Shown here: positions 1 to 64,000 of the stretch, in pieces
How the letters are laid out: the number at the start of each line of letters is the position of its first letter
Numbering within the stretch: position 1 is the stretch's first letter
Assembly: GCA_028826165.1 (NCBI GenBank)
Contig: JAPDFW010000084.1
Location: forward strand, 124,001-188,000
DNA from: Anaeramoeba ignava BMAN
Taxonomy: Eukaryota > Protista > Anaeramoebae
Reading direction: 5' to 3'
DNA length: 64,000 bases
Notes under the pieces: model-generated
The model's input: the letters and a program-made list of their open reading frames with translations, nothing else
What the model was told of the DNA's origin: nothing
Databases searched by the model: none
Position numbers and translations under genes: made by a program

Positions 1-254
1 AAATTTTTAATTAAATTTTAATTTTAATTTTAATTTTAATTTTTAATTTTAATTTTAATTTTAATTTTAATTTTAATTTTAATTTTAATTTTGATTTTAA
101 TTTTAATTTTCGATTTTAATTTTAATTTTAATTTTAATTTTAATTTTAATTTTAATTTTAATTTTAATTTTAATTTTAATTTTAATTTTAATTTTAATTT
201 TGATTTTAATTTTAATTTTGATTTTGATTTTGATTTTGATTTTTAATTTTAATT
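1..254. repeat. (TTTTAA/TTTTGA)n microsatellite
   Basis: Hexamer tandem repeat read directly; abuts the stop codon of the BTB fragment at 255. Confidence 0.95.
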
Positions 255-577
255 TTAATTTTGATTATTAAATTTGTTAATTAATAAATCAAATAAATTT
301 GGATTTGTTTGATTTAATTGAAAATAATCAATTCCAATTTGAATTTCTTCAATAATTTCTTTTGTAATTTCAATTTCATCTTTGATTTGATTTGAATAAA
401 TCCAATATTCAAATATTTGAAATGATTTATTACTTAATTCACTATAATCTGTAACTTTATTAGATTTATCTTTTGTTACAGATAAAAACATTCCTCGATA
501 TAATTCACTTCTCATTATTAATATTAATTTAGGAAATTTATATTGTTTTTCTTTTCTTTCAATTATAAAATCTTTTT
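255..577 (-). pseudogene. 5'-truncated copy of the C-terminal BTB module of the RCC1-BTB gene family
   Basis: Near-identical to the 3' end of 4909..6682 (KDFIIERKEKQYKFPKLILIMRSELYRGMFLSV...NLFDLLI.KFNNQN). Homology stops at about 577, where a 145-bp array begins; no upstream exon or AG acceptor found. Confidence 0.8.
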
Positions 578-1290
578 AATTAATTTATTTCAAAAATGGA
601 ATAAAGAATATTAAATAATTAAATTTAAAATTAATTATATTTTATATATTTTATTAATATTTCTTTATTTAAAATAATATAAAATTATTCCCAATAATTT
701 AATAAAATTAATAAAATATTTTAATTAATTTATTTCAAAAATGGAATAAAGAATATTAAATAATTAAATTTAAAATTAATTATATTTTATATATTTTATT
801 AATATTTCTTTATTTAAAATAATATAAAACAATTCCCAATAATTTAATAAAATAATAAAATCTTTTTCATTAATTTATTTCAAAAATGGAATAAAGAATA
901 TTAAATAATTAAATTTAAAATTAATTATATTTTATATATTTATTAATATTTCTTTATTTAAAATAATATAAAATTATTCTCAATAATTTAATAAAATTAA
1001 TAAAATATTTTAATTAATTTATTTCAAAAATGGAATAAAGAATATTAAATAATTAAATTTAAAATTAATTATATTTTATATATTTTATTAATATTTCTTT
1101 ATTTAAAATAATATAAAATTATTCCCAATAATTTAATAAAATTAATAAAATCTTTTCATTAATTTATTTCAAAAATGGAATAAAGAATATTAAATAATTA
1201 AATTTAAAATTAATTATATTTTATATATTTTTGTTAATATTTCTTTATTTAAAATTATATAAAATAATTCCCAATAATTTAATAAAATTG
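578..1290. repeat. Tandem array, about 145-bp unit, about 5 copies
   Basis: Marker CAAAAATGGA at 591, 736, 881, 1025 and 1170. The unit contains an imperfect inverted repeat (AATAAAGAATATTAAATAA...TTATTAATATTTCTTTATT). Confidence 0.95.
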
Positions 1291-1294
1291 GTAG

Positions 1295-1622
1295 AAATAT
1301 TTTAATAAATATAAATATTTAATTTTAATAATATTTAATAATAATTTAATTTAAATTTATTTTATTTTAATTTGAAATAATATTTTTATTTATTATATTA
1401 ATATTTTTAATTATTTATTATTCCAATTTTAATTATAATAAAATATATTAAAAAAAGTGGAATAAATATTTTAATAAAGATAAATATTTAATTTTAATAA
1501 TATTTAATAATAATTTAATTTAAATTTATTTTATTTTAATTTGAAATAATATTTTTATTTATTATATTAATATTTTTGATTATTTATTATTCCAATTTTA
1601 ATTATAATAAAATATATTAAAA
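1295..1622. repeat. Tandem duplication, about 169-bp unit, 2 copies
   Basis: TTGAAATAATATTTTTATTTATTATATTAATA at about 1372 and 1541. Confidence 0.85.
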
Positions 1623-2094
1623 ATAAAATTAAAAAATTAAAAAATTTTAAATAAATTGAATTTAACATGATTGAATAAGATAAACTTTCTAAAAAAATAA
1701 TTTACTAATTATTCTATTTTTGATTTTGATTATAATTTATTAATATTTAAATATTAATTAATAATAAATTTTATTTGATTTTTTTTTATTTTAATATTTT
1801 AATTAATGAATTTAAATTTAATTATTATTAATTTCTATTTTCAATTTTTATTTTTATTTATTATATTAAAAATATTCAATTTTTTAAAATTTATTATTTT
1901 TTTTTTTGGATTATTTTTTATTAATTAAATTTTTAATAAATATTTTAAATTAAAATTAAATTATTTAAAATTAAATTTGTTTCTTATTTATTATTTTAAA
2001 GAAATTAATTTGATTAAAAGTAAATTAAAATTGAATTAAATTTTGAAAAAAAAATTAAAAAAAAAAGTTTGATTTTCTTATTATTAATTAATTT

Positions 2095-3794
2095 TTAAAT
2101 GAAATAAGATTCAAGTTCATCAACAACCCATGAAGTATAAGAACCAGCTAAATAACTTTGAGCTTCATTTGATTCATAAGTAATTCCATTAGGTGGATTA
2201 TAACTATAACCAAAATTTGAACCACCACCTTGTAAATTAGAACCTAAATAAAAATCAGCTCCACGACCAAATACTGGACCATAACTTAAATTAGAACAAA
2301 TTGCACGATCTTGTTTATATGTAAACTTTTCAGGTATTCTATCCCCTTTATCATTTCTTAATGAAAAAATAAATGCATTTGAGTCATTAATGTCTTCATA
2401 ACCTGATTGAACATATTTAAATCCAACTTGAGTAAATCCTCCAAAAATAAAATTTTGTTTTGTTTTGATAATAATTAATGTTTTTCCTTTCCCATCAACT
2501 GCTTTATGCCAATTTTGAGAATTAAATCCATCTCTTTTTGCTGAAAATCCTTTTTTCATTTTAGAAAAAAAATCATTATCATTTATCCATTCTTGTAATT
2601 TCTTAACATATTCAATATCTTGAATAATTTCTGAATCTGAAAAAATCTTTTGTAATTCCATTTCTTGTTTCATTTTCTCAACTTCTTTCTTCCATTTCTC
2701 TTCAATTTCAATTTTCATTTGTTGATTTTCCTTCTCTTTGTTTTCAATTTCTTTGTTTTTATCTTCAACTTCTTTCTTCCATTTCTCTTCAATTTCTTTC
2801 TCTTTGTTTTCAATTTCAATTTTCATTTGTTGATTTTCCTTCTCTTTGTTTTCAATTTCTTTGTTTTTATCTTCAATTTCTTTCTTCCATTTCTCTTCAA
2901 TTTCAATTTTCACTTGTTGATTTTCTTTTTGATTATCTTGAATAACTTTGTTTTGAATATCAACTAAAAAAGATTTAGGAAAAAAATCAAATTGTTTTAA
3001 TTTATCAAAATCTTGTTTTGAAATTGAATCTTTATCAAATAATGAAAAAAAAGAATGAAATAATCTTTTCTTTTCAATTCCCTTTTCTTTTTCTTTTTCT
3101 TTTTCTTTCTTTCCTTTTAATCTTTGATTTCTTTTTTCAATCCAATTATTTAAAAATTGAAAAAAATCAAATTGAAAAATTTCTTTTTTTTCTTGTTTAA
3201 ATTGAATAAATTTGATAATTTCTTCTTTAGTTAAATTGAATAAATTCTCATTATTTTGAATTTGGGAAAAATTTTGATTTATTAATTCAAAACATTTTAT
3301 TTCAATTTCATTTGAATTTAAATTTCGATTTTGGAATAAAAATTGGAAAAAATTTGAATAATTAATTGAATTTAAAATTTTTTTTTGAATAATTTCTTTC
3401 AATAAATTTAATTTAAAATAAATTGAAATTTCTAATAATTGAATAAGATTTTCTTGATTCTCAAAAGAAATATTTCCATAATAAATATAACTCAAAAATT
3501 GATTCCATTTCTTTTTATTAAATTGATTTAAAGAAATAGAAAGAGATTCTTTGCCTTAATGATTCATTAAAAAGGAGATCTTGAAGATAAAATTGATTTA
3601 TGAACTTTAATTTCAAAAGGATTTGATTTATTCTCAACAAAAATTGAAAAATCTTTAAATGAATTTCCATTTAAAAGGTTTGAATAATTTTTAATTAAAT
3701 TTTTTGTTACTTTTTTTTCTAAATTTTTCATTTCATTTTCATTTTGATTTTGATTTGCATTTTCAATTTGGTTATTATTATTATTATTATCCAT
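2095..3794 (-). CDS. BTB-BACK-coiled-coil-TLDc protein, frameshifted at about 3495-3570
   Basis: ORF 3567..3794 gives the BTB start (FKDFSIFV...IKVHKSILSSRSPF). ORF 2095..3495 continues BTB/BACK, a repeat coiled coil and TLDc (FSAKRDGF, GKGKTLIIIKT, FIFGGFT, FIFSL, YGPVFG.G.D, ELESY). The gap reads FNESLRQESLSISLNQFNKKEMESIL once four homopolymer indels are corrected. Confidence 0.85.
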
Positions 3795-4199
3795 TTTGTT
3801 TTTGTTTTTGTTTTTGTTTTTTTTGTGTTTTTGTTTTTGTTTTTAAAAAAAAGGAAAAAATGAAAAAAAATTTAAAAAAATAAATAAAAAGTGGATTTTG
3901 AAAATAAATAAAAATATAAAAAATGAGAATAAATTTAAATTAATAATTAATTTAATTTTCTTTTTAATTTATTATTTTAAATTAATTTATTAATAAATTA
4001 TTATTATTTTTTATTAATTTTTTATTATTAAAAAAAAAGGAAAATTATTTTAATTTAATTTTTAATTTAATTTTTTTTTTTGGAATTTAAAAATTATTAA
4101 TAAATTTAAATTTAAAAACAAATTTCCAAATTAATATTAATTCAATTTAATTCAAAAAAAAAGATAAAATTTTAATTTCAAAAAAATCAATTTTCAAAA

Positions 4200-4902
4200 T
4201 ATTTTTAAATAATAAAATATTTAAATCTAAAACAATAAATTATTATTTTAATAATAAAATTAAATATTAAATTATATTTTTAAATTAATTTATAAATTAA
4301 ATATTAAATTAAACCTATTCTTATTTTTTATATTTATATGTTAAATATTTAAATAATAAAATATTTAAATCTAAAACAATAAATTATTATTTTAAACAAT
4401 AAAATTAAATATTAAATTATATTTTTAAATTAATTTATAAATTAAATATTAAATTAAATCTATTTTCATTTTTTATATTTATATGTTAAATATTTAAATA
4501 ATAAAAATATTTAAATCTAAAACATTAAATTATTATTTTAAACATAAAATTAAATATTAAATTATATTTTTAAATTAATTTATAAATTAAATATTAAATT
4601 AAATCTATTCTCATTTTTATATTTATATGTTAAATATTTAAATAATAAAATATTTAAATCTAAAACAATAAATTATTATTTTAATAATAAAATTAAATAT
4701 TAAATTATATTTTTAAATTAATTTATAAATTAAATATTAAATTAAATCTATTTTCATTTTTTATATTTATATGTTAAATATTTAAATAATAAAATATTTA
4801 AATCTAAAACATTAAATTATTATTTTAATAATAAAATTAAATATTAAATTATATTTTTAAATTAATTTATAAATTAAATATTAAATTAAATCTATTCTTA
4901 TT
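4200..4902. repeat. Tandem array, about 144-bp unit, about 5 copies
   Basis: Marker TCTAAAAC with its C at 4227, 4371, 4517, 4660 and 4804. The array ends a few bases from the stop codon of the RCC1-BTB gene. Confidence 0.95.
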
Positions 4903-4908
4903 GTTTTA

Positions 4909-6682
4909 TTAATTTTGATTATTAAATTTCTTAATTAATAAATCAAATAAATTTGGATTTGTTTGATTTAATTGAAAATAATCAATTCCAATTTGAATTT
5001 CATTAATTATTTCTTGTGTAATTTGAATTTCATCTTTAATTTGATTTGAATAAATCCAATATTCAAATATTTGAAATGATTTATTACTTAATTCACTATA
5101 ATCTGTAACTTTATTGGAAGTATCATTTGTAACAGATAAAAACATTCCTCGATATAATTCACTTCTCATTATTAATATTAATTTAGGAAATTTATATTGT
5201 TTTTCTTTTCTTTCAATTATAAAATCTTTTTCATTTTCATTTTCATTTTCATTTAAATAAATTCTTTTAATTGTTTCTTCAATTTTTTCATTTGAATTTA
5301 TAATTTCTTTAATTTCAGAATATAATTTTGGATTTATTTTGGAAATATTTGAATAAATCATTTCAAATACTTGATTTGATTCTTTAATTGATTTTTTTGA
5401 AATAATTTCTTGAAGTTTTTCAATTTGGTTTTGATTTTGATTTAATCTATATTTTAATATTAATTTATGAGCTTCAATTATTTCTCCATTTTCTGTTTTA
5501 AATGAAATATCACAAAATTCTTTTCTTTTAAATAATTTTATCAAATCTTCTTCAAGATTGGAAAAAGAAGAAGGAGAATAATAAAGAAATGATCTTGAAT
5601 ATCCACAAGAAATATGATAATTAGAAATATCTTCATTAAATCTTAATTTAGGAAGTTTAATTTGAATTGGAGTTATTTGAAATTCTGTATCTCCAATTCC
5701 TAATTCACCAAAGAAATTATCTCCAAATCCAATCAGTTTTGAATTGGAAGTTAAAATCAAAGTATGATAATTTCCAACAGAAAAATCAAGAATATTATCA
5801 TCATTTTCAAATAAAGATGATTTGATTTCAGTAAATTTATAAGTAGTTTCATATTTGCCAAGTCCATTATATTGCCAATTTCCACATGAATAAAGTTTTC
5901 TTTTTGGATTTTGATTTTCATTTTCAATCAACATTATTGAATGATTAAATCCACATTGAATATCAATTATTTTGCCTTTTGGAATATTTTGGATTTTGGT
6001 TAATTTTTTGATTTGTGTTTTTTTTCTTCTTGATTTTCCTAATCCGAGTTGGCCATCATAATTATCACCGCATCCAAATAATTCTTGATTTGAATTTAAA
6101 AAGAAAAATAGAATTTGAAGAATTTCCTGAAAATATTTTAGAAACATTTTTCATCATTAAAATTGGTTTTTCTGTTTTTTCAAGTGTTTCAGAATCAAAA
6201 CCAAGTTGACCATAATAATTTGAACCAATTCCATAAACATTTTGATTTGAAGTTAATAAGTAAATTGAAAACCTTCCAGAAACAACATCTTGAATTATTC
6301 TATCATTTTTATCTTCAATTAATGATGAAATATTGATAAATTTATTTGGATTTTCTGGATTAATATCTTTTCCTTTGGCAAATACATTTCCTTCTTTTGT
6401 TAAAATAGCTTCATTTTGAAAACCAACAGATACTTTTTGAATATTTTCAATTTGAATTTTTTCAGGTTTTTGATTTAAATCATTTAAATATTCTATTGCT
6501 TTTCCATTTTTAAAAAGGAAAATTTTTGAAAATTGACTTAATGAAATTTGTTTAATTTGTTTTTCATTTTCATTTTCATTTTCATTTTTAAATTTAAATT
6601 GAATTGGTTTTGTTATTTTATTTGGTTTATTTTTTAAAAGAATTGGTTTTTCATTTTGACCAAAAAATAAAATTTCATTCAT
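4909..6682 (-). CDS. RCC1-repeat plus BTB domain protein (RCBTB-like), one frameshift at about 6100
   Basis: RCC1 motifs (GSNYYGQLG, CGDNYDGQLGLG, CGFNHS, VGNYHTL, GDNFFGELG) followed by BTB (FCDISF...AHKLIL) and a second BTB-like block. ORFs 6065..6682 and 4909..6147 join by removing one T from CTTTTTA. Confidence 0.88.
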
Positions 6683-6776
6683 TTTTGAAAAGAAAAAAAA
6701 TGAAAAAATGATTTTTAATTTTTAATTTTGATTTTGGAATTAGAAAGAAAATAAATCAAATGAATTATTTTTATTA

Positions 6777-8393
6777 TTATTTTTCTTTTTCCATCTTTTC
6801 AAAAACACGGATTAAATTTGAATTTGGATTTAAATCATAAAATTCAATAGCATCAATAAGTTCAAAAGCAATATCTTGAGTTATATGGTCAATTTTATCT
6901 GTATAAATAAATCTCAATAAGGCTTGAATAGCAGCAGGAGTTCTTTGACTATAATCAGAAACTTCATGAGAAGAATCAGTAACACATTCAAACATGCCAC
7001 GAAATAAGCCACTTCTTAAAGCAAGAAATTCTTGATGAACATGAAATTTTTGGTCTTCACATTTGAGGGTGAAATTTGTAGTTGGATCGTTTTGCAATCC
7101 ATCATAAAGCCTTGTGAAATCATCCTTCAGCTTCTGTATTTGATTGGGAGCATAAGGCTCAATTGAGAAAAATTGGAAAAATTGGGTCATTAATTCCTTC
7201 TCTTGCAATTCAACATTAATTGAATGGAGAATTCCTGTGTATAAATATTCAATAATATACTGAATCGCATTTGCAGACAAAACAGACGCCTTCGATATGA
7301 AATCATTCATTGTTTTCCCGTTCAGTCTGGATTCAATAATGACTTTGTGGAACTTGATTTTCTTGTGATCCCTTGAAATGATTTCTGAATCACAAAAATT
7401 TTGGTTTTGCAAAAATTCAACCAAATCTTGCAAAAAAGAATCTAAATGAAACTTCAAAACATAAATATCCTCCAAATAGTCGTTATCAAAACCACCGAAA
7501 ATAACAAGTTCAGTGGGGCTTTTGATGACGCAATTGTGTCTTAAACGAGCCGTGATTTTATCTCCTTCATATTTAAGAGGAAACCATTTATTTGAATGAA
7601 AATCATAACAAGATAGTTCATCATGTGGCATGTTGCTATGAAACCCGGAAAACAGAATCAAGTTGTCAAACAAGTTACAAATAGTATGACCAAAACGACT
7701 GATTGGCCAATTTGGGTGTTTGTCATCTGTGATATTGCTCCATTTTCGGGTCAGTAAATCAAACTTGAACAAACAATTAGAATCTTCAAAATCAGTTTGT
7801 GTTGTCCCACCGTATAAATACAAAGAATCCGAAAAAAGATTAAGCGTGTGCGAAGTAAGCAATCTTTTCGGATAATCCTCACTTGATTTCTCTTCCTGCG
7901 GTGTGGCAATGCTGGACCAGAGAAGCTTATTTGTATCAAAAACAAGAATATCACCAGCAGTGTCTCTTTTTTGATTCATTGGTTCAGATCCATAACAAAT
8001 CAATAAAGGCCCATAAAACACCGCTGCGTGATCGCAAATGATTACAGGACAATTCGGAAGTCTTTCCCATTTCTTGGTTTTTAAATCAAAACAGAAAAGA
8101 TCCCCTATTTCTTCATGTGATTTATTTAGTCCCCCAAATACATATAATTTATTGTTGTAATAATTCAATGTGTGAGCTGATCTTGGCTCAGGTGCTACTC
8201 CTTTGCACTCTATTTCTGTCCATTTTTTAGTCTCGAAATCAAAACAATCAAGTGTGTTCACTCGTAATTTGGTGCATCTTCCCCCAAATGTATATAATTT
8301 CCCATCTACAAAACAACTGGATTGATTGCTTCTTGGTGTTGTATTATTTTCTGTTTTGATTTTTTCACAAGTTATTTTCCTAACAAATTCCAT
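6777..8393 (-). CDS. Kelch-repeat plus tandem BTB protein (LZTR1-like architecture)
   Basis: 538-aa intronless ORF with six Kelch repeats (LYTFGG, PRSAHT, LYVFGG, LYLYGG, RFGHT, VIFGG) and two BTB blocks (FCDSEI...FHKVII; FHVHQEFLALRSGLF). Confidence 0.92.
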   Translation of the reverse strand: MEFVRKITCEKIKTENNTTPRSNQSSCFVDGKLYTFGGRCTKLRVNTLDCFDFETKKWTEIECKGVAPEPRSAHTLNYYNNKLYVFGGLNKSHEEIGDLFCFDLKTKKWERLPNCPVIICDHAAVFYGPLLICYGSEPMNQKRDTAGDILVFDTNKLLWSSIATPQEEKSSEDYPKRLLTSHTLNLFSDSLYLYGGTTQTDFEDSNCLFKFDLLTRKWSNITDDKHPNWPISRFGHTICNLFDNLILFSGFHSNMPHDELSCYDFHSNKWFPLKYEGDKITARLRHNCVIKSPTELVIFGGFDNDYLEDIYVLKFHLDSFLQDLVEFLQNQNFCDSEIISRDHKKIKFHKVIIESRLNGKTMNDFISKASVLSANAIQYIIEYLYTGILHSINVELQEKELMTQFFQFFSIEPYAPNQIQKLKDDFTRLYDGLQNDPTTNFTLKCEDQKFHVHQEFLALRSGLFRGMFECVTDSSHEVSDYSQRTPAAIQALLRFIYTDKIDHITQDIAFELIDAIEFYDLNPNSNLIRVFEKMEKEK

Positions 8394-8555
8394 TATTATT
8401 ATTATTATTATTATTTTTTAAAAGAGAAAAATGAGAAAAATGAAAAAAATGAAAAAAATTTTTTTAAATCGGATTTTTATTTTTGAAAAATTAAAAAAAA
8501 AAAAGTTTGTTTTTTCTTGTTAAATTGATAATAATTATTAAATTAATTAATCTTT

Positions 8556-11500
8556 TTATTTTTTCTTTTTCTCTTCTTTTTCATCTTTATCTTTTTCATC
8601 TTTATCTTTTTTGTCTTTATCTTTTTTATCTTTATCTTCTTTTTCATCTTCAATAATTTCTAATCCAGTCAAAAAAGCAAAATCATTTTGAAAAGAAACA
8701 AACTTTAAATCTTTAAGATGATTCATAAAAGAATCATAAATAACTGAATCCAAAGAACAAAATTCAAGAAAAGGGAAAAGCTCCCAAACTTGATGAGGAG
8801 CCAAAATAATATTTCCATCTTCAATTTTCGATTCTTCATTTGAAAGAGAAATTTTTTGTAACATTTCATCAATATTTAATCTTTGATTTTTTTGATTCTG
8901 TTTTTGTTCTTCATCAATTTGCTTAAGATGAGACAATCCAAATTCATGACAAGCCATTAAAAAGAAGAAAGCAGTATCAAACATTTTCATTTGAAGTAAT
9001 AATTCGAAAACTTTCTTAAATTCTCCAATTGTAATAAAAACATGAATTGCTTCCAAAATTCGATTTACTTTCACTAAATGTTCTCCATATTTCAAAGTAA
9101 ATTTAAAATGCATTTCTTGAGGAAGATGCATCTTGGAAAATAAATAAGCTTTTCCCCACATCCCCACTTTCTGAAGAGCTTGGCAAGCATGTTCATAATC
9201 GCCAACCATCATATATATTTGGATCGCTTCACTATTTCTTTTTTCTGCCATTAAAGAATCTGCAATTTTGCAAATTGTCTCTGAGAAATGTTCTTGTGAA
9301 ACAGTTGCTGATATAATTGCTGCTTTAAGAAGATCCTGAAAATAGTTTTGATGATCTTTTGGTGTTTCAAAAAGTAGATCAATCGCTTCTTTTTTGTGAT
9401 TTAAGAACAGATTATCGTTCATTACATTTTGTGTTAATGAATATGAATCTTTACGATGAACATCTTTGATTATTCTAATTTCTTCTGATGATTCAATAAT
9501 ATCTTCTCGACTTCTTAAATCTGCAAATTTTCCTGTCAATTTGATTTTATTTGGATTTAAGGGTTGAACATGTTGAGAAAACAATTCAATAATTTTTTCA
9601 TTTTGCTTTAATTCATTCTGATTTTTTTCAATTTCAATATTTTCAATTTCGATACTCTCAATTTGAATTGTTTCAGTTTGAATATTTTCAATTTGAATAT
9701 TTAAATTATCTTCTTTATTATCAATTTGATTTTTAAATTATCTTCTTTTTATCAATTTGATTTTTTAAATTATCTTCTTTTTTATCAATTTGATTTTTTA
9801 AATCATCTTCTTTTTTATCAATTTGATTATTTAAATTATCTTCTTTATTATCAATTTGATTTTTTAAATCATCTTTTTTATCAATTTGATTATTTAAATC
9901 ATCTTCTTTATTATCAATTTGATTTTTTAAATCATCTTCTTTTTTTTCAATTTGATTATTTAAATCATCTTCTTTTTTATCAATTTGATTATTTAAATTA
10001 TCTTCTTTTTTTTCAATTTGAATATTTAAATCATCTTCTTTTTTTTCAATTTGATTATTTAAATCATCTTCTTTTTTTGGAAGAAGATCCTTATGAGATG
10101 CAAAATAATCTAGATAAAATAATGCAAGAGACCAAAATTCTTCTTCATAATTATCTGCAAAATAATTAGCGGTTACTAAACATCTTTTTGCTGTTCCTGA
10201 TTTTTTAATAGTTTGATAAATAACATCTGGAATACCATCAATTTCTTCAAGAATTTCTTTTTGAATTAAATCAGGATCATCTTGTATGATTGAGAAAAAT
10301 TCCTTATTTTCATAAATATTATCATTTTTTTCATTTTCTTGATTTTCATTCAATTTTTTATTCAAATTTTTTCTCATTCCAAATTTCATCCAAAGTTTTA
10401 ATCGACTAGCTTGTCTTAAAGTAAATAAAAAAGGTGTTTGAGGTTTTTCATCAAGACGTCGATAATGAATTCTTGTTTCGACTTTTTTCATTGTTAAATC
10501 ATAAATAAAAACAGTTCCATTCTTTCTTGGCTAATTATAATATTGTTAATTAAAATCAAATTAAAATTAAAATTAAAATTAAAATTAAAATTTAAATTTA
10601 AAATTAAAATTAAAATTAAAATTTAAAATTAAAATTAAAATTAAAATTTAAAATTAAAATTAAAATTAACCTAAAATTGGAGATCCATTTACTGTCCAAG
10701 CAATAAAAACTCCTTGATCTGGTTTTTTTTTATGAACACCTCCAACTCTTCTGTTTTTAACAAGATCAAAAATTGCGAATTCATCATTTTCAAATAAGAT
10801 ATAAAGTAATATTTGGCTATCAAAAGGGAAGAACTCCATTTTTTTAGTTCTCTTTTGACCAGTTTGAATTGAAATTGTTTTCTTCACATTTATGTTTATA
10901 TAGTGAATTATTCCAGAATTTGTTCCTATCACAAAAGTACTATTAAATTAAATTAAATTAAAAATTAAATCAAAAAAAAAAAATTAAATTAAATTAAAAA
11001 TTAAATTAAATTAAATTAAAATAAAAATTAAATCAAATTAAATTAAATTAAAAATTAAAAATTAAATCAAATTAATTTTATTTGATAAATACTTTGATTT
11101 GTATGCAATATTTGTAATTTGTCCAATTCCATTTCCAAAATTAATATGAGCTTCTTTAGAAATTTTTAAACCTTCAACATAATATCTATAAATAATACCT
11201 TATTTTTTTTTAATATAAAAAATTATTCAAAATAGAAAAAAAAATTATTAAATTAATAAATAAATAAAATTAGAAAAAAAGAAAATCAACCTTCGCCTTT
11301 AACAACAAATATAAATCTTTGTTTTTCTTGAGAATCATCAAATATCCATTTAAAATCAACAACATTATTTGGCGAAATTGTTTGCAAAGGACAAAATGTT
11401 TCCAAACTCCAAATCTCAAAAGGTCTATTAAATATATTAAATATATTATATATAAATATATAATTCAAATTAAATATATAATTCAAAAACTCACTTTTGA

Positions 11501-13975
11501 TTAAACATAATTGTGATTAAATTCGAAGAATATGCAACATGTATTGCAGTAATATAATCTTTTTCAATTATTTCCTCCTTAATAAGTTTTTGTCTACCTG
11601 ATATTATATCTATCATTATGATTTGATTGAAATAAGAATTTGGGGAAATTCTAAAATTTAAAATTTAAAATTAAAATTAAAATTAAAATTAAAATTAAAA
11701 TTAAAATTAAAAAAAAGAATTTTTTTCTTTAATCAAAAATACTCGGAATAAGTAAAAGCAACCACAATATTTGAGTTGATCCAATTAAGACCAATTATTG
11801 GATTCTGAAACACATAGTAACTTGATTGAACAGCTCCTTTTTTATAATCCAATATCTTTGATATTTATATTTAAAAAAAAAACAAATAAATAAATAAATT
11901 TAGATTTTAAATAATAAGAAATATATTAAATACTTGAAGAATTCCATCAATAGTTCCAACTGCAATTAAATTAGATTCTTTTGAAAAAGTACAAGATGAT
12001 AACGATGTGACTTGTGAACTAATTGTTTCAGTATGTCCAATAAGTTTAATAGTATTTAAAGTTTTTCTTTGTGTAATTAAAATAGGATCAATTTTTGAAT
12101 CAGCTTTCCATTTCCATCTAAAATATTTTTTGAAAAATAAAAATTAATATAAAAATATTTGAAAGAATATTTGAAAGAATATTTTTTTTACATTCTTCCA
12201 TCAATTGTAATCACAATAAAAGCATCATTTGAATAAGGGGATTTGCAAAATCCAATATTAGATGAATTTCTATTACGCAATCCTTTTGACAATCTTGTTT
12301 GATTAGCCATATTAATTTTTTTGAAATGAACAGAATCTGAATCAAAATGATGTTCCCATTGACTAATACTTCCATCTTCATGAAGACAATAAAAAATATT
12401 TGGGTGCAAATTGGAAAACTTCATTTTGCACAATGGTTGATCTGAATCTGTTATTCTTGCTGATCCAATAACAAGATCAAATGTGCAATCAACTACCATA
12501 ATTTCTCTTTCAAAAATAAAATATAGAATATCTTTTTTCTCATTTGAATAAATAAGTTGTTTAACATTTCTTGATTCTTCTTTTCCTTTTTTTTGATCTG
12601 TTTCTTTTTTAGGGGTTGTAGTTATAAGCTGATATTTTTTTGCGATTTTAATTGGTTTTTTATTTGAGTTAAAATCTAAAATTTAAAAAAAATCAATTTA
12701 AAAAAAATCAATTTAAAAAAATCATTTTAAAAAAATCATTTATTACCTTTTAATAAATAAAGCCAATCTGTTGATGAACATAATGCAAATTTTTTATCAT
12801 TGAAAGGATTAATTGCAATAGATGTTAATGTGAATGGAAGATCCAATTCCCATTTTATACTTCCTGCTTGTGGATCACTTGTTTTAGATATTTTATTTGG
12901 TAAATTCCATAAAACAATTTTAGAAGGTGAATGAAATGATAAAATGGATTGATTATGATTATCTAAGATCCAATTAATTTGAATAACTGATTTGTTTCTT
13001 AAGGTTTCATTTGATAAAATGAATAACGCCTTTTTAATTTTAATTTTAATTTTAATTTATAATTTTAATTTTAATTTTAATTTTAATTTTGATTTTAATT
13101 TTATATTTAATTTTGATTTTAATTTTATATTTAATTTTAATTTTAATTTTAATTTTAATTTTAATTTTAATTTTAATTTTAATTTTAATTTTAATTTTGA
13201 TTTTAATTTTATATTTTAATTTTAATTTTGATTTTAATTTTATATTTTAATTTTAATTTTGAATTTTAATTTTAATTTTAATTTTAATTTTAATTTTAAT
13301 TTTAATTTTAATTTTAATTTTAATTTTAATTTTAACTTTAATATTAATATTTAATTTTAATTTTAATTTTATAAATTAATTTTAATTTTAATTTTAATTT
13401 AAATTTTTAATTTTAATTTTAATTTTAATTTAATTTTAATTTTAATTTTAATTTTATAAATGAATTTTAATTCTAATTTTAACTTTTGCTCTTTTTGGTT
13501 CCCAAATTATAATATTTCCAGCAGAATCACCAGAAGCTAATTTTAAATAAAAAGTTTTATCATTTTCTTTTGGAAAACATTCTTGTGACCTTGAAAACAA
13601 CAAAAACATCAATTAAGAAAATAATTCAATAAAAAAAAATAATTTTTCATTAAGTTGAATAAAGAAAACAAACCAACAAACTGCTGTCACAAAAGCTTTA
13701 TGACCATCAAGTGCTTGAAGAACAGATAAACTTTCAGGATCAAGAACTACAACAATATTTTGACATCCATAACTTAAAAGAGCATTTTTTCCCCAATCAA
13801 TAGCATCTAAAATATAATATAATATAATATAAAAATAAAAATAAATTGTTTTTTGTTTTTTTTAACGGAATTTATTAAATTTTTATTTAGAAATTTAATA
13901 AATTAATTTAATTGATTTACGAGTATTTTGATTATCAAGAATTCCTGGAATAATTTTATGAAAATCCTTATTCAT
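8556..13975 (-). CDS. WDR11: WD repeat-containing protein 11 homologue (multi-exon)
   Basis: Spliced N-terminus MNKDFHKIIPGILDNQNTHAIDWGKNALLSYGCQNIVVVLD...LQALDGHKAFVTAVCWS...LKLASGDSAGNIIIWE matches the WDR11 start. The C-terminal helical region (AIDLLFET, EAIQIYMM, ACQALQKVGMWGKA) matches the WDR11 tail. There is a probable homopolymer frameshift at about 9730-9750; internal exon limits are approximate. Confidence 0.85.
9700..10080 (-). repeat. Coding 33-bp minisatellite (KKEDDLNNQID)n within WDR11
   Basis: About 11 copies visible in the ORF 9733..10491 translation and in the DNA. Confidence 0.9.
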
Positions 13976-14091
13976 TAAAAAATAAAGAAAAAAATGAAAA
14001 AATGAAAAAATTAAAATTAAAATTAAAATTTTTTTTCATTTTTTTCATTTTTTTTCCATTTTTTTTCCGTTTTTTTTAGAATTAATATAAA
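13976..14091. promoter_or_regulatory. Short bidirectional promoter with mirrored TCATTT initiator-like motifs
   Basis: 116 bp between divergent ATGs, with AAAATGAAAAAATGAAAA on the left and TTTTCATTTTTTTCATTTT on the right. Confidence 0.65.
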
Positions 14092-17000
14092 ATGAACTAT
14101 AATCCAACTTTAACTCCAGCTAATATGGTAACTCAAATTCTATTTCTCGGGAGAGACTTTAGTCATAAACCAAAGCAAGCTAAATTCAATAAAAATAAGA
14201 TTCAAAGATTTTCAGAAAGAGCTAAAACAATAATTAATCATATAAGGAAAATGAGTAAAAACCATTTTGCAAAATAAAATAGAAAATCAAAAAAAAAATT
14301 TAAACCGAAAATTTCAATCAAAATTTAAATATAAAAGATCTTCAATCAGACTCAAATAAAGCAGAGAATCTTAAAGAAGAAATTACACACACATTTAATT
14401 TCTTTAAAAATTCAAGTAATTTCCTTTTAAAACATACAGATACAAATTGGATTCATCAATTTACAAAACATGGAACTGCAAAAGATCATTTTAAGAAATT
14501 ATTTGAAGATATGAAAGTATGTGGACTTTCATTATCACAAGAAATTTCGGAAATGTGGGGTTCTACAAAAGAAGATGAAATAGATGAGGGTTTGTTTATT
14601 TATTATTTATTATTTAATATTTATTATTTAATATTTAATATTTATTATTTAATATTTAATATTTATTATTTATTATTTATTATTTAATATTTAATATTTA
14701 ATATTTATTTAATATTTAATATTTATTATTTAATATTTATTATTTAATATTTATTATTTAATATTTAATATTAAAGAAAAAGATAGTGATGAATTCTTTC
14801 AAATTCTCGAAGATCTTCTTGAAGATAAAGTTCATCTTGATAAAATTATTGAACAGCAAACAAAAATCAAATCAATTAATAAAAATCAAATTTATGAAGC
14901 TCTTGAACATCAAAAATTTTTATTTAGTTTACATAAAGAATATGAACCAGAAAATTGGGAAAGAAATATTCATATTTCGGAAATTCCTCCTTCTCATTTG
15001 AAATTTGGTAATCGTATTGGAATTGGAGGATATGGAGAAGTAAAAAGTTCTTTTAATATTTTATTATTAAATTAATCAACATAAATTGGATTGAAAAAAA
15101 ATAATTTTTTTGATTGATTATTTAAAAAGGTTTTTCTTGGAGAAAGAAATGGAGAAACGGTTGCAATAAAACAATTAATTGATTTACAAACAAATTCTGA
15201 TGTAGTTCAACAATTTAAAAAAGAAGTTTATATTCTTGCGTAAAACTAAAAAAGAAATTTATTATAAATTTTTATATTTATATTTATATTATTATCACAA
15301 TCTTCATAAAAATTTAAATATTCTTAGAGGTTGTCAACATAGAAATATTATTCAACTTCTTGGAGGTCGGATTTCTGGTGTAAAATTTAAGAAAATTATT
15401 CAAGAAAAAAATTATTCAAGAAAAAAATTATTTAAAAAAATTATTTAAAAAATTTTCAACAATTTTAAAAGCCTCCATATTATTATGTAATGGAATATCA
15501 TAAACTTGGAGATTTATCCAATTTTATTCACTCCATCCAAAAACCTCTTTATATTTTGCTTGATATTGCACGACAAGTTTGTGTTGGAATGCAATTTCTT
15601 CATGATAAAAAAGTTATGCATCGGTAAATCAATTTGTTTAGTTCATTTTATTTTCTATTTTTATGGAAATAATTTTTCCAAAAACTAAAATCAAAAAAAA
15701 CCAAATATTTTTTTTAGGGATTTAAAACCACAAAATATTTTAATTAGTGAACAAGATGGAGAATTTGTTGCAAAAATTATTGATTTTGGAGATTGCTCTG
15801 TTGACAAAACATTACAAAATACATTAAAAGGAACACCAGGAAGGATTGCACCAGAAGTAGTAAGTAATCCATTTAAGAATCATTTAAGAATTATTTAAGA
15901 ATCATTTACAAACCATTTACAAATCATTTACAAATCATTTACAAATCATTTACAAATAATTAACAAATCATTTAAAAATCATTTACAAACCATTTACAAA
16001 TAATTTACAAATAATTTACAAATCATTTACAAATAATTTACAAATCATTTACAAATAATTTACAAATCATTTACAAATAATTTACAAATCATTTACAAAT
16101 AATAATTTACAAATAATTTACAAATAATTTACAAATAATCATTTACAAATAATTTACAAATAATTTACAAATAATCATTTACAAATAATTTACAAATAAT
16201 CATTTACAAATAATTTACAAATCATTTACAAATCATTTAAAAATTATTTAAAAATCATTTACAAACCATTTACAAATAATTTACAAATCATTTACAAATC
16301 ATTTAAAAATCATTTACAAATCATTTACAAACCATTTACAAATAATTTACAAATAATTTACAAATCATTTACAAATCATTTACAAATAATATACAAATCA
16401 TTTACAAACCATTTACAAATAATTTATAAATAATATTCAAATAATTTACAAATCATTTACAAATAATTTACAAATAATTTACAAATAATTTACAAATAAT
16501 TTACAAATAATTTACAAATAATTTACAAATAATTTACAAATAATTTACAAATAATTTACAAATAATTTACAAATCATTTACAAATAATTTACAAATCATT
16601 TACAAATAATTTACAAATAATTTACAAATAATTTACAAATAATTTATAAATAATTTACAAATAATATACAAATCATTTACAAATAATTTACAAATAATTT
16701 ACAAATCATTTACAAATAATTTACAAATAATTTACAAATAATTTACAAATAATTTACAAACCATTTACAAATAATTTACAAATAATTTACAAATAATTTA
16801 CAAATAATTTACAAATAATTTACAAATAATTTACAAATAATTTACAAATAATTTACAAATAATTTACAAATAATTTACAAATAATTTACAAATAATTTAC
16901 AAATAATTTACAAATAATTTACAAATAATTTACAAATAATTTACAAATCATTTACAAATAATTTAAAAATCATTTACAAATCATTTACAAATCATTTAAA

Positions 17001-20000
17001 AATAATCATTTACAAATAATTTACAAATAATTTACAAATAATTTACAAATAATTTACAAACCATTTACAAATAATTTACAAATAATATTCAAATAATATT
17101 CAAATCATTTACAAACCATTTACAAATCATTTACAAATAATCATTTACAAATAATTTACAAATCATTTACAAATAATTTACAAATCATTTACAAATCATT
17201 TACAAATAATATTCAAATAATATTCAAATCATTTACAAACCATTTACAAATAATTTACAAATAATTTACAAATAATTTACAAACCATTTACAAATAATTT
17301 ACAAATAATTTACAAATCATTTAAAAATAATTTACAAATCATTTACAAATAATTTACAAATCATTTACAAATCATTTACAAATAATTTACAAATAATTTA
17401 CAAATAATTTACAAACCATTTACAAATAATATTCAAATAATTTACAAATAATTTACAAATAATTTACAAATAATTTACAAATCATTTACAAATCATTTAC
17501 AAATCATTTACAAATAATATTCAAATAATATTCAAATATAAAGATAAATAATTTACAAATAATTTACAAATAATTTACAAATCATTTACAAATCATTTAC
17601 AAATCATTTACAAATCATTTACAAATAATTTACAAATAATTTACAAATAATTTACAAACCATTTACAAATAATATTCAAATAATTTACAAACCATTTACA
17701 AATAATTTACAAATAATTTACAAATAATTTACAAATCATTTACAAATAATTTACAAATAATTTACAAATCATTTACAAATAATTTACAAACCATTTACAA
17801 ACCATTTACAAACCATTTACAAACCATTTACAAATAATTTACAAATAATTTACAAATAATTTACAAATCATTTACAAATCATTTACAAATCATTTACAAA
17901 TAATTTACAAATCATTTACAAATAATATTCAAATATAAAGATAAATAGTGAAGCAGGTTACACATTCTCAGCAGATATTTTCAGTTTTGGAATGATCTTA
18001 TGGGAAATATATCATAGACAACAACCATTTTCTGGATTAACTTTCAACCAAATCAATGCATTACTTATTTCACAGAAAAACATAGAAGAAAAAAGACCTA
18101 AAATCAAAGAAGATTGCCCATCAAACTTGAAGAAATTAATAGAAGAATGCTGGGCAGAAATACCAACAGAACGACCATCATTCAAGAAAATCGAGCATGA
18201 ATTATCAGAAATATTAGTAGAAATGGAAAAAATGAACGACAATCAAAATATTGAGAATGATGAAAAACCAATAGTTAAAAATATCCAAAAAAGAATAGTT
18301 TCTGTGAAAAATGTCAAGAGTCTTATTAGTGCATGCAGAACAGCAAGTCCAGGAGAAGTTATTGAATTATCATCTGGAACTTATCATGTGAAAAAACCAC
18401 TTGTTTTGAATTCATCAGAAATTATTATTCGTCCCAAACGATTGATGAGAAATCAAGAGGTTAATATACAAATTGACAATTCACTCAAGCCTTTGATAAT
18501 TATTAAAGGACAGAAAAACATTATTCAAGGCATTCATTTGTGTTGCTATTTTGAATCCAAAAATAGTAATGAAATATTCAAGGAAAATATTGGCATTGTT
18601 GAAATTTGTGAAGGAAATGAGCATGTGATTCAAGAGTGCACAATTGAAAGCAAGGATTCGCGAATGTGTTGTGTTTTTGTTCACGGATCTGCAACAAATA
18701 CAACAATTAAAGAAAATAATATTTTTGGTGGAAAAAATGGAATTTTATTGTTTGATAAAGGATATTCAATCATTGAAAAAAATGAGATTTTTTCATCGTT
18801 TGAAAATGGAATAAGATGTGATTATGAATCTTCTGTTGATATTTTTGAGAACCGTATTCATAACAATTTAAAAAATGCGGTTATGATTAAGAATTCACGA
18901 GTTCAGTTGAAATTGAATCGGATATCATCTGCTCAATTTGGGGTTTTTGTGAAAAAGGCGCAATATGTTTTGATTGAACAAAACACGATATTTATGAATA
19001 GTTCTATTGGTGTTTATATAGAAAATGAATCTAAATGTGATATTTTATCAAATGAAGTGTTTCAAAATCGAATTGGAATTGATATTGATGAGACATCCAA
19101 AGTGAAAATTGAGGTAAATTTGAAAATCAAAATCAAAATCAATATTAAAATTAAAATTAAAATTATAATTAAAATTAAAATTTAAATTAAAATTAATATT
19201 AAAATTAAAATTAAAATTAAAATTAAAATCAAAATTTAAAATCAAAATCAAAATCAAAATTAAAATTAAAATTAAAAATCAAAATCAAAATTAAAATTAA
19301 AATTAAAATTAAAATTAAAATTAAAATCAAAATTAAAATTAAAATTAAAATTAAAATTAAAATTAAAATTAAAATTAAAATTAAAATTAAAATTAAAATC
19401 AAAATTAAAATTAAAATTAAAATTAAAATTAAAATTAAAATTAAAATTAAAATTAAAATTAAAATTAAAATTAAAATCAAAATTAAAATTAAAATTAAAA
19501 ATCAAAATCAAAATTAAAATTAAAATCAAAATTAAAATTAAAATTAAAATTAAAAATCAAAATTAAAATTAAAATTAAAATCAAAATTAAAATTAAAAAT
19601 TAAAATTAAAATTAAAATTAAAATTAAAATTAAAATTAAAAATCAAAAATTAAAATTAAAATTAAAATTAAAATTAAAATCAAAATTAAAATCAAAATTA
19701 AAATCAAAATTAAAATCAAAATTAAAATTAAAAAATTAAAATTAAAATTAAAATTAAAATTAAAATTAAAATTAAAATCAAAATTAATATTAAAATCAAA
19801 ATTAAAATTAAAATTAAAATTAAAATTAAAATTAAAATTAAAATCAAAATCAAAATTAAAATCAAAATTAAAAATTAAAATTAAAATTAAAATTAAAATA
19901 AAAATTAAAATTAAAATTAAAATTAAAATCAAAATTAAAATTAAAATTAAAATCAAAATTGAAATTAAAATCAAAATCAAAATTAAAATTCAAAATCAAA

Positions 20001-21459
20001 ATTAAAATCAAAATTAAATTTGAAATAGAAAAATACACTGTCGAAAAATGAAGACAAACAAATCAATATTCCATTAAGTAATCAAACAATAATACAAAAA
20101 GAAAACGAAATTGAGGAAATTGAAGATGATACAGAAATAGATTCAGGAGAAGATGATGTGCAAATGATTATACACGAACAACAAAAAAGAATAGTTGACA
20201 TTTCAGGAAAAACAGGAGGATTTAAAAGCATCAACGAAGCAATATCAATTTCATCACCAGGAGATACAATCAAGATTCTTGCAGGAATATACCAAGAAAA
20301 AATCATACTCGATAAAGAAAATCTGACAATAAAAGGAGCAAAAAATCAAAACGTTTCTTTAAAATTTAAAAAATCAAGTCCGCTTTTAATACAAGCGCAA
20401 ACAGGAACAATTTCAAATATAAACTTCATTTATGAAGGAGAAAGACAATATGCTGTTGAGATACCCAAAGGATCTGTTTGTTTGACGGATTGCACAATTC
20501 GTGGTCAAGGAGTTGCTTGTGTTGGGATACATGATTCAGCAAATCCGCAACTGAAAAGATGCAAGATTTCGCATGGAAAAGTTGGTGTTGTCTTCTATAA
20601 CTCGGCACAGGGCAAGCTTATTGAATGTGATATCTCTGAAAATGCAATTCAGGGAGTTGTCATCACAACAAATGCAACACCCGTCTTGTCTCATTGCAAT
20701 GTTTTCAAGAATAATCAAGGAGGAATTGCGATCTATGATTCGGGAAAAGGCGAAATTGAGCACTCCGATATCTCATTTAACAAGCTTTCGGGAGTGCAGA
20801 TTCGCAGTATTGCAATGCCTGTTTTTCATGATAACAATATACACCATAATCAACAGGCAGGAATATTTATTTTCGAAAGTGGAGGTGGTGAAGTTCTGAA
20901 AAACAAAATTTTCGAAAATGGAAAATCAGGAGTTGCAATTAAATCAAAATCAGACCCTAAAATTTTCGAAAATGAAATATATTCCAATAAGGAGTCTGGT
21001 GTGTTTGTTTACAACACGGGATTTGGGAGCATTGAAAATAACAAAATTTATTCTAATTCCTTAAGCGGTTTGCAAATCAAAGTTGAAAGTAATCCTCGAG
21101 TTAAGGGCAATTCCATTTATAATAACGAAGGTTCTGGAGTCTTTGTTTATCATCATGGTCTAGGCGTTATTGAGTTCAATGAGATACACTCGAATAATGT
21201 GCATGGGATCGATATTGGATCTGAATCGAATCCGGAGGTTCATTCGAATAGAATTTATAACAATGAATTGGGTGGTTTGTTTGTACTTACAAATGGTGCT
21301 GGTGTTTTTACTCAGAATCTTTTCTATTCAAATCAAGATCCTCAAATTTTTATTCAATCAAGATCTTCTCCTACTATTGATGATTCAAATATTATTCCTG
21401 AAAATGGAATTATTGATGAAAATAAACCAATGTCTGATCAAAGTTCGAAAAAGAAATGA
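14092..21459 (+). CDS. MLKL-like N-terminal helical domain, TKL-type protein kinase and two PbH1/CASH right-handed beta-helix regions (9 exons)
   Basis: Exons 14092-14254, 14338-14589, 14777-15039, 15130-15239, 15328-15379, 15472-15623, 15718-15859, 17941-19113 and 20029-21459 splice in frame at GT-AG. Kinase motifs: IGIGGYGEV, VAIK, FKKEV, HRDLKPQN, DFG, GTPGRIAPE, DIFSFGMILWE, CWAEIPTERPSF. C-terminal N.I..N...G repeats with FKSINEAI...PGDTIKILAGIYQE resemble FBXO11-type beta-helices. Kinase and beta-helix calls are firm; the MLKL-like call is less so. Confidence 0.88.
15860..17940 (+). repeat. 2.1-kb intron filled with an 11-bp repeat (TTTACAAATAA/TTTACAAATCA)
   Basis: GTAAGT donor at 15860 and AAG acceptor at 17940; interrupts the kinase between subdomains VIII and IX. 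Confidence 0.93.
19114..20028 (+). repeat. Intron filled with (AAAATT/AAAATC)n
   Basis: GTAAAT donor at 19114 and TAG acceptor at 20028; the flanking exons are in frame. Confidence 0.92.
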
Positions 21460-21479
21460 ATTTAAAAAATTAATATACA

Positions 21480-22465
21480 ATTTATAAAAAATTGATTTAA
21501 AATTGATTAAAAATTAATATACAATTTAATATACAAATTAATATACAATTTAATATACAATTTAATATACAAATTGATTAAAATTTGATTAAAAATTGAT
21601 TTAAAATTGGATTAAAAATTGATTGAAAGATTGATTGAAAATTGGATTAAAAGATTGATTTAAAATTTAAATTAAAAATGAATTGAAAATTGATTAAAAA
21701 TTGATTAAAAATTGATTGAAAAATTGATTAAAAATTGATTAAAAATTGATTAAAATTGGATTTAAAATTTGGATTAAAAGATTTGATTAAAAATTGATTG
21801 AAAATTTGATTTGAAAATTGATTGAAAATTGGATTAAAAATTGGATTGAAAATTGGATTTAAATTTGATTAAAAATTGGATTAAAAATTAATATACAATT
21901 TGATTGAAATTTGATTAAAAATTGATTAAAAATTGATTAAAAATTGATTAAAAATTGATTAAAAATTGATTAAAAATTGATTAAAAATTTATTAAAAATT
22001 GATTTAAAATTTAAATTAAAAATTGATTAAAAATTGATTTAAAATTGGATTGAAAAGAAATTGAAAAGAAATTGAAAAGAAATTGAAAAGAAAAACAAAG
22101 TATTTTTTTTTAAATCAACTTTTTTTTTTGGAAAATTTTTATCTTATGGAAAAAAAAAAGAAAAAAAAAAAGAAAAACAAATTTCCATCATTTTTGTTTG
22201 AAGAAAAAAAAATTTCATAAGAAAATTAAATTTTTCATTGTTCATTGTTCATTTCAATTGCTAATTTTTGATTTTTTGATTTTTTGATTTTTTGATTTTT
22301 TGATTTTTTGATTTTGATTTTTTGATTTTGATTTTGATTTTGATTTTGATTTTTTAATTTTGATTTTTTGATTTTAATTTTGATTTTAATTTTAATTTTG
22401 ATTTTTTGATTTTGATTTTGATTTTGATTTTTGATTTTTTAATTTTGATTTTTTGATTTTTTGGA
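21480..22465. repeat. Low-complexity repeats between convergent genes: (AAAAATTGATT)n, then (TTTTTGA)n
   Basis: Read directly from the sequence. Confidence 0.85.
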
Positions 22466-22580
22466 TTGAGTTAACGATGAACTACAAACAGAATGAACTT
22501 TTGAATTGGAAAAAAAGAAAAAAAGAAAAAAGAATAGAAAAGAAAAAGAAAAAAAAGAAAAAAGAAAAAAAGAAAGTAAA

Positions 22581-25081
22581 TCAATTAAATTGAGGACGAG
22601 GAGGTCTTGGAGGAGGCGGAGGTTTATTCATAGCATTTTGTCCTGTAGTAGGTCTTGGAGGTGGCGGAGGCTTATTAACTGGGGTTTGACCAGTAGGTCT
22701 TGGAGGTGGTGGAGGTTTATTAGGAGTTGGCCTTGGAGGGGTTTGGATATTAGTATGAGTTGGAGGCGGTGGGGGAGAGGAATGAGTTTCGAAATTCTTG
22801 GGAGAGGGTGTGCGATGGTTGGTGACTGGAGTAGGAGGCTTGTTCATGGTTGTTTGGACGGGAGATTTTGGGGTGTTGACAGTATGTACGGGAGAAGATT
22901 GAGTTATATTGGGCGAAGGTGTGTGAGTAGGTGTTGATGACATCGACTGATTCGGAAGATCGCCTCTTGTGCTGCCACTTGGATATTGTTTTTTGGTCAC
23001 TTTCATAGAGGGAACGGAAGGGAGATTTGTGTGGAAGTTCCAACGACCGTCAGAATCGCCATTTGTTGGAGTAGGTATTTTAGGGGGTGTTTGAATAGAT
23101 TGAGTTTGGGGGGATATAGGTTTGGGGGGAAGCGTTGGTTTTGCACCAGTAGGTTTTGGTGGTAATTGCGGTTTTGCTCCCATGGGTTTTGGAGGAAGTG
23201 TGGGCTTCGGTCCGATTTTGGGTGGCAGTTGAGGTTTGTTTTCTAAATCTGTGTTTATTGCGCCCATTGTGTTCATTGGTGGCCTCGGCGGTTGGGTTGG
23301 TTTGACTGCCATGGGCTTTGGTGGTAGCGACGGTTTTTGGGGAAGCGTTGGTGGCTCTCGTGGTTTCGGTGGGAGTGTCGGTCTTGTGCTGGTTTGTGGT
23401 TTGGGTGGTAATTGTGGTGAACGACGAATCGGAAGTGGTGGTCCTCCGCTGTTTCCGCTTTGCGATGGACTTTGGCGTCGTGGTGGCATGGGTGGCCCCC
23501 GGTTTACTGGTGGTGGTGACATCCGTGTGGGTCCTGTGTTCCGTGATGGTAATGTTGGTCCTTTTCTTGCTGTTGATCTTCCAATAGGTGATGTTTGTCG
23601 TCCTCGGCTTCGGCTGGGTAATGTTGGCATTCCTCCTCCGAACAATCCTTTATTATTAATATTATTAAATTTATTATTAAATTTATTATTAATTTAATTA
23701 TTATTATTTTATTATTATTAATTTAATTATTATTATTTTATTATTATTAATTTAATTATTAATTTATTATTATTAATTTAATTATTAAATTTATTATTAA
23801 ATTTATTATTTTTAAATTTATTATTAAATTTATTATTATTAAATTTATTATTAAATTTATTATTATTAATTTTATTATTATTATTAAATTTATTATTAAA
23901 TTTATTATTATTATTATTATTAAATTTATTATTATTAAATTTATTATTATTAAATTTATTATTATTAAATTATTATTATTAATTTTATTTATTATTAAAT
24001 TATTATTATTAATTTTATTTATTATTATATTATTATTAAATTTATTATTATTAAATTATTATTATTAATTTTATTTATTATTAAATTTATTATTATTAAT
24101 TTTATTTATTATTAAATTATTATTAAATTTATTATTATTAAATTTATTATTATTAAATTTATTATTATTAAATTTATTATTATTAAATTTATTATTAAAT
24201 TTATTATTATTAATTTTATTATTATTAAATTTATTATTATTAAATTTATTTATTATTAATTTTATTATTATTAAATTTATTATTAAATTTATTATTATTA
24301 AATTTATTATTATTATTTTATTATTAAATTTATTATTATTAAATTATTAAATTTATTATTATTATTATTAAATTTATTATTATTAAATTATTATTAAATT
24401 TATTATTATAAAATAAATTTATTATTAAATTTTATTAATATTATTATTATTAAATTATTATTAAATTTATTATTATTAAATTTATTATTATTAAAATTTA
24501 TTATTATTATTAATTTATTATTATTAAATTTATTATTATTATTATTATTAAATTTATTATTATTAATTTATTATTATTAAATTTAATTATTATTAAATTT
24601 ATTATTATTATTAAATTTTATTATTATTAAATTATTATTATTAAATTTATTATTAAATTTATTATTAAATTAATTATTAAATTTATTATTAATTTTATTA
24701 TTAAATTTATTATTAATTTTATTATTAAATTTATTATTAAATTTATTATTAAATTTATTATTATTAAATTATTATTATTATTATTATTAAATTTATTATT
24801 ATTCTTTTTTGCATTTTAATTTCTAATTTCAGTTCCTCTCTTCAATTAAATAAAAACAAAATAATTTCAAAATTTTCATTCTAAAAAAAAATTGAAAATA
24901 TTCAAACAAAAATAAAAATAAAAATAAAAATAAAAATAAAAATAAATATACCTCCACCGCCTCTACTAGGACTTTTTGAATCCTCTTTATCTAAAACAGG
25001 TGCACTTCTATCATTTGTAACAGCTTTTTTAAGTTTTTTAGAATTAAATCCACAAATTTGTTTTTGGAGTGCTGATTGCAT
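22581..25081 (-). CDS. Verprolin/WIP-family actin regulator (WH2 plus proline-rich)
   Basis: Exon 1 (24952-25081) MQSALQKQICGFNSKKLKKAVTNDRSAP carries the verprolin WH2 signature LKK..TNDRSAP. Intron 23648-24951. Exon 2 is polyproline-rich with a DGRWNFHTNLP motif resembling the WASP-binding segment. Confidence 0.85.
23648..24800. repeat. Intronic (TTA)n/ATTATTAAATTT low-complexity array
   Basis: Almost purely A/T repeat inside the WIP intron. Confidence 0.9.
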
Positions 25082-25882
25082 TGATTTTGTGTTCAAAAGT
25101 TATTTTAAATCTATATCCATTGAATGGTTTAAAAATTTCCAAAATAAAAAAATAAAAAATTTGTAAAAATAAGTTGAATTTTGTTTCATAATTATTTCTT
25201 TAAATTTAAAATTATTATTTTATTTTATGTTTTTTATATTTTGTTTTGTTGATTTTTTAGTTTGTTTGGATAGTTTAAATTTACACTTAACAAAAAAAAA
25301 AGTAAAATAAAAGGAAAAAAAAAATAGAAAAATGAAAAAAAAAAAATGAAAAAAAAATTTTTTTAAATTAAAAAAAAAATTAATTAAATATTTTATTATC
25401 ATAAAATTAAAAAAATTGAATTTAATTTTAATTTAAATAATTTAATGATTTTAAATCTATTTTTAATTTTGATTTAAATTTTTAATTTAAAATTGGAATT
25501 TTAACTTTATTTTTTCTTTCCAATTTTTTTCTCTTTTTTTTCTTTTTTAATTTCAAATTCATTTCAATTTTTAAATTTAAAATGATCACAAATTATTTAA
25601 AACAAAATAAACAAGCAAATAAACAAAAAAAGTAAAATAAAAAAAACTTAACTCAAAAAAAAAAGAATACGAAAAAAAAACAAATTAAAATTTAAAATTA
25701 ATTTTTTTCTCCTTTTAAAACAAAAACAAAACAAATTTCTTTCTTTCTTTCCTTTTTCTTAAATTTAAAAAGTGAAAAAAGTAAAAATAAAAAATGGATC
25801 TTTTTAATTTTTTAATTTTGGAAAAAAGCAAAAAAAAAAAAGTGGATCTTATTAAATTTTTTTTTTTGATTAAATTTCTGAG

Positions 25883-28435
25883 TTACATAAACTCAGAAAA
25901 CGCTTTTAAAATTTGAGCATAACCTTCAGGAACAGGTTCTTTTGCTTCAATAGCAGAGCAAATAATTGGGAAATCTGATTTGATTGAAAAAATTTCGAAT
26001 TTTCCAACCGCAAGTAGAAAATGAGGATCTCTGATATAATCCTGGAAGGAATTCATATTTGTTGTTGCATAAGACAAAACATCATTTAGCAAAATGGGTC
26101 CACGATTTTCAATAGGAAATCCACACTTCAAAAAACTGTCATGAAGAACAATTGGAACTGAAGACAAGAAATAGTGAACGTTGCAAGAATATTGTTCTTT
26201 TGTAGCAACAACAACTGGTTCATTGAAATTCACTAGTTTGTAATTCTTTGATTTTGCGAACCGTTTTCTTCGGAGTAATTTCACTGTTTGTTTTGACACT
26301 TGAAAAGCTTCAAATTGACTTTTTTTTTTTTTATTCATTGTAACTATTATTGTGATTGCTAATTTTCCAAATCTTCGTTGAATTTTTGCTGCTTGAGTTA
26401 CATGCCAAGAAGTCATTAAGTATTTCTTTGATTTCCGTGGATGAGCTGCAACCCATCCAACTGGTTTTAGTCCTAAATGATGTGCTATTTCTATGATGAG
26501 ATCCATTTCGGATTTATTTTCTTCAATCTTCACTTCAATTTCATTTACTGGATGTTGTGGTGGTTCGTAAATAAAATCTACTGTTACTGAATCATCTTCG
26601 TTAAACGTTCCGAAAAGTATTCCTATTCTTGGTTCTTTGAATTGTATTCTATGTATTGCTCCTTGAAACCAATCTGCAGATGTCCGATCCACTTCAACTC
26701 CTTCGCAAAGTGGTTTTTCCTTTAAAATAAAATTTAAATCAAATAATTAAAACCAAATAATTTAAATTGAATATTTAAATCAAATATTTAAATTGAATAT
26801 TTAAATTGAATATTTAAATTAAATAATTTAAATCAAATAATTTAAATCGAATATTTAAAATAAATATTTAAATTGAATATTTAAATCAAATAATTAAATC
26901 AAATATTAAAATTGAATATTTAAATCAAATAATTTAAATTGAATATTTAAATCAAATAATTAAATCAAATATTAAAATTGAATATTTAAATCAAATATTT
27001 AAATCAAATATTTAAATTAAATATTTAAATCAAATATTTAAATCAAATATTTAAATCGAATATTTAAATTGAATATTTAAATTGAATATTTAAATTGAAT
27101 ATTTAAACCAAATAATTAAATCAAATATTTAAATTGAATATTTAAATCAAATATTTAAATCAAATATTTAAATCAAATATTTAAATTGAATATTTAAATC
27201 AAATATTTAAATTGGATATTTAAATCAAATATTTAAATTGAATATTTAAATTGAATAATTAAATCAAATATTTAAAATTAAATCAAATATTTAAAATCAA
27301 ATATTTAAATTGAATATTTAAAATTGAATATTTAAATTGAATATTTAAATTGAATATTTAAATTGAATATTTAAATTGAATAATTAAAATCAAATATTTA
27401 AAATCAAATATTTAAATTGAATATTTAAATCAAATATTTAAATCAAATATTTAAATCAAATATTTAAATTGAATATTTAAAATCAAATATTTAAAATCAA
27501 ATATTTAAAATCAAATATTTAAATCAAATATTTAAATCAAATATTAAAATCAAATAATTAAATTGAATATTTAAATTGAATATTTAAATCAAATATTTAA
27601 ATCAAATAAGTTTAGTTTGAAAATTCTGCAAACCTGTTGTTTAATTTTTGGTTTTTGTCGATTAATATATTCTAACATAGAAACATCAAATGAATTGTTT
27701 CCATAAACTCTTTTAACATAAGTCATTGTTTCAGGCATTTTAATTTTTCCTTGATTCATTTGGTCACGTAAAGATTGTTCTTCAATTTCTTTTGCTTTTT
27801 CTTCATTAAATTCTTCAAATTCTTCATTAAAATCTTCATAAAAAACTTTAAGAATTTCTTCTTCTTCTTTTTCTTTTTCTTTTTCTTTTTCTTTTTCTTT
27901 TTCTTTTTCTTTTTCTTTTGTATTTTCATTTGTATTTTCGTTTGAATTTTCATTTGAATTTTCATTTGAATTTTCATTTGGATTTTCATTTGAATTTTCA
28001 TTTGAATTTGTTTGCGTTGCAATTTCTAATTTTTGATTAAGAAATAAAAGACTTCCATGTTCAATCTTTAAATCTTTCATTGTTTTTTTATTAAAAGAAA
28101 TTGGAAAAACTTTTTTATCATTATCAAATGAAAGTTGAATATTTTCTACTCCAATATTTATTATCAAATTAAGCTTTTAAAGGTTTTTTTTTGGATTTTT
28201 TTTCATTTTTTTATTAATTTTTTTTATTAATTTTTTAAATTGAGATTTTTTCATTTTTTTTTTACTTTTTTTTTTAATGTTTCCAATGTATCTTTTTCAG
28301 TCAGTTCTAATCTAAACATCCCTCGATTTGTTCTCACTCTCACAATCTATAAAATAAATTTTTTTTAGAAAATTATTATAAGTTTTAATAGAAAATTTTG
28401 ATATTTTTTGTGTAATATTTAAATTGTTTCACCAT
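25883..28435 (-). CDS. NPL4: NPL4-family p97/Cdc48 cofactor (UBL plus MPN-like)
   Basis: Exon 1 is ATG only (28433-28435), then IVRVRTNRGMFRLEL (UBL). The last exon has RIGILFG...VDFIYEPPQ, LGLKPVGW, FEAFQVS and FPIENR, typical of NPL4. Confidence 0.88.
26720..27633. repeat. NPL4 intron filled with a 13-bp repeat (ATATTTAAATTGA/ATATTTAAATCAA)
   Basis: Minus-strand GTTTGC donor and AAG acceptor; repeat read directly. Confidence 0.9.
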
Positions 28436-28514
28436 TTTGTTTATTTTTAAAAAAAAAAAAGAAGAAAAAAATGAATTTTTTTTTTCATTTTTTCATTTTT
28501 ATTTTAAATTTAAT

Positions 28515-30320
28515 AAAACAGAAACCAAAAAATTATTGAAAATTTGAGAAAATAATTCAAAATTAATTCAAAAACAGAAATCAAAATCAATTCAATTTCA
28601 ATTCCAAAATGAATTGAATAAAACAGAAATCAAAAAATTATTGGAAATTTCAATTTAAAAAAAGAAATCAATTCAAAAACAGAAATCAAAAATTTATTCG
28701 AAACAAAATATAAATTAATTCAAAATCAAATCAAAATTAATTCAAAACTAATTCAAATCAATTCAATTTCAATTCCAAAATGAATTGAATAAAACAGAAA
28801 TCAAAAAATTATTCAAAGAAAAAATTTTCGAAAAAGAAATAAATTCAAAAACAGAAATCAAAAATTTATTCGAAACAAAATATAAATTAATTCAAAATCA
28901 AATTAAAATTAATTCAAAACTAATCCAAATAAATTCAAAATTTCCAAAATGAATTGAATAAAACAGAAATCGAAAAATTATTCAAAGAAAAAATTTTCGA
29001 AAAAGAAATAAATTCAAAAACAGAAATCAAAAATTTATTCGAAACAAAATATAAATCAATTCAAAATCAAATTAAAATCAATTCAAAACTAATTCAAATC
29101 AATCCAAAATAAATTCAAAATTGAATTGAATAAAACAGAAATCAAAAAATTATTCAAAGAAAAAATTTTCGAAAAAGAAATGAATTCAATAACAGAAATC
29201 AAAAATTTATTCGAATGAAATGAAATTGAAATTAATTCAAAAATTCAAATAAAATTCCAAAAAATTGAATCAAAAACAGAAATCAAAAATTAATTCAAAT
29301 AAATTCAAAATAATTCAAAAAGAAATCAAAAATAAATTCGAAATCAATTTAAAATCAATTCAAAATCAATTTAAAATTAATTCAAAATTAATTCAAATAA
29401 ATTCAAAAATTAATCAAAAATTCAAAATAATTCAAAAAAAAATTTTCGAAAAAGAAAAATTCAAAAACAGAAATCAAAAATTTATTTAATTCAAAATTAA
29501 TTCAAAATCAATTTAAAATAAATCCAAAATAAATTCAAATAAATCCAAAAATCAATTCCAAAATAAATTGAAATCAAAAATCAATTTAAAATCAATTTAA
29601 AAGAAATCAATTCAAAAATAAATTCAAAAATAAATTCGAAACAAAATATAAATTAATCAAAAATCAAATTAATTTAAAATAAATTCAAAATCAAAATTAA
29701 TTCAAAATAAATCCAAAATAAATTCAATTCCAAAAATCAATTCAAAAATTAATCAAAATAAATTCAAAAATCAAAAATCCAAAATTATTCAAAACTTCAA
29801 TTCAAAATCAATTCAAAATCAATTCAAAATCAATTCAAAATCAAAATTACAATCAATTCAAAATCAATTCAAAATCAATTCAAAATTAATTCAAAATTAA
29901 TCCAAAATAAATCCAAAATCAATTTAAAATAAATTCAAAATCAATTCAAAACTAATTCAAAATAAATTCAAAATTAATTTAAAATAAATTTAAAATCAAT
30001 TTAAAATCAATTCAAAATCAATTCAAAATTAATTCAAAATTAATTCAAAATAAATTCAAAATCAATTTAAAATAAATTTAAAATTAATTCAAAATCAATT
30101 TAAAATAAATTCAAAATAAATTCAAAATCAATTTAAAATAAATTCAAAATTCAAAATTTAAAATTAATTTAAAATTAATTCAAAATTAATTTAAAATAAA
30201 TTCAAAATCAATTTAAAATAAATTCAAAATCAATTTAAAATAAATTCAAAATTAATTCAAAATTAATCCAAAATCAAATTTAAAATTAATCCAAAATCAA
30301 TTCAAAATTCAAAACTTCAA
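28515..30320. repeat. Intergenic array with an about 170-bp unit decaying into an about 11-bp AATTCAAAATC repeat
   Basis: GAATTGAATAAAACAGAAAT at 28611, 28782, 28951 and 29123; simpler repeats from about 29500 to 30320. Confidence 0.88.
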
Positions 30321-30399
30321 TTTAAAAAATAAAAAATAAAAAATAAAAAATTGAAAGAAAAAAAAATCATTTTTTTCTTTTTTTTTTAAAAACAACAAA

Positions 30400-31215
30400 A
30401 TGAAATTTTTAGCACTTATTCTCTTTGTCGTTCTCATTTCAACTATAAAATCAAGAGACATAACTTTTTCAGGATATAATTATCGTGTCAAATCATGTAC
30501 AACTCAATGCGGACCAGGATCAAATTATTTTTCAGATGCAACTGATTATGTTTGGGTTGATGGATCAAACCGGTTGCATTTAAAAGTCGCACAGAATCCA
30601 AGTGCAGGAAACAGATGGGAATGCAGTGAAGTAATTCCTTATGAAGCACTAGGATATGGATTATATTGTTGGGGAGTTGATTTCCAACTTGAATATTTGG
30701 ATCCACATATTGTTCTTGGATTATTCACTTGGTCTGATTATTCTGATAATTATTACACAGAAATTGATATTGAATTTTCAAAATGGAGTGATCCTTATGC
30801 AGATAATGGGCACTTCTCAGTTCAACCTTATGATATCAGTGGAAACACTTATGCATATAATTATACCGATAAACCTCAGCAAACTATGCATTGTTTTGAA
30901 TGGAAAAATGATTATATTCACTTCGCCTCTTTTTCTTACTGTGACCACATCAATTGCATTCATGATGATAATACAAGAATTGATATCCAATGGAAATACA
31001 CTAATGTTTCTGGTATTCCTCCCCCAAATTCAACTCATCCAAGAATCAATTTTTGGATTACTAATGGTCCCCCAAGCCAAGAATCCGAAATGATCATCAA
31101 TAATTTCGAATTCTCTTTGACTGAAACAATTGATGCTCAAAGCTCTCATTCAATTATATCAGCCAGCTTTCTTTTGATATTGACTCTCATTTTATTTTCT
31201 TTCACTCTATTTTGA
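30400..31215 (+). CDS. Secreted/surface GH16-like (ConA-fold) glycoside hydrolase, probable GPI anchor or C-terminal membrane anchor
   Basis: Signal peptide MKFLALILFVVLISTIKS; VWVDG.NRLHLK, LGYGLY, LGLFTW, catalytic EIDIE motif and PRINFW; hydrophobic C-terminus after AQSSHS; intronless. Confidence 0.8.
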   Translation: MKFLALILFVVLISTIKSRDITFSGYNYRVKSCTTQCGPGSNYFSDATDYVWVDGSNRLHLKVAQNPSAGNRWECSEVIPYEALGYGLYCWGVDFQLEYLDPHIVLGLFTWSDYSDNYYTEIDIEFSKWSDPYADNGHFSVQPYDISGNTYAYNYTDKPQQTMHCFEWKNDYIHFASFSYCDHINCIHDDNTRIDIQWKYTNVSGIPPPNSTHPRINFWITNGPPSQESEMIINNFEFSLTETIDAQSSHSIISASFLLILTLILFSFTLF

Positions 31216-31387
31216 TTTCTTTTTTCTTTCATTCTATTTTGATTTCTTTTTTCTTTTTTCTTTTTTGAGAACTTTCTAAACATTTCCCCAAAAATAAAAA
31301 AATTTTTTTTTCTCTCTTTTTTTTATTTTTTTTTTTGGAAGAATAAAAACAAATCCAACAAAAAAAAAAAATAAAAATATAATTTCT

Positions 31388-32332
31388 TCAAATTGGATCA
31401 GTTTCATAATTCGTAACAATAACTTCTTGTGAATTTGTTGGTTTTTTGTGTCGGTTAATTTTTGTGTAATTGGAAACAATATTTTTTGAAAAAAAATTCT
31501 CAAGCTTATCATTCAATTCATTTTTTTTCTCTTTGTGATTTAGCATTGTGGAAAGAAGAAACTTAATACCTTTTGAATCCAATTGATCCAAAAACTGGTA
31601 AAGATACTTCTCGTGCTTTTGTTCCCAAGTTGAATTATAGCCAGCTTCACAAACTTGATAAGGAGGATCGAGATAAACAAAGGTAACATCATCAGGAACT
31701 TGCAAATTCATAAAATCTTCATTCAAAAAAACAAATCTTGAGTTTTGATAAATTTTTTTGTGATAAACCTTCATCTTTTTCCAAGTATAATCGGTTATTC
31801 CTCTTCTTCCCCAACTTTGATTAAATAATCCAGTCCGGTTGAATCGGATTAAATTGTTATGACACGAGGAAGAGAGGATAAAGAAGTCCAAAAAATTTCC
31901 ATGGAGATTGAATCTGTTTCGGATTTCAAGATATTCAGCTTTGTCCTTTGGATATATTTTCCTTTTTATCAGTTCTTTTTTAATAACTCCAAATTTCTCT
32001 TTCTGAAGATATCGGAAAAATTCAATTAACGGTGTGATCGCATCATTGGCATAAGTTTTTGCAAACCGTTTATCTTCTAAATTGACAAAAACACTTCCTC
32101 CTCCACAAAACAAATCAAGCATCACATGTTTCCCTTTAGGGAAATTTGAGTACAGTTGGTCTAATAGATCATACTTATTTCCTGTATAATTGAAAAGTGA
32201 TTTCACTCGATTACTTTTTTTTTTTTTCATACGTTGGCACTCTTTGAGATCCCTGCATCTCATTCTTTTAGTTTCTTCTATTGTTCCTGTTTCATCTCCT
32301 GTTCTTTTTACATTAAGCCTTTTTGCAATCAT
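31388..32332 (-). CDS. dam: Dam-family (D12 class, alpha group) DNA N6-adenine methyltransferase, T4-Dam-like
   Basis: Motif X FNYTGNK, SAM-binding motif I DLFCGGGSV, motif II AND, recognition hairpin NNLIRFNRTGLFNQSWGRR, catalytic FVYLDPPY, LDSKGIKFLLS and terminal EVIVTNY; intact intronless 314-aa ORF. Confidence 0.95.
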   Translation of the reverse strand: MIAKRLNVKRTGDETGTIEETKRMRCRDLKECQRMKKKKSNRVKSLFNYTGNKYDLLDQLYSNFPKGKHVMLDLFCGGGSVFVNLEDKRFAKTYANDAITPLIEFFRYLQKEKFGVIKKELIKRKIYPKDKAEYLEIRNRFNLHGNFLDFFILSSSCHNNLIRFNRTGLFNQSWGRRGITDYTWKKMKVYHKKIYQNSRFVFLNEDFMNLQVPDDVTFVYLDPPYQVCEAGYNSTWEQKHEKYLYQFLDQLDSKGIKFLLSTMLNHKEKKNELNDKLENFFSKNIVSNYTKINRHKKPTNSQEVIVTNYETDPI

Positions 32333-32369
32333 GTTTGATTATCAAAGAAAAAAATGAGTTGTTTTTAAA

Positions 32370-32401
<32 letters not shown>

Positions 32402-33210
32402 CATTTCTTTCTCTTTTCCCTTTGCAAATTAGTTTTAATTTTTTTTAATCTTATTGAAAAATTTTCATTTTTATGTAAAAAATTATCTTCTCTTTTTTAA
32501 AAAATTTTGATCAGAAAAAAAAATTTTTTTTTCTTTTTAAGATCTTTTTCTATTATTTTTAATTAAAAAATTTTAAAAATTAAATAATTTAAATTATGAA
32601 ACAAATAAAGAAACAAATATAAATTGAATAAATGAAAAGAAAAAAGAAAGCAAAAAAAAAATCAAAAAACAAAAAAACAAAAAAACAATAAAAAAAATAT
32701 TTATTTTTCCCTAAATTAGAAGTTCTCATTTTTTTTTAAATTCAAAAAATCTAAAATAAAACATTTTATTTAAACAAATTTATTTAAAACAAATCCAAAA
32801 TAAAGCATTTTATTTAAAAAAAAAATTTTATTTAAAAATCAAAAATTCAAAAAAAAATCAATAATTCATTTTTCCAATCACAATTTTTTAACTTTTAATA
32901 ATTCTTGTAAAGAAAAAATAAAATAAAATTTTTTTGTAACTCATTCAAAATAATTTGATTTACAAAGATCCAAAATTTAAATTATTTAAAAAAAAAAGGA
33001 TAATTTTTTTTTTGCCAAACAAAAAATTTTGAATAACTTGAACAAGCAAAGTTTGCATATCCTTAAATTTGGTTTTTTTTTTTGAAGATTAACATAACAT
33101 ATCTAATATTTGCAACTTTTTTTTTTTTAAATTTGATTTGATTTTTAAAAAGAGAAATTGAAAAATGAAAAAAAAAAACAACTGAATCATGCTGTTTTTA
33201 TATGTACAAT

Positions 33211-34193
33211 TTAATTTTTCTGGATTTTTGTTATACAATTTATAATAGTATTATATAACTTATTTAATTCATTCATTTCAATTTCTTGGGGCATAGCAAA
33301 TTCCCAATTTATCATTTTAACAGGAAAATTAGTTTTTTGTTGGGCGGATGGATTGGAAATTTCAGACTCATCTGGAGAATATGAATTCTGTATTTCACTC
33401 ACTGGTAAAACTTCTAATTGTCTTAATTCTTGGGTTTTTTTTTCTACACTGGTATTTTCATTTGGAAATACAGTTGGGGATAATTTAATTTTAGGTGGAT
33501 AGGTCCAGACATTAGTTTTTATTTTTTCGAAATTACGAGTATCTGAAATTTTAGGTCTCCAAGAAACTCTTTTTTGTTTTTTATCAAATGAAAAGGTTTT
33601 TAAACAGGACTTAGCAGGGCCTAAATAAAAATAAAAATAAAAATAAAAATAAAAATAAAAATAAAAATAAAAATAAAAATAAAAATAAAATAAAAATATA
33701 AATATAAATATTTAAAATATAAATATAAATATAAATATTTAAAATATAAATATAAATATAAATTTAAATATAAATATAAATATAAATATAATTATAAATA
33801 TAAATATAAATATAAATATAAATATAAATATAAATATAAATATAAATATATAAAAATATAAATATAAATATAAATATAAATATAAATATAAATATAAATA
33901 TAAATATAAATATAAATATAAATATAAATATAAATATAAATAATTAATTTTCATTTTCTTAATCATTTACTACTTGTTAATTGTTCAGAATCATTTATAA
34001 CTTTTCTTGTTCGAAATCTTTTATTTTCAAATTCAACGGATACTATAAGTGATTCTGAATTTGAGAATTTTGTTGAAGGTGAAAGTTCCCTTTTTCCAAT
34101 TTGATTTTGTTTAAAATGAATATCCTCTCTAGGAATATTTTCATTTTTAAATGATTTGTTATTATTTGTTGGTGATAATTCTTTGTTTTTCAT
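33211..34193 (-). CDS. Two-exon disordered protein with PP1-docking motifs (KSCLK and KRVSW)
   Basis: Exons of about 33971-34193 and 33211-33620 joined across an (ATAAAT)n intron give ...SPAKSCLKTFSFDKKQKRVSWRPKI..., running in frame into ORF 33211..33402. Confidence 0.65.
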
Positions 34194-34407
34194 TAAATAA
34201 AAAAAAATTTTTTTGCTTTTCTTTTCGTTTCTTTTCCTTTTTTTTTTTGTTTGTAAAATAAATCTAAATAATAAAGATAATAATAAAAATAAATCTAAAT
34301 TAATTAAAAAAAGAAAAAATGAAAAAAATGAAAAATGATTTTTTTAATTTAAATTTTTTTTCTTTTAAACTTCAAAATTAAAAAAAAAAAAACTAAAATA
34401 AATACAT

Positions 34408-34429
34408 TGATGACGTTATGATGACGTTA
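34408..34429. promoter_or_regulatory. Tandem CRE-like motif (TGATGACGTTA)x2
   Basis: Exact 11-bp duplication containing TGACGT, about 100 bp upstream of the NOC4 ATG in an otherwise CpG-poor intergenic region. Confidence 0.5.
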
Positions 34430-34529
34430 AAAATTCAAATAATTATTTATAAAAAATTATAAAATTAAAACAAAAACATGACAAATCAAAAATTCATTTT
34501 TTTCATTTTCCCATTTTCTTCTTTAAAAA

Positions 34530-36129
34530 ATGTCTTTATCAGTTAAACAAATTAATAATATTTTTCAAGAAATCATTTCCAATAAAAAAAATATTAACAA
34601 AATAACTCTTTTATTTGATTCAATTCAAGATCAAAAATCTGAAGATTTAATAATTTTTACTTCAATTAATAAATTAAAAAAAATATTTGAAAATTTTTTT
34701 AAAACACAAGAATTAAATACAAATCAAAAATTATTTAAAAATAAAGAAGGTTTATTTACAGAAAAACAAAAATAGAAACAAAAATAATTTACTTTATTTA
34801 TTAATTTATTTAAATGGGAATTCATTATTAGAAACACCACAAATTATTTTTGAAAAATGGCTTTATGAGAAATTTAAGCTTTATTTAGAAACACTTCTTG
34901 ATCTTTTACAGAATCCACAACCAAGAATTCAAGTTCCGTCTTTAAAATACTTGATGTTCTTTATCAAAATTGAGGCTCAACAAAACAATGAATTTAATTT
35001 GAAATTATTTGTCAATTTAATTAAGAGAATGTTATTCTCACCAAATTTAAGTGAATTAGTGATTGAAGAGTTTAAAAATTATGTTAATTTTGACGATATC
35101 AAATTATACACAATGAAAAGTTTGAATTCAATTATTCAAAATGAAATTTCAAAAGATTCAAAAAAAGCGAATTTTGTTTTGAATGCATTTCCACTAATTG
35201 AAACAATACCAGTTCCAGAAGAAGAAGTGAATTCTTTTTATGCAGAGATTCCCCAGCAGCCTAATATAACATCGACTACTTTCCACAAGAAAGAATACAA
35301 TAAAATGTGGCTAAATTATTTGAAACTGGATATTCCAAATACAATTTTAAAGCAAATTCTCAAGGAAATGGACACAAAAATCATTCCTCACCTTCGAGAC
35401 CCAATTTTAATCACAGATTTTCTTATGAAATGCTACGATAAATCAGGAATAATAAGTATACTAGCATTAAAAGGGATTTTTGTGTTGATGACAGAACACG
35501 GGATTGAATTCCCTCAATTTTACACAAAACTTTATGCAATTCTTCAACACGATATTTTTTATCAAGATGAAGTCTCTGAATTTTGGGTTCTTCTTGATGT
35601 TTTTCTTTCCTCGTTGATCATGCCTTCTTATCTTGCAGCCGCATTTGCAAAAAGACTTGCAAGAATCACCCTTGATGCTCCCCCTTCAGGATGCTTAGTC
35701 GCAATCCCTTTGATTATGAATATTCTTATTAGATATCCTTCTTGCAGGGTTTTAGTTGATGAAACACTTGCTATTCAAGAAGAAAAATTATCCCTAATTC
35801 AAACCAATGATCCTTATCTTTTTTATGAAAAAAATCCAGAAAAATCTTGTGCTTTGCAAAGTTCTCTTTGGGAAATTAAAACTTTGCAAAAGCATTATTT
35901 ACCTCAAGTTGCTAGATTGGCTTGTTCTATTGAACAAATTAGTTTTGATTCATCAAACTTATATAATATTATTGATTTGATTGATTTTTCTTACAAGATT
36001 CTTTTTGATTCAGAAATTTCAAAAAAAACTAAAAAAGATCCTTCAATTAATTTTATTTCTCAAAATCAATTATTTGATCCAAAAAATGATTCTTTGAAAG
36101 TTATGCAAATGTTTTCTTTTGAGAATTAA
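34530..36129 (+). CDS. NOC4: Nucleolar complex protein 4 (CBF/Mak21 domain)
   Basis: LITDFLMKCYD.SGIISILALKGIFVLM, FPQFYTKLYAIL, PSYLAAAFAKRLAR, ALQSSLWEIKTLQKHY; one short intron at about 34750-34830. Confidence 0.92.
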
Positions 36130-36430
36130 ATGAATAGATTTTCCTTTTTTAAATAAAAATTTTTAAAGTTTTTTTTTTTTTTAAATAATCTTTAATTCTT
36201 TTTTTTTTTTAAAGGAAAAAAAAAAATTAAATAAGAAATGATTTTGGTTTTTTTTTTTCTTTTATGAAAAAATTTTCATTTCAAATAATGATATTGTTTT
36301 TCAAAATGTATAAATTCCGTTTCTAGTTTCTTTTTGAATTTGTTTTTTGTTTTGAATTTGGGAAAAAAAAATTTTTTTTTTTTTGGAATTTGGGAAAATT
36401 TTTTTTTTTTTTTTGAGATTTGGATTAAAA

Positions 36431-39400
36431 TTAGAGAATCACAACAATACAAGAGATATTATCTGTACTTCCTTTATCGATGGCATTTTTAACAAGTTTT
36501 TGACTCATTTCTTCTGGTTTTTCCATTCCAATTATTAATTCAACAGCTTCTTGATCTGAATAAATATCCCATAAACCATCACAAGCTAATATTAAGAATG
36601 AATCAGTATCTTCCAATTCAACTTCTGAAACATAAGGTATATTGGTAACAAATGGTTTAATTGCATGATCTCCTAAAGCTCTTGAGACTGCCAATACTCC
36701 TTTTTATTTTAAATTTTCAAAGAATTTTAATTTTGATTTTTATTTTAATTTTAATTTTAATTTTGATTTTGATTTTGATTTTGATTTTGATTTTGATTTT
36801 AATTTTTAATTTTGATTTTAATTTTTAATTTTAATTTTAATTTTAATTTTGATTTTGATTTTGATTTTAATTTTTAATTTTGATTTTGATTTTAATTTTA
36901 ATTTTAATTTTAATTTTAATTTTAATTTTAATATTAATTTTAATTTTGATTTTGATTTTGATTTTGATTTTAATTTTGATTTTAATTTAATTTTAATTTG
37001 AATTTTGATTTTGATTTTAATTTTGATTTTGATTTTAATTTTGATTTAGATTTTAATTTTAATTTTGATTTTGATTTTGATTTTTATTTTGATTTTGATT
37101 TTAATTTTGATTTTAATTTTAATTTTAGATTTTGATTTTAATTTTGATTTTGATTTTGATTTTAATTTTAATTTTGATTTTGATTTTAATTTTGATTTTA
37201 AATTTGATTTTAATTTTATAAATGAATTTAATTTTAAATTTTATTTTGATTTTAATTTTATAAATGAATTTAATTTTAAATTTTGATTTTCAATTTCTTT
37301 ACCAACAGTCCGATTAAAACTAACAAAACCTCCTTCAGAAATTATCCTTTCTTCTTCTTCTTTTACTGTTGGTTTATGATCAAAACTAAGTCTAACCGCT
37401 TTTTTATTTCGACTTTTTAAATAAATAAAAATAATAAATTAATTTAATTTAAATTTAAATTTAAATTTAGATCTAATAAAATATACCAAAGAACAGCACG
37501 AGAATCACCAACATTTGCAGTATACAATTTTCTAACCCCATCTTCTTTAGTAATAAAACAAGTAACAGCAGTAGAACCAACACTTTGGAAACCTTTATTT
37601 TTTGTCATTTTATCAATTTTTTGATAAGTTTTTGTAAAAATATCAGGAATTTTTCCAGGCATTGCACTTAAAGAAGAAGTAGAAAGACTTGGCGTTATTT
37701 TTCCTTTTGATTCAGTTGATTCAATAGAAACTTCATCATCTTCTTCAACATCTCCAAAATCATCAGAAGAAAGAAGATCTCCTACATTTTCTCGACTTTC
37801 ACTGAAGCTTTTTAAAACTTGATCTGGTTTTAAATATTCTAGAAATTTCTTGTCTAAATATGATTTTGCAAATCCTGATACTTGATTTCCTCCATGTCCA
37901 TCATAAATTGCAAAAAATCCCCAATCAGCTTCACCTCCAAATTTATCAATTATTACATGTTCATCCTATATCACAAAAAATTGAAATTTGAATTTGAATT
38001 TGAATTTGAATTTGAATTTGAATTTGAATTTGAAATTGAAAATTGAATTTGAAATTGAAATTGAATTTGAATTTGAATTTGAAATTGAATTTGAAATTGA
38101 AATTATATTTGAAATTATATTTGGAATTATATTTGTAATTGAAATTATATTTGAATTTGAAATTATATTTGAATTTGAAATTATATTTGAATTTGAAATT
38201 ATATTTGAATTTGAATTTGAATTTGAATTTGAATTTGAAATTATATTTGAAATTGAAATTGAAATTGAAATTGAATTTGAATTTGAAATTGAAATTATAT
38301 TTGAAATTGAAATTATATTTGAAATTGAAATTATATTTGAAATTGAAATTATATTTGAATTTGAAATTATATTTGAAATTGAAATTATATTTGAAATTGA
38401 AATTGAAATTGAATTTGAATTTGAAATTGAAATTATATTTGAATTTGAATTTGAAATTGAAATTATATTTGAAATTGAATTTGAAATTATATTTGAATTT
38501 GAATTTGAATTTATATTTGAAATTAAATTTGAAATTATATTTGAAATTGAATTTGAAATTGAATTTGAAATTATATTTGAATTTGAAATTGAATTTAAAT
38601 TTGAAATTGAATTTGAAATTGAAATTGAATTTGAATTTATATTTGAATTTGAATTTGAAATTGAATTTGAATTTGAAATTGAAATTATATTTGAAATTGA
38701 AATTATATTTGAATTTGTAATTGAAATTATATTTGTAATTATATTTGAAATTGAAATTATATTTGAAATTGAAATTATATTTGAATTTGTAATTATATTT
38801 GAATTTGAATTTGAAATTGAATTTAAATTTGAATTTGAATTTGAAATTGAATTTGAATTTGAAATTATATTTGAATTTGAAATTGAAATTGTATTTGTAA
38901 TTATAATTGAATTTGTAATTATATTTGAATTTGTAATTATATTTGAATTTGAAATTATATTTGAAATTGAAATTATATTTGAAATTGAAATTGAAATTGA
39001 ATTTAAAATTGAAATTGAATTTGAAATTGAAATTGAAATTATATTTGAAATTATAATTGAATTTGAAATTGAATTTGAAATTTGAAATTGAAATTGAAAT
39101 TGAATGAAATTGAATTTGAAATTGAAATTATATTTGAAATTTGAAATTATATTTGAAATTGAAATTATATTTGAAATTGAATTTGAATTTGAATTTGAAA
39201 TTGAATTTGAAATTGAAATTGAAATTGAAATTGAAATTGAATTTGAATTTGAAATTGAATTTGAAATTATATTTGAAATTGAATTTGAATTTGTAATTGA
39301 ATTTGAAATTGAAATTGAAATTGAAATTATATTTGAATTTGAAATTATATTTGAAATTGAAATTGAAATTATATTTGAATTTGAATTTGAATTTGAAATT

Positions 39401-39629
39401 GAAATTATATTTGAAATTGAATTTGAAATTGTATTTGAATTTGAAATTGAATTTGAAATTAAATTTGAAATTATAATTGAATTTGTAATTATAATTGAAT
39501 TTGAATTTGAAATTGTATTTGAATTTGAAAAATATTTACTTCCATTGTAGTTCGAAATTTAATATTTGGTTCAGTAGTAACTCCAACTGAATTAACACTT
39601 GAAAGATTTGGTAGATATTGAGTTCTCAT
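36431..39629 (-). CDS. PP2C/PPM-family Ser/Thr phosphatase (4 exons)
   Basis: RTTME|DEH, FFAIYDGHGG, GSTAV, ANVGDSRAVL, DHKP, LAVSRALGD, LACDGLWD, GSTDNIS. Confidence 0.95.
37966..39539. repeat. PP2C intron 1 filled with (TTTGAA/ATTGAA)n
   Basis: Splits the ME|D motif; minus-strand GTAAAT donor and TAG acceptor. Confidence 0.93.
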
Positions 39630-39866
39630 TTAAAAAGGAAAAAAAAATGAAAAAAAAATGAAAAAAAATGAAAAAAAATGAAAAATGATTTTTTTTGAAA
39701 TGAGAAAAAAAAATTTTAAAAACAAAAAAGAATTGGAAAGACTTTTATTTACTTGATAAAAATATATTGTAATTTAAAAGAAAAAGAACCAATTACTATT
39801 TTTATCATGATTAATTTTTTTGGATTAAATTTTTTTTTTGGATTAATTTTTTTGAATTTTTAATTT

Positions 39867-41291
39867 CTAATCTTTTTGGAAATAAAATCTTCTTCCCATA
39901 GAATCAATCTCTTTCAAATAAAAAACGTTAGATTTAAGAGTTTCGATTTCGAGAGGTTTTGGTTTGATATCCTTTTTGTTATAATTGTTCTTTCTTTGTT
40001 CCAAAATATCTGTAAATTGATTTGGAAGAATTTCAATTCTTTGATCCAAAAGATTTTGAATATCAAGATTTTTTTTAATCTCAGTTGGATCCTCTCGAAC
40101 AAGCAAAGAAAACATAGAAGAAGCAAGACCTGAACCGTAGGAAAACATTACAATACGCTTTCCAATTAAATCCTTGGAATTGGTATTAAAAATCAAAGAA
40201 GCTAAACCTCCATAAAGAGAACCGCAATATAAATTGCCACAATTATTTGAAATCAAAGTTGAAGGATCAACTTTTTTGTTGTAACTTTCATGCGATATTT
40301 TTTTGAAGTTGTCTTCGATTTCTCTGTTGAAATAAGTGTCTTCGAGTTTTAAATCAAGAAATTTTTTCAAAAATTGTAAATCAAGATTTTTTTCAGAAAT
40401 CAAATTCTCAGGAAAATAGCAAAAATCAAGATAATGAATGCGCGCCCAGGATTTGAGAACCAATTTATTGTAAGGGGAATGAAACACGCAGTAATCGATT
40501 GAATCAGAGGTGAATTTGCGTGTATTTTGGAGTGGGTTGTTTGCATTATCTTTTTCTTTTGGATCATCTTTAATTTTGGAAAGTGAAAAATTTTCGACAT
40601 TTTTTCTGAATTTGGAGTAGCAATTATCAAGAGCATTAAAATAGCACTTGATGGACAGCAAACCGTCGACAACGGGGTATTCTGAGTCCAAATTTGGCTT
40701 GAAAAAATCGTAAGCATTCTGGAAATAAGAACCACGAAGACCCGAAGAATTTTCAAGAACAATAGGAGCATTAGGGCCAATAAGAATAGCAACTGCTCCA
40801 GCACCGCCAGTAGGACGAGCGGGTCCTTTTTCATAAACAGCGATATCGGCGGCAACCACGAGCGCCAAACGCCCGTCCCAAGCGCTTGACTCGCACCATG
40901 CAACGCTGTTGAAAAAAGCAGCAGTTCCGCCATAGCATGCGTTGATGCAATCGATTCCCTCAATATCATGATTGCCACTTTCATCAAATAACTGCATCAA
41001 TGTTGTCTTCACTGACTTGGACTTGTCAATCACTGTTTCAGTTCCTACTTCTAGTCTTCCAATGTCCTTGTAATTTATACCGTTTTTTTTCATTAGTTGA
41101 TTTACTGCTGTCAAACTTATTGAATTTATATCTTCAATTTCGGAACAGAAACTCATCTTGCTTTGCATTAATCCTATTGTGTATTTCCCTTTTCCTGCTG
41201 AGTCAAATTCTTCTAGTTTTTCTTGTGAAACGTAAAGTTGTGGCACATAAACTTCTATTGCTAATATTCCAATGTTTTTGTTTGATTTCAT
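39867..41291 (-). CDS. HMGCS: Hydroxymethylglutaryl-CoA synthase (eukaryotic type)
   Basis: GKYTIGL, RLEVGTET, catalytic NACYGGTAA, ARPTGGAGAVA, FHSPY, FSYGSG. First ATG at 41291 (the ORF track starts at an upstream TTG). Confidence 0.97.
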   Translation of the reverse strand: MKSNKNIGILAIEVYVPQLYVSQEKLEEFDSAGKGKYTIGLMQSKMSFCSEIEDINSISLTAVNQLMKKNGINYKDIGRLEVGTETVIDKSKSVKTTLMQLFDESGNHDIEGIDCINACYGGTAAFFNSVAWCESSAWDGRLALVVAADIAVYEKGPARPTGGAGAVAILIGPNAPIVLENSSGLRGSYFQNAYDFFKPNLDSEYPVVDGLLSIKCYFNALDNCYSKFRKNVENFSLSKIKDDPKEKDNANNPLQNTRKFTSDSIDYCVFHSPYNKLVLKSWARIHYLDFCYFPENLISEKNLDLQFLKKFLDLKLEDTYFNREIEDNFKKISHESYNKKVDPSTLISNNCGNLYCGSLYGGLASLIFNTNSKDLIGKRIVMFSYGSGLASSMFSLLVREDPTEIKKNLDIQNLLDQRIEILPNQFTDILEQRKNNYNKKDIKPKPLEIETLKSNVFYLKEIDSMGRRFYFQKD

Positions 41292-41356
41292 TTTGTGTTG
41301 AAGAAAAAATGAATTTTTTTTTTTCAAACATTTTTTCTTTTTTTTTTGAATTTTGA

Positions 41357-41365
41357 TAACGTCAT
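41357..41365 (-). promoter_or_regulatory. CRE-like motif ATGACGTTA upstream of HMGCS
   Basis: TAACGTCAT on the plus strand; the same 9-mer and same gene-relative orientation as upstream of NOC4. Confidence 0.4.
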
Positions 41366-42690
41366 TTAATTTAAATATTTTATAATTTAAATATTTTATA
41401 ATTTAAATATTTTATAAATTAAATATTTTATAATTTAAATATTTTATAATTTAATTTAAATATTTTATAATTAATTATTTTATAATTTAAATATTTTATG
41501 ATTTAATTATTTTATAATTTAGATATTTTATAATTTAAATATTTTATAAATTAAATATTTTATAATTTAAATATTTTATAATTTAAATATTTTATAATTT
41601 AATTATTTTATAATTTAAATATTTTATAATTTAAATATTTTATAATTTAAATATTTTATAAATTAAATATTTTATAAATTAAATATTTTATGATTTAATT
41701 ATTTTATAATTTAAATATTTTATAATTTAAATATTTTATAATTTAAATATTTTATGATTTAATTATTTTATAATTTAATTATTTTATAATTTAAATATTT
41801 TATAATTTAAATATTTTATAATTTAATTATTTTATAAATTAAATATTTTATAATTTAAATATTTTATAATTTAATTATTTTTAATTTAAATATTTTATGA
41901 TTTAAATATTTTATAATTTAAATATTTTATAAATTAAATATTTTATAATTTAAATATATTTTATAATTTAATTATTTTATAATTTAAATATTTTATAATT
42001 TAAATATTTTATAAATTAAAATATTTTATAATTTAAATATTTTATAATTTAAATATTTTATAATTTAAATATTTTATAAATTAAATATTTTATAATTTAA
42101 ATATTTTATAATTTAAATATTTTATAATTTAAATATTTTATAATTTAAATATTTTTATTTAATTTTTATTTTAATTATTTTTTAATTTAAATATTTTTAT
42201 TTTTAATTATTTTATAAATATTTTATAATTTAAATATTTTATAATTTAAATATTTTATAATTTAATTATTTTATAATTTAAATATTTTATAATTTAAATA
42301 TTTTATTTTATAAATTTAAATATTTTATAAATTTAAAATATTTTATAATTTAAATATTTTATAATTTAAATATTTTATAATTTAAATATTTTATAATTTA
42401 AATATTTTATAATTTAAATATTTTATAATTTAAATATTTTATGATTTAAATATTTTATAATTTAAATATTTTATAATTTAAATATTTTATAATTTAAATA
42501 TTTTATAATTTAATTATTTTATAATTTAATTATTTTATAATTTAAATATTTTATAATTTAAATATTTTATAATTTAAATATTTTATGATTTAAATATTTT
42601 ATGATTTAAATATTTTATGATTTAAATATTTTATGATTTAGATATTTTATAATTTAAATATTTTATAATTTAAATATTTTATAATTTTAA
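41366..42690. repeat. Intergenic 16-bp minisatellite (ATAATTTAAATATTTT)n, about 1.3 kb
   Basis: Read directly; lies between the divergent HMGCS and SPT20 genes. Confidence 0.95.
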
Positions 42691-42792
42691 TTTAAAAAAA
42701 AAATATTTTTCAAATAATCATTTTTTTTTTTCAAAATTTCTTCCAAATTCTTAAAATTTTTTTCTAAATCCACTTAACATAAAAAATAAATA

Positions 42793-45052
42793 ATGAACAC
42801 ACAAAGAACTCAATTACCAAATCAAACAATCTCTTCACCACAAACACAAAAAATGTTGTCACTTATGGAAAGAAAAGATGAAGAAGAAAAAAGAAAAAAT
42901 CTAATTGAAAAACTTCGAAAAACTCGAGGTTTAAGATTTGCAGCCGAAATTCAAAAACTGGAACAAGATTACCTAAATGAATATCGCGATTCAATAAGAC
43001 AAAGTCTTAATTTTTTGTGTGAAATTATTGATAAATTTACAGAAAATTATTTCAAAAATTATCCAAAAGAAAAAGGTAATTTTTAAATTCATTTCAAATT
43101 TTATTTTGAATTCTCTTCTTCTTTTAAAAATATTTTTTTTTCTAATTTTTACGTTAAAAAACAAAAAAAATAGATGAACATTTTAATGGATTTTTTGGAG
43201 GAAAAATTCTTGAAAATTTAGAATCCAAACTTATCATCAACCTTTTTATCAATGGTTTTTCGTTTTTTGAAGTTAATGTAATCATAAAGTTTAGAGATAA
43301 TCATCTCACAAGAAAATTTATTGATATTGAATGATAATTCTCTATTATAAAAAATCCAAAAACAAAGTCAAAACAAAAATATAAACATAAAAACAAATTG
43401 ATAATGAAATAAAAAAAACAAGAAGAAGAAATACGATATATAATAATAAATATCACGAGAACATAATATTTAATTAGCAATTATTTGAGGCTCATTTACT
43501 GAAAAACATACCAAACCAAAAAAAAAAATTATATATCAAAAAATAGGAAATGAAAATTCGTCCATACGATTACTCAAACCGTTCTCTTCTTGAGGCACTG
43601 GACGAGGGCCATGTAAACGAAGAAATATTAGCCATTCTTTACATCAACAAAAAGGAGATGCCGTTCATTGACGGAAAAGTTGTTTGTTTTATCAATGATT
43701 ACAGATCGCAAATTTTTCGACGGAAGAAGCTGAAACCGCCGACAGAGAACAGCGTGCCGAAAACCGCGCAGAGAAACAGCATGAGCATAGAAACACCTCA
43801 GATGGACATCGGGGATAAGGATAACTCCGGGGCACCAATAGAGATCCCTGTGCAACCAGAATCGAGACACTGTTTGCTTTCCTTTACAGATTCTATTTTG
43901 TATCAAAAATTGGATTCCGAGACGCGCTCAAAATTCGAAATGCAAAGCGTGATCGAAATCGAAAAGCGAGTCAGACAAAAAATCGGTTCTTTTGTATGTT
44001 TTGATCCGTCGCCTCAAGTGTTCAAAGTTGCGAATTTTTACTCAACAAATCAACAGAAATTCAAGTTCCAAAACAAAGTTTGGCACAACACAAAGCACCC
44101 GTCGCATCGCAACGCAAAGAAGCACAAGTCCAATCGGACAGAAAAGATGAAAAACAAAGAAAACGACAAGGCAAAAATCATTGTGCTCAATCCCCGCAAG
44201 AAATCGAATTTCTCACTGCTTTCTCCCACATCGTTCTCGCTGCATAACCGCAAAATGGTGTCTGAGTTTTTTTTCACTGAATACATCCGATCAATGCTGT
44301 GTCCGAAAACTGGCGCTCCAAAATCAAATCTACTTGACTTTTTAAGAAATCGGGAAAAAAACGATCAACGGAATTCGCAATACCCACAAAATAACAACAA
44401 CAGCAACAACCAACCCAAAGAAACAGCGCTGCGCACCGACTCTGCGTTTCAAACAAACGCGGTTTTCCCGTCAGTTGCTTATTCAAGTCCTTTTATCATC
44501 GAACAGAACAACCGCCGAAAAAACGTCTTTACAGAAGAACAAATAAACGAGATGAAGAAAGTAGTGCCTTCTAAAACACCCCCCTTTTCTCACAAACTCC
44601 CTCCTTTTCTGGGCCCCACTTCGGCTTGTGCTGTCCCTTCTCTTTCCCCCAAAACAATGAAGTCGGAAGTCCAGGAGTCCCAAATAAGCACAACCGCGTT
44701 CCCTTCAAATCAAGCTACCTCGAAGGTGTCGATCCCTCTTAAAAAGAACCCGCAATCTAATGAAGACAATCCCCGAAGAACCCCTTTTTATCATGCAAAA
44801 GCAAATGGCATCACAAATGTGGAACAGCACAAGTACTCAAATAAATCAGGTGAAAATGCAACAATTTCAATAGAGAGAGACATGACAGGCACTTACATCA
44901 TCACCTTCGAGATCGCCCAGAACGAAAGGCTGCCGTCCTTGACTTCTCAGCTTGAAAGTGGTGGATATTCTCAAACAAAAATTGCTGTTGAACAATATCA
45001 AAATATTTTATTAAAAAAAGGTTTTCGAAATGTTTCCAATAGTTACAATTAG
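42793..45052 (+). CDS. SPT20: SAGA subunit Spt20-family protein (3 exons)
   Basis: Exons of about 42793-43075, 43174-43277 and 43547-45052. LIINLFINGFSF...IRPYDYSNRSLLEALDEG...FIDGKVVCFINDYR and VCFDPSPQV match the Spt20 domain. Confidence 0.75.
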
Positions 45053-45234
45053 AGAATTTTGTTTATTTTGATTTTCAATTCAATTCAATTTAATTCAATT
45101 TAATTCAATTCAATTCAATTTATCTTTATGAAATTTTAAAAAAGGAAAAATTAAATGAATTTAAAAAGAAATTTTTTTAATGAATTTTGAAAAGATTTTG
45201 AAAAGATTTTTTTAATTCTTAAAAGGTCTCGTTT

Positions 45235-46898
45235 TCATTTTAATAACGGAAGGGTTATCTTCACAAAATCACTTTCACAATAAAGTGGAAGATCTTCATG
45301 TCTACAATTTGTTGCTTGAAAGTTTAATTTTTTGTTTTCATCAAGATAACGAATTCCGATCCAATCTTCTAGATATAATTGAGTTTCATTATAAGGAATA
45401 ATGTTTTGGAATTTATCATCAAAAAATGCAAACCAAGCACTTTCTTTAGGATTAACTATAAAATCAAATTTTAATTCAAATTTTAATTTGATTTTTAATA
45501 TTCAATTCAATTTAATATTCAATTCAATTCAATATTCAATTTAATTTAATATTCAATATTTAATTAAAATTTTAATTTGATTTTTAATATTCAATTCAAT
45601 ATTTAATATTTAATATTCAATCCAATATTCAATTCAATTTACTTATATCATCAACATTTGATAATACTAAAGTTAATGAATTTAAACTCATGATATTTTT
45701 TTTAATTTGTTCATTTTTATCAGCAATTTCATTGTTTAAATAGGGCAGGAAAATGGATTTTTCTAAATAAAGATTATAATTCAAAGGATCTTTCCAATAC
45801 TAAAAAAATAAAAAAAATAATCAATAATAAATAATCAATAATTGTTTCTCTCTTTTTTTCTTTTATTGTTTCTTGATTTATTTACTTGAGCTACAGTTAT
45901 TGTGTCTTGAATTTCTTTGATATAAGCTGAACTCTGAAGAATTTTATCCAACCATTTATATTCTTCTTTTGGAAATCCAAACAATCCTTGATGTGGAGTA
46001 ACCCAAGTTATTAAATTATGAACAGGTGGATCGTTACAAAATTCAACATATCCTCTTGCAATTAAACCACCTTGTGAATGACCAATAACATTAATTTTAG
46101 TTGCATTTTTTAAAATAGGATCACTTTTAACTTTAGAACAAAATTCATTAACAGCATCAAACATTTTATAAAAAAAAGAATTCCAAAAACCATCTCCAAT
46201 CTTTTTTTAAAAAAAAGCAAAAATAATTTTTAATTTGATTTTAATTTTGATTTTGATTTTAATTTTAATTTGATTTGATTTTGATTTTAATTTAATTTTG
46301 ATTTTAATTTGATTTTAATTTTGATTTTAATTTTGATTTTAATTTTGATTTTAATTTTGATTTTAATTTTGATTTTAATTTGATTTAATTAAATTTAATT
46401 TCATGTTAATTTTAATTTGATTTTAATTTGATTTTAATTTGATTTTAATTTTGATTTTAATTTGATTTTAATTTTGATTTTAATTTTAATTTAAATTTGA
46501 TTTTGATTTTGATTTTAATTTTGATTTTGATTTTAATTTTAATTTAATTTTAAATTTGATTTAAATTTGATTTAATTTTAATTTGATTTTGATTTTAATT
46601 TGATGTTGATTTAATTTTGATTTTGATTTGATTTTGATTTGATTTTGATTTGATTGATTAATTTTAAATTTGATTTTAATTTCATGTTGATTTTAATTTA
46701 ATTTGTTTAATTTTAATTTACTTCAACACTTTTAACATAAACATCATCTCCTAAATATTTATGAATCCAATTAATAACAGGTTTAATTGTAGTTGCATTT
46801 TGATCAAGTCCATGCATTAAAACAACAGGATATGTTGCTTTTATTGCATGGAATAAAAACAAAAAAGAAAATATAAAAACTGGAATTAAAATTTTCAT
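45235..46898 (-). CDS. Palmitoyl-protein thioesterase (PPT1/PPT2 family, secreted/lysosomal)
   Basis: Signal peptide, YPVVLMHGL, IGDGFWNSF, nucleophile GHSQGG, PPVHNLI, YWKDP, PKESAWF, DWIGIRYL and terminal His (CRHE); 5 exons. Confidence 0.93.
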
Positions 46899-47028
46899 TA
46901 AGTAATTAATCAATTAATTTGAAAAAAAAAAATGAAAAAATAAAAATTTAAATCCCGATTTTCTAAATTTTCATTTTTTTTCTCATTTTTGTTTAATTTT
47001 TTTTTTTAAATCTAAAACAAAATTAAAA

Positions 47029-50000
47029 ATGACAACAATTAATACATTAAATGAAATACCAATGGATGATCTAAAAGAAGAAGAAAGAAAAGAAATGGAA
47101 AGAAAAGAAATGGAAAAAAAAGAAAAAGAAAAAAAAGATAAAAAAAAAGATTCTGGTTCAGTTTCAACATTTTCTGACAGCAATTCAGGGAAAGAAAATG
47201 AACCAGATAAGCAAAAAGCTCCTAACGATCCTAATCAAGAATTTTCACCTCAATATTATCAAGAAGCTGAGTTTGTTTCTCCTTATAATAATCCATTTCT
47301 TGTCTTTGTGGATAAGTACTTTAATATTTCAAAACGAAATTCAAATTTTACAACCGAAATTCTTGCCGGAATTACTTTATTTTTGACTACATCTTGTTTG
47401 TATTCTTTGTTTTTATTATTATTTTATTATTTTATTATTTTATTATTTTATTATTTTATTATTTTATTATTTTATTATTTTTTATTTGCTTTTTTTGTTT
47501 GTTCAAAAATATTCGAATAATTTGCTTTTTTTGTTTGTTCAAAAATATTCGAATAATTTTTTATTAAGATTTTTAATTAAGATTTTAATTAAGATTTTAA
47601 TTAAGATTTTAATTAAGATTTTAATTAAGATTTTTATTAAGATTTCTTTTTATTAATAATTTTTTTTTTTTCGATTTTTTAACAACTAAATCTATATTGA
47701 AAAACTTGTAAATTTCTTTTAGATATTCTCCAAAAACAAACTACAATTTTGGGAATTGCTGGAATGGATAGTCAAAGTGTTTTTACTGCAACGGCTTTAA
47801 GTAATTCTTTTTCTCTTTTTTTTTTTTTCATAAAGCAAATTCATTTAACAAAAAAATAAATAAACAAAAAAATAAATAAACAAAAAAATAAATAAACAAA
47901 AAAAAACAACTCATTAAAATTAGCAACTGGTCTTGGTACAATAACTATTGGGCTTGTTTCTGGATTTCCAATGTTGATTTCTACAGGAATGGGTGAAAAT
48001 TTCTTTTTTGTTGATACAATTTGCCATACTTTAGGATATGATTGGAAAATTGGTTTAAGTTTAGTTTTTTTTCATGGAATAATTTCGGTTATTTTAAGTG
48101 TAATTCTTAATTTAATTTTAATTTTAATTTTAATTTTAAATTTTTAATTTTTTTGCTTTTCTTTTTAAAATTAATTTAGATTGTTATTCCGAAATCAAAT
48201 TTGATATATGCAATTCCTTCTACTTTTAGGATAGGGATAGCTTATGGTGTAAATTTAATTTTAATATTAATTTTATTTTTAATTTTAATTTTAATTTTAA
48301 TTTTAATTTTAATTTTAATTTTAATATTAATTTTAATTTTAATTTTAATAATTTTAATTTTAATTTTAATTTTAATTTTAATTTTAATTTTAATTTTAAT
48401 TTTAATTTTAATTTTAATATTAATTTTAATTTAAATTTTAATTTTAATTTTAATTTTAATTTTAATTTTAATTTTAATTTTGATTTTGATTTTGATTTTG
48501 ATTTTGATTTTGATTTTGATTTTAATTTTAATTTTGATTTTAATTTTAATATTAATTTTAATTTTAATTTTAATTTTAATTTTAATTTTGATTTTAATTT
48601 TAATTTTAATTTTAATTTTAATTTTAATTTTAATTTTAATTTTAATATTAATTTTAATATTAATTTTGATTTTAATTTTAATTTTAATTTTAATTTTAAT
48701 TTTAATTTTAATTTTAATTTTAATTTTAATTTTAATTTAAATTTTAATTTTGATTTTGATTTTAATTTTAATATTGATTTTAATTTTGATTTTAATTTTG
48801 ATTTTAGATTGGGTTATTGATTGGGAAAATTGGGATAATTGATATGCTTTTGTTAGATACATCAAGTCATTTTGATCCAAAATATCAAGCATTAATTGGA
48901 GGATTGACATTAGTTTTAATAGTATATGGAGCCTCAAGAAATCACAAATTAGTTGTAGTTCTTGGAGTGATTGGATCTGTAGTATTAAGTATTATAATTT
49001 CAATAGCAAGAAAAGATCTTTCATTTCCAAAATGGGTTACACCTTCATTAAAAGAAACAGCATTTAAACTAAAATTCGATTATAGAAATGCTGTTCCTAT
49101 TTATTATGTTATTGTTTATGTTCTTAATACTTTGTTTGATGTTGTCTGTTCAAGTTTGACAATCATTCAATTAACTTTCCTTAGTAAAATTAAATATGAT
49201 AATGAAAGTTTTGTTAAATTAGTTGCTGGTGCTAAAAATAATCGTTTTATGAAAATTTTACTTGTTAATTCAGCCTTTGTTATTGTTTCAAGTTTACTTG
49301 GAACATCTCCAACAGTAATATTTATTGAATCTTGTGTAGCTGCTGCTCTTGGTGCAAGGTAATTTTAAATTGAATATTTATTTTGAATATTGAATTGAAT
49401 ATTGAATATTGAATATTGAATATTGAATATTGAATATTGAATATTAAATATTTATTTTGAATATTGAATATTGAATTAAATTGAATATTGAATTGAATAT
49501 TGAATTGAATATTGAATATTGAATATTGAATATTGAATATTGAATATTAAATATTTATTTTGAATATTTATTTTGAATATTTATTTTGAATATTGAATTG
49601 AATTGAATATTTATTTTGAATATTAAATATTTATTTTGAATATTGAATATTGAATATTGATTAGAACTGGTTTATGTTCTATTGTTGCTGGACTTTTATT
49701 CATAATATCAATCTTTTTCTATCCAATCATGATGATAATCCCACAAGAATCAATAGGACCTTTATTAGTTTGGACAACAATTTCTGTTCTTCAAATGGTT
49801 GAATGTAATTAAAATAAGGAAATTTTTGTTTTTAGAAAGATATATCAAAATTAACTTATCAAATTTTAAATAATTAGATATGAATTTTGACGATATTAAT
49901 GAAATGATTCCAGTTGCAATTTCAAGTGTTTTAATTCCTTTATTAGATAGTGTTATTTATGGTGTTTCTTCAGGTTATATTGTTCTTTTACTTGTTTGGA

Positions 50001-50101
50001 TAACTGGAAAAAACAGAAAATGGAAGCAAATTAATGCAACTATGATTTTTGTTGGAATTGCATCTATTATTTGCTTATTTATTCCAAAAACCTTCTCTTA
50101 A
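47029..50101 (+). CDS. AzgA/NCS2-family purine nucleobase permease (multi-exon)
   Basis: YFNISKRNSNFTTEILAGITLFLT, TGMGENFFF, LGTSPTVIFIES, GARTGLCSIVAG, DDINEMIP, SVIYGVSSG; many transmembrane segments. Confidence 0.88.
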
Positions 50102-50154
50102 ATTCTTCTCCTTAAGATATTTCTTTGTTTCAATTTTTACTCATTCTTATATCT

Positions 50155-50500
50155 TTTAAAATTGATTTTTAAATTGATTTTCAAATTGATTTTTAAATTG
50201 ATTTTTAAAATTGATTTTTAAATTGATTTTTAAAATTGATTTTGGAATTGATTTTTAAATTGATTTTTGAATTGATTTTTGAATTGATTTTTGAATTGAT
50301 TTTTGAATTGATTTTTAAATTAATTTTTAAAATTGATTTTGGAATTGATTTTTAAATTGATTTTTAAATTGATTTTTAAATTGATTTTGGAATTGATTTT
50401 TAAAATTGATTTTTAAATTGATTTTTAAAATTAATTTTTGAATTGATTTTTAAAATTAATTTTGGAATTGATTTTTAAATTGATTTTTTAAATTGATTTT
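50155..50500. repeat. (AATTGATTTTT[A/G])n 3'-flanking repeat
   Basis: About 12-bp unit read directly. Confidence 0.9.
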
Positions 50501-50789
50501 TAATAATAAAAAAAAAAACCAAATTAAAGAGAATAAAAGAAACAAAGAAAAACAAAAGATTTTTTTAAATAAAAAAGAAAAGAAGAAAAAAAAATTTTTT
50601 TATTTAAAATTTTAATTAATAAAAAAAAAAAAGATTTAAAAGATTTAAAAGAGGAGTTTTAATTGAAATGATCATTTTCATTTTTTTATTTTTTTTTTTA
50701 AAATTAAATTTTTAAATAATTTTGTTATTAAAAAAATTAATTTTTTCCAATTATTTTTTTCTTTTTTATTTTTATTAATTAAATCCAAA

Positions 50790-53232
50790 ATGGGAAACTC
50801 AAAAAATACTTTATCAATATCAAAAAATCTTCAAAAAAAATATCCTAAATCAATACAAGAAAGTAGACTTCCAATAATATTAGTAGATTGTACAACACAT
50901 ATTTATGCAACAAATAATTCATTTTGTAAACTTTTGGGTTATGAAGAACCAGAATCATTAAATCAAATTCCAATTTCATCAATATCAGCAAAATATCAAC
51001 CACTTTCAAAAAATAAATCAGAATCTGCTATTGTTTTTGTTAATGATCAAAGTTTAATGTTTGTTTTTTTGGATTTTCACTAATCCAATTTAATATTAGA
51101 TTTAATATTATATTTAATATTTAAAATTAGATTTAAAATTATATTTAAAATTAGATTTAAAATTATATTTAAAATTATATTTAATATTATATTTAAAATT
51201 ATATTTAAAATTAGATTTAAAATTAGATTTAAAATTAGATTTAAAATTATATTTAAAATTAGATTTAAAATTATATTTAAAATTAGATTTAAAATTATAT
51301 TTAAAATTAGATTTAAAATTATATTTAAAATTATATTTAAAATTATATTTAATATTTAATATTATATTTAATATTATATTTAATATTATATTTAAAATTA
51401 TATTTAATATTATATTTTATTATTATATTTAATATTATATTTAATATTATATTTAATATTATATTTAAAATTAGATTTAAAATTATATTTAATATTATAT
51501 TTAATATTATATTTAAAATTATATTTAAAATTAGATTTAAAATTATATTTAAAATTGGATTTAAAATTAGATTTAATATTATATTTAAAATTGGATTTAA
51601 AATTAGATTTAATATTATATTTAAAATTATATTTAATATTATGATTTAATATTATATTTAAAATTATATTTAAAATTATATTTAATATTATATTTAATAT
51701 TATATTTAAAATTATATTTAATATTAGATTTAAAATTATATTTAAAATTAGATTTAATATTAGATTTAAAATTATATTTAAAATTATATTTAATATTATA
51801 TTTAAAAATTATATTTAAAATTATATTTAATATTAGATTTAAAATTAGATTTAAAATTAGATTTAAAATTATATTTAATATTTAAAATTATATTTAAAAT
51901 TATATTTAATATTTAATATTAGATTTAAAATTATATTTAATATTAGATTTAAAATTATATTTAAAATTATATTTAATATTAGATTTAAAATTATATTTAA
52001 TATTAGATTTAAAATTATATTTAATATTTAAAATTATATTTAATATTATATTTAAAATTATATTTAATATTAGATTTAAAATTAGATTTAAAATTAGATT
52101 TAAAATTATATTTAATATTTAAAATTAGATTTAAAAATTAAATTTAATATTATATTTAAAATTAGATTTAAAATTAGATTTAAAATTAGATTTAAAATTA
52201 GATTTAAAAATTATATTTAAAAATTATATTTAATATTATATTTAATATTATATTTAATAAAATATTTAATATTATATTTAAAAATTATATTTAATATTTA
52301 TATTTAATATTAGATTTAATATTTAAAATAATATTTAATATTTAAAATTATATTTAATATTTAAAATTATATTTAAAATTAGATTTAATATTATATTTAA
52401 AATTATATTTAAAATTAGATTTAATATTAAATTTAATATTAAATTTAATATTATATTTAATATTATATTTAAAATTAGATTTAATATTAAATTTAATATT
52501 AAATTTAATATTATATTTAATATTATATTTAATATTATATTTAAAATTATATTTAATATTTAAAATTATATTTAAAAAATCAAAAGAAATGATCAAGCAA
52601 TCTTTCATTTTCCTTGGGTTTTAAAAAATTCCAAAAATCAAAAAGTTTATGTTTTAGCTTATCTTTCTTTAATAGAATTTGATGGGAATTTTTTGGGTCA
52701 AATTATCATAAGAACTCCAATCTTAAAAAAAAAACAAACAGGAAACAAAAAACAAATTAATTTATCTAATAAAATTGAACCAAATCAAAAATTCCAAATT
52801 TATTCTCAAAAAATAATCACTGAAGAAATTGATAAAATCCAAAAGAAAATTGAAAATCTAAAAAAACCAGAATTACCAGAACAATATTTATTGCAAAAAA
52901 TTGAAAACATTCAATCTTCTTTTCAACAATTTTTTATTCAACAAGAAGAAATTGAAAAAGTTTTTCAAGAACAAAAAAAAATTCAAAATCAAAACGAAAA
53001 TCAATTACAAAATTTTTTACAAAATGAACTTGAAAAAAGAAAAAATTTCATTTCTCAAGAACAAAAAAAACTTGAAGAAGAAATGGAAAAAAATCGAAAA
53101 GTAAAAATTTTGTATAAAAAAATTATGACAGAAATTGGTCAAAATGATGAACTTTCTAAAAAATTATCAATTTATTCTCAAAATATAGGAAATGAATTTG
53201 AAAAAACTGAATCTTCTTCAAAAGAATTTTAA
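50790..53232 (+). CDS. PAS-domain plus coiled-coil protein with a possible N-myristoylation signal (2 exons)
   Basis: MGNSKN start; PIILVD...ATNNSFCKLLGY PAS core; intron 51059-52586; exon 2 FPWVLKNSKNQKVYVLAYLSLIEFDGNFLGQIIIR completes the PAS beta-sheet, followed by a coiled coil. Confidence 0.72.
51059..52586 (+). repeat. Intron filled with a 12-bp repeat (TTTAAAATTATA/TTTAAAATTAGA)
   Basis: GTTTGT donor and AAG acceptor; a phase-2 join restores the frame. Confidence 0.85.
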
Positions 53233-53467
53233 ATTTTTTAAAATTTTAAAAATAAAACTGTGGAAAAAAAAAATGAATTAAAAAAATTAAATTTTTTCCT
53301 TTTGTTTTTTTTTTATTATTCGTCAAAAAATTTTGAATTAGAAAAGAAACCAAAAAGTGGAAGAAAAAAAAATATTTTTTTTTGTTAAAGAAAAAAAAAA
53401 AGAGAAAAAAGAAAAATTTCGAATTAAAAGAAAAAAAAAAGAAAGAAAGAAAGAAAGTAATTTTCTT

Positions 53468-55987
53468 TTACTTTTTGACTTTAAAATTAAAATCAATTAA
53501 TCCAAAGTACTTAGCAGCAAGAGAACCAGAAATGAGAATAACAGGAATAGAAGCTAAGATGATTTTGTTTCTTTTCTGAGCATTTCTTTTTGAAACACGA
53601 TTTTCATATTCAGATTTAATTGTGTCATGTTTTTCTTTTAAATCTTTTGATTGAAGAATAATTTTTTCAAGTTCTTTTTTGGTTGAATCAAAATCAGTTT
53701 CAGTTTTTTGGAAATCTTCAGGATCAATTTGCTCAGTTTTTTGTGTTGATTCAACCATTGCGTCAATATCTTGATTGAGTTTTTTGTTCTTTTCTTCGAA
53801 TGAACTAACTTTTTCGAGTAATTCAGTGAATTTTTTGTTTATAATCATTAATAGATTGATTTATAATTATTTGCTCTTCTTCTTGTTTTTTCTTCAATTC
53901 TTGTTTTGTTTCCAGATCAAAAAGTTGAGATAAATGCATGAAATCTTCCTCCAATTTTGCTTTTTTACGAGTTTCTGAATCTAATTCTACTTTTTTCTTT
54001 CCAAGTTCTTTTGTGAGCTTTTCAATCTCTTTTTGTGATTGAAATTTATGTGTTTCAAGTTCGTCTCTTAATGTTTGTTTTTGGGTTATCATTTTCCGAA
54101 GTTCTTCTTGTTCTTTTCTTAAATCTTCTTGTAATTTTGTGATTTCTTGATTCTTTTCTGTGATCAATAAATTATCATCATCTTTATCATATTCACTTAT
54201 TGACTTTATTTTTTTATAAAAATATTATAAATAAATATTATAAATAAATTTATAAATAAATATATAAATAAATTTATAAATAAATATATAAATAAATTTA
54301 TAAATAAATATATAAATAAATTTATAAATAAATATATAAATAAATATATAAATAAATATATAAATAAATATATAAATAAATATATAAATAAATATATAAA
54401 TAAATATATAAAAATAAATATATAAATAAATATATAAATAAAAATATATAAAAAAATATAAAATAAATATATATAAATAAATATATAAATATATAAATTT
54501 ATAAATAAATATATAAATAAATATATAAATAAATATATAAATAAATATATAAATAAATTATAAATAAAAAATATATAAATAAATATATAAATAAATATAT
54601 AAATAAATATATAAATAAATATATAAATAAAATATAAATAAAATATATAAATAAATATAAAATAAACAAATAAAAAATATAAATAAAAAAATAAAAAAAA
54701 AAATATAAAAAAAAATATAAATAAAAATATAAAAAAAAATATATAAATAAATATATAAATAAATAAACATAAATATAAATAAATAAATAAATAAAAAAAT
54801 ATAAAATAAATATAAAAAATAAAAATATATAAATAAATATATAAATAAATATATAAATAAATATATAAACAAAAAATATAATAAATAAAAATAAAAATAA
54901 AATATATAAATAAAAAATAAAAAAAAACAAAATAAAAAAATAAATATATAAATAAATATATAAATAAAAATATAAATAAATATATAAATAAATAAAAAAT
55001 ATAAAATAAAACGAAATAAATATATAAATAAATTTAAAAAATAAATTTATAAATAAAATTTTTAAAAAATTAAATAAATAAAATAAATAATATAAAAAAA
55101 ATATAACAAAAATAAAAAAAAAAATAAAAATAAAATAAAATAAAAATAAAAATAAATAAATAAATATAAAAAAATATATAAATAAAAATATATAAAAAAA
55201 AATATATAAATAAATATATAAATAAATATATAAAATAAATATATAAATAAATTTATAAATAAAATATAAATAAAATATAATAAAATAAATAAATAAAAAA
55301 ATATATAAATAAATAAAATATATAAATAAATATATAAATAAATATATAAAAAAATAAATAAAAAATATAAATAAATATATATAAATAAATATATAAATAA
55401 ATATATAAATAAATATATAAATAAATATATAAATAAATTTATAAATAAATTTATAAATAAATTTATAAATAAATATATAAATAAATATATAAATAAATAT
55501 ATAAATAAATATATAAATAAATATATAAATAAAAATATAAATAAATATATAAATAAATATATAAATAAATATATAAATAAATATATAAATAAATATATAA
55601 ATAAATATATAAATAAATATATAAATAAATATATAAATAAATATATTAATAAATATATTAATAAATTTATAATTGAATTTTTAAATAAATTACATTCAAT
55701 AATTCAGAATAATCTTTATTAATTTGTTCTGTTTTTTGTTGATCTTCTTTTAATTTAGTTTCAATTTTTCTAAGTTCGTCAGAAATTTGTTTGTTTTGAT
55801 TTTTTAATTCTTCTATTTCACCAACTTTTGTTGTAAATTCTTGGTTTTTTTTGGATAGAGTCTGTTCTGCAGACTCAGAAAATTGAAGGTATTCTGCTTC
55901 TTGTTTTGCTAACTTTTCTTTGATTTCATTTAATAAAACTAACTTAGAATCTCTGACTTTCTCCAATTCTCCTTGTGATTTATTCAT
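53468..55987 (-). CDS. Tail-anchored coiled-coil protein of unknown function; frameshift at about 53833
   Basis: Exon 55694-55987, intron 54204-55693, then coiled-coil ORFs 53823..54167 and 53468..53848 offset by one extra A; C-terminal transmembrane segment IILASIPVILISGSLAAKYFGLI flanked by basic residues. Confidence 0.7.
54204..55693. repeat. Intron filled with (ATAAATAAATAT)n
   Basis: 12-bp unit read directly. Confidence 0.9.
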
Positions 55988-56300
55988 AATTAAATTTTTT
56001 TTATTTTTTTTTTTTGCTTTTTTTATTTTAAAAAATTTTTTGAATTGAAAAAAAAATGAATTGCGAAAAAAGCAAAAAAAAAAAATAAAAAAAAAATTTT
56101 ATTATATTATTTTATATGTATATCTTTTTATATGAGATAAATAAAATTTAAATTAAAATTTTTCTTTTTATTTTTAATTTTTAAAAAGCGTTAAAAAAAA
56201 GAAAAGAAAAAAAAAAAAAGAAAGATTCCAATTCCAATTCCAATTCCAATTCCAAAAATAAAAAAAAAGAAGAATAATTGCTATTTTTTTTTTGTTATTG

Positions 56301-59300
56301 TTAAAAATCTAATAAACTTTCTTGTAATTCTTCTCCTTTTACATAAAGTTCAACTTGACTTTTATCTGGAATTAAATCTGGAATTTCAATATTTCTCCAA
56401 AATTCAAATTTAAGATTTGGGAAATCATTTTTAACAGGAAAAACAAAAAATTCATCTTTTTCAATATGAAATCCATCAACTTTTGTTGATAATTCTTTAT
56501 TTTTAGAATAATAATTTTTTGCTTCTTGGAAAAATCTTTCCATTGTTCCTTTTAAAATTGGTTCTTTATCGAATCTATTTTTTTTATAAAATTATATTCA
56601 AAATTTAATTCAATTCAATATTCAATTCAATATTCAATATTCAATATTCAATATTCAATATTCAATATTCAATTTAATATTTAATTCAATATTCAATATT
56701 CAATTCAATATTCAATATTCTATTCAATTCAATATTCAATATTCAATTCAATTCAATATTTAATATTCAATTCAATTCAATATTTAATTCAATTTAATAT
56801 TCAATTAAATATTTAATATTTAATATTCAATTCAATATTTAATATTTAATATTCAATTCAATATTCAATATTCAATTCTATTCAATATTTAATTCAATAT
56901 TTAATTCAATATTCAATATTCAATATTCAATATTCAATATTCAATATTCAATATTCAATATTCAATTCAATATTCAATTCAATATTCAATTCAATATTCA
57001 ATATTTAATATTCAATTCAATTTAATATTCAATTCTTAATTCAATTCAATTCAATTCAATTCAATTCAATATTCAATTCAATATTTAATATTTAATATTC
57101 AATTCAATATTCATTTTAATATTCAATTCAATATTCAATTCAATTGAATATTTAATTCAATATTCATTTTAATATTCAATTCAATATTCAATTCAATTGA
57201 ATATTTAATTCAATATTTAATATTCAATATTCAATTCAATATTCAATTCAATATTTAATATTCAATTCAATTCAATATTCAATATTTAATTAAATTTAAT
57301 ATTCAATTCAATTCAATTCAATTCAATTCAATATCCAATATTCAATATTTAATTAAATTCAATATAATATTCAATTCAATATAATATTCAATTCAATATT
57401 CAATTCAATTCAATATTTAATTCAATATTTAATTCAATATTTGATTTAATATTCAAAAATGAATTAAATTTGTTGTTTTTTACTCATCTGGTTGGAAATT
57501 TGTTAAAATTTTATGTATTTGAAAAAGATTCAAAGATTTGCAAAGTGTTACGCAAGAAGAAAATGATTTAGTTGAATCCACCATTAAAATCTTATTCATT
57601 AAAAGACAATGAGCAATTTCTTTAATTGAATTAAAATAAACTCTTTTGAAATAAAAATAAAAATAAATAAAAATATATAAAAATATATAAAAATATATAA
57701 AAATACTTTAAATCAGGAAATTCGGAACTATCAAACCAATCAGATAATGGTGTTAATGCATATTTCAAATCAATACCAAATCCATATGTGCAAAGTGATG
57801 AATCTTTAAAAAGAGTATTCGCAATCACTGAATGAATAAAATAAACCACTTGAGATATTATTGAAGAAATCAATTCTTTTGGATAGCAATGCTTCTTAAA
57901 AAGAACAACAACTTGATTCAGATAATCAACAACAACTTGAGGTTTGTAGTAATTATCTACAAGTAAATCCCGAGTTGAATTTTGAAGCATGTATCGTTTT
58001 TTCAAGTACGATTTTTGGATTAATGGACGCAATCTCTCTGTGATTTTCTGTATTAATATCAGATAGACTGATGAGAATATCTGGTCCAGTTTTGTTATTA
58101 ATTTAGTCAACTTAGTTTTGCTTTCCTCTTTGAAATTAATAACGTTTTCATTCATATCATCATCTTGATCGGAAATGAATTGTATTTCTTCCTCAATACT
58201 CTGGTTTGATTTCTCTTTTTCGCTATTATCACTACTTTTTTCACTTGAAAAACTCTTTGAATCAAATTCCTCATCAATTAAATCATTCAATATGTGCCTC
58301 ATATAAATTGCATTTGATAATAACCAACATAATTTTTCTGTGTTTTTGTACTTCAGTTTGCGAATTAATGTCTGAATTGATTCAATGAATATTTTAATTC
58401 CTTCCCAAGATTGATTCTCATCAAAAAAATTATTATTGCCAAGAAATTGTACCATCAAACTGGCAGAAACAGGAATCCCATTGGAATAAATGGGTTTCGA
58501 AAGAAAAAACAGTCTTTGAATAATCCAGTATTCTTTCCGAATATTCTTGAAATTTTTCATCTCTTTTTCTAAAGTCTCAATTAATTCAATTTGATTTTGG
58601 ATTTGATTTTGATTTTCTTTTTGATTTTCTTTTTGATTTTCTTTTTGATTTTCTTTTTGATCTTCTTCTTGATCTTCTTTTTGATCTTGATCTTCTTCGA
58701 ATTGTTCCTTTTCTGCCTTATTTTTTTTAACATTTTTTGATTTCTCTTTTAAAGCCTTTTCTGCCATATCTAGTTTACTTTGAAGTAGCTTTATTTTTGA
58801 TTTACTTTCATTTACAGATTGTTTTGCTAACTTGATTTCTTCATCTTTTTCTTCGATTTTCTGTTTCAGCTCTAGATTTTCATTCTTGGATTCCTGAACC
58901 TCAATTTCAACTAATTTTTTTTGTAATTCAACCTCTTTTTGTGTAGTTTCCATGTATTCCAAATTTGCAGACATTTGCTTCTCTTTTTGTTCAATTACTT
59001 TTTCTTTCAATAAGATTTCTTGTCTTTTTTCTTCCATTTCAAGCTCTTGTTCTTGCGATGAATTTTCTAATTCTGCGCTTTTTTGTTTTAATTGATCAAT
59101 TTCTGTTTTCAGTTCTTGGATGTTTTGCTTGCTTTTTTTGTATTTGTCTTTCTTTTTATTCAATTTTTGTTGGATATTATTTAATTCTTCTTTTGTTTGA
59201 TTTGATTCATTGATTTTTTGCTCTTGTTGTTGTTGTTGCGATGAATTTTCTAATTCTGTGCTTTTTTGTTTTAATTGATTAATTTCTGTTTTCAGTTCTT

Positions 59301-61936
59301 GTATTTTTTGCTTGCTTTTTTTGTATTTATCTTTCTTTTTATTCAATTTTTGTTGGATATTATTTAATTCTTCTTTTGTTTGATTTGATTCATTGATTTG
59401 ATTCTGTTTTTCTTTTTCCAAAGCTTGAATTTTTTGATCTTTTTCTTGTATTATCTCGTTTGTTTCTTGTGATTTTTTTTTAAGCAAATTTTCAATTTTT
59501 TCTTGAGTATTCTCTGATTCTTGTTGTGAATTTAATAAAGCCAGTTGTGTTTGCAAATTTTTATAATTTTCCTTAATTTCTTGAAATTTCTGATCTTCTT
59601 CTAATTTTTCTTGTTTCAATTCCTTTATTGCTTGATTTTTTTCGTTTAATTCTTTTTCAAAATTTTCTTTGTTTTCTTTCATTTCCTGTTTTTTGTCATT
59701 ATATTTAGAAGTATGTCTTTGAATTTTCTTCATTAAATATTCATTTTTTTTAAGTTCGATTGAAAGTTGTATTTTTTTTTCTTGAAGTTGTTTATCTTCT
59801 TGAGGATCTTTTTGTTTTTCTTTTTCGATATTTTTTGATTTCAAATCTTGAATTTGCTTTTTTAATTTTTGAATCTCTTTTTGGTTGTCTCGATAATTTT
59901 TCTGGTCAAGATTGCTCTTTTGCAAGTTTTGAATTTGTTGATTTAAATCTTCAATTTGTTTGTTTAAACCTTCAATTTGTTGATTTAAATCCTGGATTTG
60001 CTGGTTTAGTTCTTGAATTTGTTGTTTTTGTTTCTTATCCTGATTTTCTTGTTCAAGATTTTTCTTTTCCAAATTTTCAATTTGCTGATTTAAATTTTGA
60101 ATTTGTTGATTTAAATTCTTGTATTTCTTGTTTTCGATTATCTTCTTGATTTTTTTGTTCAAGATTCTCCTTTTCCAAATTTTGAATTTGTTGATTTAAA
60201 TTTTCAATTTGTTGATTTAATTCTTGTTTATCTTTTTGTTTTTGATTATCTTCTTGATTTTTTTGTTCAATATTCTTCTCTTCTAAATCTTGAATTTGTT
60301 GGTTTAAATTTTCAATTTGTTGATTTAATTCTTGTTTTTCTTTTTGTTGATTTTCTTCTTGTTTTTTTTGTTCAATATTCTTCTCTTCTAAATATTTCAC
60401 TTGTTGTTTTAAATCCTCAGCTTCTTCTTTTAATTCTTGTATTTGCTTTTTTAATTCCTGAATTTGTTCTTCTTTTTTTGTAACTTCATTTTTTGCTGAT
60501 TCAATAATTTTATTCGCTATATCAAGTGAATTTTCGGATTCTTCAACTTTTTCTTTTTCAGACTCAATAGTTTGAAGAAGAAATTCAATTTTCATATCCT
60601 TTTCATGATTTGAATCTTCCATTTTAATAGATAAATCTTGGATCCGTTTTTTCTTTTTTTCTAATTCCTTTCTTGTTTTTGATAATTTTTTTTGTGTTAA
60701 TTTTAATTTTGCCTTAATTTCTTTAATTTCTTGTTCTGGATTTTTTCTGATAATTTCTTTTGGTTGATTTGACTAATTTAAATATTTTTTTTTTAAAAAT
60801 TAAAATTAAAAAAATTATTTAAGTTTTTCTGTGTTTTGTTGTTTTTGAATTTTTTTTTTTACAGAATTTAAAGGTTCTTGAAGTTTAGGATTTAAAGAAT
60901 TTGAAGGTTCTTGTTTTTTAGAAATAACTTGATTATCATTTTTGAAATAATCCAACTTTTTTAAGAAAAAGAAGAAGAAGAAGAAACAAAACAAATTAAA
61001 ATTTTAAGAAAAAATCAAAAATTTTTTTTTGATTTTCTCAAATTTTTACAATTAAATTTGAGTCTGTTGGTTGTGTATTATCTGCAAAATCTTCTTGAAA
61101 TGAGTTTTGTTCATCTTCTTCAGTAATACCATCCAAATTTTCATCTTCAAAAAGACTGTCATCTTCATCAAAAGCGGAATCAAAACTAAGTGAATGAACC
61201 AATTGGTTGTGAATAAGATTATCATTTTTTTCTTTTTCTTTATTATTATTTTCTTTTTCTTTTTCTTTATTATCATTTTTTTCTTTATTATCATTTTCTT
61301 TTTCTTTATTATTATTTTCTTTTTCTTTATTATTTTCTTTTTCTTTATTATTTTCTTTATTATCATCTTTTTCTTTTTCTAATTTCCCTAATAGTAAAAT
61401 TTTATAATTTTTTTGTTGATTTTTAATTGTAATATCTTTTTGTTGATTTTCTCCTTTTGAATTAAATTCAGAAATATAAATTATAGTTTTTGCAATTTTT
61501 TGAGATTTTTTGCTTTTTTTTGGTTCATTCTATTTAAAAATAAACATAATTATTTTAATAAATAAATAAGTAATAATAAAAAGATCAATTACAAAAAAAT
61601 TCCAAATCAGAATTTTTTCTTATTTTTCTTTTTATTTTTTCTTTTTCAAATTATTAAAAAAATTTTTTTTTTTTTTACAAGAAAAATTTCAATTTCTAAT
61701 GATTTTTTATCAAAATCATTTGTTTTTAAGTTTTTAAAAAGAGTAACAAGAATAGAAAATTGTTGATTCACATTTGCTTCACCATTTGAATCAATTTTTA
61801 TATCTTTTGTTTGTTCGTTATGATTCTTTCTTTTGAATTTAATAAAAATTGAAGAGAAAGGATCAAATCCATAAACAGATAAAAGGATGAAATTAAATTT
61901 AAATTTTTGAGGTTTTTTTCCTCTGTGTTTAAACAT
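56301..61936 (-). CDS. NT-type C2 domain, long coiled coil and Dilute (DIL) domain protein; frameshift at about 60114
   Basis: N-terminus KFKFNF...IFIKFKR...ANVNQQFSILVTLFKN...FDKKSLEI (EEIG1/EHBP1 NT-C2). C-terminus LCWLLSN, QVVYFIHSVIANTL...CTYGFGIDLKYAL..LSDW, IKEIAHCLLMNK, LNLFQIHKILTNFQPDEFD (DIL). Multi-exon. Confidence 0.8.
56580..57480. repeat. Intron filled with (CAATATT/CAATT)n
   Basis: Read directly; interrupts QPDE|FDKEP. Confidence 0.9.
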
Positions 61937-62061
61937 TTAAAAATTAGAAAATAAAATTGAAAACAAATTAGAAAAAAAAAATGAAAATGAAAATGAAAAA
62001 ATTTAATTTTTCATTTTTTTCAATTTTATTATTTTTTTTTCTTATTATTAAAATTTAAAAA

Positions 62062-64000
62062 ATGGAATTTCCTTCTCAAAATGAACTAAGTCAATTTACT
62101 TTCCCAAAATTTCAAATAAGACAAAGTTATTCTGCAGAAAAAGATCAATGCATTGAATTTCTTGAAAAATTTAGTGAAGATTCAAACGAATATAAATATT
62201 TAGATAAAATTGTATAAATAAATTTTTTTTTAATTAAAAAATTTTTCTTCTAACCGTTAAAATATTTAAATTAAAAAATTATTTTAGAAAGCAATTATTC
62301 AAAGAAAATCAAAACAAATTGAAATTGAATTAGATGACTTGATTTCAGTAAATGATTTTATTATTTTGAAATTTAATAAAAACAAATTTAATAAAAAAAA
62401 TTCTTTCTTTTCTTTTCTTTTTTTTTTCTTAGTTCGAATCACCTAATTCTACACTTGTCAAAAATATTGAAAAGAACACAATGAGATATTGTGATATTTT
62501 TGCAGAAGCAGTTGATCAAATTATTCAAAAAATTAGTCCAGAAGTAATAAATAATTTTATTATATTGAATAAAATAAAATAAAATAAAAAAGTGGAATAA
62601 ATTTTTCATTTTAAAATCCTTTTTGTTTTTTTTTAGATTCCTCAAATTGATATTGAAGATGTAAATGATATTATTACAACTTTCCGTCAACAAGCTGAAA
62701 AAAATGAGGATTCACAAAATACTTCAAATAATTTCCCACCTGATTTATTAAGAAGATTGTAAACATTAATATTATTTATAAATTTATTTTTAAATTTATT
62801 TTTTTTGTTATTTTAATTAATAGTGAAATTCGAATTATTCCTCGAAAGAAAACAAAAGTTACAAAATTAAGACAAGTAAAATCAAATTGTGTTGGAAAAC
62901 TTGTGAAAGTTAGAGGAATTATTACAAGAATTACTCAAGTGAAACCAGAAGTAAAACAATAAAATTAAAATTCAAATTAAAATTAAAATCAAAATTAAAA
63001 TCAAAATCAAAATCAAAATTTAAAATCAAAATTAAAATCAAAATTAAAATCAAAATTAAAATTAAAATCAATATTAAAATCAAAATCAAAATTAAAATCA
63101 AAATTAAAATTTAAAATCAAAATTAAAATCAAAATTAAAATCAAAATTAAAATTAAAATCAATATTAAAATCAAAATCAAAATTAAAATCAAAATTAAAA
63201 TTCAAAATCAAAATTAAAATCAAAATTAAAATTAAAATTAAAATTAAAATTAAAATTAAAATTAAAAATTAAAATTAAAATTAAAATCAAAATTAAAATC
63301 AAAATCAAAATTAAAATTAAAATTAAAATTAAAATTAAAATTAAAATTAAAATCAAAATTAAAATTAAAATTAAAATCAAAATTTAAATCAAAATCAAAA
63401 TAAAAATCAAAATTAAAATTAAAATTAAAATTAAAATTAAAATTAAAATTTAAATCAAAATCAAAATTCAAAATCAAAATTAAAATTAAAATTTAAAATT
63501 AAAATTAAAATCAAAATCAAAATCAAAATTAAAATTAAAATTTAAATCAAAATCATAATTAAAATTAAAATCAAAATTAAAATCAAAATTAAAATTAAAA
63601 TCAAAATTAAAATTAAAATTAAAATTAAAATTTAAATCAAAATTAAAATTAAAACCAAAATCAAAATTAAAATAGATTAAAGTAGCAACTTACACTTGCG
63701 AAACTTGTCCAAATGAAATTTATCAAGAAGTTACTAGTCAAAACTTTATTCCTCTTTCAGAATGTCCATATTGTAAATCAAATGGAGTAACAAGTGTTCT
63801 TCAACTTCAAACTCGTGGATCTAAATTTGAAAAATTTCAAGAACTAAAACTACAAGAAATAGTAAATTAAAAAATAAAAAAGAAAATTTTTGATTAAAAA
63901 AAAAATTCTCATCAAATTTGATCCAAAAAAAAAAAATTTTTTTCTTTCTTTCTTTTTTTTTCTTTCAATTTTAGTCAAGTGAAGTTCCAACAGGAAATAT
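62062..64000 (+). CDS. MCM7: DNA replication licensing factor MCM7, 5' part (continues beyond the window)
   Basis: Spliced: KYLDKI...IEIELDDL...[15 protein letters not shown]...[11 protein letters not shown]...[41 protein letters not shown]...[20 protein letters not shown]...VPTGN. Confidence 0.93.
62951..63674 (+). repeat. MCM7 intron filled with (AAAATT/AAAATC)n
   Basis: GTAAAA donor at 62951 and TAG acceptor at about 63675. Confidence 0.9.

Follow-up and report, generated by a model that had tools for sequence, protein, structure and literature searches.

Within the 64,000-nucleotide stretch of DNA analysed here (the window), positions 14092-21459 of the forward strand hold a nine-exon gene whose predicted product appears to join a divergent MLKL-type helical bundle to a TKL-group kinase and a pair of beta-helix domains. 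MLKL-type executioners occur in animals and plants, and their helical heads are found in fungi as well; Anaeramoeba ignava, a free-living anaerobic protist, belongs to a deep-branching lineage and houses bacterial symbionts. The tentatively preferred explanation of the locus, taken as a whole, is that it is a native, intron-rich A. ignava gene encoding one cytosolic three-module protein of 1,245 aa. This protein is possibly an MLKL-type autoinhibited membrane effector, for which the autoinhibition, the activating signal, the action on membranes and the outcome in death or immunity would follow by analogy. It would extend the head-brace-kinase design to a deep-branching protist, with a seemingly active kinase and a built-in candidate sensor, and would provide a compact single-chain system for asking how a kinase gates a membrane-attacking bundle. 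The finding is bounded in two ways: the protein is a singleton, with no orthologues in the databases searched, and its MLKL_N assignment is already present in the automatic Pfam annotation. The exon model is identical to public protein P0001, which has the same length and is named "F-box only protein [Anaeramoeba ignava]" by NCBI.

Table 1. Exons and selected introns of the gene in window coordinates, with the predicted content of each.
Feature	Position	Strand	Content	Basis
Exon 1	14092..14254	+	aa 1-54 plus 1 nt; helices 1-2 of putative MLKL_N bundle; basic patch aa 26-53	
Exon 2	14338..14589	+	aa 55-139; putative bundle helices 3-5, W..ED..D acidic turn	
Intron 2	14590..14776	+	187 nt, AT-rich tandem repeat	
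Exon 3	14777..15039	+	aa 139-226; acidic linker, long brace-like helix, kinase start (GIGGYG)	translation
Exons 4-7	15130-15239, 15328-15379, 15472-15623, 15718-15859	+	kinase N-lobe to APE	
Intron 7	15860..17940	+	2,081 nt, nearly all minisatellite, 11-nt unit	
Exon 8	17941..19113	+	aa 379-769; kinase C-lobe, linker, first predicted beta-helix domain	
Intron 8	19114..20028	+	915 nt, ~149 copies of 6-nt unit	
Exon 9	20029..21459	+	aa 770-1245 plus TGA; acidic linker, second and larger predicted beta-helix domain	

The first module is modelled as a basic four-helix bundle of the MLKL_N type at approximately aa 9-127, which would be connected to the kinase through an acidic linker and then a long helix (138-193) resembling the brace. 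The predicted helices (9-25, 34-53, 61-88, a short one at 92-98, 100-127 and then 138-193) mirror the order in animal MLKL, in which the brace comes after a bundle of four helices, the last of them preceded by a short additional one. The initial annotation had placed a kinase behind this head, as in MLKL, and this arrangement is borne out in the polypeptide of the gene model, where the bundle (MLKL_N match at 14-114), the predicted helix and the kinase (213-466) follow one another in the bundle-brace-kinase order, with about 100 mostly helical, acidic residues between MLKL_N and the kinase.

The second module is apparently a TKL-group kinase that is predicted to be catalytically competent. Pfam PK_Tyr_Ser-Thr/Pkinase matches it with 170.8 bits and is also found on exons 6 and 7 taken singly, while exon 8 alone gives a PK_Tyr_Ser-Thr match of 56 bits. 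Its top-scoring solved matches are B-Raf (1.9e-38) and Roco4, which are TKL kinases, and the best 60 of 857 solved matches comprise only B-Raf, Roco4 and EGFR. The TKL group also includes MLKL and the RIP kinases. The catalytic motifs are all kept (GIGGYG220, VAIK237, HRD330, DFG353 and APE375), which sets the protein apart from the pseudokinases of animal MLKL and the AtMLKLs. The earlier claim that this kinase is intact "unlike MLKL" thus holds for VAIK, HRD and DFG in the comparison with animals, but it has a precedent in plants, where wheat Pm13 combines an MLKL-type head with a kinase that has lost none of the key catalytic residues and on which immunity depends (PMC10951266).

The third module probably consists of two complete right-handed beta-helix domains, at approximately 580-769 and 830-1200, in agreement with the two PbH1 blocks that had been noted behind the kinase. 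Over the whole protein, Pfam Beta_helix (PF13229) reaches 234.3 bits in five stretches, passing the family threshold, and TIGR03804 para_beta_helix matches seven stretches. The block in exon 8 scores 70 bits, and exon 9 scores 180.5 bits for Beta_helix and 85 bits for NosD. Each domain has a predicted N-terminal cap motif (SPGEVIEL..GTY in exon 8 and SPGDTIKIL.G.Y in exon 9), and the language-model neighbours of the region (score 0.97) are all Beta_helix or NosD, the closest being bacterial beta-helix proteins. Among the Pfam matches of P0001 at E up to 1 there is neither an F-box family nor a UBR domain, and the NCBI name is an automatic and misleading one, corrected here. It probably traces to a resemblance to FBXO11, whose CASH/PbH1 domains are likewise cytosolic right-handed parallel beta-helix repeats. 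Cytosolic beta-helix/CASH domains such as those of FBXO11 bind protein substrates.

Comparison with known systems places the protein near MLKL in plan and apart from it in several particulars. Animal MLKL (4BTF, 2MSV, 6UX8) has the same series of an MLKL_N bundle, a helical brace some 60-80 residues long and a kinase domain of TKL fold, and both proteins begin the bundle with a basic stretch and pass into the brace through an acidic turn (W..ED..D). However, the kinase domain of animal MLKL is a pseudokinase under the control of RIPK3, and MLKL ends after it, whereas P0001 continues for about 780 residues with the two beta-helix domains; similarity between the two is detectable only through the Pfam profile. 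The plant MLKL_NTD-kinases (Pm13, AtMLKL1-3) also carry an MLKL-type head and brace before the kinase, and P0001 resembles Pm13, and differs from animal MLKL, in its intact kinase motifs (PMC10951266). Their kinases fall into receptor-like kinase subfamilies (LRR_8B for Pm13), they lack the beta-helix tail, and they show no detectable orthology with P0001. An MLKL head followed by an intact kinase is no novelty: it occurs in wheat Pm13 and in hundreds of plant proteins, with an MLKL_NTD-kinase cluster among the 815 plant proteins analysed, and Pm13 shows that such a head works in immunity when joined to a kinase predicted to be active (PMC10951266). A fungal protein with an MLKL_N-kinase-RasGEF arrangement (P0053, Gautieria morchelliformis) has the same spacing of about 100 aa (MLKL_N at 21-119, kinase from 227), but its C-terminal domain is RasGEF rather than beta-helix, its catalytic loop reads HGD, and its MLKL_N match of 26.6 bits lies just below the cut-off; the two kinase domains are 30% identical, and BLASTP does not align the N-termini. 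The literature searches turned up no publication dealing with MLKL-like proteins of Anaeramoeba or of any other protist, the sole co-occurrence of MLKL and Anaeramoeba being a figure abbreviation in a preprint on the effectors of a bacterial symbiont.

By the example of MLKL and the plant MLKL_NTD-kinases, the resting protein would hold its basic bundle against the acidic brace and the kinase. Binding of a ligand or partner protein by the beta-helix domains could then cluster the protein, and phosphorylation by the kinase of itself or of a neighbour would change its conformation; the bundle, once released, would bind acidic membrane lipids and oligomerise, and in this form may perturb or permeabilise the membrane. 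The distribution of charge, with a net +8 in the bundle, +9 in its basic patch and -12 in the linker plus brace (aa 128-212), resembles that of an autoinhibited effector, and MLKL_N, HeLo and RPW8 bundles disturb membranes wherever they have been tested in animals, plants and fungi (PMC12881547, PMC10951266). Both points argue against a non-lethal function, in which the bundle would be a regulated module for membrane recruitment or scaffolding and the output of the kinase would be substrate phosphorylation and not permeabilisation, the protein amounting to an ordinary signalling kinase that carries a beta-helix domain for protein interaction and is placed on an endomembrane, the symbiosome or the plasma membrane. 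This alternative is somewhat unlikely, but it draws on several observations. MLKL_N is modular in A. ignava, occurring at the N-terminus of at least nine other genes (P0002-P0004 plus at least six further loci), in which it is fused to EF-hand, U-box, TPR, coiled-coil and TLDc modules. With every kinase motif present, catalysis is probably the output, in contrast to the pseudokinase of animal MLKL, and the substrate-binding habit of FBXO11-type domains would fit such a role. In addition, the neighbouring genes encode an RCC1-BTB, a Kelch-BTB and a proline-rich protein, and no immune clustering is seen. Given that the other MLKL_N genes of this genome combine the domain with EF-hand, U-box, TPR and TLDc modules, a general regulated role in membrane binding is about as likely as killing. 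The necroptosis-like death or immune switch and the carbohydrate sensor proposed in the initial annotation are functions that we infer only by analogy.

In a more ambitious version of the membrane-effector reading, the protein would be an all-in-one innate-immune or self-destruct receptor, its beta-helix sensing a microbial or symbiont ligand, its active kinase serving as the switch in place of the NTPase of an NLR, and its MLKL-type bundle rupturing the membrane. The same tripartite logic of membrane-attacking head, central switch and C-terminal repeat sensor is present in NLRs with HeLo, CC or RPW8 heads (fungal NLRs, plant ZAR1 and NRG1). Their switch, however, is a NACHT or NB-ARC NTPase rather than a protein kinase, and their repeats are LRR, WD40 or TPR rather than PbH1 beta-helix, such that the likeness would be one of functional analogy, not of homology. 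This version is unlikely; if it were true, the coupling of bundle, brace and kinase would either be older than the divergence of animals, plants and Anaeramoebae or have arisen independently at least three times. Since A. ignava houses bacterial symbionts, modules for membrane attack and recognition could conceivably bear on symbiont control.

Assignment of the N-terminus to MLKL_N is supported by the curated threshold of the family, by which it is a divergent member. Pfam MLKL_N (PF22215) aligns aa 14-114 to profile positions 2-102 of 142 with no net indel at 32.7 bits (E 6.4e-8), above the curated gathering cut-off of 27 bits, and is also among the families precomputed for P0001; the second-best family on this region reaches 14.7 bits, about 17 bits lower. 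Exon 1 alone matches the profile at positions 2-41 (aa 14-53, 14.2 bits), and exon 2 alone, with its aa 4-59, continues this match across the splice at positions 47-102 (12.5 bits). A six-frame scan of the 42.8-Mb AT-rich genome with the profile yields just 13 matches, every one within a single real gene family, and there are none in 14 control genomes, so that composition alone does not explain the matches. At the level of residues, MVTQILFLG...QRF..R aligns gap-free with QIIKLG...QRL..R of mouse MLKL, and W...ED..D.E.D with its W..ED..D.EED. The sequence contains both peptides quoted in the initial annotation: one lies in exon 1, from Met12 onwards, and the other spans the junction of exons 2 and 3. 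Judged from sequence, the resemblance to MLKL exceeds chance.

Structural searches are less specific. The single-sequence AlphaFold model of the N-terminus is unusable (pLDDT 37.8), and the sole usable model is driven by an alignment of the paralogues. With this paralogue-derived model, Foldseek against the PDB, VIA-align (wide, re-rank) and an ESM Atlas shape search return generic four-helix bundles only, and MLKL is absent from the top 50 matches. The nearest language-model clusters of the N-terminus are all MCAfunc, MLKL_N, DUF7792 or RPW8 families, a lead towards MLKL_N, but their score of 0.83 falls in a range attained by shuffled proteins in one case out of three. The non-specific fold matches and this score, together with a profile score just 5.7 bits over the cut-off and an alignment confined to part of the profile, could favour a different view, in which the N-terminal 200 residues form a helical or coiled-coil region peculiar to this lineage and unrelated by descent to MLKL, the Pfam match is a borderline false positive of the kind that lysine-rich helical bundles give with one another, and what remains is a plain TKL kinase with beta-helix domains. 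To the same effect, phmmer of aa 1-205 against PDB sequences does not recover solved MLKL, and similarity to the bona fide MLKL_N paralogues of the same genome is lacking: hhalign against their profile gives a probability of 0.2%, and an HMM built from the paralogues only scores -4 bits on P0001. Even so, this view is quite improbable given the E-value and the lead over the next family, the matching of separately encoded exons in register, the lack of spurious matches in a genome of equally biased composition, and the position of the domain directly upstream of a TKL kinase at the spacing of MLKL-type proteins.

The paralogues share with P0001 an N-terminal MLKL_N domain, an intron after helix 2 and the genome itself, and their profile matches mouse and human MLKL in the PDB (E 8.7e-6), but they carry neither kinase nor beta-helix and form a different subfamily. 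In the search for paralogues with exchanged C-termini, tblastn of the kinase and beta-helix exons against the nine MLKL_N and six beta-helix loci detects no second kinase fusion. An exhaustive phmmer search with exon 2 over 1.84 billion representatives returns a single protein, P0001 itself, at 100% identity over residues 56-138. A word-indexed search with aa 1-205 adds nothing to it, exon 2 finds only its own gene in the A. ignava genome, and the other matches in full-length searches are kinase-only or beta-helix-only proteins. The combination of MLKL head, kinase and beta-helix was met in no other protein searched, and the beta-helix tail appears to be unique to P0001 among such heads and kinases.

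The gene model that holds these modules together is internally consistent. All introns are of the GT..AG type, the exon 1 donor reading tga before the junction and GTAAAAAC after it, and the coding sequence of 3,738 nt contains no frame error. Exons 1-3 are probably joined to the kinase, as suggested by the public gene model and the continuity of the profile matches. It is very improbable that the model is a chimera in which the minisatellite introns of 2.1 kb and 0.9 kb, 10 to 20 times the length of the other six, separate two or three independent genes (one for MLKL_N plus the kinase N-lobe and one or two for the beta-helices), because intron 7 cuts the kinase between APE and subdomain IX while the halves fit a single Pfam kinase match, phases agree at all eight junctions and the frame closes, exon 9 lacks an independent start context and carries on from exon 8 in phase 0, and public annotation arrives at the same model. 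Within the kinase, intron 6 splits the Arg codon of HRD. Tandem Repeats Finder (TRF) places the intron 7 minisatellite at 15878-17935 (period 11, 185.4 copies, 90% matches) and the intron 8 repeat at 19123-20026 (period 6). A ciliate-type genetic code is rejected, as the open frames of exon 9 (433 aa) and exon 8 (397 aa) lack TAA and TAG and the gene stops at TGA; contamination or recent transfer is rejected as well, the introns, minisatellites and base composition all being of host type. One sequencing run, of unknown type, contains a fraction of 0.51 of the words sampled from 14050-15900.

The gene at positions 14092-21459 of the window (+ strand) encodes P0001, a public 1,245-aa protein in which an MLKL_N head and a brace precede a kinase that is predicted to be active and an apparently unique beta-helix tail, an architecture that is striking and testable and that is new to the literature for this protist lineage. 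The initial annotation had proposed an MLKL-like head, an intact kinase and beta-helix blocks for this gene, and this proposal is borne out by the identity of our exon model to P0001 and by the domains matched by Pfam; MLKL_N is already in the precomputed Pfam list of the record. NCBI and UniRef name the protein "F-box only protein [Anaeramoeba ignava]", which is misleading, as no F-box was found among its Pfam matches.

The kinase (213-466, 170.8 bits in Pfam) carries the motifs GIGGYG220, VAIK237, HRD330, DFG353 and APE375, in accord with the intact VAIK, HRD and DFG first read from the DNA, and the Arg codon of its HRD motif is split by intron 6. Among solved structures it is matched best by B-Raf (1.9e-38) and Roco4, and it is accordingly assigned to the TKL group. 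Downstream, Pfam Beta_helix matches five stretches (234 bits) and TIGR03804 seven, and the Beta_helix matches resolve into the two blocks originally noted, one in exon 8 and one in exon 9. A separate cap-like motif (..SPG[ED].I.L..G.Y..) opens each block, and the tail therefore consists of two complete beta-helix domains with an acidic linker between them.

Animal MLKL is organized as bundle, brace and pseudokinase, with RIPK3 as the switch, and the plant AtMLKLs are pseudokinases too, whereas the kinase motifs of P0001 are intact. An MLKL head also lies ahead of a kinase in wheat Pm13 and in the MLKL_NTD-kinase cluster among 815 Poaceae and Arabidopsis proteins (PMC10951266), so an intact kinase behind such a head has precedent. 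Of the earlier interpretation as a one-protein death/immune switch, the domain identities and intact catalytic motifs stand, but the pairing of head and intact kinase is not unprecedented; the novelty of P0001 lies in its occurrence in Anaeramoebae, in how extremely its head has diverged and in the two beta-helix domains of its tail. In fungal and plant NLRs, heads of the HeLo, HELL, RPW8 and CC types have been seen as one membrane-targeting module (PMC12881547). A literature search turned up no paper describing an MLKL-like protein from Anaeramoeba or any other protist. No other protein matches the P0001 N-terminus in its own genome, among 1.84 billion representatives or in a word-indexed search, and full-length matches share the kinase or the beta-helix but never both, such that the three-module combination appears to be a singleton. 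In P0053, from the fungus Gautieria morchelliformis, MLKL_N (21-119, 26.6 bits) and kinase (227-481) have the same spacing as in P0001, but the tail differs, being a RasGEF domain.

The favored, though tentative, reading is that P0001 is an MLKL-type gated membrane effector, a scheme in which we infer every step past domain identity. A ligand or partner would bind to the beta-helix domains, the kinase would auto- or trans-phosphorylate and then switch, and the basic bundle would depart from the acidic brace and engage membranes; the net charge is +8 for the bundle region (+9 within aa 26-53) and -12 for residues 128-212. Somewhat less probable is that the same domains are used non-lethally, in a membrane-recruited signalling kinase.

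The assignment of the head begins at the level of single exons, for each of which MLKL_N (PF22215) is the best Pfam family: exon 1 aligns aa 14-53 to profile positions 2-41 (14.2 bits) and exon 2 aligns aa 4-59 to positions 47-102 (12.5 bits), and the two matches run on gap-free across the splice once the split codon is counted. In P0001 the match (aa 14-114) reaches 32.7 bits (E 6.4e-8) against a curated cut-off of 27 bits, and is thus modestly above the family threshold; on aa 1-200 the runner-up family reaches 14.7 bits, a 17-bit gap to MLKL_N. The collinearity with MLKL proposed in the initial annotation also holds, in that a mouse MLKL segment aligns gap-free to P0001 11-54 (QI[IL].LG ... 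K[YF] ... QR[LF]..R.....[LI][LI]..[LI]) and the W..ED..D.EED of its acidic turn pairs with W....ED..D.E.D at 128-141. By language model, the clusters nearest to aa 1-205 belong without exception to the MCAfunc, MLKL_N, DUF7792 or RPW8 families, the score of 0.83 being a lead only. That the head has no homology to MLKL is nonetheless a reading with some points in its favor: phmmer with aa 1-205 against PDB sequences did not find solved MLKL, hhalign against the paralogue profile gave no signal, an HMM built from paralogues only scored P0001 at -4 bits (equal to or below shuffles), and the profile is covered only at positions 2-102 of 142. The E-value, the 17-bit gap and the two exons in register render this reading improbable, as does a six-frame scan of the whole A. 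ignava genome, in which PF22215 matched just 13 times, in each case at the 5′ end of a member of a single real gene family, and not once in 14 control genomes; Lys/Asn/Ile-rich composition is therefore not a source of MLKL_N matches.

AlphaFold2 run on the single sequence of aa 1-205 is poor (pLDDT 37.8) yet all-helical, and with a 16-row alignment of paralogues, exon pieces included, it reaches pLDDT 69.4 and pTM 0.44, in a model that is partly circular because its alignment comes from the MLKL_N family itself. The predicted helices of the latter (9-25, 34-53, 61-88, 92-98, 100-127, 138-193 and 196-203) follow what we take to be the order in MLKL: four bundle helices, with a short extra one before the last, and then the brace. 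No PDB entry matched this model in Foldseek at E <= 0.001, the highest-ranked being FAT, ApoE and designed bundles, and an Atlas shape search gave non-specific matches. A four-helix bundle is plausible for the modeled N-terminus, with the MLKL type as a candidate fold.

The window (C85:124001-188000, in an assembly of 42.8 Mb and 147 contigs) is extremely AT-rich (GC 7-31% per 2 kb), and the gene was read in nine exons.

Exons of the P0001 gene (window positions)
Feature	Position	Strand	Basis or remark
Exon 1	14092-14254	+	translation and splice sites
Exon 2	14338-14589	+	translation and splice sites
Exon 3	14777-15039	+	translation and splice sites
Exon 4	15130-15239	+	translation and splice sites
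Exon 5	15328-15379	+	translation and splice sites
Exon 6	15472-15623	+	translation and splice sites
Exon 7	15718-15859	+	translation and splice sites
Exon 8	17941-19113	+	translation and splice sites
Exon 9	20029-21459	+	stop TGA

Each of the eight introns has GT..AG borders and a donor of the GTAAA/GTAAG type, and phases are compatible at every junction, yielding a CDS of 3,738 nt (1,245 codons). Six introns measure 83-187 nt; intron 7 (15860-17940; 2,081 nt) is nearly all minisatellite (185 copies of the 11-nt unit AATAATTTACA), and some 149 copies of the 6-nt unit AAAATT make up nearly the whole of intron 8 (19114-20028; 915 nt); in both, unique sequence is limited to a few bases next to the splice sites. 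A gene model that is chimeric across these minisatellite introns is very improbable, because intron 7 interrupts a single kinase domain. The model was searched exon by exon, and work on the joined protein used the P0001 record or its parts. With exon 2 alone, exhaustive phmmer against the 1.84 billion representatives returned P0001 as sole match (100% over residues 56-138), and its sequence equals the exon translations in order, which shows that public annotation reached the same exon structure.

MLKL_N occurs in at least nine other A. ignava loci (L014-L022, on contigs C9, C102, C63, C143, C139 (twice), C36, C35 and C115; proteins P0002-P0004), where its fusion partners are EF-hand-like, U-box, TPR, coiled-coil and TLDc modules and never, at any of these loci, a kinase. 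The domain is clear at the gene start (up to 50.4 bits), and a profile of P0002-P0004 and one locus retrieves from the PDB the N-terminal domains of mouse and human MLKL (E 8.7e-6 to 1e-4, 140 residues); genuine MLKL_N domains therefore exist in A. ignava. No description of the MLKL_N-U-box-TLDc architecture was found in the literature. Related beta-helix domains lie at six other loci with no kinase nearby. A search for paralogues with swapped C-termini, suggested as a check by the initial annotation, found no second kinase fusion at nine MLKL_N loci and these six beta-helix loci.

Several of these loci have features of their own. At L022 (C115:355500-365400, -), a second MLKL_N subfamily is represented by two genes in tandem (starts MAGAVVNGIFK.. 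and MVETVLSYTYQ..), each continuing into an EF-hand-like exon and several copies of a ~230-aa repeat that starts PN[IV]L[LI][LV]ASDDR and has only a faint DUF4159 match. At L018:8573-9253 (-), the helix-2/helix-3 intron position of P0002 is read through with an in-frame, Lys-rich insertion of 26 residues, which may be a retained or a mis-annotated intron. At L024 (C69:308000-317900; ORFs 1027-1995, 2105-3847 and 5893-7713, +), a 606-aa beta-helix frame akin to the P0001 tail is directly preceded, on its own strand, by RGS, RhoGEF and MORN frames, and together they may encode a further signalling protein that ends in a beta-helix.

The neighbors of the P0001 gene (RCC1-BTB, Kelch-BTB, a proline-rich protein and an MPN-like protein) give no functional hint. 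The RCC1-BTB gene (4909-6682, -; 7.4 kb upstream) has close paralogues at L017:4965-6806, L018:3447-5279 and L021:5463-7532, each immediately downstream of an MLKL_N-U-box-TPR-TLDc paralogue, a repeated neighborhood that probably reflects a large family and segmental duplication. Just downstream of the P0001 gene, on the opposite strand, is an extremely Pro-rich frame of 354 aa (22581-23645, -), with PPPPP/PTLPPKP motifs throughout that resemble formin or WASP ligands.

Follow-up and report, generated by a model that had tools for sequence, protein, structure and literature searches.

The genome of the amoeba Anaeramoeba ignava BMAN carries a gene for a DNA N6-adenine methyltransferase of the D12/Dam family (alpha class) with a T4-Dam-like fold. 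Its relatives and its place in a phylogeny support lateral acquisition from a phage-type source, and judging from its sequence the enzyme may give the DNA of the amoeba itself a mark of the bacterial kind.

The methyltransferase gene and its chromosomal setting

The window analyzed here is a stretch of 64,000 nucleotides, and the features of interest in it are listed in Table 1. Consistent with the original prediction of an intact, intronless gene, the 314-aa reading frame contains no stop codon or intron (from the sequence and the ORF list), and its motifs follow each other in the order X, I, recognition domain, and IV (DPPY), all of them intact and the catalytic residues conserved. In profile searches the frame scored 109.7 bits against Pfam MethyltransfD12 (PF02086), far over the cut-off of 22, and 138.9 bits against TIGR00571 dam (cut-off 114.85), and Pfam placed a single domain in it, with no second one. 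The frame aligned to T4 Dam with E 8e-32 (32% identity) and to E. coli Dam with E 2e-14 (21%), which bears out the proposed greater likeness to the phage enzyme. T4 Dam is the best solved relative both by sequence and by fold: the AlphaFold2 model (pLDDT 85) has the two-domain fold of Dam, and its best Foldseek match was T4 Dam 1yf3 (E 1e-21, TM 0.71/0.85). The predicted activity is SAM-dependent methylation of DNA at adenine N6. Searches of the genome (42,843,398 bases in 147 contigs) by protein, family, and profile found only this one copy.

Table 1. Features of the methyltransferase gene, its neighbors, and the MT-A70 genes (window coordinates, unless a contig is named)
Feature	Position	Strand	Description or basis
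D12/Dam-family DNA N6-adenine methyltransferase gene	31388..32332	minus	314 aa, intronless, one copy
Motif X, Y49-K53	32174..32188	minus	pattern identical to T4 Dam Y7-K11
Motif I, SAM-binding loop, D73-V81	32090..32116	minus	alignment
Catalytic motif IV, DPPY, D222-Y225	31658..31669	minus	alignment
DNA-recognition beta-hairpin, H158-R177	31802..31861	minus	alignment with T4 Dam, EcoDam, and 114 relatives
N-terminal extension, residues 1-42	32207..32332	minus	missing or shorter in phage relatives
Bipartite-NLS-like pattern, K22-R23, 12-residue spacer, K36-K39	32216..32269	minus	seen in sequence
TCATT element, initiator-like, 25 nt upstream of Met1	32353..32357	minus	sequence
GH16-like gene, convergent neighbor	30400..31215	plus	intronless, bacterial type, EIDIE motif
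Upstream neighbor, two-exon gene with GT-AG intron	33211..34193	minus	sequence and ORFs; host gene
MT-A70 gene, AMT1-like	C134:119757-120044		genome search
MT-A70 gene, divergent, NPPW	C70:309636-311108		genome search

The gene lies on a contig of 348 kb and is flanked on either side by intron-bearing genes. The long ORFs of the window include NPL4, NOC4, HMG-CoA synthase, Spt20, a WDR11-like protein, a kinase, and BTB, Kelch, and RCC1 proteins; only eukaryote-type or general families were matched, and, as had been claimed, no restriction endonuclease or other nuclease, transposase, or viral hallmark was found among them. Pfam confirmed exons of NPL4 and NOC4 (CBF/Mak21), and GT-AG introns are visible in the sequence, so that the original description of these two as surrounding genes with introns stands, but neither directly adjoins the methylase. 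The spliced neighbors entered the searches one exon at a time. The gene next upstream is the two-exon gene, whose second exon has no Pfam match. This exon contains SCLK and RVSW stretches, which we take to resemble the PP1-docking motifs SILK and RVxF. The divergent promoter between the two-exon gene and NOC4 contains two tandem TGACGT (CRE-like) elements at 34409-34429.

On the other side, the GH16-like gene ends 172 bp downstream of the methylase, tail to tail with it. Its product, present in the EukProt set as a Trinity product, is secreted or membrane-anchored to judge by a signal-like N-terminus and a hydrophobic C-terminal stretch; the gene is single-copy, and its protein matches (36-44% identical) include some named as glycoside hydrolase family 16, with no Pfam match. 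It is probably a second lateral gene that was transferred separately, since none of 107 phage or plasmid loci contained a GH16-like relative and co-transfer with the methylase is therefore not supported.

Relatives in huge phages and signs of domestication

The best relatives of the methylase are metagenomic sequences on phage-type contigs, 40-44% identical, and nothing closer than 44% was found. Their loci carry genes for IF3, rpS21, a phage tube protein, RNA ligase, a DenV-type glycosylase, and homing endonucleases, and at the loci inspected no restriction nuclease stood beside the clade relatives. The best annotated matches are phage genomes of 635-735 kb, and IMG/VR holds many contigs with relatives, up to 508 kb in length. 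A profile search returned 775 matches at E <= 1e-30, a number that includes D12 enzymes outside the clade, while the clade motif was found at a single locus in 185,579 prokaryotic genomes, within a phage-like stretch. We noted contig CAZCJR010000003.1, from a Cellvibrionaceae MAG, with a clade member amid phage-type genes (HNH, DprA-like, PNK, and Nudix); it is probably a phage contig binned with that MAG. Most of the matches come without a taxon, and none of the others is labelled as eukaryotic; the RNA ligase of one carrier phage had no match in the A. ignava genome. These enzymes make up a large and widespread clade of orphan D12 methylases of jumbo or huge phages.

In a maximum-likelihood tree, built from rows thinned by identity that did not include the Trichomonas group-3 sequences, the methylase fell inside a nine-member group (support 96/94) nested in a larger group with a megaphage enzyme (96/85), apart from the enzymes of giant viruses and of restriction-modification systems. 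An enlarged tree gave an inner support of 94/86 and grouped the T4-type enzymes with FokI/AlwI-type domains (96/98). The AU test rejected a grouping of the methylase with T4 Dam (p=0.033): the kinship originally seen holds for the fold and for the closest solved relative, but membership of the T4 Dam clade was rejected in favor of a sister clade of huge-phage enzymes. Matches in giant-virus genomes (GVMAG) are 23-31% identical and distant in the tree, and the long ORFs of the window include nothing viral; we rejected an origin in giant viruses (NCLDV) or an endogenous giant virus. Together with the phage-type relatives, this nesting supports the view that the gene was acquired laterally, as the original prediction proposed.

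At 0.79, the terminal branch of the methylase has about double the length of its sisters' branches. The enzyme has kept 38 of the 40 columns in which 90% or more of the relatives agree and 22 of 103 variable columns, a pattern of purifying selection, though the signal cannot be dated to the time after transfer because no orthologue from a sister species was found. Nor was one found in other eukaryotes. Ten positions conserved in the clade are altered, several of them in the DNA-contact hairpin, among them T to H158, M to L161, M to I162, T to S173, and N to T180.

Further signs of the predicted domestication lie at the 5' end of the gene. Ahead of motif X there are 48 residues, where the 114 relatives have at most 36 and a median of 9, and lysine and arginine account for 16 of the first 45. 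The extension is modelled with low pLDDT, has a predicted helix at residues 18-37, and offers a possible second start at Met24. Its NLS-like pattern may direct nuclear import; bipartite patterns of this kind occur at about 0.04 per 45 aa of host ORFs (KKKK at 0.016), and poly-lysine runs form easily in this AT-rich genome. Of 13 putative gene starts, 7 have the word TCAYT, of which the upstream TCATT is an instance, in the 60 nt before them (6 of 12 excluding the methylase, a small sample), versus 12.7% of AT-rich background windows; these promoter and word statistics for the host were computed on about 217 kb of A. ignava sequence.

Several observations point indirectly to transcription of the gene. 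A methylase product of 291 aa, starting at Met24, is present in the transcriptome-derived EukProt set, the A. ignava entries of which are products of Trinity transcripts, judging by the entry name of the GH16-like neighbor. The sequencing run X3 holds 0.64 of the sequence words of 30400-33600, about the coding share, which would fit an RNA run that includes the methylase gene. The gene's GC content (31%) and codon use are inside the host range and no different from those of the phage relatives, and so do not discriminate between the two.

The recognition hairpin and candidate target sites

The hairpin retains the residues equivalent to T4 R116 and Eco R124 (R163), to EcoDam L122 (L161), and to T4 R130 (R177, invariant in 114 relatives). 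At two other positions it departs from the GATC enzymes: H158 takes the place of the aromatic T4 F111 or Eco Y119, a position that is non-aromatic throughout the clade (T in 107 of 114 relatives), and S173 that of the proline T4 P126 or Eco P134, a contact to the third pair, where all 114 have T or S. The combination of F or Y with P is common to T4 Dam, EcoDam, and the plasmid FokI/AlwI-type domains, and the hairpin type of the phage clade reads small residue, N, M/L, R ... T/S, G, x, R. T4 R130 makes the first-pair contact, and P126S is dam-h, an allele of T2/T4 Dam with relaxed specificity; the roles of T4 F111 and P126 are taken in part from the alignment to EcoDam. EcoDam recognizes the guanine of pair 4 with R124, inserts Y119 between A and T, and touches the T:A pair with L122 and P134; its Y119A mutant, which has lost the intercalator, is crippled (PMC4417163).

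Because both the intercalator and the proline are replaced, GATC specificity is not assured for the bacterial-style mark first proposed. We lean slightly towards a target site that includes GATC, with the third base probably relaxed. An intercalator stretches GATC to the length of five bases, so that a true GANTC site is possible; we consider a five-base site of the GANTC type unlikely, and a site of neither kind only a little less so.

Word counts in the carrier phages lean weakly towards GANTC. Its median O/E is 1.05 in these phages compared with 0.87 in other D12 phages, at a nominal p=0.012; the idea preceded the counting, the loci are non-independent, and two other palindromes differ equally. 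One carrier megaphage avoids GANTC (O/E 0.79), while the carriers in general avoid GATC and CATG and mostly not GANTC. Avoidance of GATC is uninformative, since T4 avoids it as well, and an enrichment of GATG was discarded as a by-product of the avoidance of GATC and CATG. In the host sample of about 217 kb, GATC and GANTC counts are close to expectation, with about 2.2 GATC per kb, or by extrapolation about 93,000 sites.

Possible role in the host and known systems

The A. ignava genome also contains two MT-A70 genes, one AMT1-like and one divergent with an NPPW motif, the latter probably an AMT6/7 partner. The first is called AMT1-like because one exon scored 107 bits against ciliate MTA1-complex structures compared with 64 against METTL3, and the MT-A70 search of the genome showed no METTL3-like match. 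With an AMT1-like gene present, the Dam-like enzyme would be an additional writer of 6mA rather than its only source. The accessible part of a 2025 survey of eukaryotic 6mA contains no mention of Anaeramoeba (PMC12695648).

No DpnII-family nuclease was found in the genome by a six-frame search with a working control, in which intron-rich genes may escape, and a search for the DpnI family, run without a positive control, was blank. Across the window and these two families of the genome the methylase is supported as an orphan, as had been supposed, and the self/non-self discrimination suggested for it has no partner nuclease in either family. Six-frame searches of the genome also gave no match for the methylase family PF01555 or for the A32-type ATPase (Pox_A32), subject to the same escape of intron-rich genes, or for C5 DNA methyltransferases (PF00145, DNMT2-like included), where the controls worked and introns could hide one.

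We consider it fairly probable that an orphan methylase of a huge phage was captured, is expressed, and enters the nucleus to methylate host DNA, with protection from foreign nucleases as the most plausible purpose. A. ignava feeds on bacteria and harbors bacterial symbionts, and a phage gene could have come in by this route. A solitary methylase gene of a jumbo or huge phage of anaerobic bacteria would have entered the chromosome and been retained by selection; it has a promoter element of host type and encodes a basic tail at the N-terminus. In the nucleus, the enzyme would bind SAM, read a short G-A...C site with the hairpin arginines R163 and R177, place the flipped adenine in the DPPY pocket, and write 6mA on host DNA beside the native AMT1 system. 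Phage orphan methylases ordinarily shield DNA against restriction nucleases, and by analogy the mark would protect the amoeba's DNA from foreign restriction nucleases of digested prey, symbionts, or virions. Chlorovirus virions carry such nucleases, thought to degrade host DNA or chromatin (PMC7019647). No restriction-nuclease threat to Anaeramoeba itself is on record, and we infer nuclear import, activity, target site, and purpose alike. More tentatively, the methylase may provide a second sequence-specific layer of nuclear 6mA beside AMT1, at a site other or broader than GATC, serving as armor against prokaryotic or viral nucleases or as a chromatin mark.

In a variant with the same origin and activity but another purpose, the methylase would be an active writer with a chromatin or regulatory role, its 6mA being added or seeded and then maintained or read by the AMT1 system. 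We hold this to be rather unlikely. Dam-type enzymes are known to need no help in methylating both strands; the gene is not expanded and has no fusion to a chromodomain or other reader, unlike the rotifer N4CMT. The arguments for such a role are that GATC, at its frequency in the host, contains ApT and would fit the SATS context that AMT1 prefers (PMC12695648), that both MT-A70 genes are present, and that N4CMT offers a precedent (PMC8885841).

The long branch and the ten altered positions, together with the ability of EcoDam to bind DNA independently of methylation (PMC4417163), would suit a protein kept for methylation-independent binding, for a drifted substrate, or for marking incoming foreign DNA. 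We judge this improbable, as nothing has been lost from the SAM-binding motif, DPPY, or the two arginines that read bases, and the sequence has no signal peptide for delivery to symbionts. Still less probable is a neutral passenger that came in fairly recently from a fast-evolving phage lineage not represented among known sequences, owes its transcript to read-through, and has still to decay. The gene is intronless, no orthologue was found in other eukaryotes, and A. ignava has 612 putative lateral genes and 220 lineage-specific events (PMC11550330), but the flanks are host-like, with no accompanying phage neighbors, no relative exceeds 44% identity, and the extension and TCATT element agree with control by the host.

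A phage or bacterial fragment joined to a host contig during assembly is hardly credible, even for a non-axenic culture: the ORF alone is foreign-like and lies next to a gene with its own Trinity transcript, its product is in EukProt, two studies of A. ignava supplied five runs that each hold 46-90% of the words of 30400-33600, and the assembly was made from Nanopore long reads with checks for chimeras (PMC11550330). We infer that the ORF is joined to the A. ignava chromosome at the level of reads; Nanopore signal data for strain BMAN were generated in the same genome study (PMC11550330).

If the proposed capture of a huge-phage methylase is true, it would be a clean transfer of a DNA-marking enzyme from phage to eukaryote, into a cell that already had AMT1, and if the enzyme does methylate host DNA, it would be the first member of the huge-phage clade with a readable target site. 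We found no mention of the gene in the accessible literature on Anaeramoeba, supplements of the genome paper included (PMC11550330). The surprise is tempered by the number of lateral genes in A. ignava, some of them viral (PMC11550330), and by the at least 13 captures of N6-adenine methylases known in eukaryotes, with the Dam/T4 group reported only from Trichomonas (Iyer et al., 2016 review, PMC4738411). Phage-type inteins were also seen in A. ignava.

Among known systems, T4 Dam (PDB 1YF3/1YFJ/1YFL) resembles the A. ignava enzyme in being an orphan D12 methylase and in its fold, motif X, DPPY, and the arginines R116 and R130, and differs in clade, in the F111 and P126 positions (here H and S), and in lacking the 42-residue basic extension and the setting of a eukaryote nuclear gene. 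The orphan D12 methylases of jumbo and huge phages (LR756504, LR756501, and the IMG/VR contigs; 35-44% identity) share its hairpin type, whereas the A. ignava gene resides in a eukaryote and has a longer branch and the N-terminal extension. The nearest cellular relatives, the C-terminal D12 domains of FokI/AlwI-type Type IIS enzymes (30-33% identity), are two-domain or paired, stand beside a cognate nuclease, have the hairpin F/Y-N-Q-R...P, and group with T4 Dam rather than with the A. ignava methylase; we rejected a Type IIS restriction-modification methylase, there being no second methylase domain or gene, no cognate nuclease, and a different hairpin. AMT1/MTA1 (MT-A70), present in the same genome, would share the predicted product, 6mA in DNA, but belongs to an unrelated family, works as a heterodimeric complex, and acts in an ApT context.

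Two systems are closest in kind as eukaryotic captures. The Trichomonas group-3 (Dam/T4-type) methylases are likewise Dam-type enzymes in a metamonad nuclear genome, present in up to 10 near-identical copies, with a tail-fibre fusion and near A32-ATPase transposons (PMC4738411); the A. ignava methylase has one stand-alone, single-domain copy, no tail-fibre fusion, and no Pox_A32 match in its genome, and on these counts a Maverick-borne Dam of the Trichomonas type was rejected. In the bdelloid rotifer N4CMT, too, a eukaryote captured a prokaryote-type amino-methyltransferase; N4CMT, a writer of 4mC with a chromodomain fused to it, has a proven function (PMC8885841), while the A. ignava enzyme has no reader domain and is known from its sequence. 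By these comparisons the latter appears to be a D12-family enzyme with a T4-Dam-like fold and predicted catalysis that stands outside both Dam in the strict sense and the Trichomonas group.
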